Below are positions 1 to 64,000 of a DNA stretch of 64,000 bases, piece after piece. The stretch's first letter is position 1. Every line of letters starts with the position of its first letter. Made by a program: the position numbers and the translations under genes. The notes under the pieces are model-generated. The model saw only the letters and a list, made by a program, of their open reading frames with translations. It made no database searches and was not told the DNA's origin. This stretch comes from an uncultured Candidatus Saccharibacteria bacterium (GTDB lineage: Bacteria; Patescibacteriota; Minisyncoccia; UBA6257; UBA9933), in contig CAZXNT010000003.1 in assembly GCA_964642155.1 (NCBI GenBank), positions 899 through 64,898 of the forward strand. The letters are read 5' to 3'.

Positions 1-12
1 CCGCATAAGTCC

Positions 13-543
13 GTGTTAAGTCCGCGTAAGTCTGCGTTTATAGCCACAATAGAATTCTTTCCGGAAGAAGGAAAATACCATTATGACGGCCATCTTGATT
101 GTAAAATTTATCTGTCGCCGACAGAAACGAAAAAATATAACGGCATCTGCCCGAAATGCGGAAAAAAATTGACAATCGGCGTAATGAATCGGGTTGATGA
201 ACTGGCTGACAGGGAAATCGGCAAAGATTTCATCCCCTATCGCAATCTTATTCCACTGGGAGAAATAATCGCCGAAGCGTTCGGCGTCGGTGAAAATACG
301 AAACAAGTCAAAAAAGAATACGAAAAATTAATAAAAACTTTCGGCAATGAATTGAAAATTCTGATGGAAACCGGAGAAAATGAATTAAAATCCGTCGCCG
401 ACCCAGCCGTAACCGAAGGCATAAAAAGAGTCCGCGAAGGCAAAGTCAAAATCCGGCCGGGCTATGATGGAGAATACGGAGAAATAAAAATTTTTACTGA
501 TGAAGAAAGAAAAGAAATTAAAAACCAAGGAAGTTTGTTTTAA
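13..543 (+). CDS. PHP-domain / Zn-ribbon protein, endonuclease Q-like (COG1379); C-terminal part, 5' end outside window
   Basis: ORF open to the window edge. CPKCGKK zinc-ribbon motif and GYDGEYGEIKIF tail recalled from the EndoQ-like family. Assignment is from memory only. Confidence 0.4.
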   Translation: MLSPRKSAFIATIEFFPEEGKYHYDGHLDCKIYLSPTETKKYNGICPKCGKKLTIGVMNRVDELADREIGKDFIPYRNLIPLGEIIAEAFGVGENTKQVKKEYEKLIKTFGNELKILMETGENELKSVADPAVTEGIKRVREGKVKIRPGYDGEYGEIKIFTDEERKEIKNQGSLF

Positions 544-2318
544 ACCTCAATCAACACCGGTAAAATCATTGGACGGCGTTTGGTTTTATTGTAGAGAAAC
601 TGGCCGATTTGATCGCGCATCATTCCTTTAATGTAATCCGCGTCCATTTGCTGTTGCCGCGGAATGCGGGAAATCATAAGTCTGATTTTTTTTCGCAAAT
701 CTTCAACAAGCTCCTTATTCTCTTTGAGATAAATGAAACCGCGGGAAATAATGTCCGGGTTTTTTAAAAAATGACCCGTGCGACGGTCCAAAGTGGCGAT
801 TATTACCACCATTCCTTCTTGCGCCAAAGCTCTTCTGTCGCGTAAAACCACTTCTCCGACATCGCCCACCCCCAATCCATCAACCATTACATAATAAGCC
901 TGCACTGTTTCTTCGGAAATTCGCGCCGCATTTTTTGACAATAATAAAATTTGACCGTTATCAATAATCGGAGTTTCTTCCGGCTTTAATTTTAATGACT
1001 CTTGCGCTAATTGAGCATTGCGCCACCTCATAAAATAATAGCCGTGGACCGGAGTATAAAATTTCGGCTTTACCATTTTCATCGCAATTTTAAGGTCTTC
1101 TTGAGGCGCGTGCCCACTAGAATGAATATCAACCATCCTTGAGTGATAAATTATTCCTCCTTGCCTAGCAATATCATCTAAAAGAATTTGAACGCTTCTT
1201 TCGTTTCCGGGAATAACTGATGAAGACAAAATTACCGTGTCTCCTTTTTTAATCTGGATCTGGCGATGTTCACCATTGATAATGCGCATCAAACTGGCAT
1301 TCGGCTCTCCTTGCGCGCCGGTGCACAATACGACAATTTTATCGTCGCGATATTTATTAATTTCTTCCAAGGGCGCGATAGTTTCTTTTTTAATTTTCAT
1401 ATATCCGAGGTTTTGGGCAATTTGAATATTGGCTTTCATTGAAAATCCGCTGATAAAAATTTTTCTGTTATGTTTTTCCGCGATTTTAATAATTTCTCCA
1501 AGCCTGTCCAAAAGAGAAGCAAATGTGGCAACAAAAATTCTGCCCTCAGCTTTTTTGAAAATTTTTTCTATTTCCGCTTCCACAACGCGCTCAGAAAGAG
1601 AATGTCCCTCCTTGTCAGCTCCGGTTGACTCAAGTAAAAGCGTATGAATTTTTTGCTTTCCAATTTTTTCCCAAGTATCCAAATTTTGAGGATTTCCTTC
1701 AATATCATAATCAATTCTAAAATCTCCGGGATGAACCATTTTGCCGACCGGCGTATCTAAAATCACGCCGATGCTATCGGGAATTGTATGCGCGGTGCTA
1801 AAAAATTCCACCTTGAAATTTTCCGATAATTGCCTGGTTTCGCCGTCTTTCACTATTTCAAAATTCAATTTCGGAGCATTTTGAAATTCTTCCTGCCGGC
1901 GATTAAGCATTTCCTTGTTAAGCATAGTGGTGTAAATCGGCGGATTGCCAATCTTTTCCATTATGTAAGGAACGGCGCCGATGTGGTCCAAATGGCCGTG
2001 AGTGATAATTAAAGCCCTAATATTTTTTTTCTTGCTTTCAAGATAAGAAGTATTGGGGATAATAAAATCAATGCCCGGAGTCGTTTCTTCCGGAAATTGC
2101 AAACCGGCGTCAATAATGACAATTTCATCGCCATATTCAAAAAACATCATATTACGGCCGATTTCTTCTAAGCCGCCCAAAGCCGCGAATTTAACCGTTG
2201 GCTCGGAATCAATTTTAGAGTCAATTTTGAAAGCTGGCTTAATAGGCCTCGCAAAAGAAGACCTTCTTGTTCTCGGCTCATAAGGCCGCTTTGTTTTTAT
2301 ATTGGTATTTGTTCTCAT
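540..2318 (-). CDS. rnj: ribonuclease J (metallo-beta-lactamase / beta-CASP RNase)
   Basis: HGHLDHIG MBL motif and beta-CASP region. The track ORF extends to 2381 but overlaps the tRNA. The internal Met (MRTNTNIK) at 2318 is the likely start. Confidence 0.85.
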   Translation of the reverse strand: MRTNTNIKTKRPYEPRTRRSSFARPIKPAFKIDSKIDSEPTVKFAALGGLEEIGRNMMFFEYGDEIVIIDAGLQFPEETTPGIDFIIPNTSYLESKKKNIRALIITHGHLDHIGAVPYIMEKIGNPPIYTTMLNKEMLNRRQEEFQNAPKLNFEIVKDGETRQLSENFKVEFFSTAHTIPDSIGVILDTPVGKMVHPGDFRIDYDIEGNPQNLDTWEKIGKQKIHTLLLESTGADKEGHSLSERVVEAEIEKIFKKAEGRIFVATFASLLDRLGEIIKIAEKHNRKIFISGFSMKANIQIAQNLGYMKIKKETIAPLEEINKYRDDKIVVLCTGAQGEPNASLMRIINGEHRQIQIKKGDTVILSSSVIPGNERSVQILLDDIARQGGIIYHSRMVDIHSSGHAPQEDLKIAMKMVKPKFYTPVHGYYFMRWRNAQLAQESLKLKPEETPIIDNGQILLLSKNAARISEETVQAYYVMVDGLGVGDVGEVVLRDRRALAQEGMVVIIATLDRRTGHFLKNPDIISRGFIYLKENKELVEDLRKKIRLMISRIPRQQQMDADYIKGMMRDQIGQFLYNKTKRRPMILPVLIEV

Positions 2319-2338
2319 AATAAATAAATTTTTATTTG

Positions 2339-2422
2339 TGCCCCCGAGAGGATTTGAACCCCTACGACCTTGCGGCCACACGCCCCTGAAGCGCGCGCGT
2401 CTGCCAATTCCGCCACGGGGGC
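2339..2422 (-). tRNA. tRNA-Leu (anticodon CAG), type II with long variable arm
   Basis: Manual cloverleaf. Acceptor GCCCCCG/CGGGGGC, anticodon stem CGCGC/GCGTG with loop TTCAGGG (CAG, G37), variable arm GGCC-GCAA-GGTC, T loop TTCAAAT, discriminator A. Confidence 0.85.
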
Positions 2423-2428
2423 AAATAT

Positions 2429-4117
2429 TTACTTAAACGCCCTTGTTGTTTCCACATACCATTTTTCAATATTGTTAAAACGGTCGCTGGAGAATGAAAT
2501 AAATTTTTCCTCCGGTGTTAAAGAATCAAATCTGTAAAATTTCTTTTTTCCGACATAAATGTAGTCCGGCGAATAAAGAAAAACGGCCGGATAATCCGAA
2601 GCAATCAACGATTGCAGTTTTCCCAAATCAGCGGAGCGTTTGTCATCGTTAAAATTTTCTCTTATTGATTCTATTAGTTTATCAGCTGTTTTATTTTCGT
2701 AAAGCGATAAATTAAGTCCGGGATAAAATTTTTCCGAAGAATGCCAAAATGAATATAAATCCGGGCTCTTGCCGAGAATATTTCCGAAAATAATCATTTG
2801 ATAATCTCTGGTTTTTATAATTTCATTGTTAATTTCTGATAAAGAAAGAATTGAAATATTGGCTTTCACGCCAACTTTCTCCCATTCTTGTTTTATCAAT
2901 TCGGCGGTATCAACTAAAATCTGGATTTGCGGAACAACCAGCGAAAATTCCATTTTTACCACTTCTTTGCCGATTGTTTTTTGCCTTATCCCATCTTCAT
3001 TTAACAGCCAACCGCTATCATCAAGAATTTTACCTGCCCCGTAGCCACCGCTCTGGCGAAGTGCTTCGGAGTTGGCTTCGTCAATGGAAGACGAATAAGA
3101 GTTGCTATTTTTCTTGGTTAACGGTCCCGAAATAATTGTCGCGTAACCGCTAAAAATATTTTTAACTAATTCTTCTTTATTAATTGCCAAATCTAAAGCC
3201 ATTCTAACATTTTCTTCTTTAAAAGCCGGATGAGAATAATGGTTGAAGAAAACAGCGTAATATTTCAGTGTCTTAAAAGAAAAAATTTGATGGGGAGAAA
3301 TGATTTTTTCAACATTACGACTATTAACCAACCCAAAGCCGTCAATTTCACCGTTATTAAAAGCGCTGATAATTTCATCTTCGCCAGTGTAAAAAATAAT
3401 TTTTATTTTTTTCAAATAAGGCTTATCGCCGGAATAATTATCATTGCGTTCTAAAATATAAGAATCAATAAAGCCGTCCGATTGTTTTTTAAAGCTTAAA
3501 ATTTTATACGGTCCGCTGCCAACTGGATTAATATTATAATCCGATAATTTTAAATTGGCTGCCGGAATTTTCGCGAAAATATGTTTCGGTATCGGCCTTA
3601 AATCCTCCAAGGCATTCTTGAAAAAAACGTAAGCGGTCGGCAATTTGAATTCAATTTCTCTTTCGCTTACTCTTTCAACTTTGACTCCTTGCCAATTTTG
3701 TAAAATCGGAGAATAAACATCCTGATTTTGAATGTTTTCTATGGTAAAAATAATGTCATCACTGGTGATTTTTTCGCCATCCTGCCACTTAACGCCTTCT
3801 TTTAAACGATACCGCCAAATTTTCCCGTTATTTTCAACTTTATAATTTTCCGCCAATTGACCAAGGTCGCTGAAAATCAATTTTATCAAATCACGGTCAA
3901 CGTCTCCGCTCGCCAAAACCGGATTAATAAAACTCGGCTGACCGACAATGCCTTCATTATAATTTCCGCCACTAACGGCAGTTATCTTGGTTTTTTGAAT
4001 AACAAACTCCGCCAATGCTAATGAAAATGAAATTATAAAAATTCCGGCGGCAACCAAAAAAATCAAAAGTTCTTTCCGGGAAAAAGATTTAAATAGACGA
4101 ACAAAAAAATGAATCAT
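2429..4117 (-). CDS. ABC transporter substrate-binding protein, family 5 (peptide/nickel type)
   Basis: N-terminal TM/signal helix, PVGSGPYK-like family-5 SBP signature, length ~560 aa. Confidence 0.75.
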   Translation of the reverse strand: MIHFFVRLFKSFSRKELLIFLVAAGIFIISFSLALAEFVIQKTKITAVSGGNYNEGIVGQPSFINPVLASGDVDRDLIKLIFSDLGQLAENYKVENNGKIWRYRLKEGVKWQDGEKITSDDIIFTIENIQNQDVYSPILQNWQGVKVERVSEREIEFKLPTAYVFFKNALEDLRPIPKHIFAKIPAANLKLSDYNINPVGSGPYKILSFKKQSDGFIDSYILERNDNYSGDKPYLKKIKIIFYTGEDEIISAFNNGEIDGFGLVNSRNVEKIISPHQIFSFKTLKYYAVFFNHYSHPAFKEENVRMALDLAINKEELVKNIFSGYATIISGPLTKKNSNSYSSSIDEANSEALRQSGGYGAGKILDDSGWLLNEDGIRQKTIGKEVVKMEFSLVVPQIQILVDTAELIKQEWEKVGVKANISILSLSEINNEIIKTRDYQMIIFGNILGKSPDLYSFWHSSEKFYPGLNLSLYENKTADKLIESIRENFNDDKRSADLGKLQSLIASDYPAVFLYSPDYIYVGKKKFYRFDSLTPEEKFISFSSDRFNNIEKWYVETTRAFK

Positions 4118-4173
4118 AATAAAAGTTTGAAAGCCAATAAGCTAATAAGCTTAAAAGCTAAAAAATGTATCGC

Positions 4174-4389
4174 TTATTTAAGGTAGATATTTAATAAAGA
4201 CAATGTCACAAGAGCAATGATAAAAAAAATCGTGGCGCCGAAAATTAATTTTTCCAAGCCACGGCGCGTTTGATAAAATCCTTCCTCTCCACCACCAAAA
4301 ACTCCGGAAAGACCAGAACTGCGTTCCTGAAGAAGAATTAAAACAATTAAAATAATGGATATGACTATTTGGGCTATTGAGATATACAT
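4174..4389 (-). CDS. secG: preprotein translocase subunit SecG
   Basis: 71 aa, two TM helices, LLQ..SSGLSGVFGGG motif. Confidence 0.7.
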   Translation of the reverse strand: MYISIAQIVISIILIVLILLQERSSGLSGVFGGGEEGFYQTRRGLEKLIFGATIFFIIALVTLSLLNIYLK

Positions 4390-4392
4390 AAT

Positions 4393-4755
4393 TTAAACAA
4401 AACGTTTCCCTACAAAACCTAATATAAAATGAGCAACGCTTATTACAATAGTAGCATATAAAAGAGGCGTTATTCCATTAATAATAACGCTGTCAGAAAT
4501 AAAGTCAAGGAAATAAAGCATAGCAGCATTGACAAAAATTAATCCCAGCCCTAGTGTGATAATAATAAAAGGGCTTAAAACAAGCTTTATAATTGGCTTA
4601 ATAAAAATATTTATTAAAGTGAAGATGGCGGCAACAATAGAAAATTCAATCCAACCGGCCGAGATTTCAAAGCCGTCAACAAAATAAGCCACTGCGTAAA
4701 GCGCCAATGCGTTAAATAAAAACAAAAACAGTATTTTAATTGCTAATTTTGACAT
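4393..4755 (-). CDS. DUF360 / phage-holin-family-IV-like 4-TM membrane protein
   Basis: 120 aa, four hydrophobic helices, YvlD-like pattern. Confidence 0.5.
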   Translation of the reverse strand: MSKLAIKILFLFLFNALALYAVAYFVDGFEISAGWIEFSIVAAIFTLINIFIKPIIKLVLSPFIIITLGLGLIFVNAAMLYFLDFISDSVIINGITPLLYATIVISVAHFILGFVGKRFV

Positions 4756-4861
4756 AGAAGTTATCCACAGGCTTATAGCTGTTATTTTATCTATTTTAAA
4801 CTTATAATATAGATAGGTAAGAAATTTAAAAGGTCGGTTTAATTAATAATAACACAATCTA

Positions 4862-5539
4862 ATGATAATTCAAAATCTAACAGATGCAACAATAAGTTCA
4901 ATTTTTAGCGTTTGGGTTGGCGTTATCAGTTTTATTCCGTCATTAATCGGAGCGATAATAGTTTTGATTATCGGCATGATTATAGCTTCTGCCCTAAAAA
5001 CGTTAGTTGAGAAAATTTTGGACGCCGTTAAATTGGACGGCTTACTTCGCAAACTTGAGATAGAAAAATATCTTCAACGCGCTAATGTTTCTCTCAATTC
5101 AGGAAAATTTTTCGGCGCTTTGGTATATTGGTTTTTCGTGATTGTCTTTATTTTAGTAGCGGCCGATATTTTGAAATTGGAAGGTCTTTCTCAATTCTTG
5201 AGTCAAGTTGTTCTATACGCGCCGAATATTATTCTTGCGGCTTTGATAATGTTGGCAACAATTGTTGTGGCCAATTTTCTCAGGTCATTGGTTAAAGTTT
5301 CGGTATCCGGAGCAAAACTTCACGCTTCCAAATTTTTGGGAACGGCAACTTGGTGGGCTACGATAATTTTTGGTCTTTTGGCGGCCTTGATTCAACTTGG
5401 CATCGCCCCGGCACTCTTGAATACGATAATCACCGGCATAGTGGCAATGTTTGCCATCGCCGGCGGCATCGCTTTCGGATTAGGAGGAAAAGATTACGCT
5501 GCTTATCTTGTTAATAAATTGAAAGAAAGAACTGAATAA
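4862..5539 (+). CDS. membrane protein with two conserved TM-helix repeats (MscS-related small channel-like)
   Basis: 225 aa. Duplicated hydrophobic helix followed by a charged segment. Sits between a terminator and a leaderless-style start. Confidence 0.5.
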   Translation: MIIQNLTDATISSIFSVWVGVISFIPSLIGAIIVLIIGMIIASALKTLVEKILDAVKLDGLLRKLEIEKYLQRANVSLNSGKFFGALVYWFFVIVFILVAADILKLEGLSQFLSQVVLYAPNIILAALIMLATIVVANFLRSLVKVSVSGAKLHASKFLGTATWWATIIFGLLAALIQLGIAPALLNTIITGIVAMFAIAGGIAFGLGGKDYAAYLVNKLKERTE

Positions 5540-5553
5540 AAAACAGTTCAACT

Positions 5554-5580
5554 AAAAACTCCCTTAATGGGAGTTTTTAG
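5554..5580 (+). terminator. rho-independent terminator
   Basis: aaaaactccc-ttaa-gggagttttt hairpin with T tail just after the stop at 5539. Confidence 0.6.
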
Positions 5581-5582
5581 TT

Positions 5583-5680
5583 GCTTGCAAAGCAGAAAAT
5601 TTTTTTCTGAAACCTAAACGAAAGCGCAGCCCCGCTAAGCGGGGCGTGAGCGGGTTGAATAAAAAAATTTCTGCTTTGCA
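5583..5680. repeat. copy 1 of a repeated structured element (candidate ncRNA)
   Basis: Outer stem gcaaagcagaaaattttttt / aaaaaaatttctgctttgc enclosing a conserved core (CTGAAACCTAAACGAAAGCGCAGCC ... GCGTGAGCGGGTTGAA) and an inner hairpin ccccgctaagcgggg. Second copy at ~22950. Confidence 0.4.
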
Positions 5681-5683
5681 AAA

Positions 5684-7426
5684 CTATTTAAAAAATTCCA
5701 ATAATTTCTCAAGGGGTTGAGTATTGATAATATCCCCTTTTTCCGCCCAACCGCGGCGAGCTTGGCTCACGCCATATTCCATAAAATCCATTTGTTCTTC
5801 GCGATGGCTGTCAGTATTAATAATCATTTTCACGCCCATTTGTTTGGCTTTTCTGATATTCGCGTCTTTCAAATCCAACCTATACGGACTGGCGTTAATT
5901 TCCAAAATCGTGCCGGTTTCTTTCGCGGCTTTTAAAATTTTATCAAAATCAATTTCATATTCTTCGCGCCTTTGCAAAATTCTACCGGTTGGATGCGCAA
6001 TAATGTCAACATTCGGATTTTCCATCGCTTTAATAATTCTTTCAGTCATTTTCGCCTTGGGCATTTTCATTTGAGAATGAACTCCCACAATAACATAATC
6101 AAGTTTTGCCAACGCATTGTCGCTAATGTCAATGAAACCGTCCGCCATTATGTTCGCTTCGCAACCGCACAAAATTTTCAATTTACAATTTTCAATTTTC
6201 AATTTCTGATTTAATTTATCAATATATTTTTTCTGTTCCGCTAATTGCTTTTCATCTAATCCATATTCAATCGCCAAAAATTTTGTATGGTCGGAAATTC
6301 CGATATATTCATAACCGCGCTCCATCGCCAATTCCGCATATCGCTTAATTATTTGCAAACCCGCTTCTTTTCCTTCACCCCAATGCGAATGACAATGCAA
6401 GTCGCCTTTTATGTCTTTATAATCAACGAGTTTTGGAATTTTACCCGCAAGAGCCGTTTCAATTTCTCTTTGATTTTCCCGCATTTCCGGCGGAATCCAT
6501 TGAAGTCCTAATTTTTCATAAATTTTTTTTTCGGTCTCGCCGGCAATCATTTTTGAATTGCGAAACAAACCGTATTCCGACAATTTTAATCCTTTTTTAA
6601 TGGCGATTTTTCGCAAAACAATATTATGTTCTTTTGAACCGGTAAAATATTGCAAAGCCGAACCAAAACTTTCTTTTTTCAAAACCCGCAAATCAATATC
6701 AAATCCGTCTTCCAAACGGACAGACGCTTTAGTCGGTCCCTTGCCCCAAATTTTCACGACGCCCGGCAAAGAAACAAAATAATCAATAACCGCCTTGGGT
6801 TTTGAAGAAATAACTAAAATATCGGCGTCGCCGATTGTTTCTTTCCTGCGGCGAAACGAACCGGCTTCGGAAACAAATTCCGTTTCTTTAAGATTCGCCA
6901 ATCCGGCCATAATTTTCCTGACTTTCGGCAAAATATGCCCCAATAAAAATCTACCCGCGCTTCTTTTTAAAAATTCAATGCCTTCTAAAATATTTTTTTC
7001 TGTTTTTTCGCCAAAACCTGATAATGAAGCGATTTTATGTTTTTTCGCCGCGTTTTCCAAATCGCGCAGATTTTTAATCTTTAATTTTTGATATAAAATT
7101 TTTATTTTCTTCGGACCCAATCCTTCAACTCCCAGCAGTTCTTCAATATCAACCGGCGTTTTCTTTTTGAGAGCTATGAGTTCTTTGATTTTTCCGGTTT
7201 TCAAATATTCCTCAATTTTAAAAGCAATGCCCCTGCCAACGCCGGGTATTCCCATCAGCGCTTTTAACCCGCCTTTATTGTAAATATTTTTCACATCCTC
7301 ACTTAGGGCCTCCAAATTAACCGCCACTTTTTTAAAAGCGATTGATTTGAAAGGAACCACACTTCCTTCCATGTCCAAATAATTGACGATTTCGTAGAAT
7401 ATTTTAGCAAGTTCTTGATTGATCAC
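5684..7426 (-). CDS. polX: DNA polymerase X family protein with C-terminal PHP phosphoesterase domain
   Basis: HhH GIPGVGRGIA, pol-beta-like palm, PHP HCHSHWGEG. GTG start at 7426 is proposed because the upstream MRTFPPPFFFEF stretch is just the reverse complement of a plus-strand Shine-Dalgarno. Confidence 0.8.
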   Translation of the reverse strand: MINQELAKIFYEIVNYLDMEGSVVPFKSIAFKKVAVNLEALSEDVKNIYNKGGLKALMGIPGVGRGIAFKIEEYLKTGKIKELIALKKKTPVDIEELLGVEGLGPKKIKILYQKLKIKNLRDLENAAKKHKIASLSGFGEKTEKNILEGIEFLKRSAGRFLLGHILPKVRKIMAGLANLKETEFVSEAGSFRRRKETIGDADILVISSKPKAVIDYFVSLPGVVKIWGKGPTKASVRLEDGFDIDLRVLKKESFGSALQYFTGSKEHNIVLRKIAIKKGLKLSEYGLFRNSKMIAGETEKKIYEKLGLQWIPPEMRENQREIETALAGKIPKLVDYKDIKGDLHCHSHWGEGKEAGLQIIKRYAELAMERGYEYIGISDHTKFLAIEYGLDEKQLAEQKKYIDKLNQKLKIENCKLKILCGCEANIMADGFIDISDNALAKLDYVIVGVHSQMKMPKAKMTERIIKAMENPNVDIIAHPTGRILQRREEYEIDFDKILKAAKETGTILEINASPYRLDLKDANIRKAKQMGVKMIINTDSHREEQMDFMEYGVSQARRGWAEKGDIINTQPLEKLLEFFK

Positions 7427-7500
7427 AAAGTTTAATATATCATAAAATTTAGAAGCTTTAAAATAAAATAGGGGAAACTCAAAAAAGAAAGGAGGGGGAA

Positions 7501-7773
7501 ATGTTCTCAAAAAATAAGTTAGAAAACGTCATCGTCGCTTATGATGACAAAAAAAAGTGCCCTGTATTCTTTGGATCTAAAAAAGGAAAGTTGGGACGCC
7601 GTAGCCTGGGAGATATTATCTGTTTTGAGAGTTCAGATCTTCTCAGGATTAATAACGTCTTAGACTTTGTAATTTTTGTTCATTTCTTGTTGAATATTTC
7701 TTCTGGACTACACGCCAAAGAATTCTACTGTAGTTCTGCAGGTTACGAAAATGCCTATCTTTTTTATAAGTAA
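7501..7773 (+). CDS. small hypothetical protein (90 aa)
   Basis: Strong SD AAAGGAGGGGGAA 5 nt before the ATG. Followed by the hairpin terminator at 7802. No recognisable domain. Confidence 0.4.
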   Translation: MFSKNKLENVIVAYDDKKKCPVFFGSKKGKLGRRSLGDIICFESSDLLRINNVLDFVIFVHFLLNISSGLHAKEFYCSSAGYENAYLFYK

Positions 7774-7801
7774 GGCAAAACGCCTCGCCAAACAGACCGC
7801 C

Positions 7802-7837
7802 AGCCCTGATCACTTGCATATCAGGGCTTTTTATTTT
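7802..7837 (+). terminator. rho-independent terminator
   Basis: agccctgat-cacttgcat-atcagggct followed by tttttatttt. Confidence 0.55.
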
Positions 7838-10372
7838 CTATACAATTTCTATTTCTCCGCTTTTTATAACTGCTTTAACACTATCTCCTTTTGCAACTTC
7901 TCCCCTTAAAATTTTTTCCGCCAAAACAGAACGCAGTTTTTCAGAAATCACGCCGCGCAGGGGCCGGGCGCCGAAAACCGGGTCATAACCGAGTTCCGCT
8001 ATTTTACGCGTTGCTTCCTCGTCGCATGAAAAACCGATGCCCTGTTCTTCCAAACTTTTTGCCAATGATTTTAATTGGAATTTTGCGATTGCCACGATGT
8101 CCTCGCGGGAAAGATTTTTAAAAACAATTATTTGCGAAAATCGATTCAACAATTCCGGCTTGAAATATTCAGTAAGTTTTTTCTTTAATTCTTCGCTGAT
8201 TTTTTTAATATTATCGCCTGCTTCAATCCGTTCTTTGATAAAATTAGAATGGGCGTTGGAGGTGGCGATGATAATCGTATTGCTGAAATCAACCGTCCTG
8301 CCTAAACTATCGGTAAGCCGGCCATCATCAAAAACCTGCAAAAATAAATTTAAAATATCCGGATAAGCTTTTTCAAATTCATCAAGTAAAACTAAACTGA
8401 ACGGCTTTTGCATTATGGCGTCGGTAAGGCTGCCACTGATTTTTCCATCCGGCGTTCCGATAAATCTCATAATGCTTTCTTTTGTCTGATACTCTGACAT
8501 ATCAAAACGAACCATTAAATTTTCAGAGCCGAATTGTATTTTTGCCAGAATTTTTGAAAGCTCAGTCTTGCCCACGCCGGTCGGACCAACGAACAAAAAC
8601 GAGGCGATGGGTCCACCTTTGCGGCTTAATCCGCTGCGATATTCTCTTAACGCGCGGCTAACGGCTGAAACCGCCTGCTCCTGGTCAACTAAAAATTGAT
8701 GAATGATATTTTCCAAATTCAATAATTTTTTTGCTTCTTCTTTGCCCGCGCGACGCACCGGAATGTTTAATTTTCTTTCAACAACCGCGATAACATCATC
8801 TGCCTGAAGCAATCCGTCTTTGCAACTGATGGCGAACGACAAAGATTCTCTCAATAAATCCTGAGCGCTTGAAGGCAAAAGTTTCTGTCTAAAATATTTA
8901 TGGCTAAGTTCAACCGCGGCCTTAATGGCGCTGAAACTAATTGTTATTTTGTACTGTTTTTCCAAAATTAAACTGTCATACGCGAGAATTTTTATCGCAT
9001 CGTCTTCGCTTATTTCTTCAATACGAATATTTTCAAAAGCATTCGTAAAATCACTAAGCGGTTCAATAAACTGCTTAAATTCTCTCGGGTAAGTGGCGCC
9101 GATGAGCGGGAAAGCGTCGTTATTTATCACCGGCATTAAAATATCAGCCGCGTTCATTGTGTCTCCGGAAGTTTTAACTAAATTATGAATATCAGGTATG
9201 TAAAGAATAATATTCCCGGAAGAAATAATTTCTTCAACCACTTTATTGAGGCGGCTGGAAATTTCAGCAGTTGAAGCTCCGGAAATTAAATTACCTAATT
9301 GAAGCGAAACAACCCGTTTATCAAAAATTGATTCCGGAACTTCGTCTTTAATGATAGCATGCGCCAAAGCCGAAATAATGGCTTCTTTGCCGCTTCCGGG
9401 CTCGCCGACAAGCAAAGCATTCGGCTTAATGGAACGCGACAAGATATCAATTAAACGGTTATATTCCTGCTGATGGCCGATTAAAAATCCAGCTTCGCCG
9501 GCAGCAGCCATGTCGGTAAAATCAATGCTAAAACTATCAAGTGTGGGAGTTGGCCTGGAAGTCCAAGCGCGATTCATCACCCGATGCCTAATTTTTTTAG
9601 GACGCGAAGCAAAGCCGCCTAAATTTTTGGGCAAACTACTCCAAAATCCCTTTTTAAAGCGGCTGAAAATCATCGCCTTTTCCAAATCCAACGGATTAAT
9701 TTCAAAAAAAGTAAAAATTTTATTCGTCTGGGAATCATTAATTTCGCCTAAAGCCGAAAATAAATCAACCGGCTCAATAAAACGATTGTTATTGGCAATG
9801 GCGACAATAAAAGCCGCTTTTGCGATTAATTCTATTTGGAGCAATAATTCTTTTTTATCGGTTTTATTTCTTTCCGCGTCGCTTTTAATAATCGCATCCG
9901 CTTGTTTTTTCATTTCCTCAGCGTCAATATCCATCCGCGAAAGCCCGTTCTTGATTTCCGGGAGTTGAACAAGAAATTTTAACGCTTGCAGATAAAAATT
10001 ACCTCCAACCGCCGATGTTTTGTCAAAAGCCGATTCTAAAATCCTAAAACTTGCGGAAGAAAAATAACGGGCAGTATTGATATTTTCCGGCAAGATAGTT
10101 TCATGATTTTTCCGACGGCTTAAACGCGGAAAATGCCTTGTTAAGCCGATAAATGATTTTTGAGCTTGGCCCAAATGAATAATTTTGTCTCCCAAAAATA
10201 ACGCGATGAAAATTCCTATCCAAAATAATGGTTTAATGTCTGAAAATAAAAAAGTGATGCCGGCGACCGCAAAAACCGAATATGACGAATAATAAATCAA
10301 CCGCGTTAAAAAACGCGAAAAATGACTCATTTGAAAACGCAAATCTTGAAAATATAAATTATTAATATCCAT
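7838..10372 (-). CDS. Clp/Hsp100 AAA+ ATPase (ClpC/ClpA-like) with N-terminal transmembrane extension and degenerate first nucleotide-binding domain
   Basis: Clp N-repeat NNRFIEPVDLFSALG. NBD1 Walker A is GEPGSGKE and Walker B is IPDIHNL, both non-canonical. NBD2 is intact (GPTGVGKTE, LLDEFEKAYPD, sensor/arginine region). The first ~90 aa are hydrophobic. Confidence 0.8.
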   Translation of the reverse strand: MDINNLYFQDLRFQMSHFSRFLTRLIYYSSYSVFAVAGITFLFSDIKPLFWIGIFIALFLGDKIIHLGQAQKSFIGLTRHFPRLSRRKNHETILPENINTARYFSSASFRILESAFDKTSAVGGNFYLQALKFLVQLPEIKNGLSRMDIDAEEMKKQADAIIKSDAERNKTDKKELLLQIELIAKAAFIVAIANNNRFIEPVDLFSALGEINDSQTNKIFTFFEINPLDLEKAMIFSRFKKGFWSSLPKNLGGFASRPKKIRHRVMNRAWTSRPTPTLDSFSIDFTDMAAAGEAGFLIGHQQEYNRLIDILSRSIKPNALLVGEPGSGKEAIISALAHAIIKDEVPESIFDKRVVSLQLGNLISGASTAEISSRLNKVVEEIISSGNIILYIPDIHNLVKTSGDTMNAADILMPVINNDAFPLIGATYPREFKQFIEPLSDFTNAFENIRIEEISEDDAIKILAYDSLILEKQYKITISFSAIKAAVELSHKYFRQKLLPSSAQDLLRESLSFAISCKDGLLQADDVIAVVERKLNIPVRRAGKEEAKKLLNLENIIHQFLVDQEQAVSAVSRALREYRSGLSRKGGPIASFLFVGPTGVGKTELSKILAKIQFGSENLMVRFDMSEYQTKESIMRFIGTPDGKISGSLTDAIMQKPFSLVLLDEFEKAYPDILNLFLQVFDDGRLTDSLGRTVDFSNTIIIATSNAHSNFIKERIEAGDNIKKISEELKKKLTEYFKPELLNRFSQIIVFKNLSREDIVAIAKFQLKSLAKSLEEQGIGFSCDEEATRKIAELGYDPVFGARPLRGVISEKLRSVLAEKILRGEVAKGDSVKAVIKSGEIEIV

Positions 10373-10712
10373 ATAAAATCTTATAAATCACAAAAATCGG
10401 AAACGCCAGCCAAATCAAATATAATCCCGCTGCCGCTCCAATAATAACTAAATAAAATAATCCTCCCACAAGAAGCCTTTGCAATCTGAAAATAAATCCC
10501 AAAATATATCCCAAAACAGTTCTATCTTGATAGAGCGGATGAAAAAGATAACGCCAAGTTATTTTAAAAGCGAAAAATCTGTCAATTTTTTCAAGAAACG
10601 AAACAATAAATTGGCTGTAAACAAAAAAACTATTAATGTACCAATGGCGCAAAAACTCTTTAATGCGAAATATAGAGTGATTTAAAAGGTAAATAAACAA
10701 CATAAATTTCAC
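10362..10712 (-). CDS. hypothetical membrane protein
   Basis: 116 aa hydrophobic ORF with no recognisable motif. Confidence 0.35.
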   Translation of the reverse strand: MKFMLFIYLLNHSIFRIKEFLRHWYINSFFVYSQFIVSFLEKIDRFFAFKITWRYLFHPLYQDRTVLGYILGFIFRLQRLLVGGLFYLVIIGAAAGLYLIWLAFPIFVIYKILYGY

Positions 10713-10719
10713 TAACTGT

Positions 10720-12105
10720 TTAGGGAGTTAAATATCTCACAATCACAATACCCGAACCGCCAGATCCTGCCAATCCTATTGGTGAATAATATTGCGATCC
10801 ACCGCCACCGCCACCGCCAGTGTTTACAGTCCCATTAACAGCATTGCCACCGCCGTAGCTAGTGCCTCGCCCGCCACCTCCAGTTCCTCCATTTCCATAA
10901 GTTACATCTCCACATCCTCCGCCACCGCCGGCATAAACCACAGAAGAACCGGAAATTGAATATGTAATACCATTGCCTCCATTTCCACCTTGATAATTCA
11001 AGGGAGCGTTTTGACCTACTGCATTAGCTCCTCCTCCTCCTCCAGCACCGTTATAAGAAGTGCATGGTGAATAACCATTACCTCCATTATTTCCTTGTCC
11101 TGAAGTTCCACTGCCACCCGAAGTTAAACAAGCTCCTCCTCCGCCACCACTACCTCCGGCAAGCCCATTTCCAGAATGTATTCCTCCACCTCCTCCACCA
11201 ATAGCTGTTATGGAACTAAAAATAGAATTACCGCCATTTGAGCCATTTGCCCCATCATTTGCTTGACCTCCGGCGCCTACGGTTACAGAAATATTCCCCG
11301 AGGAAACAGGAAAACTGGAATTATAAACATATCCTCCAGCTCCGCCACCACCGCCCCTCATTCCACCGCCGCCTCCACCGCCGCCCACAACAAGAACTTG
11401 GACATTGCCGCTACCTGTAACTGCGAATGTTCCGTTTGATGTAAAGGTATGAACTGTAAACGCCCCATCAGTTGTTGTTGCGCCGCCAGTAGCGCTAAAA
11501 GGAGTAGACGTAGACCCTCCTCCGGAAGTATTCCATAGGGCAAGGTCAGAGCCAAGTTCAAATCTGGTATTGTCATAACCTCCGTCATTCTGGGCAATGG
11601 GAAGGTATTTAACTGATTCTATTTTAGTTGTTAGAGACCAGGAACCTGGGATATAGGCGTAATAGTAGGAACTGTTATTAATGGGATCTACTGGAAGAAT
11701 TGCCAAGGGAGGACTTGCTTGGGTGGAATTGAAATTGACGGGTATCCAGCCTGTTCCGTCTGTTTTTCTGTATTCTGATTCTGGTTTACAGGTATATGTC
11801 CAACCTGCTGTGAGAGAAGGAAGGTCGGCAGAATATAAAGAACAGTTAGCATTGGAATCCGGGAGAGATAGATAGACGGCTGAAGAAGTGCCGTAATATA
11901 GAGTGTTGGAATTGAAGGTGTAGAGTCTTATGGCGTCGTCTATGACTTTGATTTCGGAGAGACGTTTGGCGTCTCTGGATTGTTTGAGGAGTTCCGCGGG
12001 GTTGAGAACCAATATGACGACTGTGGCTAAGGTTGCCAATACACCTATGACGATGAGGAGTTCAAGGAGGGTGAAGGCGGTTTTATTAAAAAAATTTTTA
12101 TTCAT
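10720..12105 (-). CDS. prepilin-type N-terminal domain protein with long glycine-rich C-terminal region
   Basis: Class III signal (basic leader, then AFTLLELLIVIGVLA with Glu at +5). The C-terminal ~250 aa are Gly/Asn/Ser-rich repeats ending GSGIVIVRY. Confidence 0.6.
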   Translation of the reverse strand: MNKNFFNKTAFTLLELLIVIGVLATLATVVILVLNPAELLKQSRDAKRLSEIKVIDDAIRLYTFNSNTLYYGTSSAVYLSLPDSNANCSLYSADLPSLTAGWTYTCKPESEYRKTDGTGWIPVNFNSTQASPPLAILPVDPINNSSYYYAYIPGSWSLTTKIESVKYLPIAQNDGGYDNTRFELGSDLALWNTSGGGSTSTPFSATGGATTTDGAFTVHTFTSNGTFAVTGSGNVQVLVVGGGGGGGGMRGGGGGAGGYVYNSSFPVSSGNISVTVGAGGQANDGANGSNGGNSIFSSITAIGGGGGGIHSGNGLAGGSGGGGGACLTSGGSGTSGQGNNGGNGYSPCTSYNGAGGGGGANAVGQNAPLNYQGGNGGNGITYSISGSSVVYAGGGGGCGDVTYGNGGTGGGGRGTSYGGGNAVNGTVNTGGGGGGGSQYYSPIGLAGSGGSGIVIVRYLTP

Positions 12106-12113
12106 AATTATAA

Positions 12114-13154
12114 TTATACCGGTATTAAATACTTTACTTCGCCTTTTTCAATAAACATTTTAATATTTTCAATATCGGTATCTAAAATGCGCTGCAACGC
12201 TTCTTTGGTATTAAAAGCGGTATGCGGCGTAATAACAACATTTGGCATATCAATTAAAACATGGTCGGCCAAAACAGCCCTAAGATTGTGCCCCTCCAAA
12301 CTGCCGGAAAGCAAAAATTGACGTTCATCTTTTATAATTCCCTCTTCTTCCAAAACATCCGCGCCATAGCCTCCTAAAATTTCTTCGCTCAAAGCTTTAA
12401 CCAAGGCTTCTGTTTCCACGAGCGGACCGCGCGCCGTATTGATAAGCAAAGCACCTTTTTTAATTTTAAGAATATTATTGGCGTTGATTATATGATGCGT
12501 GGATTCATTATAAGGAACGTGCAAGCTCACCACGTCCGAATTCGCCAATAATTCATCCAAAGAGACATATTTAAATCCCAATTCTTCCGCCATTTTTTGA
12601 TTTGGATAAGCATCAAAAGCCAGAACCTCCATCCCGAATCCCTTGGCGATTTTTACCATAAATCTGCCGATTCTGCCCGTGCCGACAATACCGATTGTTT
12701 TTCCGTTCAAATCAAATCCGCGCAACCCTTTAAAATCAAATTGCCCTTTCTCTTTGATGCGGTCGTACGCTTCAAAAATTTTCCGCGACAAACTAAGAAT
12801 CAAAGCAAAAGCGAATTCCGCCACAGTATTGTCGCCGTAACCCGGAATATAAGCGGTTAAAATTCCTTTTTCTTTGGCATAAGCCGCGTCAATGTGGTCA
12901 AAACCAGTGGAGCGGGTAGCGATAAGCTTCAAATTCGGGAAAGCGTCAATAACTTCTTTTTTGATTTCCGAGCCGACAAAAACCGAAATAACGTCAAAAT
13001 CAAATCTGAAAGATTTGTCCTGAGCCAGCCGAAGGACTTCGTCCTTATTTAATTTCCCATCATAAAAAAACAATTCCTGATTACTGATTACTGATTTCTG
13101 ATTCCTAATATAATCGGTTTCCCAATTTTCTATTTCAAAGAATGCGATCTTCAT
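12114..13154 (-). CDS. D-isomer-specific 2-hydroxyacid dehydrogenase (D-lactate/phosphoglycerate dehydrogenase family)
   Basis: NAD-binding GIVGTGRIGRFMVKIAKGFGMEV, catalytic R/E/H pattern, 346 aa. Confidence 0.85.
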   Translation of the reverse strand: MKIAFFEIENWETDYIRNQKSVISNQELFFYDGKLNKDEVLRLAQDKSFRFDFDVISVFVGSEIKKEVIDAFPNLKLIATRSTGFDHIDAAYAKEKGILTAYIPGYGDNTVAEFAFALILSLSRKIFEAYDRIKEKGQFDFKGLRGFDLNGKTIGIVGTGRIGRFMVKIAKGFGMEVLAFDAYPNQKMAEELGFKYVSLDELLANSDVVSLHVPYNESTHHIINANNILKIKKGALLINTARGPLVETEALVKALSEEILGGYGADVLEEEGIIKDERQFLLSGSLEGHNLRAVLADHVLIDMPNVVITPHTAFNTKEALQRILDTDIENIKMFIEKGEVKYLIPV

Positions 13155-13160
13155 AGTTTT

Positions 13161-13189
13161 ATTTTACAATAAATTAGATTATGGAGCAA
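13161..13189 (-). promoter_or_regulatory. sigma70-like promoter TTGCTC-N17-TAAAAT; ATG 6 nt downstream (leaderless)
   Basis: Minus-strand reading TTGCTCCATAATCTAATTTATTGTAAAATAAAACTATG. Nearly identical copy at 14201..14229. Confidence 0.45.
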
Positions 13190-13250
13190 ATCAATTATTG
13201 GCGCCTATTTAATTTTTGCTTTATTTTTCAAAAATATATAAACTTGATTT

Positions 13251-13730
13251 ATGGAGGACTTATCAAATTATAATAAATTAAAGGAAGATGCACAAAAATT
13301 CTATAATGACATAGGAAAGATTTTTTCTCCCGCTCTTAATCAAAATATTCATTTCAACGCAGAAGGATTTAATCATATCGTTTTTAAAAGCGCTCGATCC
13401 GAAAGAGAACGATCATCTCAAATATTAAGATTTAAATTATTGCCTTTGGCAATTAAACTAATAAAAATATCTACTACTTATCAAGAATTTGAAGAAACAC
13501 TGAAAGAGTTTTCTGTTAAAAGTTTTAAAAAACGCATCCAAAAAACTCAACCAGTAAAATATTGGGGTATTATCGCCATAATTGATGGTAGAAAAATAAA
13601 AATAATAATCAGGCGGATTGGAGATAATGGCATAATGCACTTTTGGAGTATCGTGCCTGCTTGGACCACAAACAAACATCGCGATATAAGATTTTTTACA
13701 ACAATGAAAGGTAATCCGGAAGAAGATTAA
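13251..13730 (+). CDS. hypothetical protein
   Basis: 159-aa ORF followed by a terminator. No recognisable domain. Confidence 0.4.
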   Translation: MEDLSNYNKLKEDAQKFYNDIGKIFSPALNQNIHFNAEGFNHIVFKSARSERERSSQILRFKLLPLAIKLIKISTTYQEFEETLKEFSVKSFKKRIQKTQPVKYWGIIAIIDGRKIKIIIRRIGDNGIMHFWSIVPAWTTNKHRDIRFFTTMKGNPEED

Positions 13731-13738
13731 AAACAAAA

Positions 13739-13765
13739 ACACCGCCATAAAGCGGTATTTTTGTT
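13739..13765 (+). terminator. rho-independent terminator
   Basis: accgc-cataaa-gcggt followed by atttttgtt. Confidence 0.5.
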
Positions 13766-13906
13766 ATGCTTGCCTTCAGCTTATGTATTAGCCGAATAGG
13801 GCTGACGCCCCACAAGCACATTATTACCATAAAGCATAATACATCAAAAATCAAGAGAAAAATGTGAATAACTCAATTTATTACCAACAACAAAAAATCC
13901 ACAATT

Positions 13907-14194
13907 TTATTTATTACTTCGTTCTTCTTCTATTTTTTCAAGACCATAATTTATCGTTTCTTCTTTCCATCCATCATTTTTAAGGAGGTCTTTCAAATAT
14001 CTTTCTCTTTCTTGGTGATATTCTTCATTCGTTTTATAAAGACCCCAAATAACAACAGCAAAAAAAGTGATTGTTGCCCCAACCTTAATTCCCAAAATAA
14101 TCGATGGTGCAAAAACTATAATATAAACTAAACCAATCCATTTTATTATATTAATTATCATTTCGGTCCAATTCTTTCCCAAAATATTTTTCAT
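13907..14194 (-). CDS. small membrane protein (2 TM) with charged C-terminal tail
   Basis: 95-aa ORF preceded by the duplicated promoter. Confidence 0.45.
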   Translation of the reverse strand: MKNILGKNWTEMIINIIKWIGLVYIIVFAPSIILGIKVGATITFFAVVIWGLYKTNEEYHQERERYLKDLLKNDGWKEETINYGLEKIEEERSNK

Positions 14195-14200
14195 ATATCT

Positions 14201-14229
14201 ATTTTACAATAAATTAGATTATAGAGCAA
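14201..14229 (-). promoter_or_regulatory. second copy of the TTGCTC-N17-TAAAAT leaderless promoter
   Basis: Minus-strand reading TTGCTCTATAATCTAATTTATTGTAAAATAGATATATG. Confidence 0.45.
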
Positions 14230-14241
14230 ATTGATTTTTTA

Positions 14242-14865
14242 TTATCTTCTAATCATCTCCAATTTTCCATTTTTAAGCTTAATTAAGGCGGATGGTCGGC
14301 CGGATATTTTTCCGGCGTCATAATAAACAACTTTATTTTCAAAATATTTTCTTGCCTCTTTTATGTTTTTAGCTGGTTTTTCTCCTTCCCAATTGGCGCT
14401 CGGCGCAACAAGCGGACCGGAAATTTTTAAAACCTTCGTCAAAAATTCGCTTTTGGGCATTCGAACGGCCAATGTCTCGGTCCCGCGATGAAGATATTCA
14501 AATTTTTTACCGGGGCATTTTAAAATAACGCTGATTTTTGCCGGCCATATCTTTTTTAAAATTTTTCTATCCGCCCCAGAAATTTTAATCCCAAAATTTT
14601 TTAAATCATTAAAATCCGAAATTAAAACTATCATCGGCTTTTTAAAATTCCTTTTTCTCAATTTGTAAATTTTTTCAACCGCGCTTTTATCCAGCGCCGA
14701 GCCACAAATCCCGTAAATCGTGTCAGTCGGCATCACCGCCACCGCCCCGTCTTTTAAAAGCAACGCCAATTTGCGCCACGCCAAAGCTTGCTCGCCTTTT
14801 AAAACTTTTTCACTGAAATTTTTTATTACACTCTTATTTTTCATCTTTTGGCTTCGGCTTGGCAC
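14242..14865 (-). CDS. tsaC: L-threonylcarbamoyladenylate synthase (TsaC/YrdC family)
   Basis: YrdC fold signature VMPTDTIYGICGSAL...PMIVLISD. Confidence 0.85.
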   Translation of the reverse strand: MPSRSQKMKNKSVIKNFSEKVLKGEQALAWRKLALLLKDGAVAVMPTDTIYGICGSALDKSAVEKIYKLRKRNFKKPMIVLISDFNDLKNFGIKISGADRKILKKIWPAKISVILKCPGKKFEYLHRGTETLAVRMPKSEFLTKVLKISGPLVAPSANWEGEKPAKNIKEARKYFENKVVYYDAGKISGRPSALIKLKNGKLEMIRR

Positions 14866-15221
14866 ACTTGCTCTTCATCCATTCCGAAATGATGGGCGAT
14901 TTCATGCCAAACGGTATTTTTTACTATTTCTTTAATGTCTTTCTCGTCGCGCGCTTCTTCTTCAATCGGTTTTTGAAAAATAGTTATTTTATCCGGCAAC
15001 ACAAAAGTATAATTTGCTCCGCGTTCCAATTGCGGCACGCCTTCGTATAAACCAAATAGCGTCCAGTTTGGGTGAATGTTTAATTTCTTCTTTTGGGCTG
15101 GCGTTGGCTTATCTTCAATAACGATTACCACATTTTTTAGTTTTCGTAAAAACTTTTCCGGGATTGCTTTTATTCCTTCTTCCACAAATTTCTCAAATTT
15201 TGCCTGATTTAATTTTCTCAT
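14841..15221 (-). CDS. zincin-like metallopeptidase family protein
   Basis: HEIAHHFGMDEE (HExxH) near the C-terminus, 126 aa. Confidence 0.6.
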   Translation of the reverse strand: MRKLNQAKFEKFVEEGIKAIPEKFLRKLKNVVIVIEDKPTPAQKKKLNIHPNWTLFGLYEGVPQLERGANYTFVLPDKITIFQKPIEEEARDEKDIKEIVKNTVWHEIAHHFGMDEEQVCQAEAKR

Positions 15222-15290
15222 AAATTTACTTGCCCCGTAGCAAGCTTTGCCTTACTACTGGGGTTCGTCTAATTTTTTTATGGTCAACTC

Positions 15291-15318
15291 ATTGAACAAT
15301 TCTATGGAATTGTTCAAT
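15291..15318. promoter_or_regulatory. 12-4-12 inverted repeat ATTGAACAATTC-TATG-GAATTGTTCAAT (putative ArsR-type operator), copy 1
   Basis: Seen directly. Lies upstream of the metallopeptidase/tsaC unit and 10 bp downstream of the ArsR stop. Confidence 0.5.
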
Positions 15319-15328
15319 AACTGCTTAA

Positions 15329-15595
15329 CTACTTTATTGTAATTTCAATTATTTTTTGGAAATCTTTGGGCATTTGAGGATTTATAGAATAAAAAACATG
15401 CCCCTCAACGCCTTGCGCATCCAAAACATCCAGATTTTTAAGTATGGCAAGGTGGTTAGAAGTGGCTTTAAAAGAAATATTCAAATCCTCCGCAATATCG
15501 CCGACATTCATCTTGTGGCCACCGGTCAGCATTTTAATTATTTTTAGCCGGTTAATATTGGCCAAAGCTCTAAAAATTACAGTCCATCTTTTCAT
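15329..15595 (-). CDS. ArsR/SmtB family transcriptional regulator
   Basis: Winged HTH INRLKIIKML...DIAEDLNISFKATSNHLAILKNLDVL. Confidence 0.8.
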   Translation of the reverse strand: MKRWTVIFRALANINRLKIIKMLTGGHKMNVGDIAEDLNISFKATSNHLAILKNLDVLDAQGVEGHVFYSINPQMPKDFQKIIEITIK

Positions 15596-15620
15596 ATAAT
15601 AATATTATAGGATAATTTAT

Positions 15621-15650
15621 CATTGTACAATTCTATGGAATTGTACAATG
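15621..15650. promoter_or_regulatory. operator copy 2 (CATTGTACAATTC-TATG-GAATTGTACAATG) immediately upstream of the ArsR start
   Basis: Compensatory A/T change in both arms preserves the dyad symmetry. Confidence 0.5.
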
Positions 15651-15686
15651 AGTTAATCGCCTATTTTTTTTGTTAACCAAGAAATT

Positions 15687-16214
15687 TTATTCATATTCCC
15701 ACTCTATTATTAAAAGATTCTTTTTTTTAATTCCGCAAGCTAATGCCCCTTCAATAAACTTAGTTTGTGCTTTTGTTAATTTATCTTTTCCTTTGTGTTT
15801 ACTTTCACAAAATAAAATATCCCCATTCTTCCAAAGAAACACATCAAAACAAGCAGTGGTTTTTCCTGCTTTCCATATACGCTTTAACAAATTTTCTTTA
15901 TCTTCTGGTATGGGGATACTGCTTTGGGCCAATTTCCAACTATTGGGCATGGTCCGAATAAAATTTTTTCCCCCATAAGTTTCCACCCAAACTCCATCCC
16001 ATCCCAATGAAGTAAATAACTTTAAGATAGCGAGTTCTGCAAATGTGGCTTTACTATTATATTTAACGAAGGGCTTTTTACCAAAATCAAATCTTGGCAC
16101 TTTACCCGCCCACCTCCTAAAAACTGCGTAGTATAAGGGCAACGTTACTTTTTTACCAGATGGCAATAATACTGTTGTCTTATTAATATTTTTTAGCTCC
16201 GGTGGTATAGTCAT
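15687..16214 (-). CDS. VRR-NUC domain (PD-(D/E)xK) nuclease family protein
   Basis: CFDVFLW...ILFCESKHKGKDKLTKAQTKFIEGALACG matches the VRR-NUC D...ExK core. Confidence 0.6.
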   Translation of the reverse strand: MTIPPELKNINKTTVLLPSGKKVTLPLYYAVFRRWAGKVPRFDFGKKPFVKYNSKATFAELAILKLFTSLGWDGVWVETYGGKNFIRTMPNSWKLAQSSIPIPEDKENLLKRIWKAGKTTACFDVFLWKNGDILFCESKHKGKDKLTKAQTKFIEGALACGIKKKNLLIIEWEYE

Positions 16215-16248
16215 AATTTATTCTCCCAATTTTTTTTGTTGGCCGAAT

Positions 16249-16278
16249 CATTGAACAATTCTATGGAATTGTTCAATG
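16249..16278. promoter_or_regulatory. operator copy 3 (CATTGAACAATTC-TATG-GAATTGTTCAATG) upstream of the VRR-NUC gene
   Basis: Seen directly. Confidence 0.5.
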
Positions 16279-16287
16279 AAAATTAAA

Positions 16288-16803
16288 TTAATTAAGTTTT
16301 TGACTTTTTATTGAATTATTAAGCGTTGGTTTCAAATATTTTTCCACCAAGGCGTCATATTTTTTAAGAATATCTTTAGAGATATTCAAATAATCCGCTT
16401 TTTCTAACGGCCAACCTTTTAATCTTTTGTTTTTATCGTGATAAGGCGGTTTTGTTATTAAAAAATAAGGTTCTTGATAACAATTCACAAAAATGATTAT
16501 TGGTTGCCAAAAATGATTTAACCGATTCAACATTTCAAAATCGTTTTTATGCCACTTCGGACTCCAACGGAATTTGACTTCAATAAAAAATGGTTCGCCC
16601 TTTTTATTGATTACCAATAAATCCGGGATAGAACGTATTTTCTCCCCTATTTCGGTATGCCGGTCAAAAACTTTCTCAACTTGTGTTAAATTTTGTAATG
16701 TTGATTCGTAACCGAAACGATAAACTTGATTACCGGCTTCCCGCAAAATTTCGCTAACTAATGATTCCGCCATCCGGCCTTTTAAAATTGACTCAGGATT
16801 CAT
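16288..16803 (-). CDS. PD-(D/E)xK nuclease superfamily protein (YraN/Hjc-like core)
   Basis: GRMAESLVSEILREAGNQV ... PDLLVINKKGEPFFIEVKFR pattern. Confidence 0.5.
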   Translation of the reverse strand: MNPESILKGRMAESLVSEILREAGNQVYRFGYESTLQNLTQVEKVFDRHTEIGEKIRSIPDLLVINKKGEPFFIEVKFRWSPKWHKNDFEMLNRLNHFWQPIIIFVNCYQEPYFLITKPPYHDKNKRLKGWPLEKADYLNISKDILKKYDALVEKYLKPTLNNSIKSQKLN

Positions 16804-16830
16804 AAATTCATTTTACCACATCAACAACAA

Positions 16831-16866
16831 AAAATCCGCCCCGCTAAACGGGGACGGTTTTTATTA
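16831..16866. terminator. bidirectional hairpin terminator
   Basis: aaaaatccgccccgctaaacggggacggttttt. A tract on one side and T tract on the other. Follows the clpP stop. Confidence 0.5.
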
Positions 16867-16870
16867 AAAT

Positions 16871-17461
16871 TTACTTATTGTTTTTCCCTTTAATAATCTC
16901 GTCAATAATGCCGTATTCTTTGGCTTCAAAAGCATTAAGATAAAAATCGCGGTCAGTGTTTTTTTCAATTTTGGAAATCGGCTGACCGGTGTGCTTAGCC
17001 AAAATTTGATTGAGTTTGTCTTTGATTTTTAAAATCTGGCGGGCGGCGATTTCCACTTCCACCGCCTGGCCTTCAACTCCACCCAAAACTTGATGAAGTA
17101 AAATTTCGGAATTCGGCAAAGCAAATCGCTTGCCTTTTTTGCCGGCTGCTAAAAGCACGGCGCCCATTGAAGCCGCCATACCCACGCAAATTGTGGAAAC
17201 ATCCGGCTTAATATGCTGCATTGTGTCATAAATCGCCATACCAGCGGTAACCACACCCCCCGGAGAATTGACATAAAGTTTAATGTCTTTTTTCGGGTCC
17301 TCGTGTTCCAAAAATAAAAACTGGGCGATTATGCTGTTCGCCACTTGGTCGTTTATCGGCCCGCCGAGAAAAATAATTCTGTCCTTCAAAAGTCGCGAAT
17401 AAATATCATACGCGCGTTCTCCATATTGCGATTTTTCAACCACCATTGGAACTAAGTTCAT
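16871..17461 (-). CDS. clpP: ATP-dependent Clp protease proteolytic subunit
   Basis: Catalytic-triad context GMAASMGA, 196 aa. Confidence 0.9.
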
Positions 17462-19434
17462 TTTAAAAATCTAACAATTAACAACGCCACAATATTCATT
17501 ACTTTAATTAGTGGGTTGATTGCCGGGCCAACAGTGTCTTTATACGGGTCACCGACCGTGTCGCCAGTAACAGCCGCCTTATGCGCTTCCGAACCCTTAC
17601 CGCCGTGATTGCCGGATTCAATATGTTTTTTGGCGTTATCCCACGCAGCTCCTCCGGAAGTCATTTTAATCGCCATAAATAATCCGGAAATAATTGAACC
17701 GATTAAAAGTCCTCCTAAAGCTTTGGCGCCCAATAAAAATCCGACTGCCAAAACCGCCACAATCGGAACCAGTGACGGGATAATCATTTGCCGCAAAGCG
17801 GCTTTTGTCACGATATCAACCGCGCGGTCATATTCCGGCTTTGCCGTTCCCTCCATAATGCCCTTAATTTCGCGGAATTGCCGCCTGACTTCGTCAACCA
17901 CCGAACCCGCGGTTTCTCCCACCGCGCGCATTGCCATTGAACCAAAAAGATAAGGTATTGCCGCGCCCAACAGCAATCCGGCTATAACATAAGGGTCCTG
18001 CAAATCAAATCTCACGTCTTTAATCACGGTTGCCAATTCTTCAGCATAGCTGGCAAATAAAACTAAGGCGGCCAAACCGGCTGAGGCAATCGCGTATCCC
18101 TTAGTTACCGCTTTTGTAGTATTGCCGACCGCGTCAAGGCTGTCGGTAATGTTTCTGATTTCTTTCGGCTGATTAGTCATTTCCGCAATACCGCCGGCAT
18201 TATCGGTAATCGGTCCGAAGGAATCAATCGCCACGATTATTCCGGCAGTGGAAAGCATGCTCAAAGCCGCTACGGCAATGCCATAAAGTCCGGCAAACCA
18301 AAAACTTATCAAAATTCCTCCGGTGATAACGACAATAGGCAAAAAAGTGGCTTCCATTCCAACTGCCAAACCCATAATAATATTAGTGGCATGACCAGAA
18401 GTTGACGCTTCGGCAATGGAACGAACCGGCCGAAAATGTTTTGCCGTATAATAATCAGTGATAAAAACCATTAACAAAGTAACAGCCAGCCCGATTAAAG
18501 CGCAAAAATAAATTCCCAAATAATTCTGGCCAAAATAAAATTTTGTCAAAGGATAAAAAAGAACGGCTGAAATCGCAACTGTGCCGATAAGTCCCTTATA
18601 AAGCGCAGCCATAATTTTTTCCGACCTGTCTTTGAAACTTAATTTCACAAAAAAACTTCCAATTATTGAAGCTAAAATCGCCACTGAAGCCAGTGCCAAC
18701 GCGAAAGCAATGGCGCTGGGACCGACAATCAACGCTCCCAAAAGCAAAGCCGCCGTCAAAGTTACGACATAAGTTTCAAAAAGGTCAGCCGCCATGCCGG
18801 CGCAATCGCCGACATTATCGCCGACATTATCGGCAATCACCGCCGGATTGCGCGGGTCATCTTCCGGAATGCCGGCTTCAAGTTTACCGACTAAATCCGC
18901 GCCCACATCTGCCGCTTTGGTAAAAATTCCACCACCCAATCGCGCAAAAACCGAAATCAAACTCGCGCCAAAACTTAAACTTATTAAAAGGCGCAAATCA
19001 TTGGTTAAAAAATAAAATCCGGCAACACTCAACAACGCCAGCGCCACCACGAGAAAGCCCGTAACCGAACCAGCTTTAAAAGCCAAAGAAAACGCCGATG
19101 ATAAACTTTTTTTTGCGGCTTCAGTTGTTTTAACATTGGAACGAACGGCGATATTCATTCCGATATAACCGGCTAAAGAAGAAGCAACTGCGCCGATTAA
19201 AAATCCGGCGACCGAAAGCCAACCAAACGCAAAGTAAAGAATTATTGATAAAACAACGGCAACCAACGCGACGCTGCGCGATTGGCGATTAAGATAAGCT
19301 TTGGCGCCGGAAGCAATCGCATTGGAAATTTCTTTCATTTCCGCGCTACCGCTTGGCTGTTTCCGCAACCACAAAATAATATAAACGCTGTATAAAATGG
19401 CAATTAAAGCCGGAATAAAAATTATTGTCTTCAT
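17458..19434 (-). CDS. hppA: membrane-bound H+/Na+-translocating pyrophosphatase
   Basis: [37 protein letters not shown] motifs. Multi-TM, 658 aa. Confidence 0.9.
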
Positions 19435-19446
19435 AATTTTATTTTA

Positions 19447-20637
19447 CTATTCTTCTTTTTCTTTTTCAATATTTTCAGCCTTTGCGCTCTCTGCTTCGGA
19501 AACGCTTTCCGCAATTCCTTCCGCTAAAACTTCATCGGGTCTTGATAATGAACGAACGTCTATTTTCCAACCGGTCAATTTTGCCGCTAAACGCACATTT
19601 TGTCCGCCTTTGCCGATTGCCAAACTTAACTGGTCTTCGGGAACAAAAACTTTCGCTTCGCGACGCGGCAGAACATCCACTCCCTTAACTTTCGCCGGAG
19701 ACAAGGAAGCGCCCACGAATTTTGCCGGGTCTTCCGACCATTCAATAATATCTATTTTTTCATTGCCAAGCTCATTTGTTACGGATATCACGCGCATCCC
19801 CCGCTGGCCGACGCAAGCGCCAACCGGGTCAACTCCCTCAACACTGGAAGCAACGGCGACTTTTGTTCGGTTGCCGGCTTCCCTCGCGATTGATTTAATT
19901 TCCACCGTTTTATCATGAATTTCCGGCACTTCCAATTCAAATAATTTACTTATAAATTTTGGGTGAGAACGCGAAAGTATCAAACCGGGCATTCTTTCTT
20001 CTTCCTGAACCGCCAAAAGATAAAATTTCATTCTTTCGTTAATTCTATAATATTCTCCCGGGATAGTTTCATTAAAAAACATTACGCCCGTGGCGCGACC
20101 AAGGTCAACAAAAACATTGCCACGCTCAATCCGCTGAATTATGCCACTGATAATTTCGCCCTCCTTGCCCTGATATTCTTTGATGACAGATTCCTTTTCC
20201 GCTTCCCTGATTTTTTGCAAAATAACCTGCTTGGCCGCTTGAGCCGCTATCCGGCCGAAATCTTCGCGCTCTTCAAGCGAAAACTCCAAATCTTCTCCAA
20301 TTTGTGCGTTTGATTTTATATTTTTCGCTTCTTCCAATAAAATATGACGTTCCGGATTGTATAACGGCAGAACCTCTTCTCCTTCTTCCTTTTTTTCTTT
20401 TCTTTTTTCTTCGTCAAAAATCACCGTACTTTCGTCAACTACGTTTCTTATTTTCCAAAATTTAACTTCGCCTGTTTTAGAATCAAGCTTAGCTTTGATA
20501 ATTTCGCCTCTTTTGGCGTATTCTTTTTTATAAGCCGCGGCGATTGACGATTCCACCACTTCCAGAATTTTTCTCTTATCAATTCCTTTCTCGTCGGCAA
20601 TCTGTTCAATCGCGCGGTTAAGATTTTTTAAATCCAT
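19447..20637 (-). CDS. nusA: transcription termination/antitermination factor NusA
   Basis: N-terminal domain, S1 and two KH domains, 396 aa. Confidence 0.9.
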   Translation of the reverse strand: MDLKNLNRAIEQIADEKGIDKRKILEVVESSIAAAYKKEYAKRGEIIKAKLDSKTGEVKFWKIRNVVDESTVIFDEEKRKEKKEEGEEVLPLYNPERHILLEEAKNIKSNAQIGEDLEFSLEEREDFGRIAAQAAKQVILQKIREAEKESVIKEYQGKEGEIISGIIQRIERGNVFVDLGRATGVMFFNETIPGEYYRINERMKFYLLAVQEEERMPGLILSRSHPKFISKLFELEVPEIHDKTVEIKSIAREAGNRTKVAVASSVEGVDPVGACVGQRGMRVISVTNELGNEKIDIIEWSEDPAKFVGASLSPAKVKGVDVLPRREAKVFVPEDQLSLAIGKGGQNVRLAAKLTGWKIDVRSLSRPDEVLAEGIAESVSEAESAKAENIEKEKEE

Positions 20638-21129
20638 CCCTCACCCTTCAAAGATTTTATTTTCCATTTAAAAAATGAAAAATATTAATTCTTTGAATTT
20701 TTATTTTTATTTGAATTTTTATCCACTTACTCTTCAATAATATTTTTTTAAAATATCTTTGAAGGGTGAGGGATAATTTATGTTAATAAATCCGCTCATT
20801 GGCGGACTTTAATAATTAAATTATATGATAATTAAAGAACGAAAGTCAATAACTCGCTCCTTAGAAAATAAAAAATATTTTTGAACAAAATTTCGTTTAA
20901 CGTATCGGGATAAAAGAAGTTTTGCGGAGTGAAACGAAATAAAATTTGGGAAAAATGCGAGCTGAGCATTTTTCCGCATACTCGGTGTTAGGCGTCCCGA
21001 AGTTCCGCCTTCCTTAATGTAATTTTAATTAAAAAAGGCGGAACGAGAGCGCAGCGTGGCTTGAATAATAAAAAGCCTTTTAATTTATATTCCTTATGAA
21101 AAAATTTCGGCAATTTATTTAGAATTACA

Positions 21130-21690
21130 TTATTCTTCTCTGATTTTTTTCAGTTTCTCTTGCATTTTTTTAGGATCTTTTTTGTATTCTTCCATTCTAT
21201 ATAACCTTATTTTATTATGATCCTCCTTGGCTTCTGAGAAAATGTTTTCTACGCCAAACTCTTTGAAAATCTGTTGCATAATTTTTTCGCAACTTTCATC
21301 AACTGGCCTCCATGGCGTGCGATCAAGCACAGGATAGAATCCATAGGCAATTTTTTTAAAATCTTCTGGCGTTATTATTTCTTTGCTATTTCTGATTAAG
21401 TCAAATATGCCAGCAGATGATGGACAATTTTCAAGTCCAGAGTTTTTCATTTTTTCTATTCTTTTATCTAATTCACTTTCAAATAATTCCCTCTTTGTTC
21501 CTTTTCCTTCAAATAATTTCTGTCTTCTTTCTGCATCTTCATGCTTAGTTATGCCTGCCATTTTTTTAGCTTCCTTTAGCTCTTTGGGAGTTTTAATTTC
21601 CAAATTATCCTCTTCGTAGGCAGGATGATTTTTCCATTGGTTTTCTATACTCATAGTTTTTTGTGAGCCGGTCATAAAATAAATTGCCAA
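21130..21690 (-). CDS. hypothetical protein
   Basis: 186-aa charged ORF with no recognisable motif. The true start may be the internal Met (MSIENQW). Confidence 0.35.
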   Translation of the reverse strand: MAIYFMTGSQKTMSIENQWKNHPAYEEDNLEIKTPKELKEAKKMAGITKHEDAERRQKLFEGKGTKRELFESELDKRIEKMKNSGLENCPSSAGIFDLIRNSKEIITPEDFKKIAYGFYPVLDRTPWRPVDESCEKIMQQIFKEFGVENIFSEAKEDHNKIRLYRMEEYKKDPKKMQEKLKKIREE

Positions 21691-21852
21691 AATTTATAAA
21701 AAAATAAATTAAAAGGCTTTTTATTATTACGCCTAACTCGTTATTATACGACGTGTTTGATGTATAATATGCGCATTGTTGTATATTATACGAAATTATA
21801 ATATTATCGACCCATATTACATTTTATTAAATTATAACGAAATTTTATAAAT

Positions 21853-22581
21853 TTACAAGAGCTTGTTTTTTCTCTGCCATTCATCTATTTTTTTATGATT
21901 TCCGGACAAAAGGATTTTTGGAACTTTATATTTTTTTCCGCCAGCTGGCGGATAAACAAATACTTCCGGCCTGGTGTAAACGGGCAAACCGACGCCATGC
22001 CGCTTTTCTTCCAAAGATTCCTGCTTGCCCAAAACGCCGGAAATCTGGCGCGAAACAGAATCAATTAAAATCATTGCTGGAAGTTCACCGCCGGTTAAAA
22101 CATATGGCCCGACAGATATTTCCTGAATCTTAAATCCTAAATCCAAAATAACTTTTTTAACTCGGGCGTCTATTCCTTCATAACGACCGCAAATTAAAAT
22201 AAGGTTGTCATATTTTTCAGATAATTGCTTCGCAATTTTATTGTCAAATTGTTTGCCTACCGGCGAAAATAAAATTACTTTAATTCTGTTAATTCTCAAA
22301 TTCTCAAGAATTTGAGAATTAACATCTATTTTTTTCTTAATTTTCAAAATCGAACTTATCGCTTTTATCAAAGGTTCAATTTTAAAAACCATTCCCGGTC
22401 CTCCGCCAAAAGGCCTGTCATCAACTTTGCGATGCTTATCTTTGGTAAAATCGCGCAAATTATGAATTTCAATTTGAATAAGTTTATTTTTTTGCGCCCG
22501 CTTCAAAATAGACTCGTTTAAATATGATCCGTCTTTGGCGGAAAAAATTTTCGGAAAAATTGTGATGATGTCAAATTTCAT
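21853..22581 (-). CDS. trmD: tRNA (guanine37-N1)-methyltransferase TrmD, carrying an in-frame 12-codon insertion encoded by a 36-bp palindrome
   Basis: SPOUT motifs DDRPFGGGPGMV and ICGRYEGID. The palindrome at 22288..22323 encodes VNSQILENLRIN, which is absent from the equivalent E. coli TrmD region. Confidence 0.9.
   Translation of the reverse strand: MKFDIITIFPKIFSAKDGSYLNESILKRAQKNKLIQIEIHNLRDFTKDKHRKVDDRPFGGGPGMVFKIEPLIKAISSILKIKKKIDVNSQILENLRINRIKVILFSPVGKQFDNKIAKQLSEKYDNLILICGRYEGIDARVKKVILDLGFKIQEISVGPYVLTGGELPAMILIDSVSRQISGVLGKQESLEEKRHGVGLPVYTRPEVFVYPPAGGKKYKVPKILLSGNHKKIDEWQRKNKLL
22288..22323. repeat. 36-bp palindromic element (17-2-17) inserted in frame in trmD
   Basis: GTTAATTCTCAAATTCT-CA-AGAATTTGAGAATTAAC. 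Related copies at 48844..48879, 49161..49196 and 50055..50090. Confidence 0.7.
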
Positions 22582-22949
22582 AAAATCATTTGTAAGAATT
22601 AATTGCGTTATTTACAATATTCTCGGACAAATTATTTTTCAGAAGCAGAATAATTTTGTTCCAGCGGCACCCCGCTAAGCGGGGCTTCGCCCTCGGGCTG
22701 GCATCCAGCCAATTTAATACTTCATTTTAATCTCAAATTCCTGTTATTTCAACGATAGTTGAAATAACAGGAATTGTCGAAATTGAAAAATTTGATTGAA
22801 AGATATTAAAAATTCTTTTATTCTATCTATAAACTGGCTGGAATCAAGCTGCCAACCCTGCGGGATGTTCCGAAAAACAATTTGTCCGAGATATAAAGAT
22901 AAAATCAGGCGTAAAATCTTTTTTATAGCCAACTTGTCTGGGTAGGGGG

Positions 22950-23050
22950 AAATAGCAAAAACAAAATTATTTCTGAAACCTTAACGGAAGCGCAGCCCAG
23001 CACATAACTTGTTATGTGCTGGGCGTGAGCGGGTTGAAGAAATAATTTTG
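22950..23050. repeat. copy 2 of the repeated structured element
   Basis: Same conserved core CTGAAACCTTAACGGAAGCGCAGCC ... GCGTGAGCGGGTTGAA, with a different inner hairpin and an outer stem that covaries with copy 1. Confidence 0.4.
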
Positions 23051-23125
23051 TATTTGCTGTTCATGCGGCGAAAAAAGATTTTACGCTTGATGTAAATAAC
23101 GCTCGAGATTCTTACATATATAGTA

Positions 23126-23158
23126 AACCAAAAATCCCGCCATTGAAAGCGGGATTTT
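23126..23158 (-). terminator. rho-independent terminator after the KH-domain gene
   Basis: On the minus strand aaatcccgc-tttcaatg-gcgggattt followed by ttgg ttt. Confidence 0.5.
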
Positions 23159-23171
23159 CATTTTACTAAAT

Positions 23172-23471
23172 TTATATACCATCCGTAGGTCTGTTAAATG
23201 ACGGCCTTGGTCCTCTTGTTGAACCCTCCGGCTCAATAATCTTCAAATTGACGCGGGCATTGTTTTTGATGCCAACGATTTTGAGAAGTGAGCGGATGGA
23301 TTGCGCAGTGGCTCCTCCTTTGCCAATAATTTGCGCCATATCCGTGGCATTAACTTTGAGAGTTAAAAGCACCCCCATTTCATCAACCTTGCGTTCAACT
23401 TTTACTTCATCCGGATGGTCAACGATTGATTGTATAAGAAATTCAAGGAATTTCTGGTCTTTTGCTTCCAT
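23172..23471 (-). CDS. KH-domain RNA-binding protein (UPF0109/YlqC family)
   Basis: GKGGATAQSIRSLLK KH signature. Sits between rpsP and trmD as in the conserved rpsP-KH-rimM-trmD operon. Confidence 0.75.
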   Translation of the reverse strand: MEAKDQKFLEFLIQSIVDHPDEVKVERKVDEMGVLLTLKVNATDMAQIIGKGGATAQSIRSLLKIVGIKNNARVNLKIIEPEGSTRGPRPSFNRPTDGI

Positions 23472-23543
23472 GCTATTAAAATTCTTTCTTTATTTCTTTT
23501 TTTCTTTTTTTCGACCTTTCTTTAACATCCTGCAATTTTAAAT

Positions 23544-23828
23544 CTATTTGGCTTCTTCCGTCTTTTTCTTTTTATGGACAGCTATTTTTTTACTCTCAAT
23601 CACGCCCGCTTTTACCAATAAATTATGAATACTGGCTGTTGGCTGAGCGCCGGTTTTCAACCTATACGCTATTCTTTCTTTTTTAATTTCAAATTTTTTT
23701 GAAATGGGATCGTACCAGCCCAAATCCTCAACGCAATCCCCGCCCATTTTTGAGCGTTTTTCAGCCACAATAATCCGATAACTCGGCTGATGCTTTTTCC
23801 CTATTCTTTTTAATTTAATGGCTAACAT
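23544..23828 (-). CDS. rpsP: 30S ribosomal protein S16
   Basis: MLAIKLKRIGKKHQPSYRIIVAEKRSK N-terminus. Confidence 0.9.
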   Translation of the reverse strand: MLAIKLKRIGKKHQPSYRIIVAEKRSKMGGDCVEDLGWYDPISKKFEIKKERIAYRLKTGAQPTASIHNLLVKAGVIESKKIAVHKKKKTEEAK

Positions 23829-23854
23829 AGAATATAGCTTTTAGCTTATAGTTT

Positions 23855-26062
23855 TTAACTTTTAGTGTCAAGCTTCAACGATAATAACTTTGACGTGCCG
23901 TCGTCGTTCATTGTGACGCCGTATAAAACATCGGCCACTTCCATTACCGCCCGATTGTGGGTAACGATGATAAATTGCGTGTCTCCGGAAAAATCTTTAA
24001 CAAGATTGGCGAACATTTGGGAATTTTTTTCGTCTAAAGGCGCGTCAATTTCGTCCAAAACCAAAAACGGCGGCGGACTAACGGAAATTAAAGCGAAAAG
24101 CGCGGCGATGGAAACCAAACTTTTTTCTCCTCCGGAAAGCATCTCCACTCCGGTAATTTTTTTTCCGGGCAAATTCAAATCAATTTCAACGCCAATTTTT
24201 TCTTCCTGTTCTTGTTCATCATTTTGATTTTCACTATTGTTTTCGTCTTCGCCGTTTTTGATTTTTGAGATTTGATTTTTGATTTTAAGCTTAGCGTGTC
24301 CTCCTTTGAACATCAATCTGAAAAAATGGTCGAATTTTTCGTTTATCGCGCGAAAAGCGTTTAAAAATTCTTTATGAATCCGCTCTTTCAAGTCCTTGAT
24401 TAAAATTTTCAAATCATCTGTCGCTTTTTCCAAATCATTAATCTGACCGGATAAAAAATTATAATGTTTTTCCGTTTCTTCGGCTTCTTTTATCAAGGAT
24501 TGGTCTATTTCGCCGATACTCGCCAATTCTCCGCGCAAACGAAGCATTTTTCGCTCCGCCTCATAAATATTCACCTCTTCGGGGTCAATATTAAAGCCTT
24601 GCGGAGGCAATAATCTAAATTCGTTTATTGACCGGCCGATTTGCTCCAACTGCGCCTCTAAATCACTTAATTTCATATCAAGTTTTTCTCGCTCAAAAAT
24701 CATCTGCTGTTTCTTATTTTCCAGCAATCTTATTTCATCGCGTTTGGCATCCATCGCTTCAAACGCTTTTTGAAATTGCTTATTAAAATCCTGCAAGCCA
24801 GCGGTAATTTCCGCTTCCATTTTTTCAACTTGTTTTAAATCGGTTTCAATCAAAACGATTTCTTTAAGCAAATCGTTTTTTATTTTAATAATGTCTTCCA
24901 ATTCTTTGGATTTTGAAAAATCAGCCGGTTTATTGTTTTTGGAATCGGAGAAAAAAACGCCTATCTTTTCCACAACGCTTTTAATGACGGCCGCGACTTC
25001 TTTCATATTTTCAAAAACAATATCATCAAGAGATTTTTTTATTTCCTTGACCAGTCGCGCTAATTCATCTCCGTTAAAAGACAATTCTTCCTTTTTTTCT
25101 TTTTCGCCGTGAAAAGAAATATCGCCGAGAATTTCCGCTTTTGCCTCCAAACGGCTTAATTCTTTTTGGATTTTAAGATGTTTACTTGATAATTCATTTT
25201 TACGGGTTTTAACGGAATCAAAATTGCCGCCTTCGGATTTTTCTTCCAATTTTCTAACATTGCTTTCCAAAATTTTTAATTCCGCGATTTTCTCCGCAAT
25301 AATTTTGGCCGTTTCTTCCAATTCCGGCTCTAATTTTTGTTTATCTTTTTCTATTCCGCTTAATTTTAAAGAAAAATATCCGTCTTCAAGATTTTTCAAT
25401 TCGGTTTCCAATTGCGCTCTTTTTTCCCATTTGACAGTCTGGCGTTTCAACATTCTTAAGCGCGGCAAAACTTCTTCAACCATCGCTTTCACTCTTTCAA
25501 GATTGATATTGGTATTATTCAGTTTTCTTTCCGCTTCTGATTTTTTGATCTGAAATTCGCGAAGACCAAGAACTTCTTCAATCATTATTCTTCTTTCTTC
25601 GGGACTCACGCGGACAAACAAATCGCTGGAACCCTGATTAATTATCGCAAGTCCTTTTGTGCCAAGCCGCGCCCGAGCGAAAAAATCAACAATATCTTTT
25701 AACCTCACTTCCGATTTATTGAGAAAATATTGGGAAGCGCCGTCGCGCGCCACGCGCCGGACAATGGAAATTTCAGGAAATTCTTCATCAACCAATTTGG
25801 AATTATTTTCAAAATTAAGAGAAACTTGCGCCATTCCCGCCCGGCTTTTTTTCGACGTACCGGCAAAAATCAAATTTTCAATTTTATCGCCCCTTAAATT
25901 TTTAGCTTCCCGTTCTCCAAAAATCCAGCGAATAGCGTCAATAATATTGCTTTTGCCGCTTCCGTTCGGACCGACAATCGCGGTAATCCCTTTTGGAAAT
26001 TCCAAAACCGCCTTTGAAGCGAATGATTTAAATCCGTTAAGTTCCAATGATTTAAGAAACAT
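23855..26062 (-). CDS. smc: SMC-family ATPase (short, apparently hinge-less)
   Basis: N-terminal FKSF...GPNGSGKSNIIDAIRW, C-terminal LSGGEKSLVSIAALFAL...LDEIDAPLD. Lies in an rnc-smc operon context. At 735 aa it is shorter than canonical SMC. Confidence 0.7.
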   Translation of the reverse strand: MFLKSLELNGFKSFASKAVLEFPKGITAIVGPNGSGKSNIIDAIRWIFGEREAKNLRGDKIENLIFAGTSKKSRAGMAQVSLNFENNSKLVDEEFPEISIVRRVARDGASQYFLNKSEVRLKDIVDFFARARLGTKGLAIINQGSSDLFVRVSPEERRIMIEEVLGLREFQIKKSEAERKLNNTNINLERVKAMVEEVLPRLRMLKRQTVKWEKRAQLETELKNLEDGYFSLKLSGIEKDKQKLEPELEETAKIIAEKIAELKILESNVRKLEEKSEGGNFDSVKTRKNELSSKHLKIQKELSRLEAKAEILGDISFHGEKEKKEELSFNGDELARLVKEIKKSLDDIVFENMKEVAAVIKSVVEKIGVFFSDSKNNKPADFSKSKELEDIIKIKNDLLKEIVLIETDLKQVEKMEAEITAGLQDFNKQFQKAFEAMDAKRDEIRLLENKKQQMIFEREKLDMKLSDLEAQLEQIGRSINEFRLLPPQGFNIDPEEVNIYEAERKMLRLRGELASIGEIDQSLIKEAEETEKHYNFLSGQINDLEKATDDLKILIKDLKERIHKEFLNAFRAINEKFDHFFRLMFKGGHAKLKIKNQISKIKNGEDENNSENQNDEQEQEEKIGVEIDLNLPGKKITGVEMLSGGEKSLVSIAALFALISVSPPPFLVLDEIDAPLDEKNSQMFANLVKDFSGDTQFIIVTHNRAVMEVADVLYGVTMNDDGTSKLLSLKLDTKS

Positions 26063-26735
26063 ATTTCAGGGCATTCTTCGCTGCTTCCACTTCCGCTTCC
26101 TGTTTTGAAGAGCCTTTGCCTTCGGCAATTAATTTATCGCCGCAATAAACGCCCACCGTAAAAATCTTGGCATGGTCCGGCCCCTTTTCGGATAAAACTT
26201 CGTAAACGGGCGTGGTTTTTGATTTCTCCTGAATTATTTCCTGAAACAAACTTTTCGGGTCCTCGTAAAGCTTGTTTTTCATCACTTCATCAAGATGATT
26301 GATAACCGTTTTTTCAATAAAATTTTTCGCTATCGCGTATCCGGCGTCAAGATAAATCGCGCCCAAAAGCGCTTCAAAAACATTCGCCAAAATAACTTCT
26401 CGCGCCTTGCCCGTGTCTTTCGCTTCTCCGCGCGAAAGCAAAATGAAATTATCCAATTCCGTTTCTTTGGCGACAATCGCAAGCATCTGGTAATTAACCA
26501 AAGCCGCCCGAATACTCGTAAGGTCGCCTTCCGGCAAATCAGGAAATCTGTTAAAAAGTCCTTCGGTCGTTGCCAATTCCAAAACCGCGTCCCCTAAAAA
26601 TTCCAAACGCTCATTATGCGGCACCCCCCATTTGGGATTTTCATTCAAATAAGAACGATGAGTTAAAGCTTCTTTAAGAAAATCCTTATTTTTGAAAACA
26701 ACGCCGATTTTATTTTCTAATTTTGTAAAATCCAC
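26052..26735 (-). CDS. rnc: ribonuclease III
   Basis: ERLEFLGDAVLEL signature plus a dsRBD. Confidence 0.9.
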   Translation of the reverse strand: MDFTKLENKIGVVFKNKDFLKEALTHRSYLNENPKWGVPHNERLEFLGDAVLELATTEGLFNRFPDLPEGDLTSIRAALVNYQMLAIVAKETELDNFILLSRGEAKDTGKAREVILANVFEALLGAIYLDAGYAIAKNFIEKTVINHLDEVMKNKLYEDPKSLFQEIIQEKSKTTPVYEVLSEKGPDHAKIFTVGVYCGDKLIAEGKGSSKQEAEVEAAKNALKYVS

Positions 26736-26811
26736 CCGAGTTAGTAATTAGGAAATAATAATCAATAACTAGGGTTTAAAAAATCATTCCCTGGTTACTA
26801 GTTACTAATTT

Positions 26812-27237
26812 CTAGTTGCTAGTTCCTATTTGTTTATACACCGTCCCCAACACTCCGTTTATGAATTTTGAAGAATTCGGGCCGCTGTAATTTTTTGCTA
26901 ATTCTATCGCTTCGTTAATCGCCACTTTCTCCGGCACTTCTTTTTTATCCGCGTATAAAAGTTCGTAAAGCCCGATACGCAAAACATTCCTGTCAACTAT
27001 GGAAATCTGGCTCAACGGCCATTCCGGAGCGGCTTTTTCAATAATTTTATCAAGAGCGTCCAAATGTTCAATAACTCCCTTAATAATTCGCCAAGCGAAA
27101 TCCGGCTCATCAACGCCACTGCCAAATTCATTAAGATTCCGTTCAACAATTTTATTTAAATCCTCTTTTTTATTGTAAAAATCCCACTCGTAAAGAGATT
27201 GAAGAACAATACTTCTTATCAAGTGCCGAGTGGCCAT
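26812..27237 (-). CDS. nusB: transcription antitermination factor NusB
   Basis: NusB fold pattern. Adjacent to rpmF. Confidence 0.8.
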
Positions 27238-27431
27238 TATTTTTTAACTCTAATTTTCGGGACTTTTACAACCTTGCCTTTATAGCTTCCACAACTTGCG
27301 CAAATTTTATGCGGTCTGTTCGGCGCCTGACAATTCTGGCAAGCAAAAATCTGACTCGGTTTTAAAGCTAAGTGCGACCGCCTGCGGCCAACTTTAGATT
27401 TAGTATGATGTTTTACCGATACGCCACCCAT
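27237..27431 (-). CDS. rpmF: 50S ribosomal protein L32 (zinc-ribbon type)
   Basis: [14 protein letters not shown] plus CxxC...CxxC. Confidence 0.8.
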
Positions 27432-27470
27432 AGTTTAATCAGTTTAATTTTAAAATTTCAAAAAGTCAAC

Positions 27471-27893
27471 TTAAACGCCGGTGCTACCGAATCCGTTTTC
27501 TCCTCTTTGGCTTTCATTTAATTCAGAAACTATTTCAATTCGCGGCTGTTCAATTTTTTGGATAAGCATTTGGGCGATTTTAGAATTCTTTTTCACAATA
27601 AAATCTTCTTGCCCCAAATTTATTAAAACAACTTTTATTTCTCCGCGATAACCCGCGTCAATCACGCCAGCCATTGTTTTAACGCCATTTTTAACGGCCA
27701 AGCCGCTTTTATCCCAAACCAATCCGACATATCCTTCGGGGATTTACATTTTAACGCCGGTTCTTATTGCTTTTCTTTCCATTGGCTTCAAAACAATGTC
27801 TTCAACCGAATAAAAATCAAGCCCCGCGTCGCCCTTCGTCGCGTAATTAGGAACCGTTGCGTCTGAATCAATTTTTAAAATTTTAATTTTCAT
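27471..27893 (-). pseudogene. dut: dUTP diphosphatase interrupted by a single in-frame TAA (at 27744..27746)
   Basis: N-terminal 49 codons (MKIKILKIDSDATVPNYATKGDAGLDF...TGVKM), then TAA, then IPEGYVGLVWDKSGLAVKNG...GVIDAGYRGEI in the same frame. Confidence 0.6.
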
Positions 27894-27942
27894 AAAAATA
27901 TTTTATAGAAAAAATAAGGGACTAACAACTATTAATTTCCAT

Positions 27943-28833
27943 TTAATTTTGAACATTTAACAATTTTTGTTTAAGTTTATGCGTATTTCCGTATTTTAAC
28001 AACCCCAAATAAGAATTAATTGATTCTATTTTCGCGTCTGCGGTTATTTTTCTAAACATTCTTCTCTTTGTAGTTGTTCTCAAAACCCTATTATGCGGAA
28101 AATTTACCCAACCGAGAAAATCGACGCCCGAATCGAACGTTTTTATGGAAACCTTATCAGGATGAAGCGAGAGTTTTAATTGTATTTCTAAAAATTTGGA
28201 TATTTTAGAGATAAGATTTTCCAAATAATTTTTATTTTCCGAAAAAATTACAAAGTCGTCGGCATAACGGATATAATAACGAATTTTTAATTCTCTTTTA
28301 ATAAAATGATCAAATTTATTCATATAAACATTTACAAAAAGCTGGCTAGTGAGATTGCCAAGCGGAAGTCCGACACCAATTTTTCCTTCGGTATTAAAAC
28401 TATCTATAATCTGCGAAAGAAGCCATAAAATATCTTTATCCTTAATATGTTTCACCAAAATATTTTTTAATATTTCGTGGTCAATACTCGCAAAAAACTT
28501 TCTGATGTCGCATTTTAAAATCCAACATGTTTTGGTGTTGTTTTCGTTTGTAATACGCGCTAATTTTCTGAATCTGTTAATCGCCTTGTGTGTACCTTTT
28601 CTTAATCGGCAAGAAAAAGAGTCCGCTATGAATTTTTTGTCAAAATACGGATATAAAATACTATAAATAGCGCGATGAACAAGCCGGTCGCGAACACTTG
28701 CTTTATGAATATCTCTCGGTTTCGGGTCGTTAATTTTAAACGCTTCGTACCCTCCGTGTTGATACGATTTTCCCGCCAATTCCCGATGAAGCGATAAAAT
28801 ATTATCCAAAAAATGCAACGAAAATTCCGCCAC
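27943..28833 (-). CDS. diversity-generating retroelement (DGR) reverse transcriptase, main body
   Basis: RT motifs PRDIHKASVRDRLV, DGR-specific LPLGNLTSQLF (I/LGxxxSQ) and YADD (RYADDFVIF). About 300 aa with no maturase or endonuclease. The N-terminal LENLLVSWREFLRGKRK segment lies upstream of an in-frame TGA at 28840..28842 (ORF 28840..29022). Confidence 0.8.
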   Translation of the reverse strand: MAEFSLHFLDNILSLHRELAGKSYQHGGYEAFKINDPKPRDIHKASVRDRLVHRAIYSILYPYFDKKFIADSFSCRLRKGTHKAINRFRKLARITNENNTKTCWILKCDIRKFFASIDHEILKNILVKHIKDKDILWLLSQIIDSFNTEGKIGVGLPLGNLTSQLFVNVYMNKFDHFIKRELKIRYYIRYADDFVIFSENKNYLENLISKISKFLEIQLKLSLHPDKVSIKTFDSGVDFLGWVNFPHNRVLRTTTKRRMFRKITADAKIESINSYLGLLKYGNTHKLKQKLLNVQN

Positions 28834-28914
28834 ATCTTTTCATTTTCTTTTCCCGCGCAAAAACTCCCGCCACGATACAAGTAAATTCTCCAAAGATATG
28901 ATATTATTAAAAGT

Positions 28915-29313
28915 ATGACGAAGCCGTCTTACTCTCTCTCTCTCTCTCTCGGGAACGCATCCATCCTTCAGCGAATCAAAGAGGGATACTTGATTTGGGT
29001 TAATATTGTTCCGCATATTCAAAGAAGTAGTCGCTACACAATCGGCGCGCGAATTGAAAATAAGTTTCTTGATTTGCTGGAATTGTCATATATCGCCTAT
29101 TTTACGGAAAAAGAAAGGAAAATTGAAGAGATTAAAAAATGTATTTTAACTCTTGATACTCTCAAATTTTTAATCTCCATTGCTTGGGAAGCGAAAATCA
29201 TTTCCAATAAACAGTATGAAGAAGTCGCAGTTAAACTGAATGAAATCGGAAAAATGTTCGGCGGATGGAAAAACAGCTTAAAAAATCCGGAAAAGAAAAA
29301 CCGCGCTTTGTAA
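28915..29313 (+). CDS. Avd-like accessory protein (four-helix-bundle / 23S rRNA intervening-sequence protein family), opposite strand
   Basis: 132 aa. C-terminal LNEIGKMFGGWKNSL resembles Bordetella bAvd EVGRILGSWI. The (CT)9 tract falls at codons 6-12. Confidence 0.55.
   Translation: MTKPSYSLSLSLGNASILQRIKEGYLIWVNIVPHIQRSSRYTIGARIENKFLDLLELSYIAYFTEKERKIEEIKKCILTLDTLKFLISIAWEAKIISNKQYEEVAVKLNEIGKMFGGWKNSLKNPEKKNRAL
28932..28950. repeat. (CT)9C dinucleotide microsatellite
   Basis: ctctctctctctctctctc seen directly. Encodes SLSLSL in avd and ERERER in the upstream RT frame. Confidence 0.9.
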
Positions 29314-29332
29314 ACGCGGAAAAGGATTGACT

Positions 29333-29465
29333 TTCGGAGACGGAAAACGAACTTGTTGTTGTCATTCCACCTGTTCGAGGGCTTGGCATTGTTGTCGTTA
29401 AGCCACAAGCCATCATCATTCCTGTTGAGGTTGAACACGTTCGGATTGCCATCGCGGGCGGTTAT
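29333..29465 (-). repeat. DGR template repeat (TR)
   Basis: ~133 bp. About 97 percent identical to the VR except at adenines (minus-strand sense). Rich in AAY codons. Confidence 0.8.
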
Positions 29466-29781
29466 GTATGCCACGCCATCCAAACCACTGCCTATTTAGT
29501 CCGTTAAAACGGAAGAAATTGGGCTGTATTTTACTCGGCATCTTCAATGCCCCAGCGCCGCACACTAAGTTAATTTCTTTTTTTAGACAAAATATACACC
29601 ACTCTGTAAGAAGCCGTAACCGCTTACATTCTCGATTTATACTTGCCAGAAAGGTTTCAAAAAGCCGTAGCCGTTTAATACAACCAATCCGTAATAATTG
29701 TATCAAAAAAATCGGAAAAAATTAAAAGAATCAAAGGATCTAAGTGTTAAAGAATCAAAAAATTATAAAAAAATAAAATTT

Positions 29782-31587
29782 CTAAGTTTTTAACTTGCGG
29801 AGACGGAAAACGAACCTGCGGTTGCCACTCCACCTGAGCGAGGGCCTGGCAATGTCGTCGTGAAGCCACAAGCCAACAGCACCCCTGAGGAGGTAGAACA
29901 CGTACGGAAAGCCATCGCGGGCGGTAATTTGCTTCATGGCGATTAATATGTAATCAGGAGTGGAATTTTGGAGGCGGAGGTTGGGGCCGGTGTCTTGCGG
30001 GCAAAGTTCCAGACCGAGTTCTTCGGATCTTTGGTAGATTTCATCAGTGGTGGCGCCGTTGGGAAAGCCGAGGTCTTTAACGGTTAAGCGAACGAGATTG
30101 AGATGTTCTTTTTTTGAGACGGTGATTTTTTTCAGCATATCCATAGCATAATCGGAGATCTTGATGTTTTTTTCTCTCAGCTCTTTTTCCAGCTGGCTTC
30201 CGTCTTTTCCCTCCAGTTCCGCTTCCATTTTCTTTACCATTCCTTCAGGAAAAGAAGTGCCGATATGTTCCAAGTTTAATTGGAATACGCCCTTGAAGAG
30301 AGGGCCGATGTAGGCCTTGGTGTTTTTGCTGATTTCTTTTTGATTGAAAACGATTTGATTTGGTTCGCATTCAAAGACAATCGGCGCGTCTTCTTGGGGA
30401 TTTCTGGCTTTGATGATTTCGGTAATGCGGGGGTCTCTTTGATAGCCGAAACCTTCTATTGGTTCGTTGATTTCATAAAGGAAGATGAGGTCTTCTTTGG
30501 TGAGCGGTTCTTTCTTTTTGGTTTTGTTGTCTATGGCGGTGAGGAACTTCATGTCGGCGGATTTTTTCTCATACGCCTTGCCGTCGGGAAATTCGGAAAG
30601 TTTGTTTTTAACAACATCATTGATATGCGGATCAAGATTTTGTTCGTGGGCAATGCCACGGATTTCGGCGATGTCCCCGCCCTGCATTCTGATGGCGGCT
30701 CTGGGAATATTCGGCTTTCCGTTTTCGTCGTAAGAGTAGTAGACGTAAAAATCTCCGGCCTGAAGCTGCGCCTCAGCTGTTGATTCTCCGGCCGTGCACC
30801 AGCCAGTGCCATGCCCTTGAAGAGAATTGACGAGAGGCATATGGTCTTTTCCTTGGCGATATTTTACCCATTCGCCTTTAGTATTAGCGAGAACTTCCTC
30901 GGAAGCCAGAGTGACTTTATCTATGGCGAAGGCGTAGAGCTTGGCGAAGTTTTCTCCTTGGAGAAGTTTTTGGAATTCGGGGTCTTGTGGCTGGATTTTT
31001 CTTTGATATTTCTTTTCAATGGCGTCAAGAACATAAGCCAGCGCCTCGCGATTGATATCGGGAAAAGGTTTGGTTGTGCCTTTGGAGCGTTTAGTAAATT
31101 GTTTCTTTTCTTTGTCGTAGTCGCCCATGTCGAGAATACTGCGGAAAGCGTAATATTTCAGCCAATCGGGATAGATGGCGTCATTTGAGGAAAGATAATC
31201 AATCCAGTTATCAAGCGAACTTTTTTGGTCGGTGATTATAACTTCGGTTAATTGCTTCCGCATTTCTTCGGATATTTCAATCTCGCCATAGCCTTGTTCG
31301 CGGGCGAGACGCCTTTGATTTTCAAAATATGCTTCGGGGACTTCTTCTTCTTTTATTACGAATTTATCGTGAAGAATGTGTTTTAACGCTTCAACGCCCC
31401 GCTCGCGCTTAGCCGGCTCTTTGCGCTCGATAATTTCCGTAAAGCGATCCAGATAGTTTTGGATTTTGGTTTCGGGGTCTTGCGGAACTTTTTCGCCTGT
31501 GCGTTTTTCTGTACGCTTCGTCGCCGACTCCACTTCCGGAGCGTTATGCAAATCGTATTTCTTTTTGAGAAAGTCTGGTTGTTCCAT
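29782..31587 (-). CDS. DGR target protein with C-terminal variable repeat (CLec/FGE-like C-terminus), no obvious signal peptide
   Basis: C-terminus ITARDGFPYVFYLLRGAVGLWLHDDIARPSLRWSGNRRFVFRLRK aligns to the TR-encoded ITARDGNPNVFNLNRNDDGLWLNDNNAKPSNRWNDNNKFVFRLRK. Confidence 0.8.
   Translation of the reverse strand: MEQPDFLKKKYDLHNAPEVESATKRTEKRTGEKVPQDPETKIQNYLDRFTEIIERKEPAKRERGVEALKHILHDKFVIKEEEVPEAYFENQRRLAREQGYGEIEISEEMRKQLTEVIITDQKSSLDNWIDYLSSNDAIYPDWLKYYAFRSILDMGDYDKEKKQFTKRSKGTTKPFPDINREALAYVLDAIEKKYQRKIQPQDPEFQKLLQGENFAKLYAFAIDKVTLASEEVLANTKGEWVKYRQGKDHMPLVNSLQGHGTGWCTAGESTAEAQLQAGDFYVYYSYDENGKPNIPRAAIRMQGGDIAEIRGIAHEQNLDPHINDVVKNKLSEFPDGKAYEKKSADMKFLTAIDNKTKKKEPLTKEDLIFLYEINEPIEGFGYQRDPRITEIIKARNPQEDAPIVFECEPNQIVFNQKEISKNTKAYIGPLFKGVFQLNLEHIGTSFPEGMVKKMEAELEGKDGSQLEKELREKNIKISDYAMDMLKKITVSKKEHLNLVRLTVKDLGFPNGATTDEIYQRSEELGLELCPQDTGPNLRLQNSTPDYILIAMKQITARDGFPYVFYLLRGAVGLWLHDDIARPSLRWSGNRRFVFRLRKLKT
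29794..29928 (-). repeat. DGR variable repeat (VR) at 3' end of target gene
   Basis: About 22 substitutions relative to TR, every one at a TR adenine. Confidence 0.8.
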
Positions 31588-31649
31588 ATTGTTATTTTAT
31601 TACATAAAATTTACTATTTGTCAAACACAAAAATTCGGCACCTAAAATT

Positions 31650-32231
31650 TTATCCGCAAAGTTCCCTGATTATTTCATCAACCCGATTATGAAGTTCTTC
31701 AATCGAACCGTTGTTATCAATAATATAATCGGCGTTGTTTCTTAACCCTTTAATCTGAATCTCTGATTCTTGTTCAAGTTCTTTTTTAAATTGTTCAAAA
31801 GTTTTTGTATTATCGTCTGAATTTTCGCCACGAACTGAAATTCTTTTATATCTTTTCTCGACATCCGCCTCAATATAAATAAGCTTAAACCCCGGAAGGT
31901 CTTTTAAAAATTTTATATCCGACAATCTTCTTACGCCATCTATCACCAATATTTCATCTTCGCTGTTTTTCGCTTCTTTCGCTATGACCAACGACAAAAT
32001 ATCTTGGCCGAAATTATCACGCAATAAAGTAGAAAGTTTTTGCAAATTTTCGCGCGTCTCTCCCAAATAAAGCCTGTTTAAAATATCCCTGAGAATTGTT
32101 GAAAATCTAAAATTCTTACCATTATGATTTTTAACGATAAAATCCGTAACCGTTCCTTTGCCGCTCGCCATTTCGCCGGCTAATCCAAGAATTATTTTAT
32201 TCTTACATATCGTCATATTTCTGAATTTCAT
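31650..32231 (-). CDS. deoxynucleoside monophosphate kinase-like P-loop kinase (T4 gp1-like)
   Basis: GLAGEMASGKGTVTDFI and C-terminal IDNNGSIEELHNRV align to T4 dNMP kinase LSGVKRSGKDTTADFI ... ITNDGSLEELFSKI (from memory). Confidence 0.5.
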   Translation of the reverse strand: MKFRNMTICKNKIILGLAGEMASGKGTVTDFIVKNHNGKNFRFSTILRDILNRLYLGETRENLQKLSTLLRDNFGQDILSLVIAKEAKNSEDEILVIDGVRRLSDIKFLKDLPGFKLIYIEADVEKRYKRISVRGENSDDNTKTFEQFKKELEQESEIQIKGLRNNADYIIDNNGSIEELHNRVDEIIRELCG

Positions 32232-32709
32232 TATTTACCAAAACATACTCAACTTCCGCTTCCTTAAAAATTTCCTTGCTTCTTCCGCCAGCATGATAAT
32301 CCTTGGCGCAAACCACTTTTTTTATTCCTGAATTAATAATCATTTTCGCGCACGTATAACATGGAGTCATATTGCAATATAAAGTCGCGCCGTTAAGCGC
32401 CACTCCGAATCGCGCCGAATTAGCAATGGCATTTTGTTCCGCGTGGGCAGTCCTGATACAATGACGGGTTTGTGTCCCGTCCTCATGAATAACCGAATGC
32501 ATTTCATGCCCGGCATCATCGCAATGTTTCGCTCCAATCGGAGAACCGACATAACCGGTAGTCAAAATTCTTTTATCTTTAACAATAACGCAACCGGCTC
32601 TTCCTCTATCGCAAGTCGCGCGAGTGCTGATTACTTGAATAAGATTTAAAAAATATTCATCCCAAGAAGGACGCTGATGTTTTGTATCCATATTGATATA
32701 ATAAAACAA
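32203..32709 (-). CDS. dCMP deaminase (CMP/dCMP deaminase zinc-binding family)
   Basis: HAEQNAI and PCYTCAKMI zinc-binding motifs. Confidence 0.85.
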   Translation of the reverse strand: MFYYINMDTKHQRPSWDEYFLNLIQVISTRATCDRGRAGCVIVKDKRILTTGYVGSPIGAKHCDDAGHEMHSVIHEDGTQTRHCIRTAHAEQNAIANSARFGVALNGATLYCNMTPCYTCAKMIINSGIKKVVCAKDYHAGGRSKEIFKEAEVEYVLVNNEIQKYDDM

Positions 32710-32730
32710 ATAATAACTATTTTCAATAAA

Positions 32731-34233
32731 TTAAAAATCAAGTGATTTATCTTGAACATAAGACAAACCTTTTTTCAGCGCTATTTCCGCTTTTTGAAGT
32801 TCTGCGCCAACATCAAGCAAATGGTCCGGCCGGCTCAAAATCTCCAATTGAGCGATTTTTTTCATTATTTCCTTGGCGGTTTTAGCGTTAAAGCTCAATA
32901 ACTCCTCTCCTTGCGGTCCCTGAAAAACAGCCGAGATTTCTTCATTCTTCACATTAATCACCAGATATCCCCTTGGGTCTCTTTGAGTTTTCTCATCAAA
33001 AATCAAATTTGGCTCCCTTTCCCAAAACGCGCACTTCACCAATTGAGAAGCATTATTCCAATCTTGCTCATAAATATGAGCTGATTCAGAAGTAATTTTA
33101 AGTTGTCCCAATTCAAAACCCAATTCCTGACTTACCTTTTTTTGCAAAGTCCGCAAACCAAAAGCATTCGGAATCGCGCCCTTGAAAATATCATGGCTTC
33201 TAACCGTCGCTAAAAAATGAAGCTTGCCATTGCTTTGAAGCGCCTGTATCTGAGTGATGCATGGTGACTCTTTTGAAAAAGCATCAATTTCCGGCACCAA
33301 TGTTGTCGCCACGGCGCGCCGTGAATCCGGAGAATCTCTAAGCTGTTTAATAATTACCTCTTTAATCTGATCCAAATTTCCATCACTTAGAGGATATTTC
33401 ATCAAACGATTTCCATAAGTATAAGAGATTCCGGCGGGCGGTTCTGGCGATAAAAAAACCGAATAGTATTCTTTAAGGTCTTTTTCAATCGCACCCGTAA
33501 CTTTTTGCAATTCTTCCGGCCATTCTAAGACCAATGACAAGTCCGGTTCATCCGGGTCTTCATCACTTATCACCCAAGTTACTCCAATCAATTCCCTTTG
33601 TTGATAACCATATTGTGTTCCTTTAATCAAACCGTATCTCATAATTCTTTCAACCACTCTTAACCATGCTTCAACGATTGTTTTCCCGCGCACCAACCAA
33701 CCGACTTCTTCCGAAGGAAATGTTTCCACCTCTTCTAAAATAGCGTCAGAAAATTTTATTGGCTCCATATATGATTCGCCGGCTATCTTTGTATCTTTAA
33801 TATATTTTTCCGCTTCTTCAAATGAAAGATGGCTTATGTCAATCAACTCAACGTTACTGATAATCTTTTTCACAATTTCTATATCAATTTCTTTTTCCAG
33901 TTTGAATTTTGTGCCCTTTACGAAACCGTCAGAATCAATACCTTCTTTCCAGATTTTTTCAATTAACGATTTTCCCATTAAACCGAATTGAGTGTTGGAA
34001 AGCCCGCCGTTGCCCCAGATAAAAAATTTTCTAATCTGAGGATTTAAGGCCAAGTTGCGGAAAATTACATTAACTCCGGAACGACTATAAAGCGTGCCCA
34101 AAATTGCGGTTTTTTCCTGCAAAACTTTGGATTTATTAAAAACCGCCTCAGCTTCATTCCAAATAGTGCAAAAGCCTAAAGATTTCCCGCTTCCTAAAAA
34201 CACTTTGTATTTTTCCGGCTGATAAAGATTCAT
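32731..34233 (-). CDS. thymidylate synthase (ThyA)-fold protein with ~190-aa N-terminal and ~120-aa C-terminal extensions
   Basis: Core RRAVATTLVP...SPCITQIQALQ...LHFLATVRSHDIFKGAIPNAFG...SESAHIY matches the ThyA/dCMP-hydroxymethylase catalytic Cys-Pro and R..D motifs. At 500 aa it is about twice canonical length. Confidence 0.55.
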   Translation of the reverse strand: MNLYQPEKYKVFLGSGKSLGFCTIWNEAEAVFNKSKVLQEKTAILGTLYSRSGVNVIFRNLALNPQIRKFFIWGNGGLSNTQFGLMGKSLIEKIWKEGIDSDGFVKGTKFKLEKEIDIEIVKKIISNVELIDISHLSFEEAEKYIKDTKIAGESYMEPIKFSDAILEEVETFPSEEVGWLVRGKTIVEAWLRVVERIMRYGLIKGTQYGYQQRELIGVTWVISDEDPDEPDLSLVLEWPEELQKVTGAIEKDLKEYYSVFLSPEPPAGISYTYGNRLMKYPLSDGNLDQIKEVIIKQLRDSPDSRRAVATTLVPEIDAFSKESPCITQIQALQSNGKLHFLATVRSHDIFKGAIPNAFGLRTLQKKVSQELGFELGQLKITSESAHIYEQDWNNASQLVKCAFWEREPNLIFDEKTQRDPRGYLVINVKNEEISAVFQGPQGEELLSFNAKTAKEIMKKIAQLEILSRPDHLLDVGAELQKAEIALKKGLSYVQDKSLDF

Positions 34234-34847
34234 AAATTTTTCTCCACCTCCTTTTTTATAGATTCAAAAACTTTTACTATCGACCTATTGCCGTCAATGA
34301 TAATTATTTTTTCGTCCGGTAAAACCTCCGGAAGCATAAGAAAATTACGGCGCGCCTCTTCTTGAAATTCTTTTTGTTCAAAAACTTCTTTATGAGATCT
34401 ATTGCTGTCTTTTACAACGCGTTCAAGAGCCACATCAACCGGCGTATCAATAATTATCGCTAAATCCGGCGCTAAAATTCCTTTGTGCATTTCAAAAATT
34501 TTTTCAAAAGAGACTCCTTGAATTTTCTGATAAACCAACGTTACATATTTATACCTGTCGCAAACAACATGAATGCCGCTATTCAAAAAATCGCCAATTA
34601 ATTCCACGTGAACCTTTCTGTCTTTAACAAATAATTCCGCTAAAAGTTCGGCATTATCTTTAGGATTAATGCCTTCTTTTAAAAGCCGCCTTATTTCCGC
34701 GTAATATTCGCTATTATACGGCTCTCTGGTTAAAAAAATATGGTTTTTCTTATCACTGTCAAAAATAAAATCCACTAGTAATTTTATTTGCGTTCCCTTG
34801 CCACAACCGTCAATTCCGTCTATTACTATAAATTTTCCTTTTTTCAT
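34230..34847 (-). CDS. tmk: thymidylate kinase
   Basis: FIVIDGIDGCGKGTQ P-loop and DRY-like motif. Confidence 0.85.
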   Translation of the reverse strand: MKKGKFIVIDGIDGCGKGTQIKLLVDFIFDSDKKNHIFLTREPYNSEYYAEIRRLLKEGINPKDNAELLAELFVKDRKVHVELIGDFLNSGIHVVCDRYKYVTLVYQKIQGVSFEKIFEMHKGILAPDLAIIIDTPVDVALERVVKDSNRSHKEVFEQKEFQEEARRNFLMLPEVLPDEKIIIIDGNRSIVKVFESIKKEVEKNL

Positions 34848-36067
34848 ATTTTTTGAATTTCCAAAATTCTGTTATATTTCGCCAATCTTTCCGGTTTTGC
34901 CGGCGCGCCGGCTTTAATGCCCCAAGCGTTAATGGCAACGCTTAAATCCGCGATAAAATCGTCCATTGTTTCGCCACTCCGATGGCTCACCACCGCCTGC
35001 CAATTATTTTCATAAGCCATTTTTACGACATTTAATGTTTCCGTAAGCGTGCCGATTTGATTCGGTTTTATTAAAATCGCATTGCCGGATTTTTTCTCTA
35101 TCGCGGTTTTTAGACGTTCAGAATTGGTAGTCGTCAAATCATCCGTGATAATTAAAAAATCGTCCGCTGCTATCCTATGGGATAGCACGGAAAAATCATT
35201 AAAAGATTCTTCATAAAACGGGTCTTCAATTGAAATAATATTATAAGCGTCAATCAGTTTTAAATAATAATCTTTCAATTCCTCTGCTGAATATTTCTTG
35301 CCGTTTATTAAATAATATCCATCTTTACCCTCCTTCGCTAAAGCTTCGGCGGGCACGTAAAATTGAGTTGCCGCAACGTCTAACCCAATTTTTAATGGGT
35401 ATTTATATTTTTCAATCAAATCCGCCAAAATTTCAAGCGCCTCTTCATTATTTCTGAACGGCGCGGAAAATCCGGCCTCGTCGCCCAAAAAAATATTTTC
35501 CTTGCCGAATTTATTTTCCAAAAATTCTTGTAATTTGCGATAAAATTCTTTGCCAATGCTTAAGGCGATGCCGAAATCATCCACCGTTGGTATAACTTGA
35601 AATTCCTGAAACTCAAGCTTATTTTGAGCATGCGCCCCGCCATTGATAACGTTGAAAATCGGCTTTGGTGTTCCTAATTTCTGATTATTAATTCCTAATT
35701 CCTTATTTATATATTGGAAAAGTTCCTTCCCCTCACTTTTTGTTTTCAATCGCGCGAAGGCCAAGGACAAAGATAAAATCAAATTACCGCCCAAACTGCT
35801 TTTATTTTCCGTGCCGTCCAAAGAAATTAAAAAATTGTCGAATTCTTTCTGGCTTTGAAAATCTTTTTCCAATATCTTATTTCTAATTTCTTCAAATTTT
35901 TCTAACGCCTTTTTCGGTTCCAAAACGAATGCTTCGTGCGCACCCGTGCTTTTTCCGGCCGGCACGCTGGCAATTGCCGAAAATTCGCCGCTTTTCAATT
36001 CCGCTTCTAAAGTTTCTTTACCGCGAGAATCTAAAATGATTTTTAAATTGACATTAATAATTTTCAT
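34844..36067 (-). CDS. eno: enolase
   Basis: IILDSRGKETLEAEL..., catalytic residues, ~407 aa from the internal Met. The track ORF extends to 36103. Confidence 0.9.
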   Translation of the reverse strand: MKIINVNLKIILDSRGKETLEAELKSGEFSAIASVPAGKSTGAHEAFVLEPKKALEKFEEIRNKILEKDFQSQKEFDNFLISLDGTENKSSLGGNLILSLSLAFARLKTKSEGKELFQYINKELGINNQKLGTPKPIFNVINGGAHAQNKLEFQEFQVIPTVDDFGIALSIGKEFYRKLQEFLENKFGKENIFLGDEAGFSAPFRNNEEALEILADLIEKYKYPLKIGLDVAATQFYVPAEALAKEGKDGYYLINGKKYSAEELKDYYLKLIDAYNIISIEDPFYEESFNDFSVLSHRIAADDFLIITDDLTTTNSERLKTAIEKKSGNAILIKPNQIGTLTETLNVVKMAYENNWQAVVSHRSGETMDDFIADLSVAINAWGIKAGAPAKPERLAKYNRILEIQKI

Positions 36068-36090
36068 TTCTAATTCTAAATCCAAATAAA

Positions 36091-36124
36091 AACATTCTAA
36101 CATTCTTGAGAATGTTAGAATGTT
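36091..36124. promoter_or_regulatory. 16-2-16 palindrome AACATTCTAACATTCT-TG-AGAATGTTAGAATGTT
   Basis: Seen directly. Overlaps the stop of the ArsR gene and lies upstream of eno. Confidence 0.45.
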
Positions 36125-36381
36125 TTTATAAAACTTATAAATCTTTTGCCGTAAGGCGAAAGTGTGTGAATTACTTGCCTGCCTTTGTATTTTTTATTTA
36201 AAAGCCCGGCTTGAACTAACCGCCTGGTATGTTGAGATATTGTCTTAAAATTACAACCTAAATCCTTAGATATTCCGTCTAAGGAAACGCCCTCTAATCT
36301 ATTTACTAACAATAAAATTTCAATCCTCCTATGGTTAGCCGCGCCCTTAAAATACCTTTCCAGTTGTTTTGCCGTTTTCAT
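36115..36381 (-). CDS. ArsR-family winged-HTH regulator (paralog B)
   Basis: ANHRRIEILLLV ... CNFKTISQHTRRLVQAGLL. Confidence 0.75.
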   Translation of the reverse strand: MKTAKQLERYFKGAANHRRIEILLLVNRLEGVSLDGISKDLGCNFKTISQHTRRLVQAGLLNKKYKGRQVIHTLSPYGKRFISFIKTF

Positions 36382-36410
36382 ATTTTTATTTTTATATTTT
36401 ATATACTATC

Positions 36411-36450
36411 ACAACATTCTAACATTCTCAAGAATGTTAGAATGTTGTGT
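36411..36450. promoter_or_regulatory. 19-2-19 palindrome CACAACATTCTAACATTCT-CA-AGAATGTTAGAATGTTGTG upstream of ArsR-B
   Basis: Seen directly. Inverse orientation of the 36091 copy. Confidence 0.45.
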
Positions 36451-36695
36451 ATTGAAATTCAATCATTAATTATTTGTGTAATGTTCTCAGTTTTATGGCC
36501 GTATTAAAATCTCCCCCGATTGATTGCTTTATAATATCTGTCTTTTTGGTATCCCGCTTTTTCCATTTTTTGGTTGGCTTGCATAAACCGCAAGTAGATT
36601 TTTTTTTCGCATATTTTTTTAATTAAATAATTTTATTTTAAATCAATTCTTCTTTTATAATTTCAAAAATTTTCTGGTGGCTCTATAATTTTGAA

Positions 36696-37376
36696 TCAAA
36701 ATGTCTTTAAGATAAAATCTTTAACCTTCCGGAAAATGTATTCGTGACCCTCATCATTAGGATGCACCCCGTCAGCAAGCATCTTTTTATAATCAATCTT
36801 CCGCCACGCTTCAAAAATATGAATTACTTTTGCGCCATTTTTTCTTGCCACTTTATTAAGCATTTTATTAAAGTGCGTAATTTTTTTATTATCGTAAAAA
36901 CATTTTTTGTTCCAAATAACGGGTTTTGTAAATCTTTCGTCAACCGGTGCGACTTCCAAAAAGAATATTTTATTGGAAAATCTTTTAGCTCGTTTAATTA
37001 TTTCATCAATATTTCTTTCTGATTCTTTTATATTTAGAAAGGCTGTGTCATTTTTGCCTATTTGAAAGATAAATATTTCTTCGGTGGTGTTCCAAACCAT
37101 TCTTTTTTTTGCTTCAAATTCAAATCTTTCTAAAATTCTCTTGGTTGTATCGTCAGTTATACCAAGAGGATAAACCATATAATAAAAACTGTGCTTGGGA
37201 AACTTAGGAGATATTGTCATCCATTCATCAAAATATTGCTTTAATCTTGTAGCCCAACCTCCTTTACTATCCCAAAACCCTTGAGTATTACTATCGCCAA
37301 AAATGAAAAAGTCCTTTTCAGAATTTCCCTTTAATTTCCTTATTTCTTTCGTTTGCGCGGTAGTTTTAATAGTCAC
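36696..37376 (-). CDS. SGNH/GDSL hydrolase family protein
   Basis: FIFGDSNT block I, DGVHPNDEGH block V. Confidence 0.7.
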   Translation of the reverse strand: MTIKTTAQTKEIRKLKGNSEKDFFIFGDSNTQGFWDSKGGWATRLKQYFDEWMTISPKFPKHSFYYMVYPLGITDDTTKRILERFEFEAKKRMVWNTTEEIFIFQIGKNDTAFLNIKESERNIDEIIKRAKRFSNKIFFLEVAPVDERFTKPVIWNKKCFYDNKKITHFNKMLNKVARKNGAKVIHIFEAWRKIDYKKMLADGVHPNDEGHEYIFRKVKDFILKTF

Positions 37377-37405
37377 TTTAATTTACTGAAAATTCTTAAA
37401 CTAAT

Positions 37406-37972
37406 TTATTTTTTAACTTTAAACATTTTTCCGTGCCCCGGGATTATCCAATCCGCCAACTCTAATATTTTTTTCCTGCTTTCTTTTAACTTTTTATTAT
37501 CGCTGGCATACGGGTCGTTTTCTGGAAAATTTTCTTTCCAAAATAAATCGCCGCAAATAGCAATAACGCCTTTATTCGTTTTTACCAAAAGAGTAATATG
37601 GTCGTAATTATGACCCGGCGTTTTTATTATTTGGATATCATCCGTAAAATCTTTTTTCCAATCTTCAACAGTATTTTTGTCCCAAAGCCCAAAATATTCC
37701 AAAGTTTTTGCCCTTGGAAACATTCCTATATTCCGATAATGGTCAATATGAGAATGAGTAATACAAACGACATTCACATCGTCTATGGTTAATCCTTCCT
37801 CTTTTAATCTATTAACGAGAATGTTTTGATCTTCTAATACGCCCGGGTCAACAACCATCGCAATATCTTTATCTCTTACTAAAATAATCGTGGCGCAAGT
37901 TTTCTCTTCGCCGCTTGACGCTCCTGCATCGTCAGTTGTATAGCCCTCTACTAAAATTTTAACTTCTGCCAT
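37406..37972 (-). CDS. MBL-fold metallo-hydrolase
   Basis: ITHSHIDH motif. Confidence 0.75.
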   Translation of the reverse strand: MAEVKILVEGYTTDDAGASSGEEKTCATIILVRDKDIAMVVDPGVLEDQNILVNRLKEEGLTIDDVNVVCITHSHIDHYRNIGMFPRAKTLEYFGLWDKNTVEDWKKDFTDDIQIIKTPGHNYDHITLLVKTNKGVIAICGDLFWKENFPENDPYASDNKKLKESRKKILELADWIIPGHGKMFKVKK

Positions 37973-37979
37973 AAAATTT

Positions 37980-40412
37980 TTACTTTTTTAATTGTTTTTC
38001 TTTTTTAACAACCTCAATAGTGGTTTTAATAATCGTATCCGGATTAAGAGAAATGCTTTCAATACCATCTTCCACTAAAAATTCGGCGAATTCCGGATAA
38101 TCTGAAGGCGCCTGACCGCAAATGCCGATGTATTTCTTTTTGGCGCGGCATTTTTTGACGACTTCGGAAATTAATTTTTTCACCGATGCGTCATTTTCAT
38201 TCGTAATAGCCCTTATCATTTCGTTACCGTCGCGGTCAATACCAACGGTTAATTGCGTCAAATCATTTGAACCGATGCTCATCCCGTCAAAAATTTCCAA
38301 AAATTCATCGGCTAAAATGACATTAGAAGGAATTTCGCACATGACAAAAACTTTTAATTTTTTGCCATTATTTTTTCGCAAGCCGAATTTATCAATAATC
38401 TGCAACACTTTTTTTCCTTCTTCCGGCGTTCTGCAAAACGGCACCATTACCACCACATTATCCAAGCCCATTTCTTCGCGGACTTTTTTAATAGCTTTTA
38501 ATTCCAAAATAAAAGCTGACGCGAAATTCGGATGATAATAACGCGACGCCCCGCGCCAACCAATCATCGGATTTTCCTCCTGCGGCTCATATAATTCGCC
38601 ACCGACAAGCGTTCTATATTCATTAGTTTTAAAATCGGAAAACCTCACAATCACCGGTTTCGGATAAAACGCCGCTCCGATTTTAGCGATTCCATAAGCC
38701 AATTTATCAACATAAAATTGAGTTTTATTTTGATAGCCAATAGTTTTTTTATCAATCTGAGTTTTAAGATTTTGCGACAATTTAGAATAATTTATAAGCG
38801 CATTGGGGTGGATTCCAATATCGCCTGCGATAATAAATTCCTCTCTTGCCAATCCCACTCCGTCATTGGGCAGAAATGATTTCTCAAAAGCCGTATCTGG
38901 TGTGGCGATATTCATCATTATTTTGGTTTTTGGCTTCAGAAACTTCTTGATATTGTGTTCAATAATTTCAAATTTTAAAACGCCATCATATACAAAACCT
39001 TCGCTGCCCGTTGTATCAATCGTAATCATCTGGCCGGTTTTAATTTTTTTGGTAGCGTTTTCTGAACCAACAATACAAGGAATGCCAAGTTCGCGGCTCA
39101 CAATCGCCGCGTGGCTTGTACGCCCGCCCTTGTCCGTAATAATCGCCGAAGCGATTTTCATAATCGGTTCCCAATCCGGGTCAGTCATATCGGTTATTAA
39201 AACCTCTCCCGCCTTAAATTGCCCGACATTTTTCGCGTCTAAAATAATATGCGCCTTTCCAATAGCAATTTTACTGCCTACCGACGCTCCTTTAACTAAA
39301 ATTTTAGGATTTTGGATTTTGGATTTTGGATTTTCTAACTGATATTCCTTGATTTTTGAAAAATTCCGCAACGCATGGATTGTTTCCGGACGCGCCTGGA
39401 CAATAAACAATTCGCCGGTTCTGCCGTCTTTTGCCCATTCCATATCCATCGGCATCCATTTTTTATATTTTTTTGAATAATGCTCTTCAATTAAAACTCC
39501 CCATTTTGCCAATTGCAGAATTTCTTTTTCAGATAAAACAAAAGATTCTTTTTCCTTTTGCGAAGCTGAAATAATTTTTGTGTTTTTTATGGAAACTCCT
39601 TTGCCTTCCGAATAAATCATCTTTTGATTTTTGATGCCAAGTTTTTTGCTGATTATCGCGTTCGGCGACTTATCCAATGTTTTTTTAAAGACAAGAAATT
39701 CATCCGGCGTCACTTCTCCCTGAACAATCATTTCTCCAAGCCCCCAAGAGCCGTTAATTAAAACAACATCGCGAAAGCCTGATTCGGTATCCAAAGTAAA
39801 CATAACGCCGGAACAGCTCAAATCTGAACGAATCATTTTTTGAACACCAACTGAAAGCGCCACTTTAAAATGGTCAAAACCCTTGTCAACGCGGTAAGAA
39901 ATCGCGCGGTTCGTAAACAATGAAGCCATTGCCGATTTCACTGATTTTAAAACTTCTTCCGCGCCGCGAATATTAAGATAAGTTTCGTGTTCGCCGGCAA
40001 ATGACGCACCAGGAAGGTCTTCTGCAGTAGCGGAAGAACGCGCCGCCACATCTACATTTTTGCCGTATTCTTTTTCCATTTGCTCATACGCTTTAATAAT
40101 TTCCTGATTCAATTCTTCCGGAAATTCCGCCTTTTTGATTGTTTCGCGAATTAATTTTCCTCGCTTCGCTAAATCCATAAGATTTTTAGTATTTAAACCC
40201 TGAAGCGTTTTTTTAATAAATTTGTCCAAACCGGTTTCTTCTAAAAAGTATCGATAAGCATCAGCTGTTACCACAAATCCGCCGGGAATTTTTACGCCTT
40301 TAGACGTCAAATTCTGAATCATTTCGCCGAGTGAAGCGTTTTTCCCGCCGACTTCGGAAACGTCTTTTATGCCGACCTCGTTTAATTTTTTAATAAAAGA
40401 TTTGTTATTCAT
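37980..40412 (-). CDS. ppsA: phosphoenolpyruvate synthase (pyruvate, water dikinase)
   Basis: GGKNASLGEM, phospho-His GGRTSHAAIVSRELGIPCIVG, PEP-utilising C-terminal domain. Confidence 0.9.
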   Translation of the reverse strand: MNNKSFIKKLNEVGIKDVSEVGGKNASLGEMIQNLTSKGVKIPGGFVVTADAYRYFLEETGLDKFIKKTLQGLNTKNLMDLAKRGKLIRETIKKAEFPEELNQEIIKAYEQMEKEYGKNVDVAARSSATAEDLPGASFAGEHETYLNIRGAEEVLKSVKSAMASLFTNRAISYRVDKGFDHFKVALSVGVQKMIRSDLSCSGVMFTLDTESGFRDVVLINGSWGLGEMIVQGEVTPDEFLVFKKTLDKSPNAIISKKLGIKNQKMIYSEGKGVSIKNTKIISASQKEKESFVLSEKEILQLAKWGVLIEEHYSKKYKKWMPMDMEWAKDGRTGELFIVQARPETIHALRNFSKIKEYQLENPKSKIQNPKILVKGASVGSKIAIGKAHIILDAKNVGQFKAGEVLITDMTDPDWEPIMKIASAIITDKGGRTSHAAIVSRELGIPCIVGSENATKKIKTGQMITIDTTGSEGFVYDGVLKFEIIEHNIKKFLKPKTKIMMNIATPDTAFEKSFLPNDGVGLAREEFIIAGDIGIHPNALINYSKLSQNLKTQIDKKTIGYQNKTQFYVDKLAYGIAKIGAAFYPKPVIVRFSDFKTNEYRTLVGGELYEPQEENPMIGWRGASRYYHPNFASAFILELKAIKKVREEMGLDNVVVMVPFCRTPEEGKKVLQIIDKFGLRKNNGKKLKVFVMCEIPSNVILADEFLEIFDGMSIGSNDLTQLTVGIDRDGNEMIRAITNENDASVKKLISEVVKKCRAKKKYIGICGQAPSDYPEFAEFLVEDGIESISLNPDTIIKTTIEVVKKEKQLKK

Positions 40413-40486
40413 AAAATAATTATAAAATAAAATTGTAAAAATATAAAGCCCCTCTTATCAGTGGGGCTTCAAAATAAACACCTCCT

Positions 40487-41080
40487 TTACCAAACCATTA
40501 TTCTTATATTTTTATCTTTTACATTAAATCTTTTAAATCCTTTTATCCTATCGACATCTTCCGCCGTTAAATCTAAAATAATTCCCGCCATCTTTATGGC
40601 ATCGCCATTTTTCATACGAATACATCCCCGACTCGCTTTTTTGCCGATGCTTGCCTCATCGTTTGTTCCATGCAAACGAATCGGAAATTTCATCGGCTGA
40701 TCAAATTCAAAAATAAATTTAACCCTTCCCATGGCATTTCTATGGTGCCCGGGTAGCACAATATTTGGTAATTCCACTTTCTTTTTTTTCAAATAATCCT
40801 CTTTTGTATTTGGGGTCGGCTTCCAAAAAGGATTGATTTGAATTTCTATCAATTTGCCGGTAAGCGGTAATTGATAATAATCTCCTTTTGGAACGCCGAT
40901 GGCATAAGCACTCACTTTGAGCCGCCTATTTTTCTCAAATAAATACAGTGTCCTCTCTGAAAAAGAAACCGAAATGACTGCTTTTTCATTTGTGGTCGCG
41001 CCGAGCTCAGTGGGCATTAATAAAATAACGCTTACTATCTTAAAAACCAGATACCACTTTATTAATTTCTTAAAGAACAT
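40487..41080 (-). CDS. L,D-transpeptidase (YkuD family)
   Basis: LHGTNDEASIGKKASRGCIRM catalytic Cys motif. N-terminal signal/TM. Confidence 0.8.
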   Translation of the reverse strand: MFFKKLIKWYLVFKIVSVILLMPTELGATTNEKAVISVSFSERTLYLFEKNRRLKVSAYAIGVPKGDYYQLPLTGKLIEIQINPFWKPTPNTKEDYLKKKKVELPNIVLPGHHRNAMGRVKFIFEFDQPMKFPIRLHGTNDEASIGKKASRGCIRMKNGDAIKMAGIILDLTAEDVDRIKGFKRFNVKDKNIRIMVW

Positions 41081-41102
41081 CCGACACCTCCTTTTATCTA
41101 AA

Positions 41103-42434
41103 TTATTTTAACACAACCATTAAATCCGCCACATTAAAACATTTCTTTTTAGCATAAATTAAATCATCGGTTTTGTCAAAAAAGTCAAACGATTTATTTT
41201 GTTTTAAAAATTCTTCCGGAGAAATGCCCGACTCCTCCGCTTTTTTTAAAGTCAAAATATCGCTAATCGCTCCCGCAGCCTCGGTATTGTCATGACCATC
41301 GGAAGTAAAAGACATTATAATTAAATTTTCAATTTTAAATTTTAAATTTTTAATTTTTGCCAAAGCGCCAAGTACAGATTCCGTATTTCTTCCGCCTTTG
41401 CCTTTCGGCCGGCCCTCTAAATCAACTGTTGTTTCGCCAGCCGCTAAAAATGCCTGACCAGATTTTACCATCTTAATCATCGGCATTAACGCGTTTTTTG
41501 CCTCGCCCTGCAACGTTAAGGAATAAATTTTCGTTTTAAAGCCCAATTCTTTTGATTTTTTCATCATCGCCATTATCGCGTCCTGATTACAAATAAAAAG
41601 AATATTTTTAACTTTTTTAAAATATTTTTTTTCTTTTGGATTTTCATGAAAATGAAATTTCTTTGACTCAAGGCCGTATTTTTTTAAAATTTTCTCCGCG
41701 TCTTTATTTGTTGTTTTATCGTAAACCGTCGGGCCCGAAGCGATAAAAGACAAATCATTGCCGCAAATATCCGATACAATCAAAGAAACGATTGTCGCCG
41801 GATAAGCCATTTTTGCCAATCCTCCGCCCTTCACTTCTGATAAATGTTTTCTAATGGTGTTTAATTTAAAAATATCGGCGCCGACTTCGGTCAAATGTTT
41901 AAAAATCTCCTGCGAATGCTTTAATTCTTTTTCCGAACCGCACATTAACGCCGAACCGCCGCCGCAGATAAATGTAATCAACAAATCGTCCTTGTTTAAA
42001 TTTTTCGCAAGCTTGATAATTTCCCGCGTGGCTCTGATGTTTTGTTTTGATGGAAGAGGATGCGTACCTTTAAAAATTTTTAATTTCCAATTTTTAATTT
42101 TAAATTTTGGCTTAACGATGTCTAAAGCAATACCGCTAGTCAATTTATTTTTTAAAATTTCCGCTAAAGCTACGCTTGCCAACGCCGAACCCTTGCCAAC
42201 GCCAACAATAAAAACTCTTTTAAAATTATTTAAATTCAATTTTAAAGGAGGTTTGACCTCCCGAATATTAACTACAATTTTAGGAGGTCGAACCTCCAAA
42301 ATATTGCCGTCTAAATTTATTCGCTCCGAAACCGTCTTTTCAATTTCAATCGCCTCATATCCCGCCTCGGCAATTAAAAGCGCCTTTCTACGCAAAGAAT
42401 TTCTAGCTAAATTTTTAAAATTGGAGATAATCAT
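41103..42434 (-). CDS. glycerate 2-kinase (MOFRL family)
   Basis: MOFRL N- and C-terminal domains, ~440 aa. Confidence 0.7.
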   Translation of the reverse strand: MIISNFKNLARNSLRRKALLIAEAGYEAIEIEKTVSERINLDGNILEVRPPKIVVNIREVKPPLKLNLNNFKRVFIVGVGKGSALASVALAEILKNKLTSGIALDIVKPKFKIKNWKLKIFKGTHPLPSKQNIRATREIIKLAKNLNKDDLLITFICGGGSALMCGSEKELKHSQEIFKHLTEVGADIFKLNTIRKHLSEVKGGGLAKMAYPATIVSLIVSDICGNDLSFIASGPTVYDKTTNKDAEKILKKYGLESKKFHFHENPKEKKYFKKVKNILFICNQDAIMAMMKKSKELGFKTKIYSLTLQGEAKNALMPMIKMVKSGQAFLAAGETTVDLEGRPKGKGGRNTESVLGALAKIKNLKFKIENLIIMSFTSDGHDNTEAAGAISDILTLKKAEESGISPEEFLKQNKSFDFFDKTDDLIYAKKKCFNVADLMVVLK

Positions 42435-43357
42435 TATTTAATAAAATAAAATATAATCGGCGCGACAATAAACGATAAAACCGTTGAAATAAATAAAGAA
42501 TTGCCGACTAATTCTTTATTTAAATTAAATTTTTCGGCAATAACGAAAGTCGTCACCGCCACCGGCATTGAAGAAAGCAAAATTAAAATTTGATAATTTT
42601 CCGATTTTAAAAAATAAAAGAGCGTTATAAATACAATAATCGGGAAACAAATAACCTTTAAAAAAGAGACAAAAAACGCCAACCCCAAATCTTTCTTTAA
42701 AAATCTTCCGTATAAAAACGCCCCCAAAGTGAATAAGGCGATTGGCGAAGCCGTGGCTCCCAGCATAGAAATTGATTTTTTAACGGCAAAAATTAAAAAA
42801 TGATCTATTGATAAAATTTTCAAAAAACTCAAAGCAATGCCGACAAAAACCGAAATCATCAGGGGATTTCTGATAAACGCCGATATTTCTTTTACAATAT
42901 CGTATTCTTCATTATGCCAATATCTGATAATAAAGATTGAAATCAATATCGGCGCAACTAAATAAATTACCCCTATTAAAGCGCCATTTAAAATAAATTC
43001 CTTCCCAAAACCCAATTCAATCAAGGGAAATCCCATATAAATCGTATTGCCGACAGTTGCTGTTAAAAATATGGCTGCTTTTAAATCTTTTTTTATTTTT
43101 AAGAAATAAAGCGAAATAAAAACAACCAAAGAAAATAATCCCAAAGTCAGCAAACTTGAAAAAATAATATTCCAAGATTCTTTATTTAAAAAATTAATAT
43201 CCCAAAAACTGGCGATAATTAAAGCCGGCAAAGAAATATAATAAGCAAAAACGTTTAAAATATGCACCCAATCATCCGTCGCTATTTTAAATTTTTTAAA
43301 AAGCCAGCCACTTAAAATAATTAAAAATATAGGAAGTGAAATTAAAAATGTGGACAT
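42434..43357 (-). CDS. AEC (auxin efflux carrier) family transporter
   Basis: 10-TM pattern, 307 aa. Confidence 0.65.
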   Translation of the reverse strand: MSTFLISLPIFLIILSGWLFKKFKIATDDWVHILNVFAYYISLPALIIASFWDINFLNKESWNIIFSSLLTLGLFSLVVFISLYFLKIKKDLKAAIFLTATVGNTIYMGFPLIELGFGKEFILNGALIGVIYLVAPILISIFIIRYWHNEEYDIVKEISAFIRNPLMISVFVGIALSFLKILSIDHFLIFAVKKSISMLGATASPIALFTLGAFLYGRFLKKDLGLAFFVSFLKVICFPIIVFITLFYFLKSENYQILILLSSMPVAVTTFVIAEKFNLNKELVGNSLFISTVLSFIVAPIIFYFIK

Positions 43358-43378
43358 GAATTAATTCTAACACAAAAT

Positions 43379-44113
43379 CTACTTTTTTCTAAAATCCAAC
43401 TGCTTAAATGGCTGAGGCTTGTCTGAAGAACGCCAATTTTCCCATTGCTGTTTTAATTGCTTATAACCAAGACCATGGGAATGATAGACGGAAAATTTAA
43501 TGTCTCGCGCCGCTTTATATCCTTTAGAAAACCAATAATTCGCCCACTCCCCGTCTTCTCCGCCAAGACCGTATTTTTCATTGAAATTTCTTTTCTCCCA
43601 TAAATCTTTCCTAATTATTGCATTTGTAAAACCCATTACCCCCATTCCTCCCTGCTCAATAATAATTTTCTTTTAAAATATATTTCTAATTTTGCAAAGA
43701 TATTTATTAAAAATCAGTTTTTCCCAAACAGAACCGTCGGACAACGCCCAAACAAAACCATAAACTCCCATTATTTTATCATCTGTAAAATTTTTTAATC
43801 CATCCGCAAGCCATGTTTTAGATATAGGCAAAGAATGCCCGCTTAAAATAACCAAATATTTTTCAGCCAAAGATTGTTTAATGCCGTAATTTAAGGCAAA
43901 AGGATAACTAAATTCTTCTTGTTTTATTTTAAAAATTCTAATATTTAAAATTTCGGAAAATTGATTAACAATATCAAGAGTTTTGTCAGTTGACCCGGAA
44001 TCAACAATAATAATTTCAAAATTTTTATAAGTTTGGCTGGATAAACGCTTTAAAATTTCTCCAATCCATTTTTCTTCGTTTTTAGTTCTTATAATTATTA
44101 AAACTTCAACCAT
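43379..44113 (-). pseudogene. family-2 glycosyltransferase interrupted by in-frame TAA (43673..43675)
   Basis: The N-part (IIIVDSGSTDKT, GT-A) and C-part (GGEDGEW...YHSHG) are in the same frame, separated by one TAA and 9 codons. Confidence 0.55.
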
Positions 44114-44163
44114 AAATAAAATTTAATTTTTTATTTTGTTATTATTTAGATATTGACCTACGG

Positions 44164-46008
44164 CTAATTTTTTTCCGAAACAAACGCTATTGTTCCGTAA
44201 AAAGTAGTCCCCGTCCCTTCTTCGGAAGCCGCGCCAATCGTTCCATTGTGGGCTTCAATGATGCCCTTAGCAATTGCCAAACCAAGACCGGTTCCTTTTT
44301 GTTCAACTTTCAAAATACGGGATTGAAATTGTTTGAATTTATTGAAAAGCAAAGGAATATTTTCGGTAGAAATTCCGATGCCGGTATCGGTTACGGCGAT
44401 AATCAAGGAATCGGGAAGATTTTGGATGTTTTTGTCGTCTCCGTGTATTAACCATTCGATTTGGGCCTGTTTCGCTTCCTGGTCAAGATTCTGACCCTTT
44501 CTGTGAATTAACGCTTGAATGGTTACTATTCCTCCGGGCTTGGTGAATTTTAAAGCATTGGAAATAAAATTATTGAAAACCTGGGCTATGCGGACCGGGT
44601 CAACGGAAACCACATCGAGAAAGCCGTCTACCGCAATTTTAAGTGTAATCTTTGCTTCTTTGGCGGCCAACTCGTAGAAATGTATTTTATCCTGAATAAT
44701 TTCTTTGATATTTGTCGGCTGTTTGTGAATTTCAAACTTACCTGCTTCTAATTTAGCCGCGTCCAAAAGGTCATTAACAAGGTCCAACATTCCGCGAGTG
44801 TTTTTCGAAACCATTTGAGTCATTTCTATATAATCTTTGTCTCCCGGCTTCAATGCCCCATCTCCTAAAAGTTCAAGAATTTTCATTACGTTGCTCAACG
44901 GCGAACGAAGCTCATGCACCATCATGGATATAAAATCTTCACGCAAACGTTCAAGTTCTTTTTCTTGAGTAATATCATGTAAAATAACTACGCCTCCGAG
45001 AGTTTCCTCGCCTTTAATTCCGACAACGCTGCGCACGGGAGCCACTAATATCTGATAAAATTTATCTAAAACTACAACATCCTGCGCAGCAAGAGTTTTT
45101 CCGAGTTTTACGCTTTCTTCCAGTTTCCCCCGAATATCAAATTTTCCTCCTAAAACGTCAATAATGTCAAAAATAGTAATATCGTTTTTTGCAGTAAGAC
45201 CGAGAATCCTTTTTGCCGCCGGGTTCACCACTAAAAGCCGATAGTCCTGGTCAGTCATAATAACTCCTTCGGTCATGCTTTCCACCATGGAATTTACTTT
45301 GCGCTGTTCCGTTTGCACCACTTCCTGAAGACGCGTAACTGCCTGGGACGCTTGGTGAGTAATTTTATAAAGAATCGTCATTTCTTCTTCTTTATAAAGA
45401 CCCTTTTCTGTATGCGCCACCGTGAGCATCCCCACCACTTTTTCGCCGATAATAAGGGGAATATTAAAAAACGAGCCAACAAGCACATCTATGTCTTCCA
45501 AAAGAATGGCTCCTGAAAGTAATTCTTCCACTTGGTTTTTTTTAAATTCCCTGTCAAGAAGCGCGGAAAGTGATTTTAACATTCTGTCTTCAATTTCATT
45601 TACAAATGACCGGGAAACCGATTCTTCTAGATGCACCTTAAAAATAATTCTTTCGCCCCCCAAAAGCATATATGAAGCCGCGGAATATTCGATAAACTGA
45701 TGCAAAGAGCCCGTAATAATATCAACGATGTTCTGGATATTAAGCGAGTAGCCAACCCGCTCGCCTAATTCCTTAAGAATTGCTAGTTCGTACATCCGTC
45801 TGTTTATTTCATCTCCTCCGCGTTCAATGTTGGTTTTGGATAACTGCAGTTGTTTTTCAAATTGAATTTTGATTTCTTTTTCCCGCGCCTCCATAACAGC
45901 GACGATTTTTTTATTTTTCCAAAACGCAAAAATAACCGCGCCCGTGATAAAACCGACGACAAACAATATTACTCCAAATATCATTTCAAAATTGTACATT
46001 GAAAGCAA
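44164..46008 (-). CDS. sensor histidine kinase (TM, GAF/PAS, HisKA, HATPase)
   Basis: H-box HELRSPLSNV and G-boxes GTGLGLAIAKGIIEAHNG. No response regulator adjacent. Confidence 0.85.
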   Translation of the reverse strand: MLSMYNFEMIFGVILFVVGFITGAVIFAFWKNKKIVAVMEAREKEIKIQFEKQLQLSKTNIERGGDEINRRMYELAILKELGERVGYSLNIQNIVDIITGSLHQFIEYSAASYMLLGGERIIFKVHLEESVSRSFVNEIEDRMLKSLSALLDREFKKNQVEELLSGAILLEDIDVLVGSFFNIPLIIGEKVVGMLTVAHTEKGLYKEEEMTILYKITHQASQAVTRLQEVVQTEQRKVNSMVESMTEGVIMTDQDYRLLVVNPAAKRILGLTAKNDITIFDIIDVLGGKFDIRGKLEESVKLGKTLAAQDVVVLDKFYQILVAPVRSVVGIKGEETLGGVVILHDITQEKELERLREDFISMMVHELRSPLSNVMKILELLGDGALKPGDKDYIEMTQMVSKNTRGMLDLVNDLLDAAKLEAGKFEIHKQPTNIKEIIQDKIHFYELAAKEAKITLKIAVDGFLDVVSVDPVRIAQVFNNFISNALKFTKPGGIVTIQALIHRKGQNLDQEAKQAQIEWLIHGDDKNIQNLPDSLIIAVTDTGIGISTENIPLLFNKFKQFQSRILKVEQKGTGLGLAIAKGIIEAHNGTIGAASEEGTGTTFYGTIAFVSEKN

Positions 46009-46034
46009 AATTAAAGATTAATTTGCCAATACTA

Positions 46035-46379
46035 TTATTTTTCATCCGCCGAAATTACCGACTTGTAGATAGAACTGGTCAGGCGCGCGGCCACGGTGAT
46101 AAAAATCATGGAAATTAACAAAAATCCATGGCTTATCACATAATGAAAAAAATCTCTCAGTTCTACGGGTAATGGAATAAGGTCATGAAAAATATGGTCA
46201 ACCCCCCAAAGTGTGAAAAAAATTGAAGAAAGTATAAACCATAAATAAGGCCTTCTAATCTGGCCACCCACCAACAATTTTCGCGCCACAATCAATTGCC
46301 AGATTGTATAAATGGACAATCCGACAAAAATGAACAATGGCACCTCATAAATTATTTTTAACATGATGTTAATTATCAT
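46035..46379 (-). CDS. hypothetical membrane protein
   Basis: 114 aa with 3 hydrophobic helices. Confidence 0.4.
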   Translation of the reverse strand: MIINIMLKIIYEVPLFIFVGLSIYTIWQLIVARKLLVGGQIRRPYLWFILSSIFFTLWGVDHIFHDLIPLPVELRDFFHYVISHGFLLISMIFITVAARLTSSIYKSVISADEK

Positions 46380-46458
46380 AAACTACAGACATAACTCTTA
46401 TTAATGAACTTTTTAGCAAGTTTAAGTCAGAGTTTATGAATTTTTAATATATTAATTT

Positions 46459-46731
46459 TTATTCGACTTTTTTATTGAGACTCGGATATTTAGCGAGAAC
46501 CGAGTCCATAGCGTTTTTCACGATGAGTCCGGAGAGCGCGACATATTCATCCATTAGTTTTTGGAATACCGCCTGCGGTTCTCCGTTAATATCGACGACT
46601 ATTCCGTTATCCTCAATTTTTAATTCCTTGACATTACGCGCTTTTAACACGGCAATGTTGGGCCCCAAAATAACAATTTGTTTTTGAATAACCTCTGTTA
46701 GCAGGGATTTATATTGTTCTATATTTTCCAT
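46459..46731 (-). CDS. hypothetical protein
   Basis: 90-aa ORF with no recognisable motif. Confidence 0.35.
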   Translation of the reverse strand: MENIEQYKSLLTEVIQKQIVILGPNIAVLKARNVKELKIEDNGIVVDINGEPQAVFQKLMDEYVALSGLIVKNAMDSVLAKYPSLNKKVE

Positions 46732-46895
46732 AATATTATTTTTTATTTAATGCGTAAACACGCTAACAAACGATTCTTCGACCTTAGAACCACCCAAATA
46801 ATTTTCGTCTTATTTTATATAGTATACTATTTATTCCATTCCAATAAAAATAGTTATCCACAGCCCCCCCATAACTTCTCCCCGACTTGGCAATT

Positions 46896-47351
46896 TTAAA
46901 AAATATTATTTATTTTTATTTTTCTGCCCCTAAATTCAAATTCATCTCCAGATTTCTTTTGCAAAAATATTTGACCGATTGGAGATCCTACACTTATTAA
47001 TTTATATTTCTTTTTATTAATACTAATCTCATTAAGAATTCCAACTGAAATAAAATAATTGCTCTTATTCGTTTCAATAATTGAACCTAATTTGATTTTA
47101 TCAGTAATTTCAAATGGCATTTCATTTACAAAAGACAATAATTGCCGTACATCAAAAAGCTGTTTTTTATAAGAACTAACCGCGGCTTGAGCCTCTTCTT
47201 TAAAAGTATCATATCGCGATTCCATTCTGCCTTTATGACTAGCCGATTCTTTTTGCGCATTATCAATGGCATTTTTTAAAAAATCTATCTTTTTTTCCAA
47301 TTCTAATTTAGAAAATTCAATTAATTTCTTTTTAATTTCAATTTTATTCAT
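46896..47351 (-). CDS. greA: transcription elongation factor GreA
   Basis: Coiled-coil N-terminus and FKBP-like C-terminus (SVGSPIGQIFLQKKSGDEFEF). Confidence 0.8.
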   Translation of the reverse strand: MNKIEIKKKLIEFSKLELEKKIDFLKNAIDNAQKESASHKGRMESRYDTFKEEAQAAVSSYKKQLFDVRQLLSFVNEMPFEITDKIKLGSIIETNKSNYFISVGILNEISINKKKYKLISVGSPIGQIFLQKKSGDEFEFRGRKIKINNIF

Positions 47352-47500
47352 TTTGTTTTTAAAAATTTAATTATCTTTTTATAGCAATTTATACAAATAT
47401 GGAATTTTCTGACTTTGTTTTTATTGGGCGGACTAAACAAAATGGCGCCGAATTTATTTAATTCCTTTTTGCAAAAATCGCATTTGGGTTTTATCGCCAT
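47348..47500 (-). CDS. small zinc-ribbon protein (50 aa), stop overlaps the greA start (ATGA)
   Basis: MAIKPKCDFCKK...FHICINCYKK with two CxxC pairs. Translationally coupled arrangement. Below the 60-aa ORF-track cutoff. Confidence 0.45.
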   Translation of the reverse strand: MAIKPKCDFCKKELNKFGAILFSPPNKNKVRKFHICINCYKKIIKFLKTK

Positions 47501-47570
47501 AAATTTATTTTTTTATTTTTATTTTGTTTATTCCAACCCCGCAAAATGCGGGGTGAGAATTAACTAATTT

Positions 47571-48245
47571 TTATTTTTTGTGAATTTTAATCCCGTCTTC
47601 TCCAATAGTAATAAAAATTGAAGGAACATCTGTCCAACAGCCAGCATTAAAATAATTAACACCCATTATAACTTCTTTCGCTTCCCGATGAGTGTGCCCG
47701 CAAAAAACATAACGAATGCCCCTTTTTAAAGCATAACGCGCCGCGTTCTGGGCAACTTTTCCAGAAAGCCGAAGCCAACTTTTAGAAGCTCTTTTTATAA
47801 AACGGCTGAATCTTAAATCAAATCTTTGCAAAATTCTGTAAATAAACGAGGCAATATCGCTAATAACCTTGTTATTTGCTAAAAACCTATCAAACTGATG
47901 GCCGTGAATTGCCAGATATTTTTCATTTTTATAATTCCAAACATATTCCTGAAACACTTTAATTCCGATAAAACGGGATATTACTTTGAATATAAATTCG
48001 TCGTGATTTCCCAAAACCCAAACTATTTCAATATTGCTTTTTGGGTTGGAAAGTTCCTGAATATAAGAAAGTAATTCCCAATGATTTCTCTCTAAGTGAT
48101 TGAAATTTAAATCATCAAAAATATCACCAAGAAGAATAAGGCGGCTGAAACTGTGATTTTTAAGGACATTGAGCAATTCTTTTGCCCGGCTTACCTCCGA
48201 ACCAAGATGAATATCGGAAACGATAATTGTGTTAATTTTAGGCAT
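47571..48245 (-). CDS. calcineurin-like metallophosphoesterase
   Basis: VSDIHLG, GDIFDD, GNHDE motifs. Confidence 0.75.
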   Translation of the reverse strand: MPKINTIIVSDIHLGSEVSRAKELLNVLKNHSFSRLILLGDIFDDLNFNHLERNHWELLSYIQELSNPKSNIEIVWVLGNHDEFIFKVISRFIGIKVFQEYVWNYKNEKYLAIHGHQFDRFLANNKVISDIASFIYRILQRFDLRFSRFIKRASKSWLRLSGKVAQNAARYALKRGIRYVFCGHTHREAKEVIMGVNYFNAGCWTDVPSIFITIGEDGIKIHKK

Positions 48246-48305
48246 AAATTTAAAGTTTTCTTACTATTTATTATAATATTATCAAAAATTTGAAATTGAC
48301 ATAAT

Positions 48306-48822
48306 TTAAACAAAAATCGCGTTGTTAATCTCAATAAACTCAATTTGATTATTTTCCGTATCCCAAATTAAAAAAGTAGATTTTTTATATTTATGGCCGG
48401 ATATTTCGCCAGGATTGGCAAGTAAGCATTTATTTTCTAATATTTCAGAATATTGAGTATGATCATGCCCATAAAACACGGCGCTGTAACCGTCACTTTT
48501 CGCGGCAATTTCCGCAATATCCGGATAATGAGAAAGAAAAATTTTTACCGTCAATTTCAATCTCGGCACATATTTTATCGGCAATTTCCGCTTGTCCGCC
48601 ACTGGATAAAAAAGTTTTTGTAATTACAACCTTATCTCCGTCATTGTTCCCCCAAACAGCGAAAATATCCAAACCAGAATTTACCAAATTCTTGGCAATG
48701 CCATTATTTATAAAATCACCCCAAAATAACGCTTTTTTAATGCCGCGTTCTTTTATAATTTTCAATGCTTCTTCTAAATTATGGAAGTTATCGTGAATAT
48801 CCGATAAAATTGCGATTTTCAT
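48306..48822 (-). pseudogene. YfcE/MJ0936-type phosphodiesterase disrupted by frameshift at an A5T5 run (48546..48555)
   Basis: N-part ILSDIHDN ... and C-part GHDHTQ ... NPGEISG are in different frames and overlap. A one-base shift in aaaaattttt restores DGK-IFLSHYPD. Confidence 0.55.
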
Positions 48823-48845
48823 ATTTTTTTATTAATTTATTTTCT

Positions 48846-49136
48846 TTATTCCAAAATTCTCAAGAATTTGAGAATTAACTCGCCTCGCTTTGTGAGCTTA
48901 TGGCGGACATTGTGCCCGTTGGAGCGTTTCATTAAAAGACCACTGATTGCCAATCGTCTTATGTGCTCTGACGCGGTTTTAAAATTTAATTTTAATTTAT
49001 CCGCTATTTCCGTCACGGACATCTCCGGCTTCTTTCCTAAAAGTTCCAAAATTTCAACCCGACGATGATTGGCAACGCCTTTTATAATTCTTTCCAAATC
49101 ATAATAAGTTTTTTCTTTTTTCTCCGCTTTTTCCAT
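48846..49136 (-). CDS. ArsR-family winged-HTH regulator (paralog C)
   Basis: ANHRRVEILELL ... LNFKTASEHIRRLAISGLL. Paralogous to the 36115 gene. Confidence 0.75.
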   Translation of the reverse strand: MEKAEKKEKTYYDLERIIKGVANHRRVEILELLGKKPEMSVTEIADKLKLNFKTASEHIRRLAISGLLMKRSNGHNVRHKLTKRGELILKFLRILE

Positions 49137-49160
49137 ATTTTTATATTAACACCTTATTCA

Positions 49161-49196
49161 GTTAATTCCAATATTCTTGAGAATATTGGAATTAAC
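49161..49196. repeat. 36-bp palindromic element GTTAATTCCAATATTCT-TG-AGAATATTGGAATTAAC upstream of ArsR-C
   Basis: Seen directly. Same family as the trmD insertion. Confidence 0.6.
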
Positions 49197-49218
49197 TATT
49201 TTTTGTTATAACATCGCT

Positions 49219-50043
49219 TTATAATATTGCTTTGCGCGCTTTAATGGTTCTGCCGAAAAACTTGCTTCCTAAAATTGTGAATTTATCGGTTAAATCAGTG
49301 GAATAAAAATGAATAATTCCGTTTTTACCGATTTTTTCTTCTATTTCCTTGTGTTTATTTAAATAATCGCTTAGTTTTGACGGCACGACTTTTGTTTCTG
49401 ACACAATACGAATATCCGGCCCGATTATTTTACGTATTTTATTTTCTAAAATTCCATAATGGGTGCAGCCTAAAATTAGGGTGTCTATTTTTTTATTTAC
49501 AAGAGGACGCAAATAATCGCGGATTATCAATTCCGCTGCTTTTGAATTTTGTTCTCCGGATTCAATCAATGGCACAAGAAGAGGGCAGGCTTTTTGAAAC
49601 ACTTTTGCTTTAAGATTAAGTTTTTTAATTTCCCTTACAAATGCTTCTGAGCGTGTTGCGCTTTCTGTCGCAATCACGCCAATTTTTTTATTATGCGTTT
49701 TCTCTACGGCTTCTTCAGTCGCCGGAATAAGCACTCCAAGCGCTTTTTTATCCGACCAATGACTTGGCAAATATTCTTGCTGAATTTTACGCAAAGCCTC
49801 ACTGGAAGCGGTATTACAGGCTAAGATTATAAGCTCGCAATTGTTTTTAAAAAGAAAATTAACCGCTTGTTTAGTGAATTCATATATTGTTTCCTGAGAA
49901 CGCGTTCCATATGGAGTACGGGCAGTATCGCCTAAATAAATATAATTATAATCAGGAAGTTTTTTTACAATGCCGCGCAGAATATCCAACCCGCCGAAAC
50001 CGGAATCAAAAACGCCAATAAATTTATTTTTTGATTTTTGCAT
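49219..50043 (-). CDS. murI: glutamate racemase
   Basis: GVFDSGFGGL and GCTHY motifs. Confidence 0.85.
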   Translation of the reverse strand: MQKSKNKFIGVFDSGFGGLDILRGIVKKLPDYNYIYLGDTARTPYGTRSQETIYEFTKQAVNFLFKNNCELIILACNTASSEALRKIQQEYLPSHWSDKKALGVLIPATEEAVEKTHNKKIGVIATESATRSEAFVREIKKLNLKAKVFQKACPLLVPLIESGEQNSKAAELIIRDYLRPLVNKKIDTLILGCTHYGILENKIRKIIGPDIRIVSETKVVPSKLSDYLNKHKEIEEKIGKNGIIHFYSTDLTDKFTILGSKFFGRTIKARKAIL

Positions 50044-50054
50044 AATAAATAATA

Positions 50055-50090
50055 GTTAATTCTCAAATTCTTGAGAATATTGGAATAAAC
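50055..50090. repeat. 36-bp palindromic element (hybrid arms) upstream of murI
   Basis: GTTAATTCTCAAATTCT-TG-AGAATATTGGAATAAAC. Confidence 0.55.
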
Positions 50091-50113
50091 CACTAAAATT
50101 TTTGTCTAAAAAT

Positions 50114-50437
50114 TTATCCGGTTTTTTCTAAAAATATCTTTTTGTCAAAACCGCCGCGTTTTTGTTTTCTTTCTTCTTTTACTTTTAAAATTTCCTCTTT
50201 GTCCAATCCGAAAGATTTTTCTATATATTCAAGCACTTCCAAAACATCCCCGATTTCTTTTATTAAATCCTGATTGTTTTCCGCTAAAAACAATTCCTCG
50301 ACCTCTTCTTTTATTTTTTTCTTTAATTCTTTTTTATACTCTTCCTCATCCAAAATTCTAACAAACGGCTTTTCGCCGTCTTTTTCAATAATTTCCGGAA
50401 TCCTATCCCGCACCAATTTGTTATAAATTTTTGCCAT
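50114..50437 (-). CDS. MazG-like nucleotide pyrophosphohydrolase
   Basis: KLVRDRIPEII, EE..E.GD metal-binding helix pattern, 107 aa. Confidence 0.65.
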   Translation of the reverse strand: MAKIYNKLVRDRIPEIIEKDGEKPFVRILDEEEYKKELKKKIKEEVEELFLAENNQDLIKEIGDVLEVLEYIEKSFGLDKEEILKVKEERKQKRGGFDKKIFLEKTG

Positions 50438-50440
50438 GGT

Positions 50441-54076
<3,636 letters not shown>

Positions 54077-54148
54077 TTACAAATAAAAAAGGGTAATTAA
54101 AAATTACCCCTTCTCCTTAACATCTGACTTTATCCTCCTTTTTCAAGG

Positions 54149-54319
54149 CTAAATTTTTACTCCGTGGAAATTATTGCCGACATATGCGTAATTATCGCAG
54201 GAGACACATTTAAGTTTATGTAAATCTCCTGCATCTAACGCTATCTCTTCCCTAACATCAGCGCCACATTTCGAGCATTTTATCCCAGGAATTATTTCTT
54301 GATTATTTTTCTCACTCAT
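54149..54319 (-). CDS. small zinc-ribbon protein (56 aa)
   Basis: MSEKNNQEIIPGIKCSKCGADV...KCVSCDNYAY. Perfect SD AAAGGAGGTG 5 nt upstream. Below the ORF-track cutoff. Confidence 0.55.
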   Translation of the reverse strand: MSEKNNQEIIPGIKCSKCGADVREEIALDAGDLHKLKCVSCDNYAYVGNNFHGVKI

Positions 54320-54341
54320 CTTTACACCTCCTTTCCTTTTT

Positions 54342-54593
54342 TTAATTCTGAATTTTAACCACGATCCCCGTGTCCCTTAATTTTTTAATAAAAGAGCTTG
54401 TGAAGATGTTTTTTAATTCTTTTTTCTCCCCCTTTATTAAATATGCATGAGAGCCGACTTCTGAAATGGCGAATTTTTTATCAGCAATATTTAAAATGTC
54501 TTGCTCTGTGAATATGATCGCAAAACTACAAATATTAACTTTAATACGCCGCCACTTTGGGAATATTACTTTAATCGCTTTCATATCCAACAC
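54342..54593 (-). CDS. hypothetical protein
   Basis: 83-aa ORF. Confidence 0.35.
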   Translation of the reverse strand: MLDMKAIKVIFPKWRRIKVNICSFAIIFTEQDILNIADKKFAISEVGSHAYLIKGEKKELKNIFTSSFIKKLRDTGIVVKIQN

Positions 54594-54624
54594 CCCCTAT
54601 TTAAAATTTTTAATTTGCTACTTT

Positions 54625-55683
54625 TTATTTATCAAATCTTTCTTCATCTGGTTTGTCAATAGAAATAGGTTCCAAACCGGCAGCTTCGCCAGTAATCCGC
54701 AAAACGTCTTTATCAATTTTACCAAGTTCTTTGGAAGCGGAATTATACATATTAACCGTGGTGCCCAGATGCGTTCCCAGTTTTTTCATATAATTTTCAT
54801 AACTCCCCAAATGACGACCCAATTCTTCAACGCGTTTGCGAATTTCTTTCGCCGATTCTTCAATCTGTAAAGCTTTCAACCCCTGTAAAACTGTCTGTAA
54901 ATAAGCCAGAAAGGTTGTCGGCGAAACAATCATCACTTTTTTATCGCCGGTCGCGTATTCAATTAAATCGCGTGTGTTTGATTTTACGGCGCCAATTTTA
55001 TTGATAAGCAAATCGTAATAAACCGCTTCTGACGGAATAAACATAAAAGCGAAATCCATCGTGTTTTCCGACGGCTTGATATATTTTGAAGTTTCGTCAA
55101 TGCGGGCCTTTAAATCGTCGCGGAAAACGCTTTCCAATTTTTGCCTTTCTGTTTCGTTTCGCGTTTCCAGAATCCGATTGTAATTTTCAAGAGAAAATTT
55201 AGAATCAATTGGAATTATTTTATCTTTGACAAAAACCACGGCATCAACAATACTGCCGTCTTTAAACTCATATTGCATCTGAAAACTGCCGGGGGGCAAA
55301 ACATTTTCCAAAACAGTTTTGAGAAAATATTCTCCCAGAACTCCGCGCTGTTTCGGATTTTTCAAAATATCCTGCAAACTTTCCAATTGGCGGGCGATGT
55401 CAACGACCTGTTTCTGGCCCTCGCCGACTTTTGTAAGCTCTTGAGTGATTTCCTTGATAATCCGGCTGCTTTCGCCGAACTGGCGCTGCATAATTTGAGT
55501 GGATTGTTCAAGTCTTGAATCAACCTGCCGGCTGATTTCCTGAATTTGATTTTGAAGCAAAAGCATAACCGGACTATTGCTTTCTTTCTCCCGAGCTTTT
55601 TGAAAATTTCTTAAAAACAAAAATCCGGCTACCAAACCAATCAATAAAACCGCCAGTATTGATGTCAAAAAAATTATTTCCAT
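54625..55683 (-). CDS. rmuC: DNA recombination protein RmuC
   Basis: N-terminal TM, coiled coil, RmuC C-terminal domain. Confidence 0.75.
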   Translation of the reverse strand: MEIIFLTSILAVLLIGLVAGFLFLRNFQKAREKESNSPVMLLLQNQIQEISRQVDSRLEQSTQIMQRQFGESSRIIKEITQELTKVGEGQKQVVDIARQLESLQDILKNPKQRGVLGEYFLKTVLENVLPPGSFQMQYEFKDGSIVDAVVFVKDKIIPIDSKFSLENYNRILETRNETERQKLESVFRDDLKARIDETSKYIKPSENTMDFAFMFIPSEAVYYDLLINKIGAVKSNTRDLIEYATGDKKVMIVSPTTFLAYLQTVLQGLKALQIEESAKEIRKRVEELGRHLGSYENYMKKLGTHLGTTVNMYNSASKELGKIDKDVLRITGEAAGLEPISIDKPDEERFDK

Positions 55684-55723
55684 ATCTGTTTACTGTTTAC
55701 TGTTTCCTGTTTACTATATAATA

Positions 55724-57286
55724 ATGTCTTTATTGCCAGAATACAATTATACAAAAATCGGTTCGGCAAGCGATTTAAGCGACCCAAAAGAGCGTCGGAT
55801 ATACAGAATACTGGAAATTTTTCCGGCCGGATTGTCCTGGCTTACTTTAATCAGCGTTGTTCTTGTATCGTGGCTGACGCCAGTTTTCGCCGCGATTTTC
55901 ATAATCGTTTTTGATATTTATTGGCTTTTAAAAACCGTTTATCTTTCTTTTCATTTACGTTCCGCGTTTAAAAAAATGCGGCACAATATGGAAATAAATT
56001 GGTTCAGCAAACTAATTCAGAATGAAGAATTAAAAATTAAGAATTGGCAAAATATTTATCATTTAATTTTCCTCCCTTTTTACAACGAATCGGAAGAAAC
56101 GATTCGTGCTTCAATTGAAAGCCTATCAAACGCCAATTATCCGAAAGATAAAATGATTGTTGTTTTGGCGGCTGAAGAACGAGCTGGAGAATCTGCTACA
56201 TTTATTACCGAAAAAATTAAAAAAGAATACGAAAATAAATTTTTCAAATTTTTGACGACTATTCATCCCGCGAATCTTTCAAATGAAATTCCGGGCAAAG
56301 GTTCAAATATCGCCTGGGCGGGGGAACAAGCTAAAAAAGAAATTATTGATAATTTAAAAATCCCTTATGAAAACGTTTTAGTTTCGGCTTTTGACGTGGA
56401 CACCGTGATTTATCCGGATTATTTCAGCCGACTAACTTATGTTTTTCTTAATACTCCGAATAATCAAAATTTCAGTTATCAGCCGGTGCCTTTTTACACC
56501 AATAATATCTGGCAATCGCCGGCTCTGGCGCGCGTTGTGGCTTTTTCCGCGACCTTCTGGCACACCATTCAGCAAGAAAGAATGGAACGGCTAACAACAT
56601 TCTCTTCCCACTCAATGCCATTACAAGCCCTTATCAATGTTGATTTCTGGCAGACGAATATGGTCAGCGAAGATTCAAGAATTTTCTGGCAAAGCCTTCT
56701 CCGCCATAACGGCGATTACGGAACAATGCCGCTTTATTATCCGGTGAAAATGGACGCGAACGCGGCGCCGAAATTTTGGCAAACAATGAAAAATTTATAC
56801 AAACAGCAGCGGCGGTGGGCATGGGGCTGCGAAAATATTCCATATATGCTTTTCGGATTTTGGAAAAACAAAAAAATTCCGTTCCGCAAAAAATGGCATT
56901 ACGCCTGGGTTTATATTGAAGGATTTTGGTCATGGTCAACAAATACTTTAATTATTTTTATGCTTGGCTGGCTGCCAATACTGCTAGGCGGAGAAGTTTT
57001 CAAACAAACCCTGCTCGCTTATAATCTTCCGCAAATCACAAGATGGCTGATGACTCTGGCGACTGTCGGAATCATCACTTCAGCCTATCTGACAATGGTA
57101 ATTTTGCCGCCAAAACCAATGGAATACGGAAAATATAAATATCTTGAAATGATTCTGCAATGGCCTCTGCTTTTGATAACAATGGTTATTTTCGGCGCGT
57201 TCCCGGCATTGGAAGCCCAAACGCGGCTAGCATTAAGCGGAAAATTCCGGCTCGGTTTTTGGGTAACGCCGAAAGAAAAATTGTAA
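55724..57286 (+). CDS. processive family-2 glycosyltransferase (cellulose/chitin-synthase-like, QxxRW) membrane protein
   Basis: QQRRWAWG motif, D,D,D pattern, multiple TM helices. Confidence 0.75.
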   Translation: MSLLPEYNYTKIGSASDLSDPKERRIYRILEIFPAGLSWLTLISVVLVSWLTPVFAAIFIIVFDIYWLLKTVYLSFHLRSAFKKMRHNMEINWFSKLIQNEELKIKNWQNIYHLIFLPFYNESEETIRASIESLSNANYPKDKMIVVLAAEERAGESATFITEKIKKEYENKFFKFLTTIHPANLSNEIPGKGSNIAWAGEQAKKEIIDNLKIPYENVLVSAFDVDTVIYPDYFSRLTYVFLNTPNNQNFSYQPVPFYTNNIWQSPALARVVAFSATFWHTIQQERMERLTTFSSHSMPLQALINVDFWQTNMVSEDSRIFWQSLLRHNGDYGTMPLYYPVKMDANAAPKFWQTMKNLYKQQRRWAWGCENIPYMLFGFWKNKKIPFRKKWHYAWVYIEGFWSWSTNTLIIFMLGWLPILLGGEVFKQTLLAYNLPQITRWLMTLATVGIITSAYLTMVILPPKPMEYGKYKYLEMILQWPLLLITMVIFGAFPALEAQTRLALSGKFRLGFWVTPKEKL

Positions 57287-57336
57287 AATAAATCCTTGAT
57301 TATAATCGCATTGAGTTGTAAATTATAAAAAACATT

Positions 57337-57410
57337 TGCGGGATCATCTAGTGGTAGGATGCGACTCTCTGAAAGTCGTCACCTTGGTTCGAATCCAAGT
57401 CCCGCAGCCA
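57337..57410 (+). tRNA. tRNA-Gln (anticodon CTG), CCA encoded
   Basis: Manual fold. U1:A72 acceptor TGCGGGA/TCCCGCA, anticodon loop CTCTGAA, T loop TTCGAAT, discriminator G, CCA. Confidence 0.85.
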
Positions 57411-57450
57411 ATCAAAATAAAAACGCCATAATGGCGTTTTTATTTTGATT
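57401..57450 (+). terminator. long perfect hairpin overlapping the tRNA 3' end
   Basis: gccaatcaaaataaaaacgcc-ataat-ggcgtttttattttgattggc. Confidence 0.45.
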
Positions 57451-57587
57451 GGCTGTCTGTCCTGAACAAAATCCGAACCTTTTTCCAAACTAATCCGACT
57501 GACTACTAATCTGCGCGCCTCGTCCGCTCCCTGCGGTCGCGGGAGCAAAAACCAAAAATTTTCCTTACCTTTCTTCTTTTCCTCGGC

Positions 57588-57603
57588 GGGGGGGGTGGGG
57601 GGG
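57588..57603. repeat. homopolymeric G8-T-G7 tract
   Basis: ggggggggtggggggg seen directly, ~85 bp upstream of the XRE gene. Confidence 0.9.
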
Positions 57604-57688
57604 AGCCGACAAAAAATGGAAAGGAGATTTTTGGTTTTGCTTCGCCGCCAGCATAAATACATTATATGGCAGTTTGGAATAATACACA

Positions 57689-57934
57689 ATGGAATACTAT
57701 ACTTACAATGTAATGCCTAGAGCAATTTATACAAAAGACCATAATGCAATCGTTGAACGCTTGAAAAAGGCGCGTCTTGAGTCTGGGCTTGGACAGGTTG
57801 ATGCTTCAAAGAAACTTGGCAAGACACAGTCTTATCTTTCAAAAATTGAATCTGGGCAAAGACGATTTGATGTTTTGCAATTAAAAGAATTTGCAAAAAT
57901 TTATAAAAAGGACATCAATTATTTCATCAAATAA
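57689..57934 (+). CDS. XRE-family (Cro/C1-type) HTH regulator
   Basis: QVDASKKLGKTQSYLSKIESGQR helix-turn-helix. Confidence 0.7.
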   Translation: MEYYTYNVMPRAIYTKDHNAIVERLKKARLESGLGQVDASKKLGKTQSYLSKIESGQRRFDVLQLKEFAKIYKKDINYFIK

Positions 57935-57938
57935 GAAT

Positions 57939-58460
57939 ATGGAAATAAATTCTCATAAAACGATTGTAGGTATCATTGGTGGTCATTCTCATAATACAAA
58001 CCAACAGGCATTATCTCTTGCAGAAAAAACTGGGGAACAATTAGCGAAACTTGGTATTACTATTGCTTGCGGTGGCGAGGATGGAATTATGGAAGCAATT
58101 TGTAAAGGAGCAAAACAATGCGGTGGCACAACAATAGCCATCACTAAAAGTAACAAAAAAGGGGATGCGAATAAGTATGTTGATTATGTAATTCCAACAT
58201 CGCTTGATCTCGCTTTTATGAATGTCCTCGCTTGGTCATCTGACGCGGTGATTGCATTTGATGGGCGTTTTGGAACGATGTGTGAAATTGGTTTAATTCT
58301 CGATATCGGTAGACCTTTGGTGCTTCTTGGTAAACATGAGTTAATTTATACCGAGAAGATAAGGGTTCAGAACTTTGCTCATTTTAAGGAGTACTCTGAT
58401 GAAAATATTCAGAAAGCTATTGATTTTGTAATACAACACATTCCTAAAAATATCTCGTAA
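57939..58460 (+). CDS. LOG/TIGR00725-family Rossmann-fold protein
   Basis: IVGIIGGHSH...ITIACGGEDGIMEA...DAVIAFDGRFGTMCE. Start taken at the internal Met just after the HTH stop. Confidence 0.6.
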   Translation: MEINSHKTIVGIIGGHSHNTNQQALSLAEKTGEQLAKLGITIACGGEDGIMEAICKGAKQCGGTTIAITKSNKKGDANKYVDYVIPTSLDLAFMNVLAWSSDAVIAFDGRFGTMCEIGLILDIGRPLVLLGKHELIYTEKIRVQNFAHFKEYSDENIQKAIDFVIQHIPKNIS

Positions 58461-58466
58461 AATAAT

Positions 58467-59033
58467 ATGCCATACTCAAGTTTTATTTTTGATAGATATA
58501 TAGAAGAAATTATTCGACTATTAAAACCAGAGACTCTTCTTGATCTTGGTGCCGGTGCCGGAAAATACGGCGAGTTAGCAAAAAAGATCAGTCCATCCAT
58601 AAAATTAACAGCTGTTGAAATTGAAAAAGACTACATAAAAAATTTTAAGCTCCCTTCCGTTTACGATGAAGTATGGAACATTTCTGTTACGGATTTAATT
58701 AACCCAAAATATTATGATTCAACCTTTGATGTGGTTATGATTGGCGATATTATTGAACACCTAAAAAAATCAGATGGTATTGATTTACTCAATTTTTTAA
58801 TTTACAGATGTCGTTGGATTATCCTTGAATTTCCCTATCGCTATCTCCAAAACTCTGTTGATGGGTATCATTCAGAGGCTCACATATCAGTATGGACAAA
58901 AGATGACTTTATTTCGTTCGAAAGGACTCAGCTATATGAGAAAGATGCTCAGCGTTTGGTCGTACTTCGCGGATATCTTGAAAGCAAGATGTCTGTCGCA
59001 GACATTGAGTCATTGATTGATAAACATGAATAA
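58467..59033 (+). CDS. class I SAM-dependent methyltransferase
   Basis: LLDLGAGAGKYG motif I. Confidence 0.7.
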   Translation: MPYSSFIFDRYIEEIIRLLKPETLLDLGAGAGKYGELAKKISPSIKLTAVEIEKDYIKNFKLPSVYDEVWNISVTDLINPKYYDSTFDVVMIGDIIEHLKKSDGIDLLNFLIYRCRWIILEFPYRYLQNSVDGYHSEAHISVWTKDDFISFERTQLYEKDAQRLVVLRGYLESKMSVADIESLIDKHE

Positions 59034-59859
59034 TAATGATTTAAAAATTGGTGTGTGTATTATGGTGCATAATATGGCCCCTTTTATTGGGGCTTGCGTA
59101 CAATCGCTTCAATGGACAGATGGAATATTTATATATGATGATCATTCTACTGATGGAAGTGTTGAGGTGGCGCGATCTCAGTCTGAAATACCGATTAATG
59201 TCGAGTACTCAAAGAATAAAGATGTGGCTTTCAAGAGAGGAGAACTTGAGACACGAAATTATGTTATTGACCGAGCCTTTGAAGAACTTAATGTTGATAT
59301 TTTGATGATTGCAGATGCCGACGAATTATTCTCATCATCACTCCGTTCAAAAATAATCGAGTCTTTTAGTAATCCTGATACGGACGGGATAGCTTTTTCA
59401 ATATGGCATCTTTATAACGAAGAGCAATATATTCACTTTTGGGAAATAAAAATCAATGGTGTGGATATGATTGATCCGCATACTCGTATTATTAAAAAGG
59501 GTAGACATTTCATTCCTCTTTTTGAGGATGGCAGTCACCCAATTCTTGAGCCAACAAAACACACTGTGTGTTTTCACGGCCCTTACCATTTTCATCTTAA
59601 ATATCACCATAAAAGCACTTTCCCTAATTACTCGATTTATTTTTTACCCGAAAAACTAAGAGAAGAGGATGTGTTGCCATACCTTAGACCATTACCTTTC
59701 GAGTTGCCGAATGATGTAAGGTCAGCCATTTCGTTGGTTAATTGGGATAGCCTACCACCCCACAAAGAAACGCCTCACTATTTATCAAAACGTGTGAAAT
59801 TTACCGATCCAAGTGAGGCACTAATTCACCCTAAAGATAAAAAATATGATAAAAATTGA
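59017..59859 (+). CDS. glycosyltransferase family 2-like (GT-A)
   Basis: IYDDHSTDGS and DADE motifs. Confidence 0.55.
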   Translation: MINMNNNDLKIGVCIMVHNMAPFIGACVQSLQWTDGIFIYDDHSTDGSVEVARSQSEIPINVEYSKNKDVAFKRGELETRNYVIDRAFEELNVDILMIADADELFSSSLRSKIIESFSNPDTDGIAFSIWHLYNEEQYIHFWEIKINGVDMIDPHTRIIKKGRHFIPLFEDGSHPILEPTKHTVCFHGPYHFHLKYHHKSTFPNYSIYFLPEKLREEDVLPYLRPLPFELPNDVRSAISLVNWDSLPPHKETPHYLSKRVKFTDPSEALIHPKDKKYDKN

Positions 59860-60790
59860 ACGAGGAAAAGATGTATTACTTTTCTATGAAAAGCATAAAT
59901 GGGATTATGTTGAAACATATTCAAAAAGAAGTATCTCAGGCTTTTACGCGTGGTATACGCTTCTCGCTCGTGCTCTAAAGGAAAATGGCTATCGTGTTTA
60001 CGAAAATGATTACGAACTGGCCATAGCTAACCCGACATATCCGATAGGAATTGTTGGCACTCCAAACTGTATTCCAAAATGGTCGTTGCCAAATCCGGCA
60101 ATTTTAGGTCCAAGTATGTATGATAACCCATCTCAAAATCCAAGTTTAATGAAAGATCCAAGATTCAAATATTATTTACTGACATGCAATTGGCTTAAAA
60201 ATGTTTTTGAAAAAACGTACGGCAATGCGTGTGTTATATGGTATGCAGGAATTTCAACGGGCGAGTGGGAAGATACAAAAAATAACCAGAAATCTATCGA
60301 CGTACTTATTTATGATAAAATTCGCTGGGAAAGAGAAAAAACTGTTCCATTATTTCTTGATCCGATTAAAGCATATCTAGATAAAAAGGGTCTGTCATAT
60401 TTTGTACTACCATACGGAAATATCACACACGAAGCTTATAAAGATTTATTGAGAAAAAGCCGGTCAATGGTTTTTCTCTGCGAACATGAAACCCAAGGAA
60501 TAGCTTACCAAGAAGCCCTTGCTTCAAATGTGCCTATTATTGCATGGGATCACGGATGGTGGACTGATCCTGTTTGGCCTGCATTCTCTGAAAATCCTAT
60601 CCCTGCAACATCTGTACCAAACTTCTCAAAAGAGTGCGGAGAAAAATTTAAAATGATTTCAGATTTTCCCGTAACTTTTGAGAAATTTTGGACCAATCTT
60701 AATTCTTATACGCCACGTGCTTATATAGAAAAAGAAGTTTCTTTCAAGGTATCAGCTGATTTGTACGCAAAATATTATTTTAGCATCTAA
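59846..60790 (+). CDS. putative GT-B glycosyltransferase
   Basis: C-terminal E-x7-E-like region ETQGIAYQEALASNVPIIAWD. Confidence 0.45.
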   Translation: MIKIERGKDVLLFYEKHKWDYVETYSKRSISGFYAWYTLLARALKENGYRVYENDYELAIANPTYPIGIVGTPNCIPKWSLPNPAILGPSMYDNPSQNPSLMKDPRFKYYLLTCNWLKNVFEKTYGNACVIWYAGISTGEWEDTKNNQKSIDVLIYDKIRWEREKTVPLFLDPIKAYLDKKGLSYFVLPYGNITHEAYKDLLRKSRSMVFLCEHETQGIAYQEALASNVPIIAWDHGWWTDPVWPAFSENPIPATSVPNFSKECGEKFKMISDFPVTFEKFWTNLNSYTPRAYIEKEVSFKVSADLYAKYYFSI

Positions 60791-60795
60791 CTATT

Positions 60796-61815
60796 ATGGC
60801 GACCTACAAATGCGCGTGGTTTATAAATTTTACTGGTATCGGAAACGGAACAACTATTACACCCCTACTCCAATGTTTTGAGAAAAGTTATCCAACAACG
60901 GACTACTTTCATAGTGAAAATGAAATTCTTTCAGACAAATGGTTTATTGAAAAAGCTGGATTGAAAAGACTGAAAGGATTTAGTCCAATTGCATGGAGAC
61001 GGTTTAATAGAGAAGACTGGGACAAGATTGTCGATTTTGTAAATCAAAATCAGATTGATTTGATTGTTAATTTGCGTAATGAGGGTCCAAAGTATGATAT
61101 TAATTACTATGAATTTAAGAAATTTCTAAAACAGGATCACAATGTTGTTTTTTGGGATTTGGATTTTAATATTATTGAAAATAGAGAAAAACAAGAAAAT
61201 CTGACTGGTGATCTCCTGAGAATGTTTCAGCAACAGGGTGTTGATATTTCTCATTATAAATCTCGATGGCTCTCTGTTTACAGTGAAGATAAAAGTGGAA
61301 TCGGTTTTGGTATGGCTGCTAGTCAGAAAAATAAGCGTTGGCCAACACATAAGTGGGTTGAACTAGCACAAAAAATATTAAAAAACTATGATCAAAAAAT
61401 AATTTTATTTCATGGCTTGTCACAAGAGGAAACGGATCAAGCAATAGAAGTACAAAAGGTTATTGGATCGAATAGGTGCGAACTGATCAACCACCAAGAA
61501 CTTAGTCACATTGCGATTATGTTGGGAAAGTTAAAATGTTTTATTTCAAATGATACTGGCCTTTTGCATATTTGTTCTGCGGCTGGAATTCCTACAATCG
61601 GTCTATATACAAACACTGACCCTAATATATGGGCACCTTATAATAAAACAAATTTTTTATACTGCGTTAATATTTTTATGAAAAAATGTCCAGCGCGTAA
61701 AATATACTGTGGAAATTGTTTTCATTATTATGATCCTTGTCCGGCGATTACTCAGTATGGTGACAGTATCAGTCCTAAACAAGTATTTGAGCTAGTTAAG
61801 GAAATGATTGTTTAG
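60796..61815 (+). CDS. glycosyltransferase family 9 (heptosyltransferase-like)
   Basis: KRWPTHKW...ISNDTGLLHICSAAGIPTIGLY. Confidence 0.7.
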   Translation: MATYKCAWFINFTGIGNGTTITPLLQCFEKSYPTTDYFHSENEILSDKWFIEKAGLKRLKGFSPIAWRRFNREDWDKIVDFVNQNQIDLIVNLRNEGPKYDINYYEFKKFLKQDHNVVFWDLDFNIIENREKQENLTGDLLRMFQQQGVDISHYKSRWLSVYSEDKSGIGFGMAASQKNKRWPTHKWVELAQKILKNYDQKIILFHGLSQEETDQAIEVQKVIGSNRCELINHQELSHIAIMLGKLKCFISNDTGLLHICSAAGIPTIGLYTNTDPNIWAPYNKTNFLYCVNIFMKKCPARKIYCGNCFHYYDPCPAITQYGDSISPKQVFELVKEMIV

Positions 61816-62675
61816 GTATCCTTTCTAGTTCGATTTATCTTTTGCAGTTGAGATTGTTCCACAAGCAATCTTTTGTAAGAACCATATATTTTTATTTTTG
61901 ATTTTTTAGTGGCATGACTAAAAAAAGTTTCAAATATGCTAACCCAGTCAATAAATAATATTTTCTTGATTTCTTTATCTTCAGGAATATGTATGTTACT
62001 CAAAATAATTTTGACCTGCAGATTGCTCATTACGCTTTTTAGAGCTTCTTTAATACAAGGCTTTTGTCGCTCAAAAATATAAACCAAAAAATCTTTAAAC
62101 TGCTCTGATTTTTGTTTATCAAAAACAGGGCTCTCTCTTTTTTTAATAGATATGAAAGCCGTATCAAATTTTGGCCTAGGACTATAGTTTGACTTATCAA
62201 TATCCATGAGTAATTTTATCTCAAAATTGATATTTAAAATATGTGATAGGAGAGGAGAATGTGCGTGCGGCGCGCCTATAAATTTAACAGCGGCATCTTT
62301 CTGTATAATGAGGTAGGCAGTATATAATTTTGACTGTTCATCTGTAATTTTTCTAACAATATTCGCTGTAATATTAAAGGGGATATTAGAAACGATAATA
62401 AATGGTTCGTTTGGTGTTGTGTATTTTAAAAAATCAGCTTGGATAAGCGAAAGATTAATTACATTCGCATATCTTTTTTGTAATTCAGAAAAGAGTTTCG
62501 GATCAGCCTCAATCGCAATAATATTCTTATTTTGTTTGATAAGAATATCAGTTATAATGCCTTTACCCGGGCCAATTTCGAGAATAGTTTTAGTCGATTC
62601 AAAGTCAACAAATCCAAGCAACTTGTGAACAAGTTGCTGATTATTGATATAATTTTGTGAATCAGATAATCCCAT
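61812..62675 (-). CDS. rRNA adenine N6-methyltransferase family protein (Erm/KsgA-like)
   Basis: EIGPGKGIIT, NIPFNIT, YSPRPKFDTAFISIKKRE. Alignment to ErmC from memory is good. Whether it is Erm or KsgA cannot be resolved by eye. Confidence 0.7.
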   Translation of the reverse strand: MGLSDSQNYINNQQLVHKLLGFVDFESTKTILEIGPGKGIITDILIKQNKNIIAIEADPKLFSELQKRYANVINLSLIQADFLKYTTPNEPFIIVSNIPFNITANIVRKITDEQSKLYTAYLIIQKDAAVKFIGAPHAHSPLLSHILNINFEIKLLMDIDKSNYSPRPKFDTAFISIKKRESPVFDKQKSEQFKDFLVYIFERQKPCIKEALKSVMSNLQVKIILSNIHIPEDKEIKKILFIDWVSIFETFFSHATKKSKIKIYGSYKRLLVEQSQLQKINRTRKDT

Positions 62676-62975
62676 AGTCTTTACAAGCTATTTTAACAAA
62701 AAATTTGGTTTAATGCCATTTTTTTAAGGGAGCAATCCCCGCCGTTTTATAATATCTCCTAAAAACGGCGGGGATTTGTACGCGCACTGGGTGGGCGGGG
62801 CAAGCACGATGTATTTGAGCCTCGGATATTTCCGCTCCCACACTGATTAAAAAAGTTATTGAAGCGGCAATTATGTTTTCGGGTGTTTATATTTTATTAA
62901 CCTAAATCTATTACTTCGACAAACTCAACGAAAACTGGCATAAATAAAAATTTAAACATATAATAAATTTATTCA

Positions 62976-63260
62976 ATGATTAAAATCATAGAAAACGACA
63001 TATTCAGGGGACGGGAAAAAATCGGTTATATCCGAGGCAATGATATTTGGGAAGTCGGCGGAAATAAAATCGGCTATTATATCGGCGACGACATTTATAA
63101 TTACAAAGGCGTGAAAATCGGCTACATTGAAAACAATTACATTAAATACGAAAACGGAAACAGGAAAATCAGCTTACAGGAAGCTAAAAATAACGTTATC
63201 GGCGGGACAATTCCCGACATCTGCCGCGCGGCGATAAAACTATTATTCGGGGATAATTGA
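62976..63260 (+). CDS. small protein with four tandem ~13-aa repeats (KIGYIxGNDIW)
   Basis: Internal repeat seen in the translation. Terminator follows. Confidence 0.4.
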   Translation: MIKIIENDIFRGREKIGYIRGNDIWEVGGNKIGYYIGDDIYNYKGVKIGYIENNYIKYENGNRKISLQEAKNNVIGGTIPDICRAAIKLLFGDN

Positions 63261-63275
63261 AATATTTAAAATAAT

Positions 63276-63311
63276 AAAAAAACCGTCCCGCAATGCGGGA
63301 CGGTTTTTTTG
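63276..63311. terminator. bidirectional rho-independent terminator
   Basis: aaaaaaaccgtcccg-caat-cgggacggttttttt. Confidence 0.6.
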
Positions 63312-63672
63312 TCGGTAAGTGATAGGCCGGATTTTGTGTCTAAACGATAATTTATCTGGGTCCTTGATTACTCGCGGACTCTAGTCCTTCGATAAACTCA
63401 GGACAATAGCGGCACTCCGAACACTCAAAACGTTGAATGTTCAGTTCGGCCTTGCGCTTAGTAAGGATTTAGCCGTTTCACTCCTGTTTTTTTGTCCCTA
63501 TACAGGATTAAGCCATTTAGCTTGGGATTAGGCTTCCCCTCGGCTTTCGCCTCGGGACGTCACTGCTCGCACCTCTCGCATTACTGCGGCTCCGCTGTTA
63601 GCGGGGTACTTCCATAAGCGTCCGGACCTTCCTCTCCGACTTTTACGTCAGAGCTATCGTTTCCTTACCGAT
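63312..63672 (-). ncRNA. rnpB: RNase P RNA (bacterial type), candidate
   Basis: Minus strand contains GGAAGGUCCGGAC (P4-like), ACAGGAGUGAAACGGCU and AGCGCAAGGCCGAACUGAACAUUC. 5' and 3' ends (UCGGUAAG / CUUACCGA) can pair as P1. TTGACA-N16-TATAAT promoter just upstream, terminator downstream. Confidence 0.55.
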
Positions 63673-63702
63673 TTAATCATTATACTAATCTTTAACGGTT
63701 TG

Positions 63703-64000
63703 TCAAAATAACCCAACTTGGCTGTTCAATTCCCTATTCACCAACCAATCGGCTTTTTTATTTTCCTCGCGCGGGATATGGATAAAATTCACTTTCCCAA
63801 AATCCTGCTTTAAATTCCAAATCTCAATAAAAAACGGGATTAGGCTTTTTTCTTTGATTTTATATTTTCCGCTTAATTGATTAACAATCAATTCGCTGTC
63901 CATTTTTATTTCAATTTCCATTTTTTCCGCTTTTTTCCCGCCAATCAGATGTTTTATTTTTTTCAAAGTGAAAATCGCCGATTGGTATTCCGCTTCATTA
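63703..64000 (-). CDS. ribonuclease H (RNase HI-like), N-terminus beyond window end
   Basis: NEAEYQSAIFTL and C-terminal HIPREENKKADWL. The frame stays open to position 64000. Confidence 0.6.
   Translation of the reverse strand, partial: NEAEYQSAIFTLKKIKHLIGGKKAEKMEIEIKMDSELIVNQLSGKYKIKEKSLIPFFIEIWNLKQDFGKVNFIHIPREENKKADWLVNRELNSQVGLF

What the first reader, a model, noticed from the sequence alone, without database searches (positions are those of the whole stretch)
28833..29022. DGR RT N-terminus separated from its body by an in-frame TGA; avd on the opposite strand overlapping it; (CT)9 microsatellite in the overlap
The conserved RT N-terminal motif (TFNNIISLENLLVSWREFLRGKRK) is in the same frame as the RT body but is followed by TGA at 28840..28842 (GKRK-TGA-KDVAEF). 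The Avd-like gene is encoded on the plus strand and its 5' end overlaps this RT N-terminal region. Inside the overlap is a perfect (CT)9C tract (28932..28950) at avd codons 6-12. Dinucleotide tracts are classic slipped-strand phase-variation switches, so Avd expression, and therefore DGR activity, could be phase variable. The TGA could equally be a sequencing error, a pseudogenising mutation or a recoding site.
Basis: seen in the sequence. Interest (0 to 1): 0.6.

Follow-up and report, generated by a model that had tools for sequence, protein, structure and literature searches.

The report
Repeat-switched retroelement with a broken reverse transcriptase
This is the control end of a protein-diversifying retroelement from an uncultured ultra-small bacterium. 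Its two essential genes face each other, overlap, and share an unstable CT repeat that most likely switches both on or off, but in this genome the reverse transcriptase is also broken by a real stop codon.

Summary
A minus-strand DGR reverse transcriptase (RT) is interrupted by an in-frame TGA at 28840-28842. A bAvd-family gene (avd) lies on the plus strand at 28915-29313. A (CT)9C tract sits at 28932-28950 and is the only such repeat in 64 kb.

- **Opposite-strand avd.** This is the known 'B3' architecture, TR-(avd)-RT, typical of Candidate Phyla Radiation (CPR) DGRs.
- **TGA.** It replaces a conserved Arg/Lys codon, three codons after the equivalent of bRT Lys29. It is identical in three independently assembled runs, and TGA is an ordinary stop in this window. 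It is most likely a genuine inactivating mutation.
- **Interlocked overlap (apparently undescribed).** The first 34 codons of avd and RT overlap antisense, codon for codon (28915-29016). Each ATG is the reverse complement of a conserved His codon in the other gene, and the repeat lies between them.
- **Comparative evidence.** In about 200 related loci the junction carries (GA)n of 10-43 nt or poly-G. Both ATGs and both leader ORFs are always preserved. Yet the frame relation is near random (34:49:43).
- **Direct length variation.** Contigs with identical flanks differ only by 1-4 repeat units.

This supports a simple-repeat phase switch that controls Avd and RT together. The window copy is in the ON frame, but its RT is dead.

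The parts
28915..29313 (+). avd (accessory variability determinant), 132 aa from ATG 28915. Residues 1-14 (MTKPSYSLSLSLGN) form a leader that runs through the repeat. The conserved N-terminal segment starts at about Ala15.
   Evidence: Pfam bAvd PF22296 at 5.2e-17, 62.7 bits against a cut-off of 40. An Avd homologue lies on the strand opposite to RT in 76/76 related loci that have an Avd hit.
28843..29016 (-). RT leader plus the first part of the NTE subdomain (58 codons, from ATG 29016). Codons 1-29 are a leader antisense to avd codons 6-34. Codons 30-58 align to bRT residues 3-31.
   Evidence: Translation. Alignment to the Bordetella phage RT 8ub7, E = 8e-43, query 30-329 against chain 3-289. 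The N-terminal motif is conserved in homologues.
28840..28842 (-). In-frame TGA at RT codon 59, replacing a conserved Arg/Lys codon.
   Evidence: Homologues carry CGN/AGR in 152/177 and AAR in 19/177; CGA (27) and AGA (26) are each one step from TGA. The sequence is identical in three Logan assemblies. TGA ends five real genes in the window.
27943..28839 (-). RT body (fingers, palm, thumb), containing the PLGNLTSQ and YADD motifs. The end coordinate includes the stop codon.
   Evidence: Pfam RVT_1 at 1e-23, homologues at 60-79% identity, bRT alignment.
28915..29016 (.). 102-nt head-to-head overlap of avd and RT, in codon register. Avd codon i is antisense to RT codon 35-i. The avd ATG is the antisense of RT His34 (CAT), and the RT ATG is the antisense of Avd His34 (CAT).
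   Evidence: Read directly from the coordinates. His-codon test. Leader-ORF and codon-avoidance test.
28932..28950 (.). (CT)9C on the plus strand, (GA)9 on the RT strand. It encodes SLSLSL in Avd and ERERER in RT, and is the presumed slipped-strand switch.
   Evidence: Unique in the window. The homologous tract is 10-43 nt in relatives. Length differs between contigs with identical flanks. In silico, (CT)6/9/12 keep both ORFs open and (CT)7/8/10/11 truncate both to 24-37 aa.
29330..29462 (-). Template repeat (TR) core, 133 nt.
   Evidence: TR/VR alignment: 22 mismatches, all at TR adenines (22 of 39 A), 21 of them at codon positions 1-2, in AAC/AAT-rich sequence.
29301..29319 (-). G+C-rich hairpin followed by a T-run immediately 3' of the TR. 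It overlaps the avd stop codon and looks like an intrinsic terminator for the TR transcript.
   Evidence: Consensus scan. Its function is inferred.
29793..29925 (-). [quoted passage not shown]
29782..31587 (-). DGR target gene, 601 aa, with no Pfam domain. The VR encodes its last roughly 45 residues.

Best explanation
This is the regulatory end of a CPR-type diversity-generating retroelement (DGR) of architecture B3: target-VR, TR, reversed avd, RT.

**Anatomy.** avd (+) and the RT gene (-) are head-to-head. Their first 34 codons overlap antisense, codon for codon. Each gene's ATG is embedded in the other gene as the reverse complement of a conserved His codon. A hypermutable (CT)n/(GA)n repeat lies between the two ATGs, inside both leaders.

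**Proposed mechanism.** Slipped-strand gain or loss of one 2-nt unit shifts both ORFs at once. Only every third repeat number (here 6, 9, 12) allows full-length Avd and RT. The other lengths give peptides of under 40 aa. The repeat would therefore act as a stochastic, reversible ON/OFF switch for the whole mutagenic machinery.

**State of this copy.** The repeat is in the ON register. However, the RT carries a genuine nonsense mutation (Arg/Lys codon to TGA at codon 59) inside the NTE subdomain. This is three codons after the equivalent of bRT Lys29, the residue that contacts the template. This copy is therefore most likely a recently inactivated DGR.

**Shown:** the anatomy, the conservation of start codons and leader ORFs, and repeat-length polymorphism between otherwise identical relatives.
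**Inferred:** that length changes actually switch protein expression, and that the TGA abolishes RT activity.
For: **DGR identity**
- RVT_1 and bAvd hits, and alignment to bRT 8ub7 at 8e-43.
- TR/VR differ at 22 sites, all TR adenines.

**Architecture**
- avd is on the opposite strand in 76/76 relatives with an Avd hit.
- B3 = TR-(avd)-RT accounts for 90% of CPR DGRs (PMC5758913).

**Repeat at the junction**
- In the 76 genome loci it is (GA)n of 10 nt or more in 44, and runs of at least eight G in about 20.
- It is 11-37 nt in 113 metagenome loci.

**Start codons under selection**
- RT His34 is CAT 59, CAC 0; other RT His codons are 686:419.
- Avd His34 is CAT 52, CAC 0; other Avd His codons are 50:43.
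- This holds in all three frame classes. In the metagenome set the ATGs are present in 112/113 and 113/113.

**Both leaders kept open (126 non-redundant loci)**
- There is no stop in the RT leader (126/126) or the Avd leader (125/125). This includes the 92 loci that are currently out of frame.
- Codons whose antisense is a stop are absent from the overlap. Avd uses TTA/CTA 0/328 and TCA 0/232, against 23% and 26% in the Avd body. RT uses TTA/CTA 0/194 and TCA 0/247, against 29% and 19% in the RT body.

**Frame relation is not conserved**
- 34:49:43, and 25:39:35 after dereplication, p = 0.21 against uniform.
- The three relatives without a repeat are all in frame.

**Length changes on identical backgrounds**
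- L168/L137/L107 carry 15/17/19 nt, with 0-3 mismatches over 1.4-1.9 kb.
- L095/L192 carry 23/25 nt, with 4 mismatches in 6.6 kb.
- L126/L155 carry 29/37 nt; their 18 substitutions all cluster in a VR, 16 of them at TR-adenine sites, which indicates an active DGR.

**No alternative RT start**
- 103/156 (GA)-type loci, including the window, have no canonical RT start between the repeat and His34.

**TGA**
- It is identical in contigs from SRR13723394, SRR13723396 and SRR13723397.
- It sits at a conserved Arg/Lys position.
- TGA is a normal stop here.
- 9/177 relatives also carry disrupted RTs.
- The segment upstream of the TGA aligns to bRT residues 3-31 of the NTE subdomain, which is reported to contact Avd; it includes the Lys29 equivalent.
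Against: - No read-level data were available. Within this population all three assemblies show (CT)9, so switching is not seen here.
- The ON frame is not enriched among relatives (about 27%). A frame that does not matter would give the same result. That could happen if transcriptional slippage on the repeat restores the frame at the RNA level.
- An SD-like AAGAGGGA followed by a conserved TTG (avd codon 26) could give a shorter Avd that is independent of the repeat. About a third of (GA)-type relatives have a possible RT start downstream of the repeat.
- Promoter scans are uninformative.
- Some contigs that show length differences have low coverage.
- The RT could retain some activity through UGA read-through. 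One relative has TGG (Trp) at this position.
Confidence: 0.68

Rival explanations
1. The repeat acts at the RNA level rather than the DNA level. RNA polymerase, or the ribosome, slips on (GA)n/(CU)n or poly-G. A fraction of messages is then in frame whatever the DNA length. The tract would work as an attenuator keeping Avd and RT levels low, not as an ON/OFF switch.
For: Frame classes are near uniform, with no ON enrichment. Both ATGs and both leader ORFs are nevertheless conserved in every class. Tracts are long enough (up to 43 nt) for a 9-bp RNA:DNA hybrid to realign by 2 nt. That last point rests on general knowledge of transcriptional slippage and was not tested here.
Against: DNA-level length differences between otherwise identical contigs are observed directly, so DNA slippage certainly occurs. 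Efficient slippage on dinucleotide tracts as short as 10-13 nt is not established. The two mechanisms are not mutually exclusive.
Confidence: 0.15
2. The repeat is a neutral, indel-prone spacer outside both functional coding regions. Avd would start at the internal TTG (codon 26), which is preceded by an SD-like AAGAGGGA. RT would start at a codon downstream of the repeat. The upstream ATGs and leaders would be incidental.
For: The TTG and the preceding AAAGAGGGATA are almost invariant. The gene calls on two of the Logan contigs start Avd at that TTG (107 aa). Frame classes are uniform. 53/156 relatives have some start codon for RT after the repeat. The Pfam bAvd alignment begins only at residue 28.
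Against: - Both ATGs are conserved with no CAC at 111 His codons, where 38-46% would be expected.
- Stop-generating codons are completely avoided in both leaders across 126 loci, including the 92 out-of-frame ones.
- Relatives without a repeat are in frame.
- The poly-G clade lacks the TTG.
- The window and 103/156 relatives have no RT start after the repeat.
- The invariance of TTG/AAA/GAG is also what dual coding of the RT leader peptide QISLFD would produce.
Confidence: 0.1
3. The TGA is a sequencing or assembly error, and the RT is intact.
For: It is a single-base difference from CGA or AGA. MAG consensus sequences do contain errors.
Against: Three contigs assembled independently from three runs are 100% identical to the window across the site. 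The site is not in a repeat or homopolymer.
Confidence: 0.04
4. The TGA is tolerated. Either it is decoded (read-through by near-cognate tRNA-Trp, or a reassigned codon), or translation re-initiates at GTG 28833 two codons downstream. Re-initiation would give a two-piece RT whose N-terminal fragment still assembles with the body.
For: - UGA is the leakiest stop codon (general knowledge).
- One relative has TGG (Trp) at this position.
- A GTG lies 7 nt after the stop, behind a purine-rich stretch.
- Apart from this codon, the RT ORF, TR/VR, avd and the repeat frame all look intact.
Against: - TGA terminates five real genes in the window, each followed quickly by further stops. No other gene shows an in-frame TGA, so the codon is not reassigned.
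- No relative has a stop at this position.
- No SECIS-like element or other Rfam family was found nearby.
- The split would fall inside the NTE subdomain, whose loop carrying Lys29 is reported to be braced by Avd.
- The VR is identical in three samples.
- The adjacent dUTPase gene also carries a nonsense codon, which suggests local decay.
Confidence: 0.07

Closest known systems
DGR cassette architecture B3, TR-(avd)-RT, of CPR bacteria (Wu et al. 2018, NAR, PMC5758913)
   Same: Same gene order and orientation: target with VR, TR, avd on the reverse strand, RT. The RT clusters with Patescibacteria DGR RTs at 60-79% identity.
   Different: That paper, and the other DGR surveys I could search, do not mention the codon-registered avd/RT overlap, the interlocked start codons or the simple repeat. 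Paul et al. 2017 (Nat Microbiol), the main CPR DGR paper, could not be read.
Bordetella phage BPP-1 DGR (bRT-Avd-DGR RNA complex; PDB 8ub7 series)
   Same: Homologous RT (E = 8e-43), with the NTE motif and the GKR loop. A bAvd-family accessory protein is present. TR-to-VR changes are adenine-specific.
   Different: In BPP-1, avd, TR and brt are co-oriented. No repeat or overlap is known there. bRT starts where the window RT has residue 28, so the 29-residue leader through the repeat is an addition in this CPR clade.
Simple-sequence-repeat contingency loci (phase-variable genes of Neisseria, Haemophilus, Campylobacter), including phase-variable methyltransferases ('phasevarions')
   Same: A homopolymer or dinucleotide repeat lies just after the start codon. 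The frame state differs between close relatives, and the start codon and leader are kept intact in OFF alleles. As in phasevarions, the switched gene is itself a generator of diversity.
   Different: One repeat sits in two antisense-overlapping ORFs and shifts both. The host is an uncultured CPR bacterium, and the controlled function is a retroelement. No rate or reversibility has been measured.
Haemophilus influenzae hifA/hifB fimbrial switch, in which a (TA)n repeat lies in the overlapping promoters of two divergent genes (from memory, van Ham et al. 1993; not checked here)
   Same: A single dinucleotide repeat between two divergently oriented genes controls both at once.
   Different: There the repeat changes the -10/-35 spacing, so control is transcriptional. 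Here it lies inside both coding leaders, so control would be translational through the reading frame.

Membership tests
Diversity-generating retroelement (DGR) | Reverse transcriptase of the DGR clade (NTE motif, [LI]GxxxSQ in motif 4, YxDD) | tested here: met
   RVT_1 at 1e-23. Best solved relative is bRT 8ub7 at 8e-43. PLGNLTSQ and YADD are present. The ORF is interrupted by the TGA.
Diversity-generating retroelement (DGR) | TR/VR pair that differs only at template adenines, with the VR at the 3' end of a target ORF | tested here: met
   133-nt core with 22 mismatches, all at TR A (22 of 39), 21 at codon positions 1-2. The VR encodes the last roughly 45 residues of the 601-aa ORF.
Diversity-generating retroelement (DGR) | Accessory variability determinant (Avd) | tested here: met
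   PF22296 bAvd at 62.7 bits, above the cut-off of 40.
Diversity-generating retroelement (DGR) | Ongoing mutagenic retrohoming (VR variation within or between populations) | tested here: not met
   The VR is identical in the window and in the three Logan contigs covering it. This is consensus level only. Relatives L126/L155 do show VR variation at TR-adenine sites.
DGR architecture B3 (TR-(avd)-RT) | avd lies between TR and RT, on the strand opposite to RT | tested here: met
   Window coordinates. The same holds in 76/76 relatives with an Avd hit. Definition from PMC5758913.
SSR-mediated phase-variable (contingency) locus | Simple repeat inside the 5' coding region, so that unit changes shift the frame | tested here: met
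   (CT)9 lies in avd codons 6-12 and RT codons 23-29. A change of one or two units truncates both products to 24-37 aa.
SSR-mediated phase-variable (contingency) locus | Repeat number differs among otherwise identical or near-identical genomes | tested here: met
   Met in relatives: 15/17/19, 23/25 and 29/37 nt on identical flanks, and 13 vs 17 nt at 92% flank identity. Not seen in the window's own population, where three samples all carry (CT)9.
SSR-mediated phase-variable (contingency) locus | Start codon and leader ORF are maintained in OFF alleles, which implies the state is reversible | tested here: met
   ATGs are conserved in all frame classes. Leaders are open in 126/126 and 125/125 loci, with stop-generating codons absent.
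SSR-mediated phase-variable (contingency) locus | High-frequency, reversible switching of expression within a clonal population | not testable with these tools
   This needs read-level allele counts, or culture or reporter experiments.
Stop-codon recoding (UGA reassignment, selenocysteine, programmed read-through) | In-frame UGA recurs in other genes or in orthologues, or a recoding signal is present | tested here: not met
   No other real gene in the window has an in-frame TGA, and five genes end in TGA. None of the 176 related RTs has a stop at this position. No Rfam element lies near it.

The most novel reading that the evidence does not exclude
A large clade of CPR/Patescibacteria DGRs carries a built-in phase switch that appears undescribed. 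avd and RT start inside each other, with interlocked ATGs in a 34-codon, codon-registered antisense overlap. A shared hypermutable (GA)n or poly-G tract puts both genes in or out of frame together. A targeted hypermutation system would then itself be gated by a stochastic repeat switch. At the consensus level about two thirds of natural copies are currently OFF.
Probability: 0.6. Interest if true: 0.85.

Novelty: new variant of a known kind. Interest (0 to 1): 0.72.

Why it matters
DGRs are among the most powerful natural protein diversifiers, and they are especially abundant in CPR bacteria. How their activity is regulated is largely unknown.

A repeat switch shared by Avd and RT would be a simple mechanism for bet-hedging: most cells keep the mutator off and a minority turn it on. 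It would also explain why avd and RT in CPR genomes are so often annotated as truncated or as lacking a start. Here, different gene callers gave RT lengths of 278 and 291 aa and Avd lengths of 107 and 132 aa for identical DNA.

The idea is directly testable with existing metagenomic reads, by comparing repeat-length alleles with VR diversity.

The codon-registered antisense overlap with reciprocal ATG/His codons is also a striking case of dual coding.

For this particular window the practical message is ordinary. The DGR is probably dead, because the RT carries a real nonsense mutation.

Tried and rejected
- **Alternative genetic code (UGA as Gly or Trp, as in some CPR lineages).** Rejected. 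TGA ends five real genes, and only the RT has an in-frame TGA.
- **Assembly error.** Rejected as unlikely, because three independently assembled runs are identical.
- **Same-species repeat variants in JGI metagenomes.** A search with the window's exact flanks found nothing.
- **Close cluster members.** The 90% clusters of Avd and RT hold only differently called versions of the same DNA, so no within-species variation could be seen.
- **Codon-position entropy to decide which strand is 'really' coding in the overlap.** Inconclusive. In a codon-registered antisense overlap the middle bases pair (NTN with NAN), so both frames look conservative. This test was replaced by the stop-avoidance test.
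- **Promoter scan.** At chance level and uninformative.
- **Rfam scan.** Only two sub-threshold hits.
- **Short, more stable tracts enriched for the ON frame.** No such trend.
- **Literature.** Searches for any link between DGRs and simple repeats or phase variation found none. Paul et al. 2017 is not held, so prior mention there cannot be excluded.
- **Not done.** Avd structure prediction and a further large protein search were judged not decisive.
Full report
**1. What is in the window**

On the minus strand, an ORF opens at ATG 29016 (TTG 29022 lies just upstream). It reads MRNNINPNQVSLFDSLKDGCVPERERERVRRLRHTFNNIISLENLLVSWREFLRGKRK and meets TGA at 28842..28840. The same frame then continues KDVAEF... 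for 298 codons to the stop at 27943.

- The joined protein hits Pfam RVT_1 at 1e-23.
- The plus-strand ORF 28915..29313 (132 aa) is a bAvd-family protein: PF22296, 62.7 bits against a cut-off of 40.
- (CT)9C occupies 28932..28950. It is the only dinucleotide repeat of 5 or more units in the 64 kb. Dinucleotide-preserving shuffles never produce even a 14-nt version.

The element is a bona fide DGR.
- A 133-nt TR core (29330..29462, minus strand) and a VR (29793..29925) differ at 22 positions.
- All 22 are TR adenines (22 of 39 A's). 21 fall at codon positions 1-2, in AAC/AAT-rich sequence.
- The VR sits at the C-terminus of a 601-aa ORF.

**2. Is the sequence real?**

Three contigs assembled independently from three runs (SRR13723394, SRR13723396, SRR13723397; loci L083, L082, L001) are 100% identical to the window. 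They cover 25792-30645, 23074-34818 and 28085-31487. All three carry the TGA, the (CT)9 tract and the same VR.

Gene callers disagree on this DNA. RT is called at 278 aa (NCBI) and 291 aa (Logan). Avd is called at 107 aa and 132 aa.

**3. The TGA**

In 32 aligned homologues the position is Arg, within GKRK-R-KDVAEF. Over 177 related RT genes the codon is CGN/AGR in 152 and AAR in 19. CGA (27) and AGA (26) are each one substitution from TGA. One relative has TGG, and none has a stop.

The window uses TGA as an ordinary terminator. Five real genes end in it, each followed quickly by further stops. No other real gene contains an in-frame TGA. No Rfam element lies nearby.

The RT aligns to the Bordetella phage enzyme bRT (PDB 8ub7, E = 8e-43), with window residue 30 matching bRT residue 3.
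- The 29 residues before the TGA (30-58) therefore correspond to bRT residues 3-31, which belong to the N-terminal extension (NTE) subdomain.
- In the cryo-EM structure the NTE makes the extensive interface with Avd. Its conserved Lys29 contacts the template 5' phosphate, on a loop braced by Avd (bioRxiv 10.1101/2023.10.23.563531).
- Lys29 corresponds to window K56, three codons before the stop.
- A product re-initiated at GTG 28833 would lack this region.

Nine of 177 related RTs (5%) are also disrupted by frameshifts or nonsense codons, so decay is not rare in this family. The neighbouring dUTPase gene also has an in-frame TAA in the middle of a full-length PF00692 match.

I conclude that the TGA is a real, probably recent, inactivating mutation. 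Error, recoding and a functional split enzyme are each unlikely.

**4. avd on the opposite strand**

In 76 of 76 related genome loci with an Avd hit, avd lies directly upstream of RT on the opposite strand. [quoted passage not shown] 2018, PMC5758913). That part of the finding is already known.

**5. The overlap is exact and symmetrical**

The avd ATG (28915-28917) is the reverse complement of RT codon His34 (CAT). The RT ATG (29014-29016) is the reverse complement of Avd codon His34 (CAT). The two genes therefore overlap by exactly 34 codons, in codon register, with Avd codon i opposite RT codon 35-i.

The repeat is Avd codons 6-12 (SLSLSL) and RT codons 23-29 (ERERER). bRT begins where the window RT has residue 28, so the RT leader is an addition that carries translation across the repeat. 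The conserved Avd N-terminal segment likewise begins a few codons after the repeat.

**6. The repeat is a family feature**

Among the 76 genome loci, the junction carries (GA)n of 10-43 nt on the RT strand in 44. In about 20, from a deeper clade, it carries a run of at least eight G.

Their tracts are 11-37 nt.

**7. Both start codons and both leaders are under selection**

*Start codons.*
- RT His34 is CAT in 59 relatives and never CAC. Other RT His codons are 686 CAT to 419 CAC.
- Avd His34 is CAT in 52 and never CAC. Other Avd His codons are 50:43.
- The bias holds in all three frame classes.
- In the metagenome set the two ATGs are present in 112/113 and 113/113.

*Leader ORFs, in 126 non-redundant (GA)-type loci.*
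- The RT leader (ATG to tract) contains no stop in 126/126.
- The Avd leader contains none in 125/125.
- This includes the 92 loci where the leader is currently out of frame with its gene body.

*Codon avoidance.* Codons whose reverse complement is a stop are completely absent from the overlap.
- Avd TTA/CTA is 0 of 328 Leu codons, against 23% in the Avd body.
- Avd TCA is 0 of 232 Ser codons, against 26%.
- RT-leader TTA/CTA is 0 of 194, against 29% in the RT body.
- RT-leader TCA is 0 of 247, against 19%.

Both leaders are therefore translated often enough to be maintained. That places the repeat inside both coding sequences.

In 103 of 156 (GA)-type loci, including the window, RT has no canonical start between the repeat and His34.

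**8. The frame is nevertheless not conserved**

The register between the two gene bodies falls in classes 34:49:43. After dereplicating the metagenome set it is 25:39:35, p = 0.21 against uniform. Only the first class, to which the window belongs, puts both ATGs in frame. The three relatives with no repeat at the junction are all in frame.

**9. Length changes on identical backgrounds**

| Loci | Tract length (nt) | Other differences |
|---|---|---|
| L168 / L137 / L107 | 15 / 17 / 19 | 0-3 mismatches over 1.4-1.9 kb |
| L095 / L192 | 23 / 25 | 4 mismatches in 6.6 kb |
| L126 / L155 | 29 / 37 | 18 substitutions, all in one VR |
| L002 / L011 (92% identical flanks) | 13 / 17 | frame class 0 vs class 1 |

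For L126/L155, 16 of the 18 substitutions lie at TR-adenine sites. That DGR is therefore active in nature. The repeat mutates far faster than its surroundings.

**10. Mechanism**

In silico, (CT)6, 9 and 12 keep both ORFs open in the window. (CT)7, 8, 10 and 11 truncate Avd to 24-30 aa and the RT leader ORF to 27-37 aa.

The best-supported reading is a slipped-strand phase switch that turns Avd and RT on or off together. This combines two known things, contingency-locus logic and a DGR, in a new arrangement.

Several points remain inferred.
- Whether expression really follows the frame is untested.
- How fast and how reversibly it switches is unknown.
- RNA-level slippage may contribute. The near-uniform frame distribution is compatible with fast neutral switching, and equally with frame-independent expression.
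- An internal SD-like motif plus TTG at avd codon 26 is a residual rival for Avd. The stop-avoidance data and the poly-G clade, which lacks that TTG, argue against it.

**11. This window's copy**

The repeat is in the ON register and the TR/VR pair is intact. The RT is nonsense-mutated, and the VR and the repeat are identical across three samples. This fits a DGR that was recently silenced by mutation rather than by its switch. No switching is visible here at consensus level.

**12. Novelty**

I found no paper linking DGR avd or RT to simple repeats, phase variation or an antisense overlap. The key CPR DGR paper, Paul et al. 2017, is not in the library.

I rate this as a new variant of known kinds. 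The TGA itself is of low interest. The family-wide switch is of high interest.

Noticed in passing
window 27471..27893 (-), stop at 27744..27746: The dUTPase gene next to the RT also has an in-frame stop (TAA, ...GVKM*IPEGY...). The joined protein matches Pfam dUTPase over profile positions 3-129 of 129. This gives two nonsense-interrupted genes within 1.1 kb, and all three Logan assemblies agree.
   Followed up: partly
window 29301..29319 (-): A G+C-rich hairpin (CCGCGTTTACAAAGCGCGG) followed by TTTTTCTTTT lies immediately 3' of the TR on the TR strand, and overlaps the avd stop codon. It may terminate the TR transcript, or be the counterpart of the spacer RNA of the Bordetella DGR.
   Followed up: no
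window 29463..29792 (-), weak hit at 29586..29635: The 330-nt non-coding spacer between the VR and the TR gives a far sub-threshold Rfam hit to RT-7 RNA (RF03028: 21.7 bits against a gathering score of 116.8, E = 0.04). It is probably chance, but the spacer could hold an RNA element upstream of the TR.
   Followed up: no
related loci L018, L021, L023, L041, L043, L051-L053, L056, L059, L060, L066, L070, L072, L074, L075, L079, L080: A deeper clade of the same DGR family has a poly-G run of 8-12 (PPP in Avd) at the same junction instead of (GA)n. There the RT has its own ATG downstream of the run, so only avd reads through the tract.
   Followed up: partly
L126 and L155 (RT-sense coordinates +1160..+1253 from the conserved 16-mer): Two sibling metagenome contigs differ by 18 substitutions, all clustered in a VR downstream of the RT and on the opposite strand. 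16 lie at TR-adenine sites. The contigs also differ by four repeat units at the avd/RT junction. This is evidence that DGRs of this family are active in nature.
   Followed up: yes
window 57588..57603, next to tRNA-Gln 57337..57410: A G8-T-G7 tract sits in the intergenic region between a tRNA-Gln gene and a small ORF (57891..58460 region). It is another simple repeat of unknown significance, possibly at the edge of an integrated element.
   Followed up: no
window 28915..29016 and relatives: The 16-mer AAATATCCCTCTTTGA (RT strand) is almost invariant at synonymous sites as well. On the avd strand it reads IKEGYL, and it contains an SD-like AAGAGGGA 5 nt before a conserved TTG. Dual coding explains this, but an internal avd start or a nucleic-acid signal is not excluded.
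   Followed up: partly
L133, L144, L181, L085, L092, L110, L150, L157: About 5% of related RT genes in public assemblies carry nonsense codons or frameshifts in the RT body. Several of the nonsense codons replace Trp or Arg codons.
   Followed up: no
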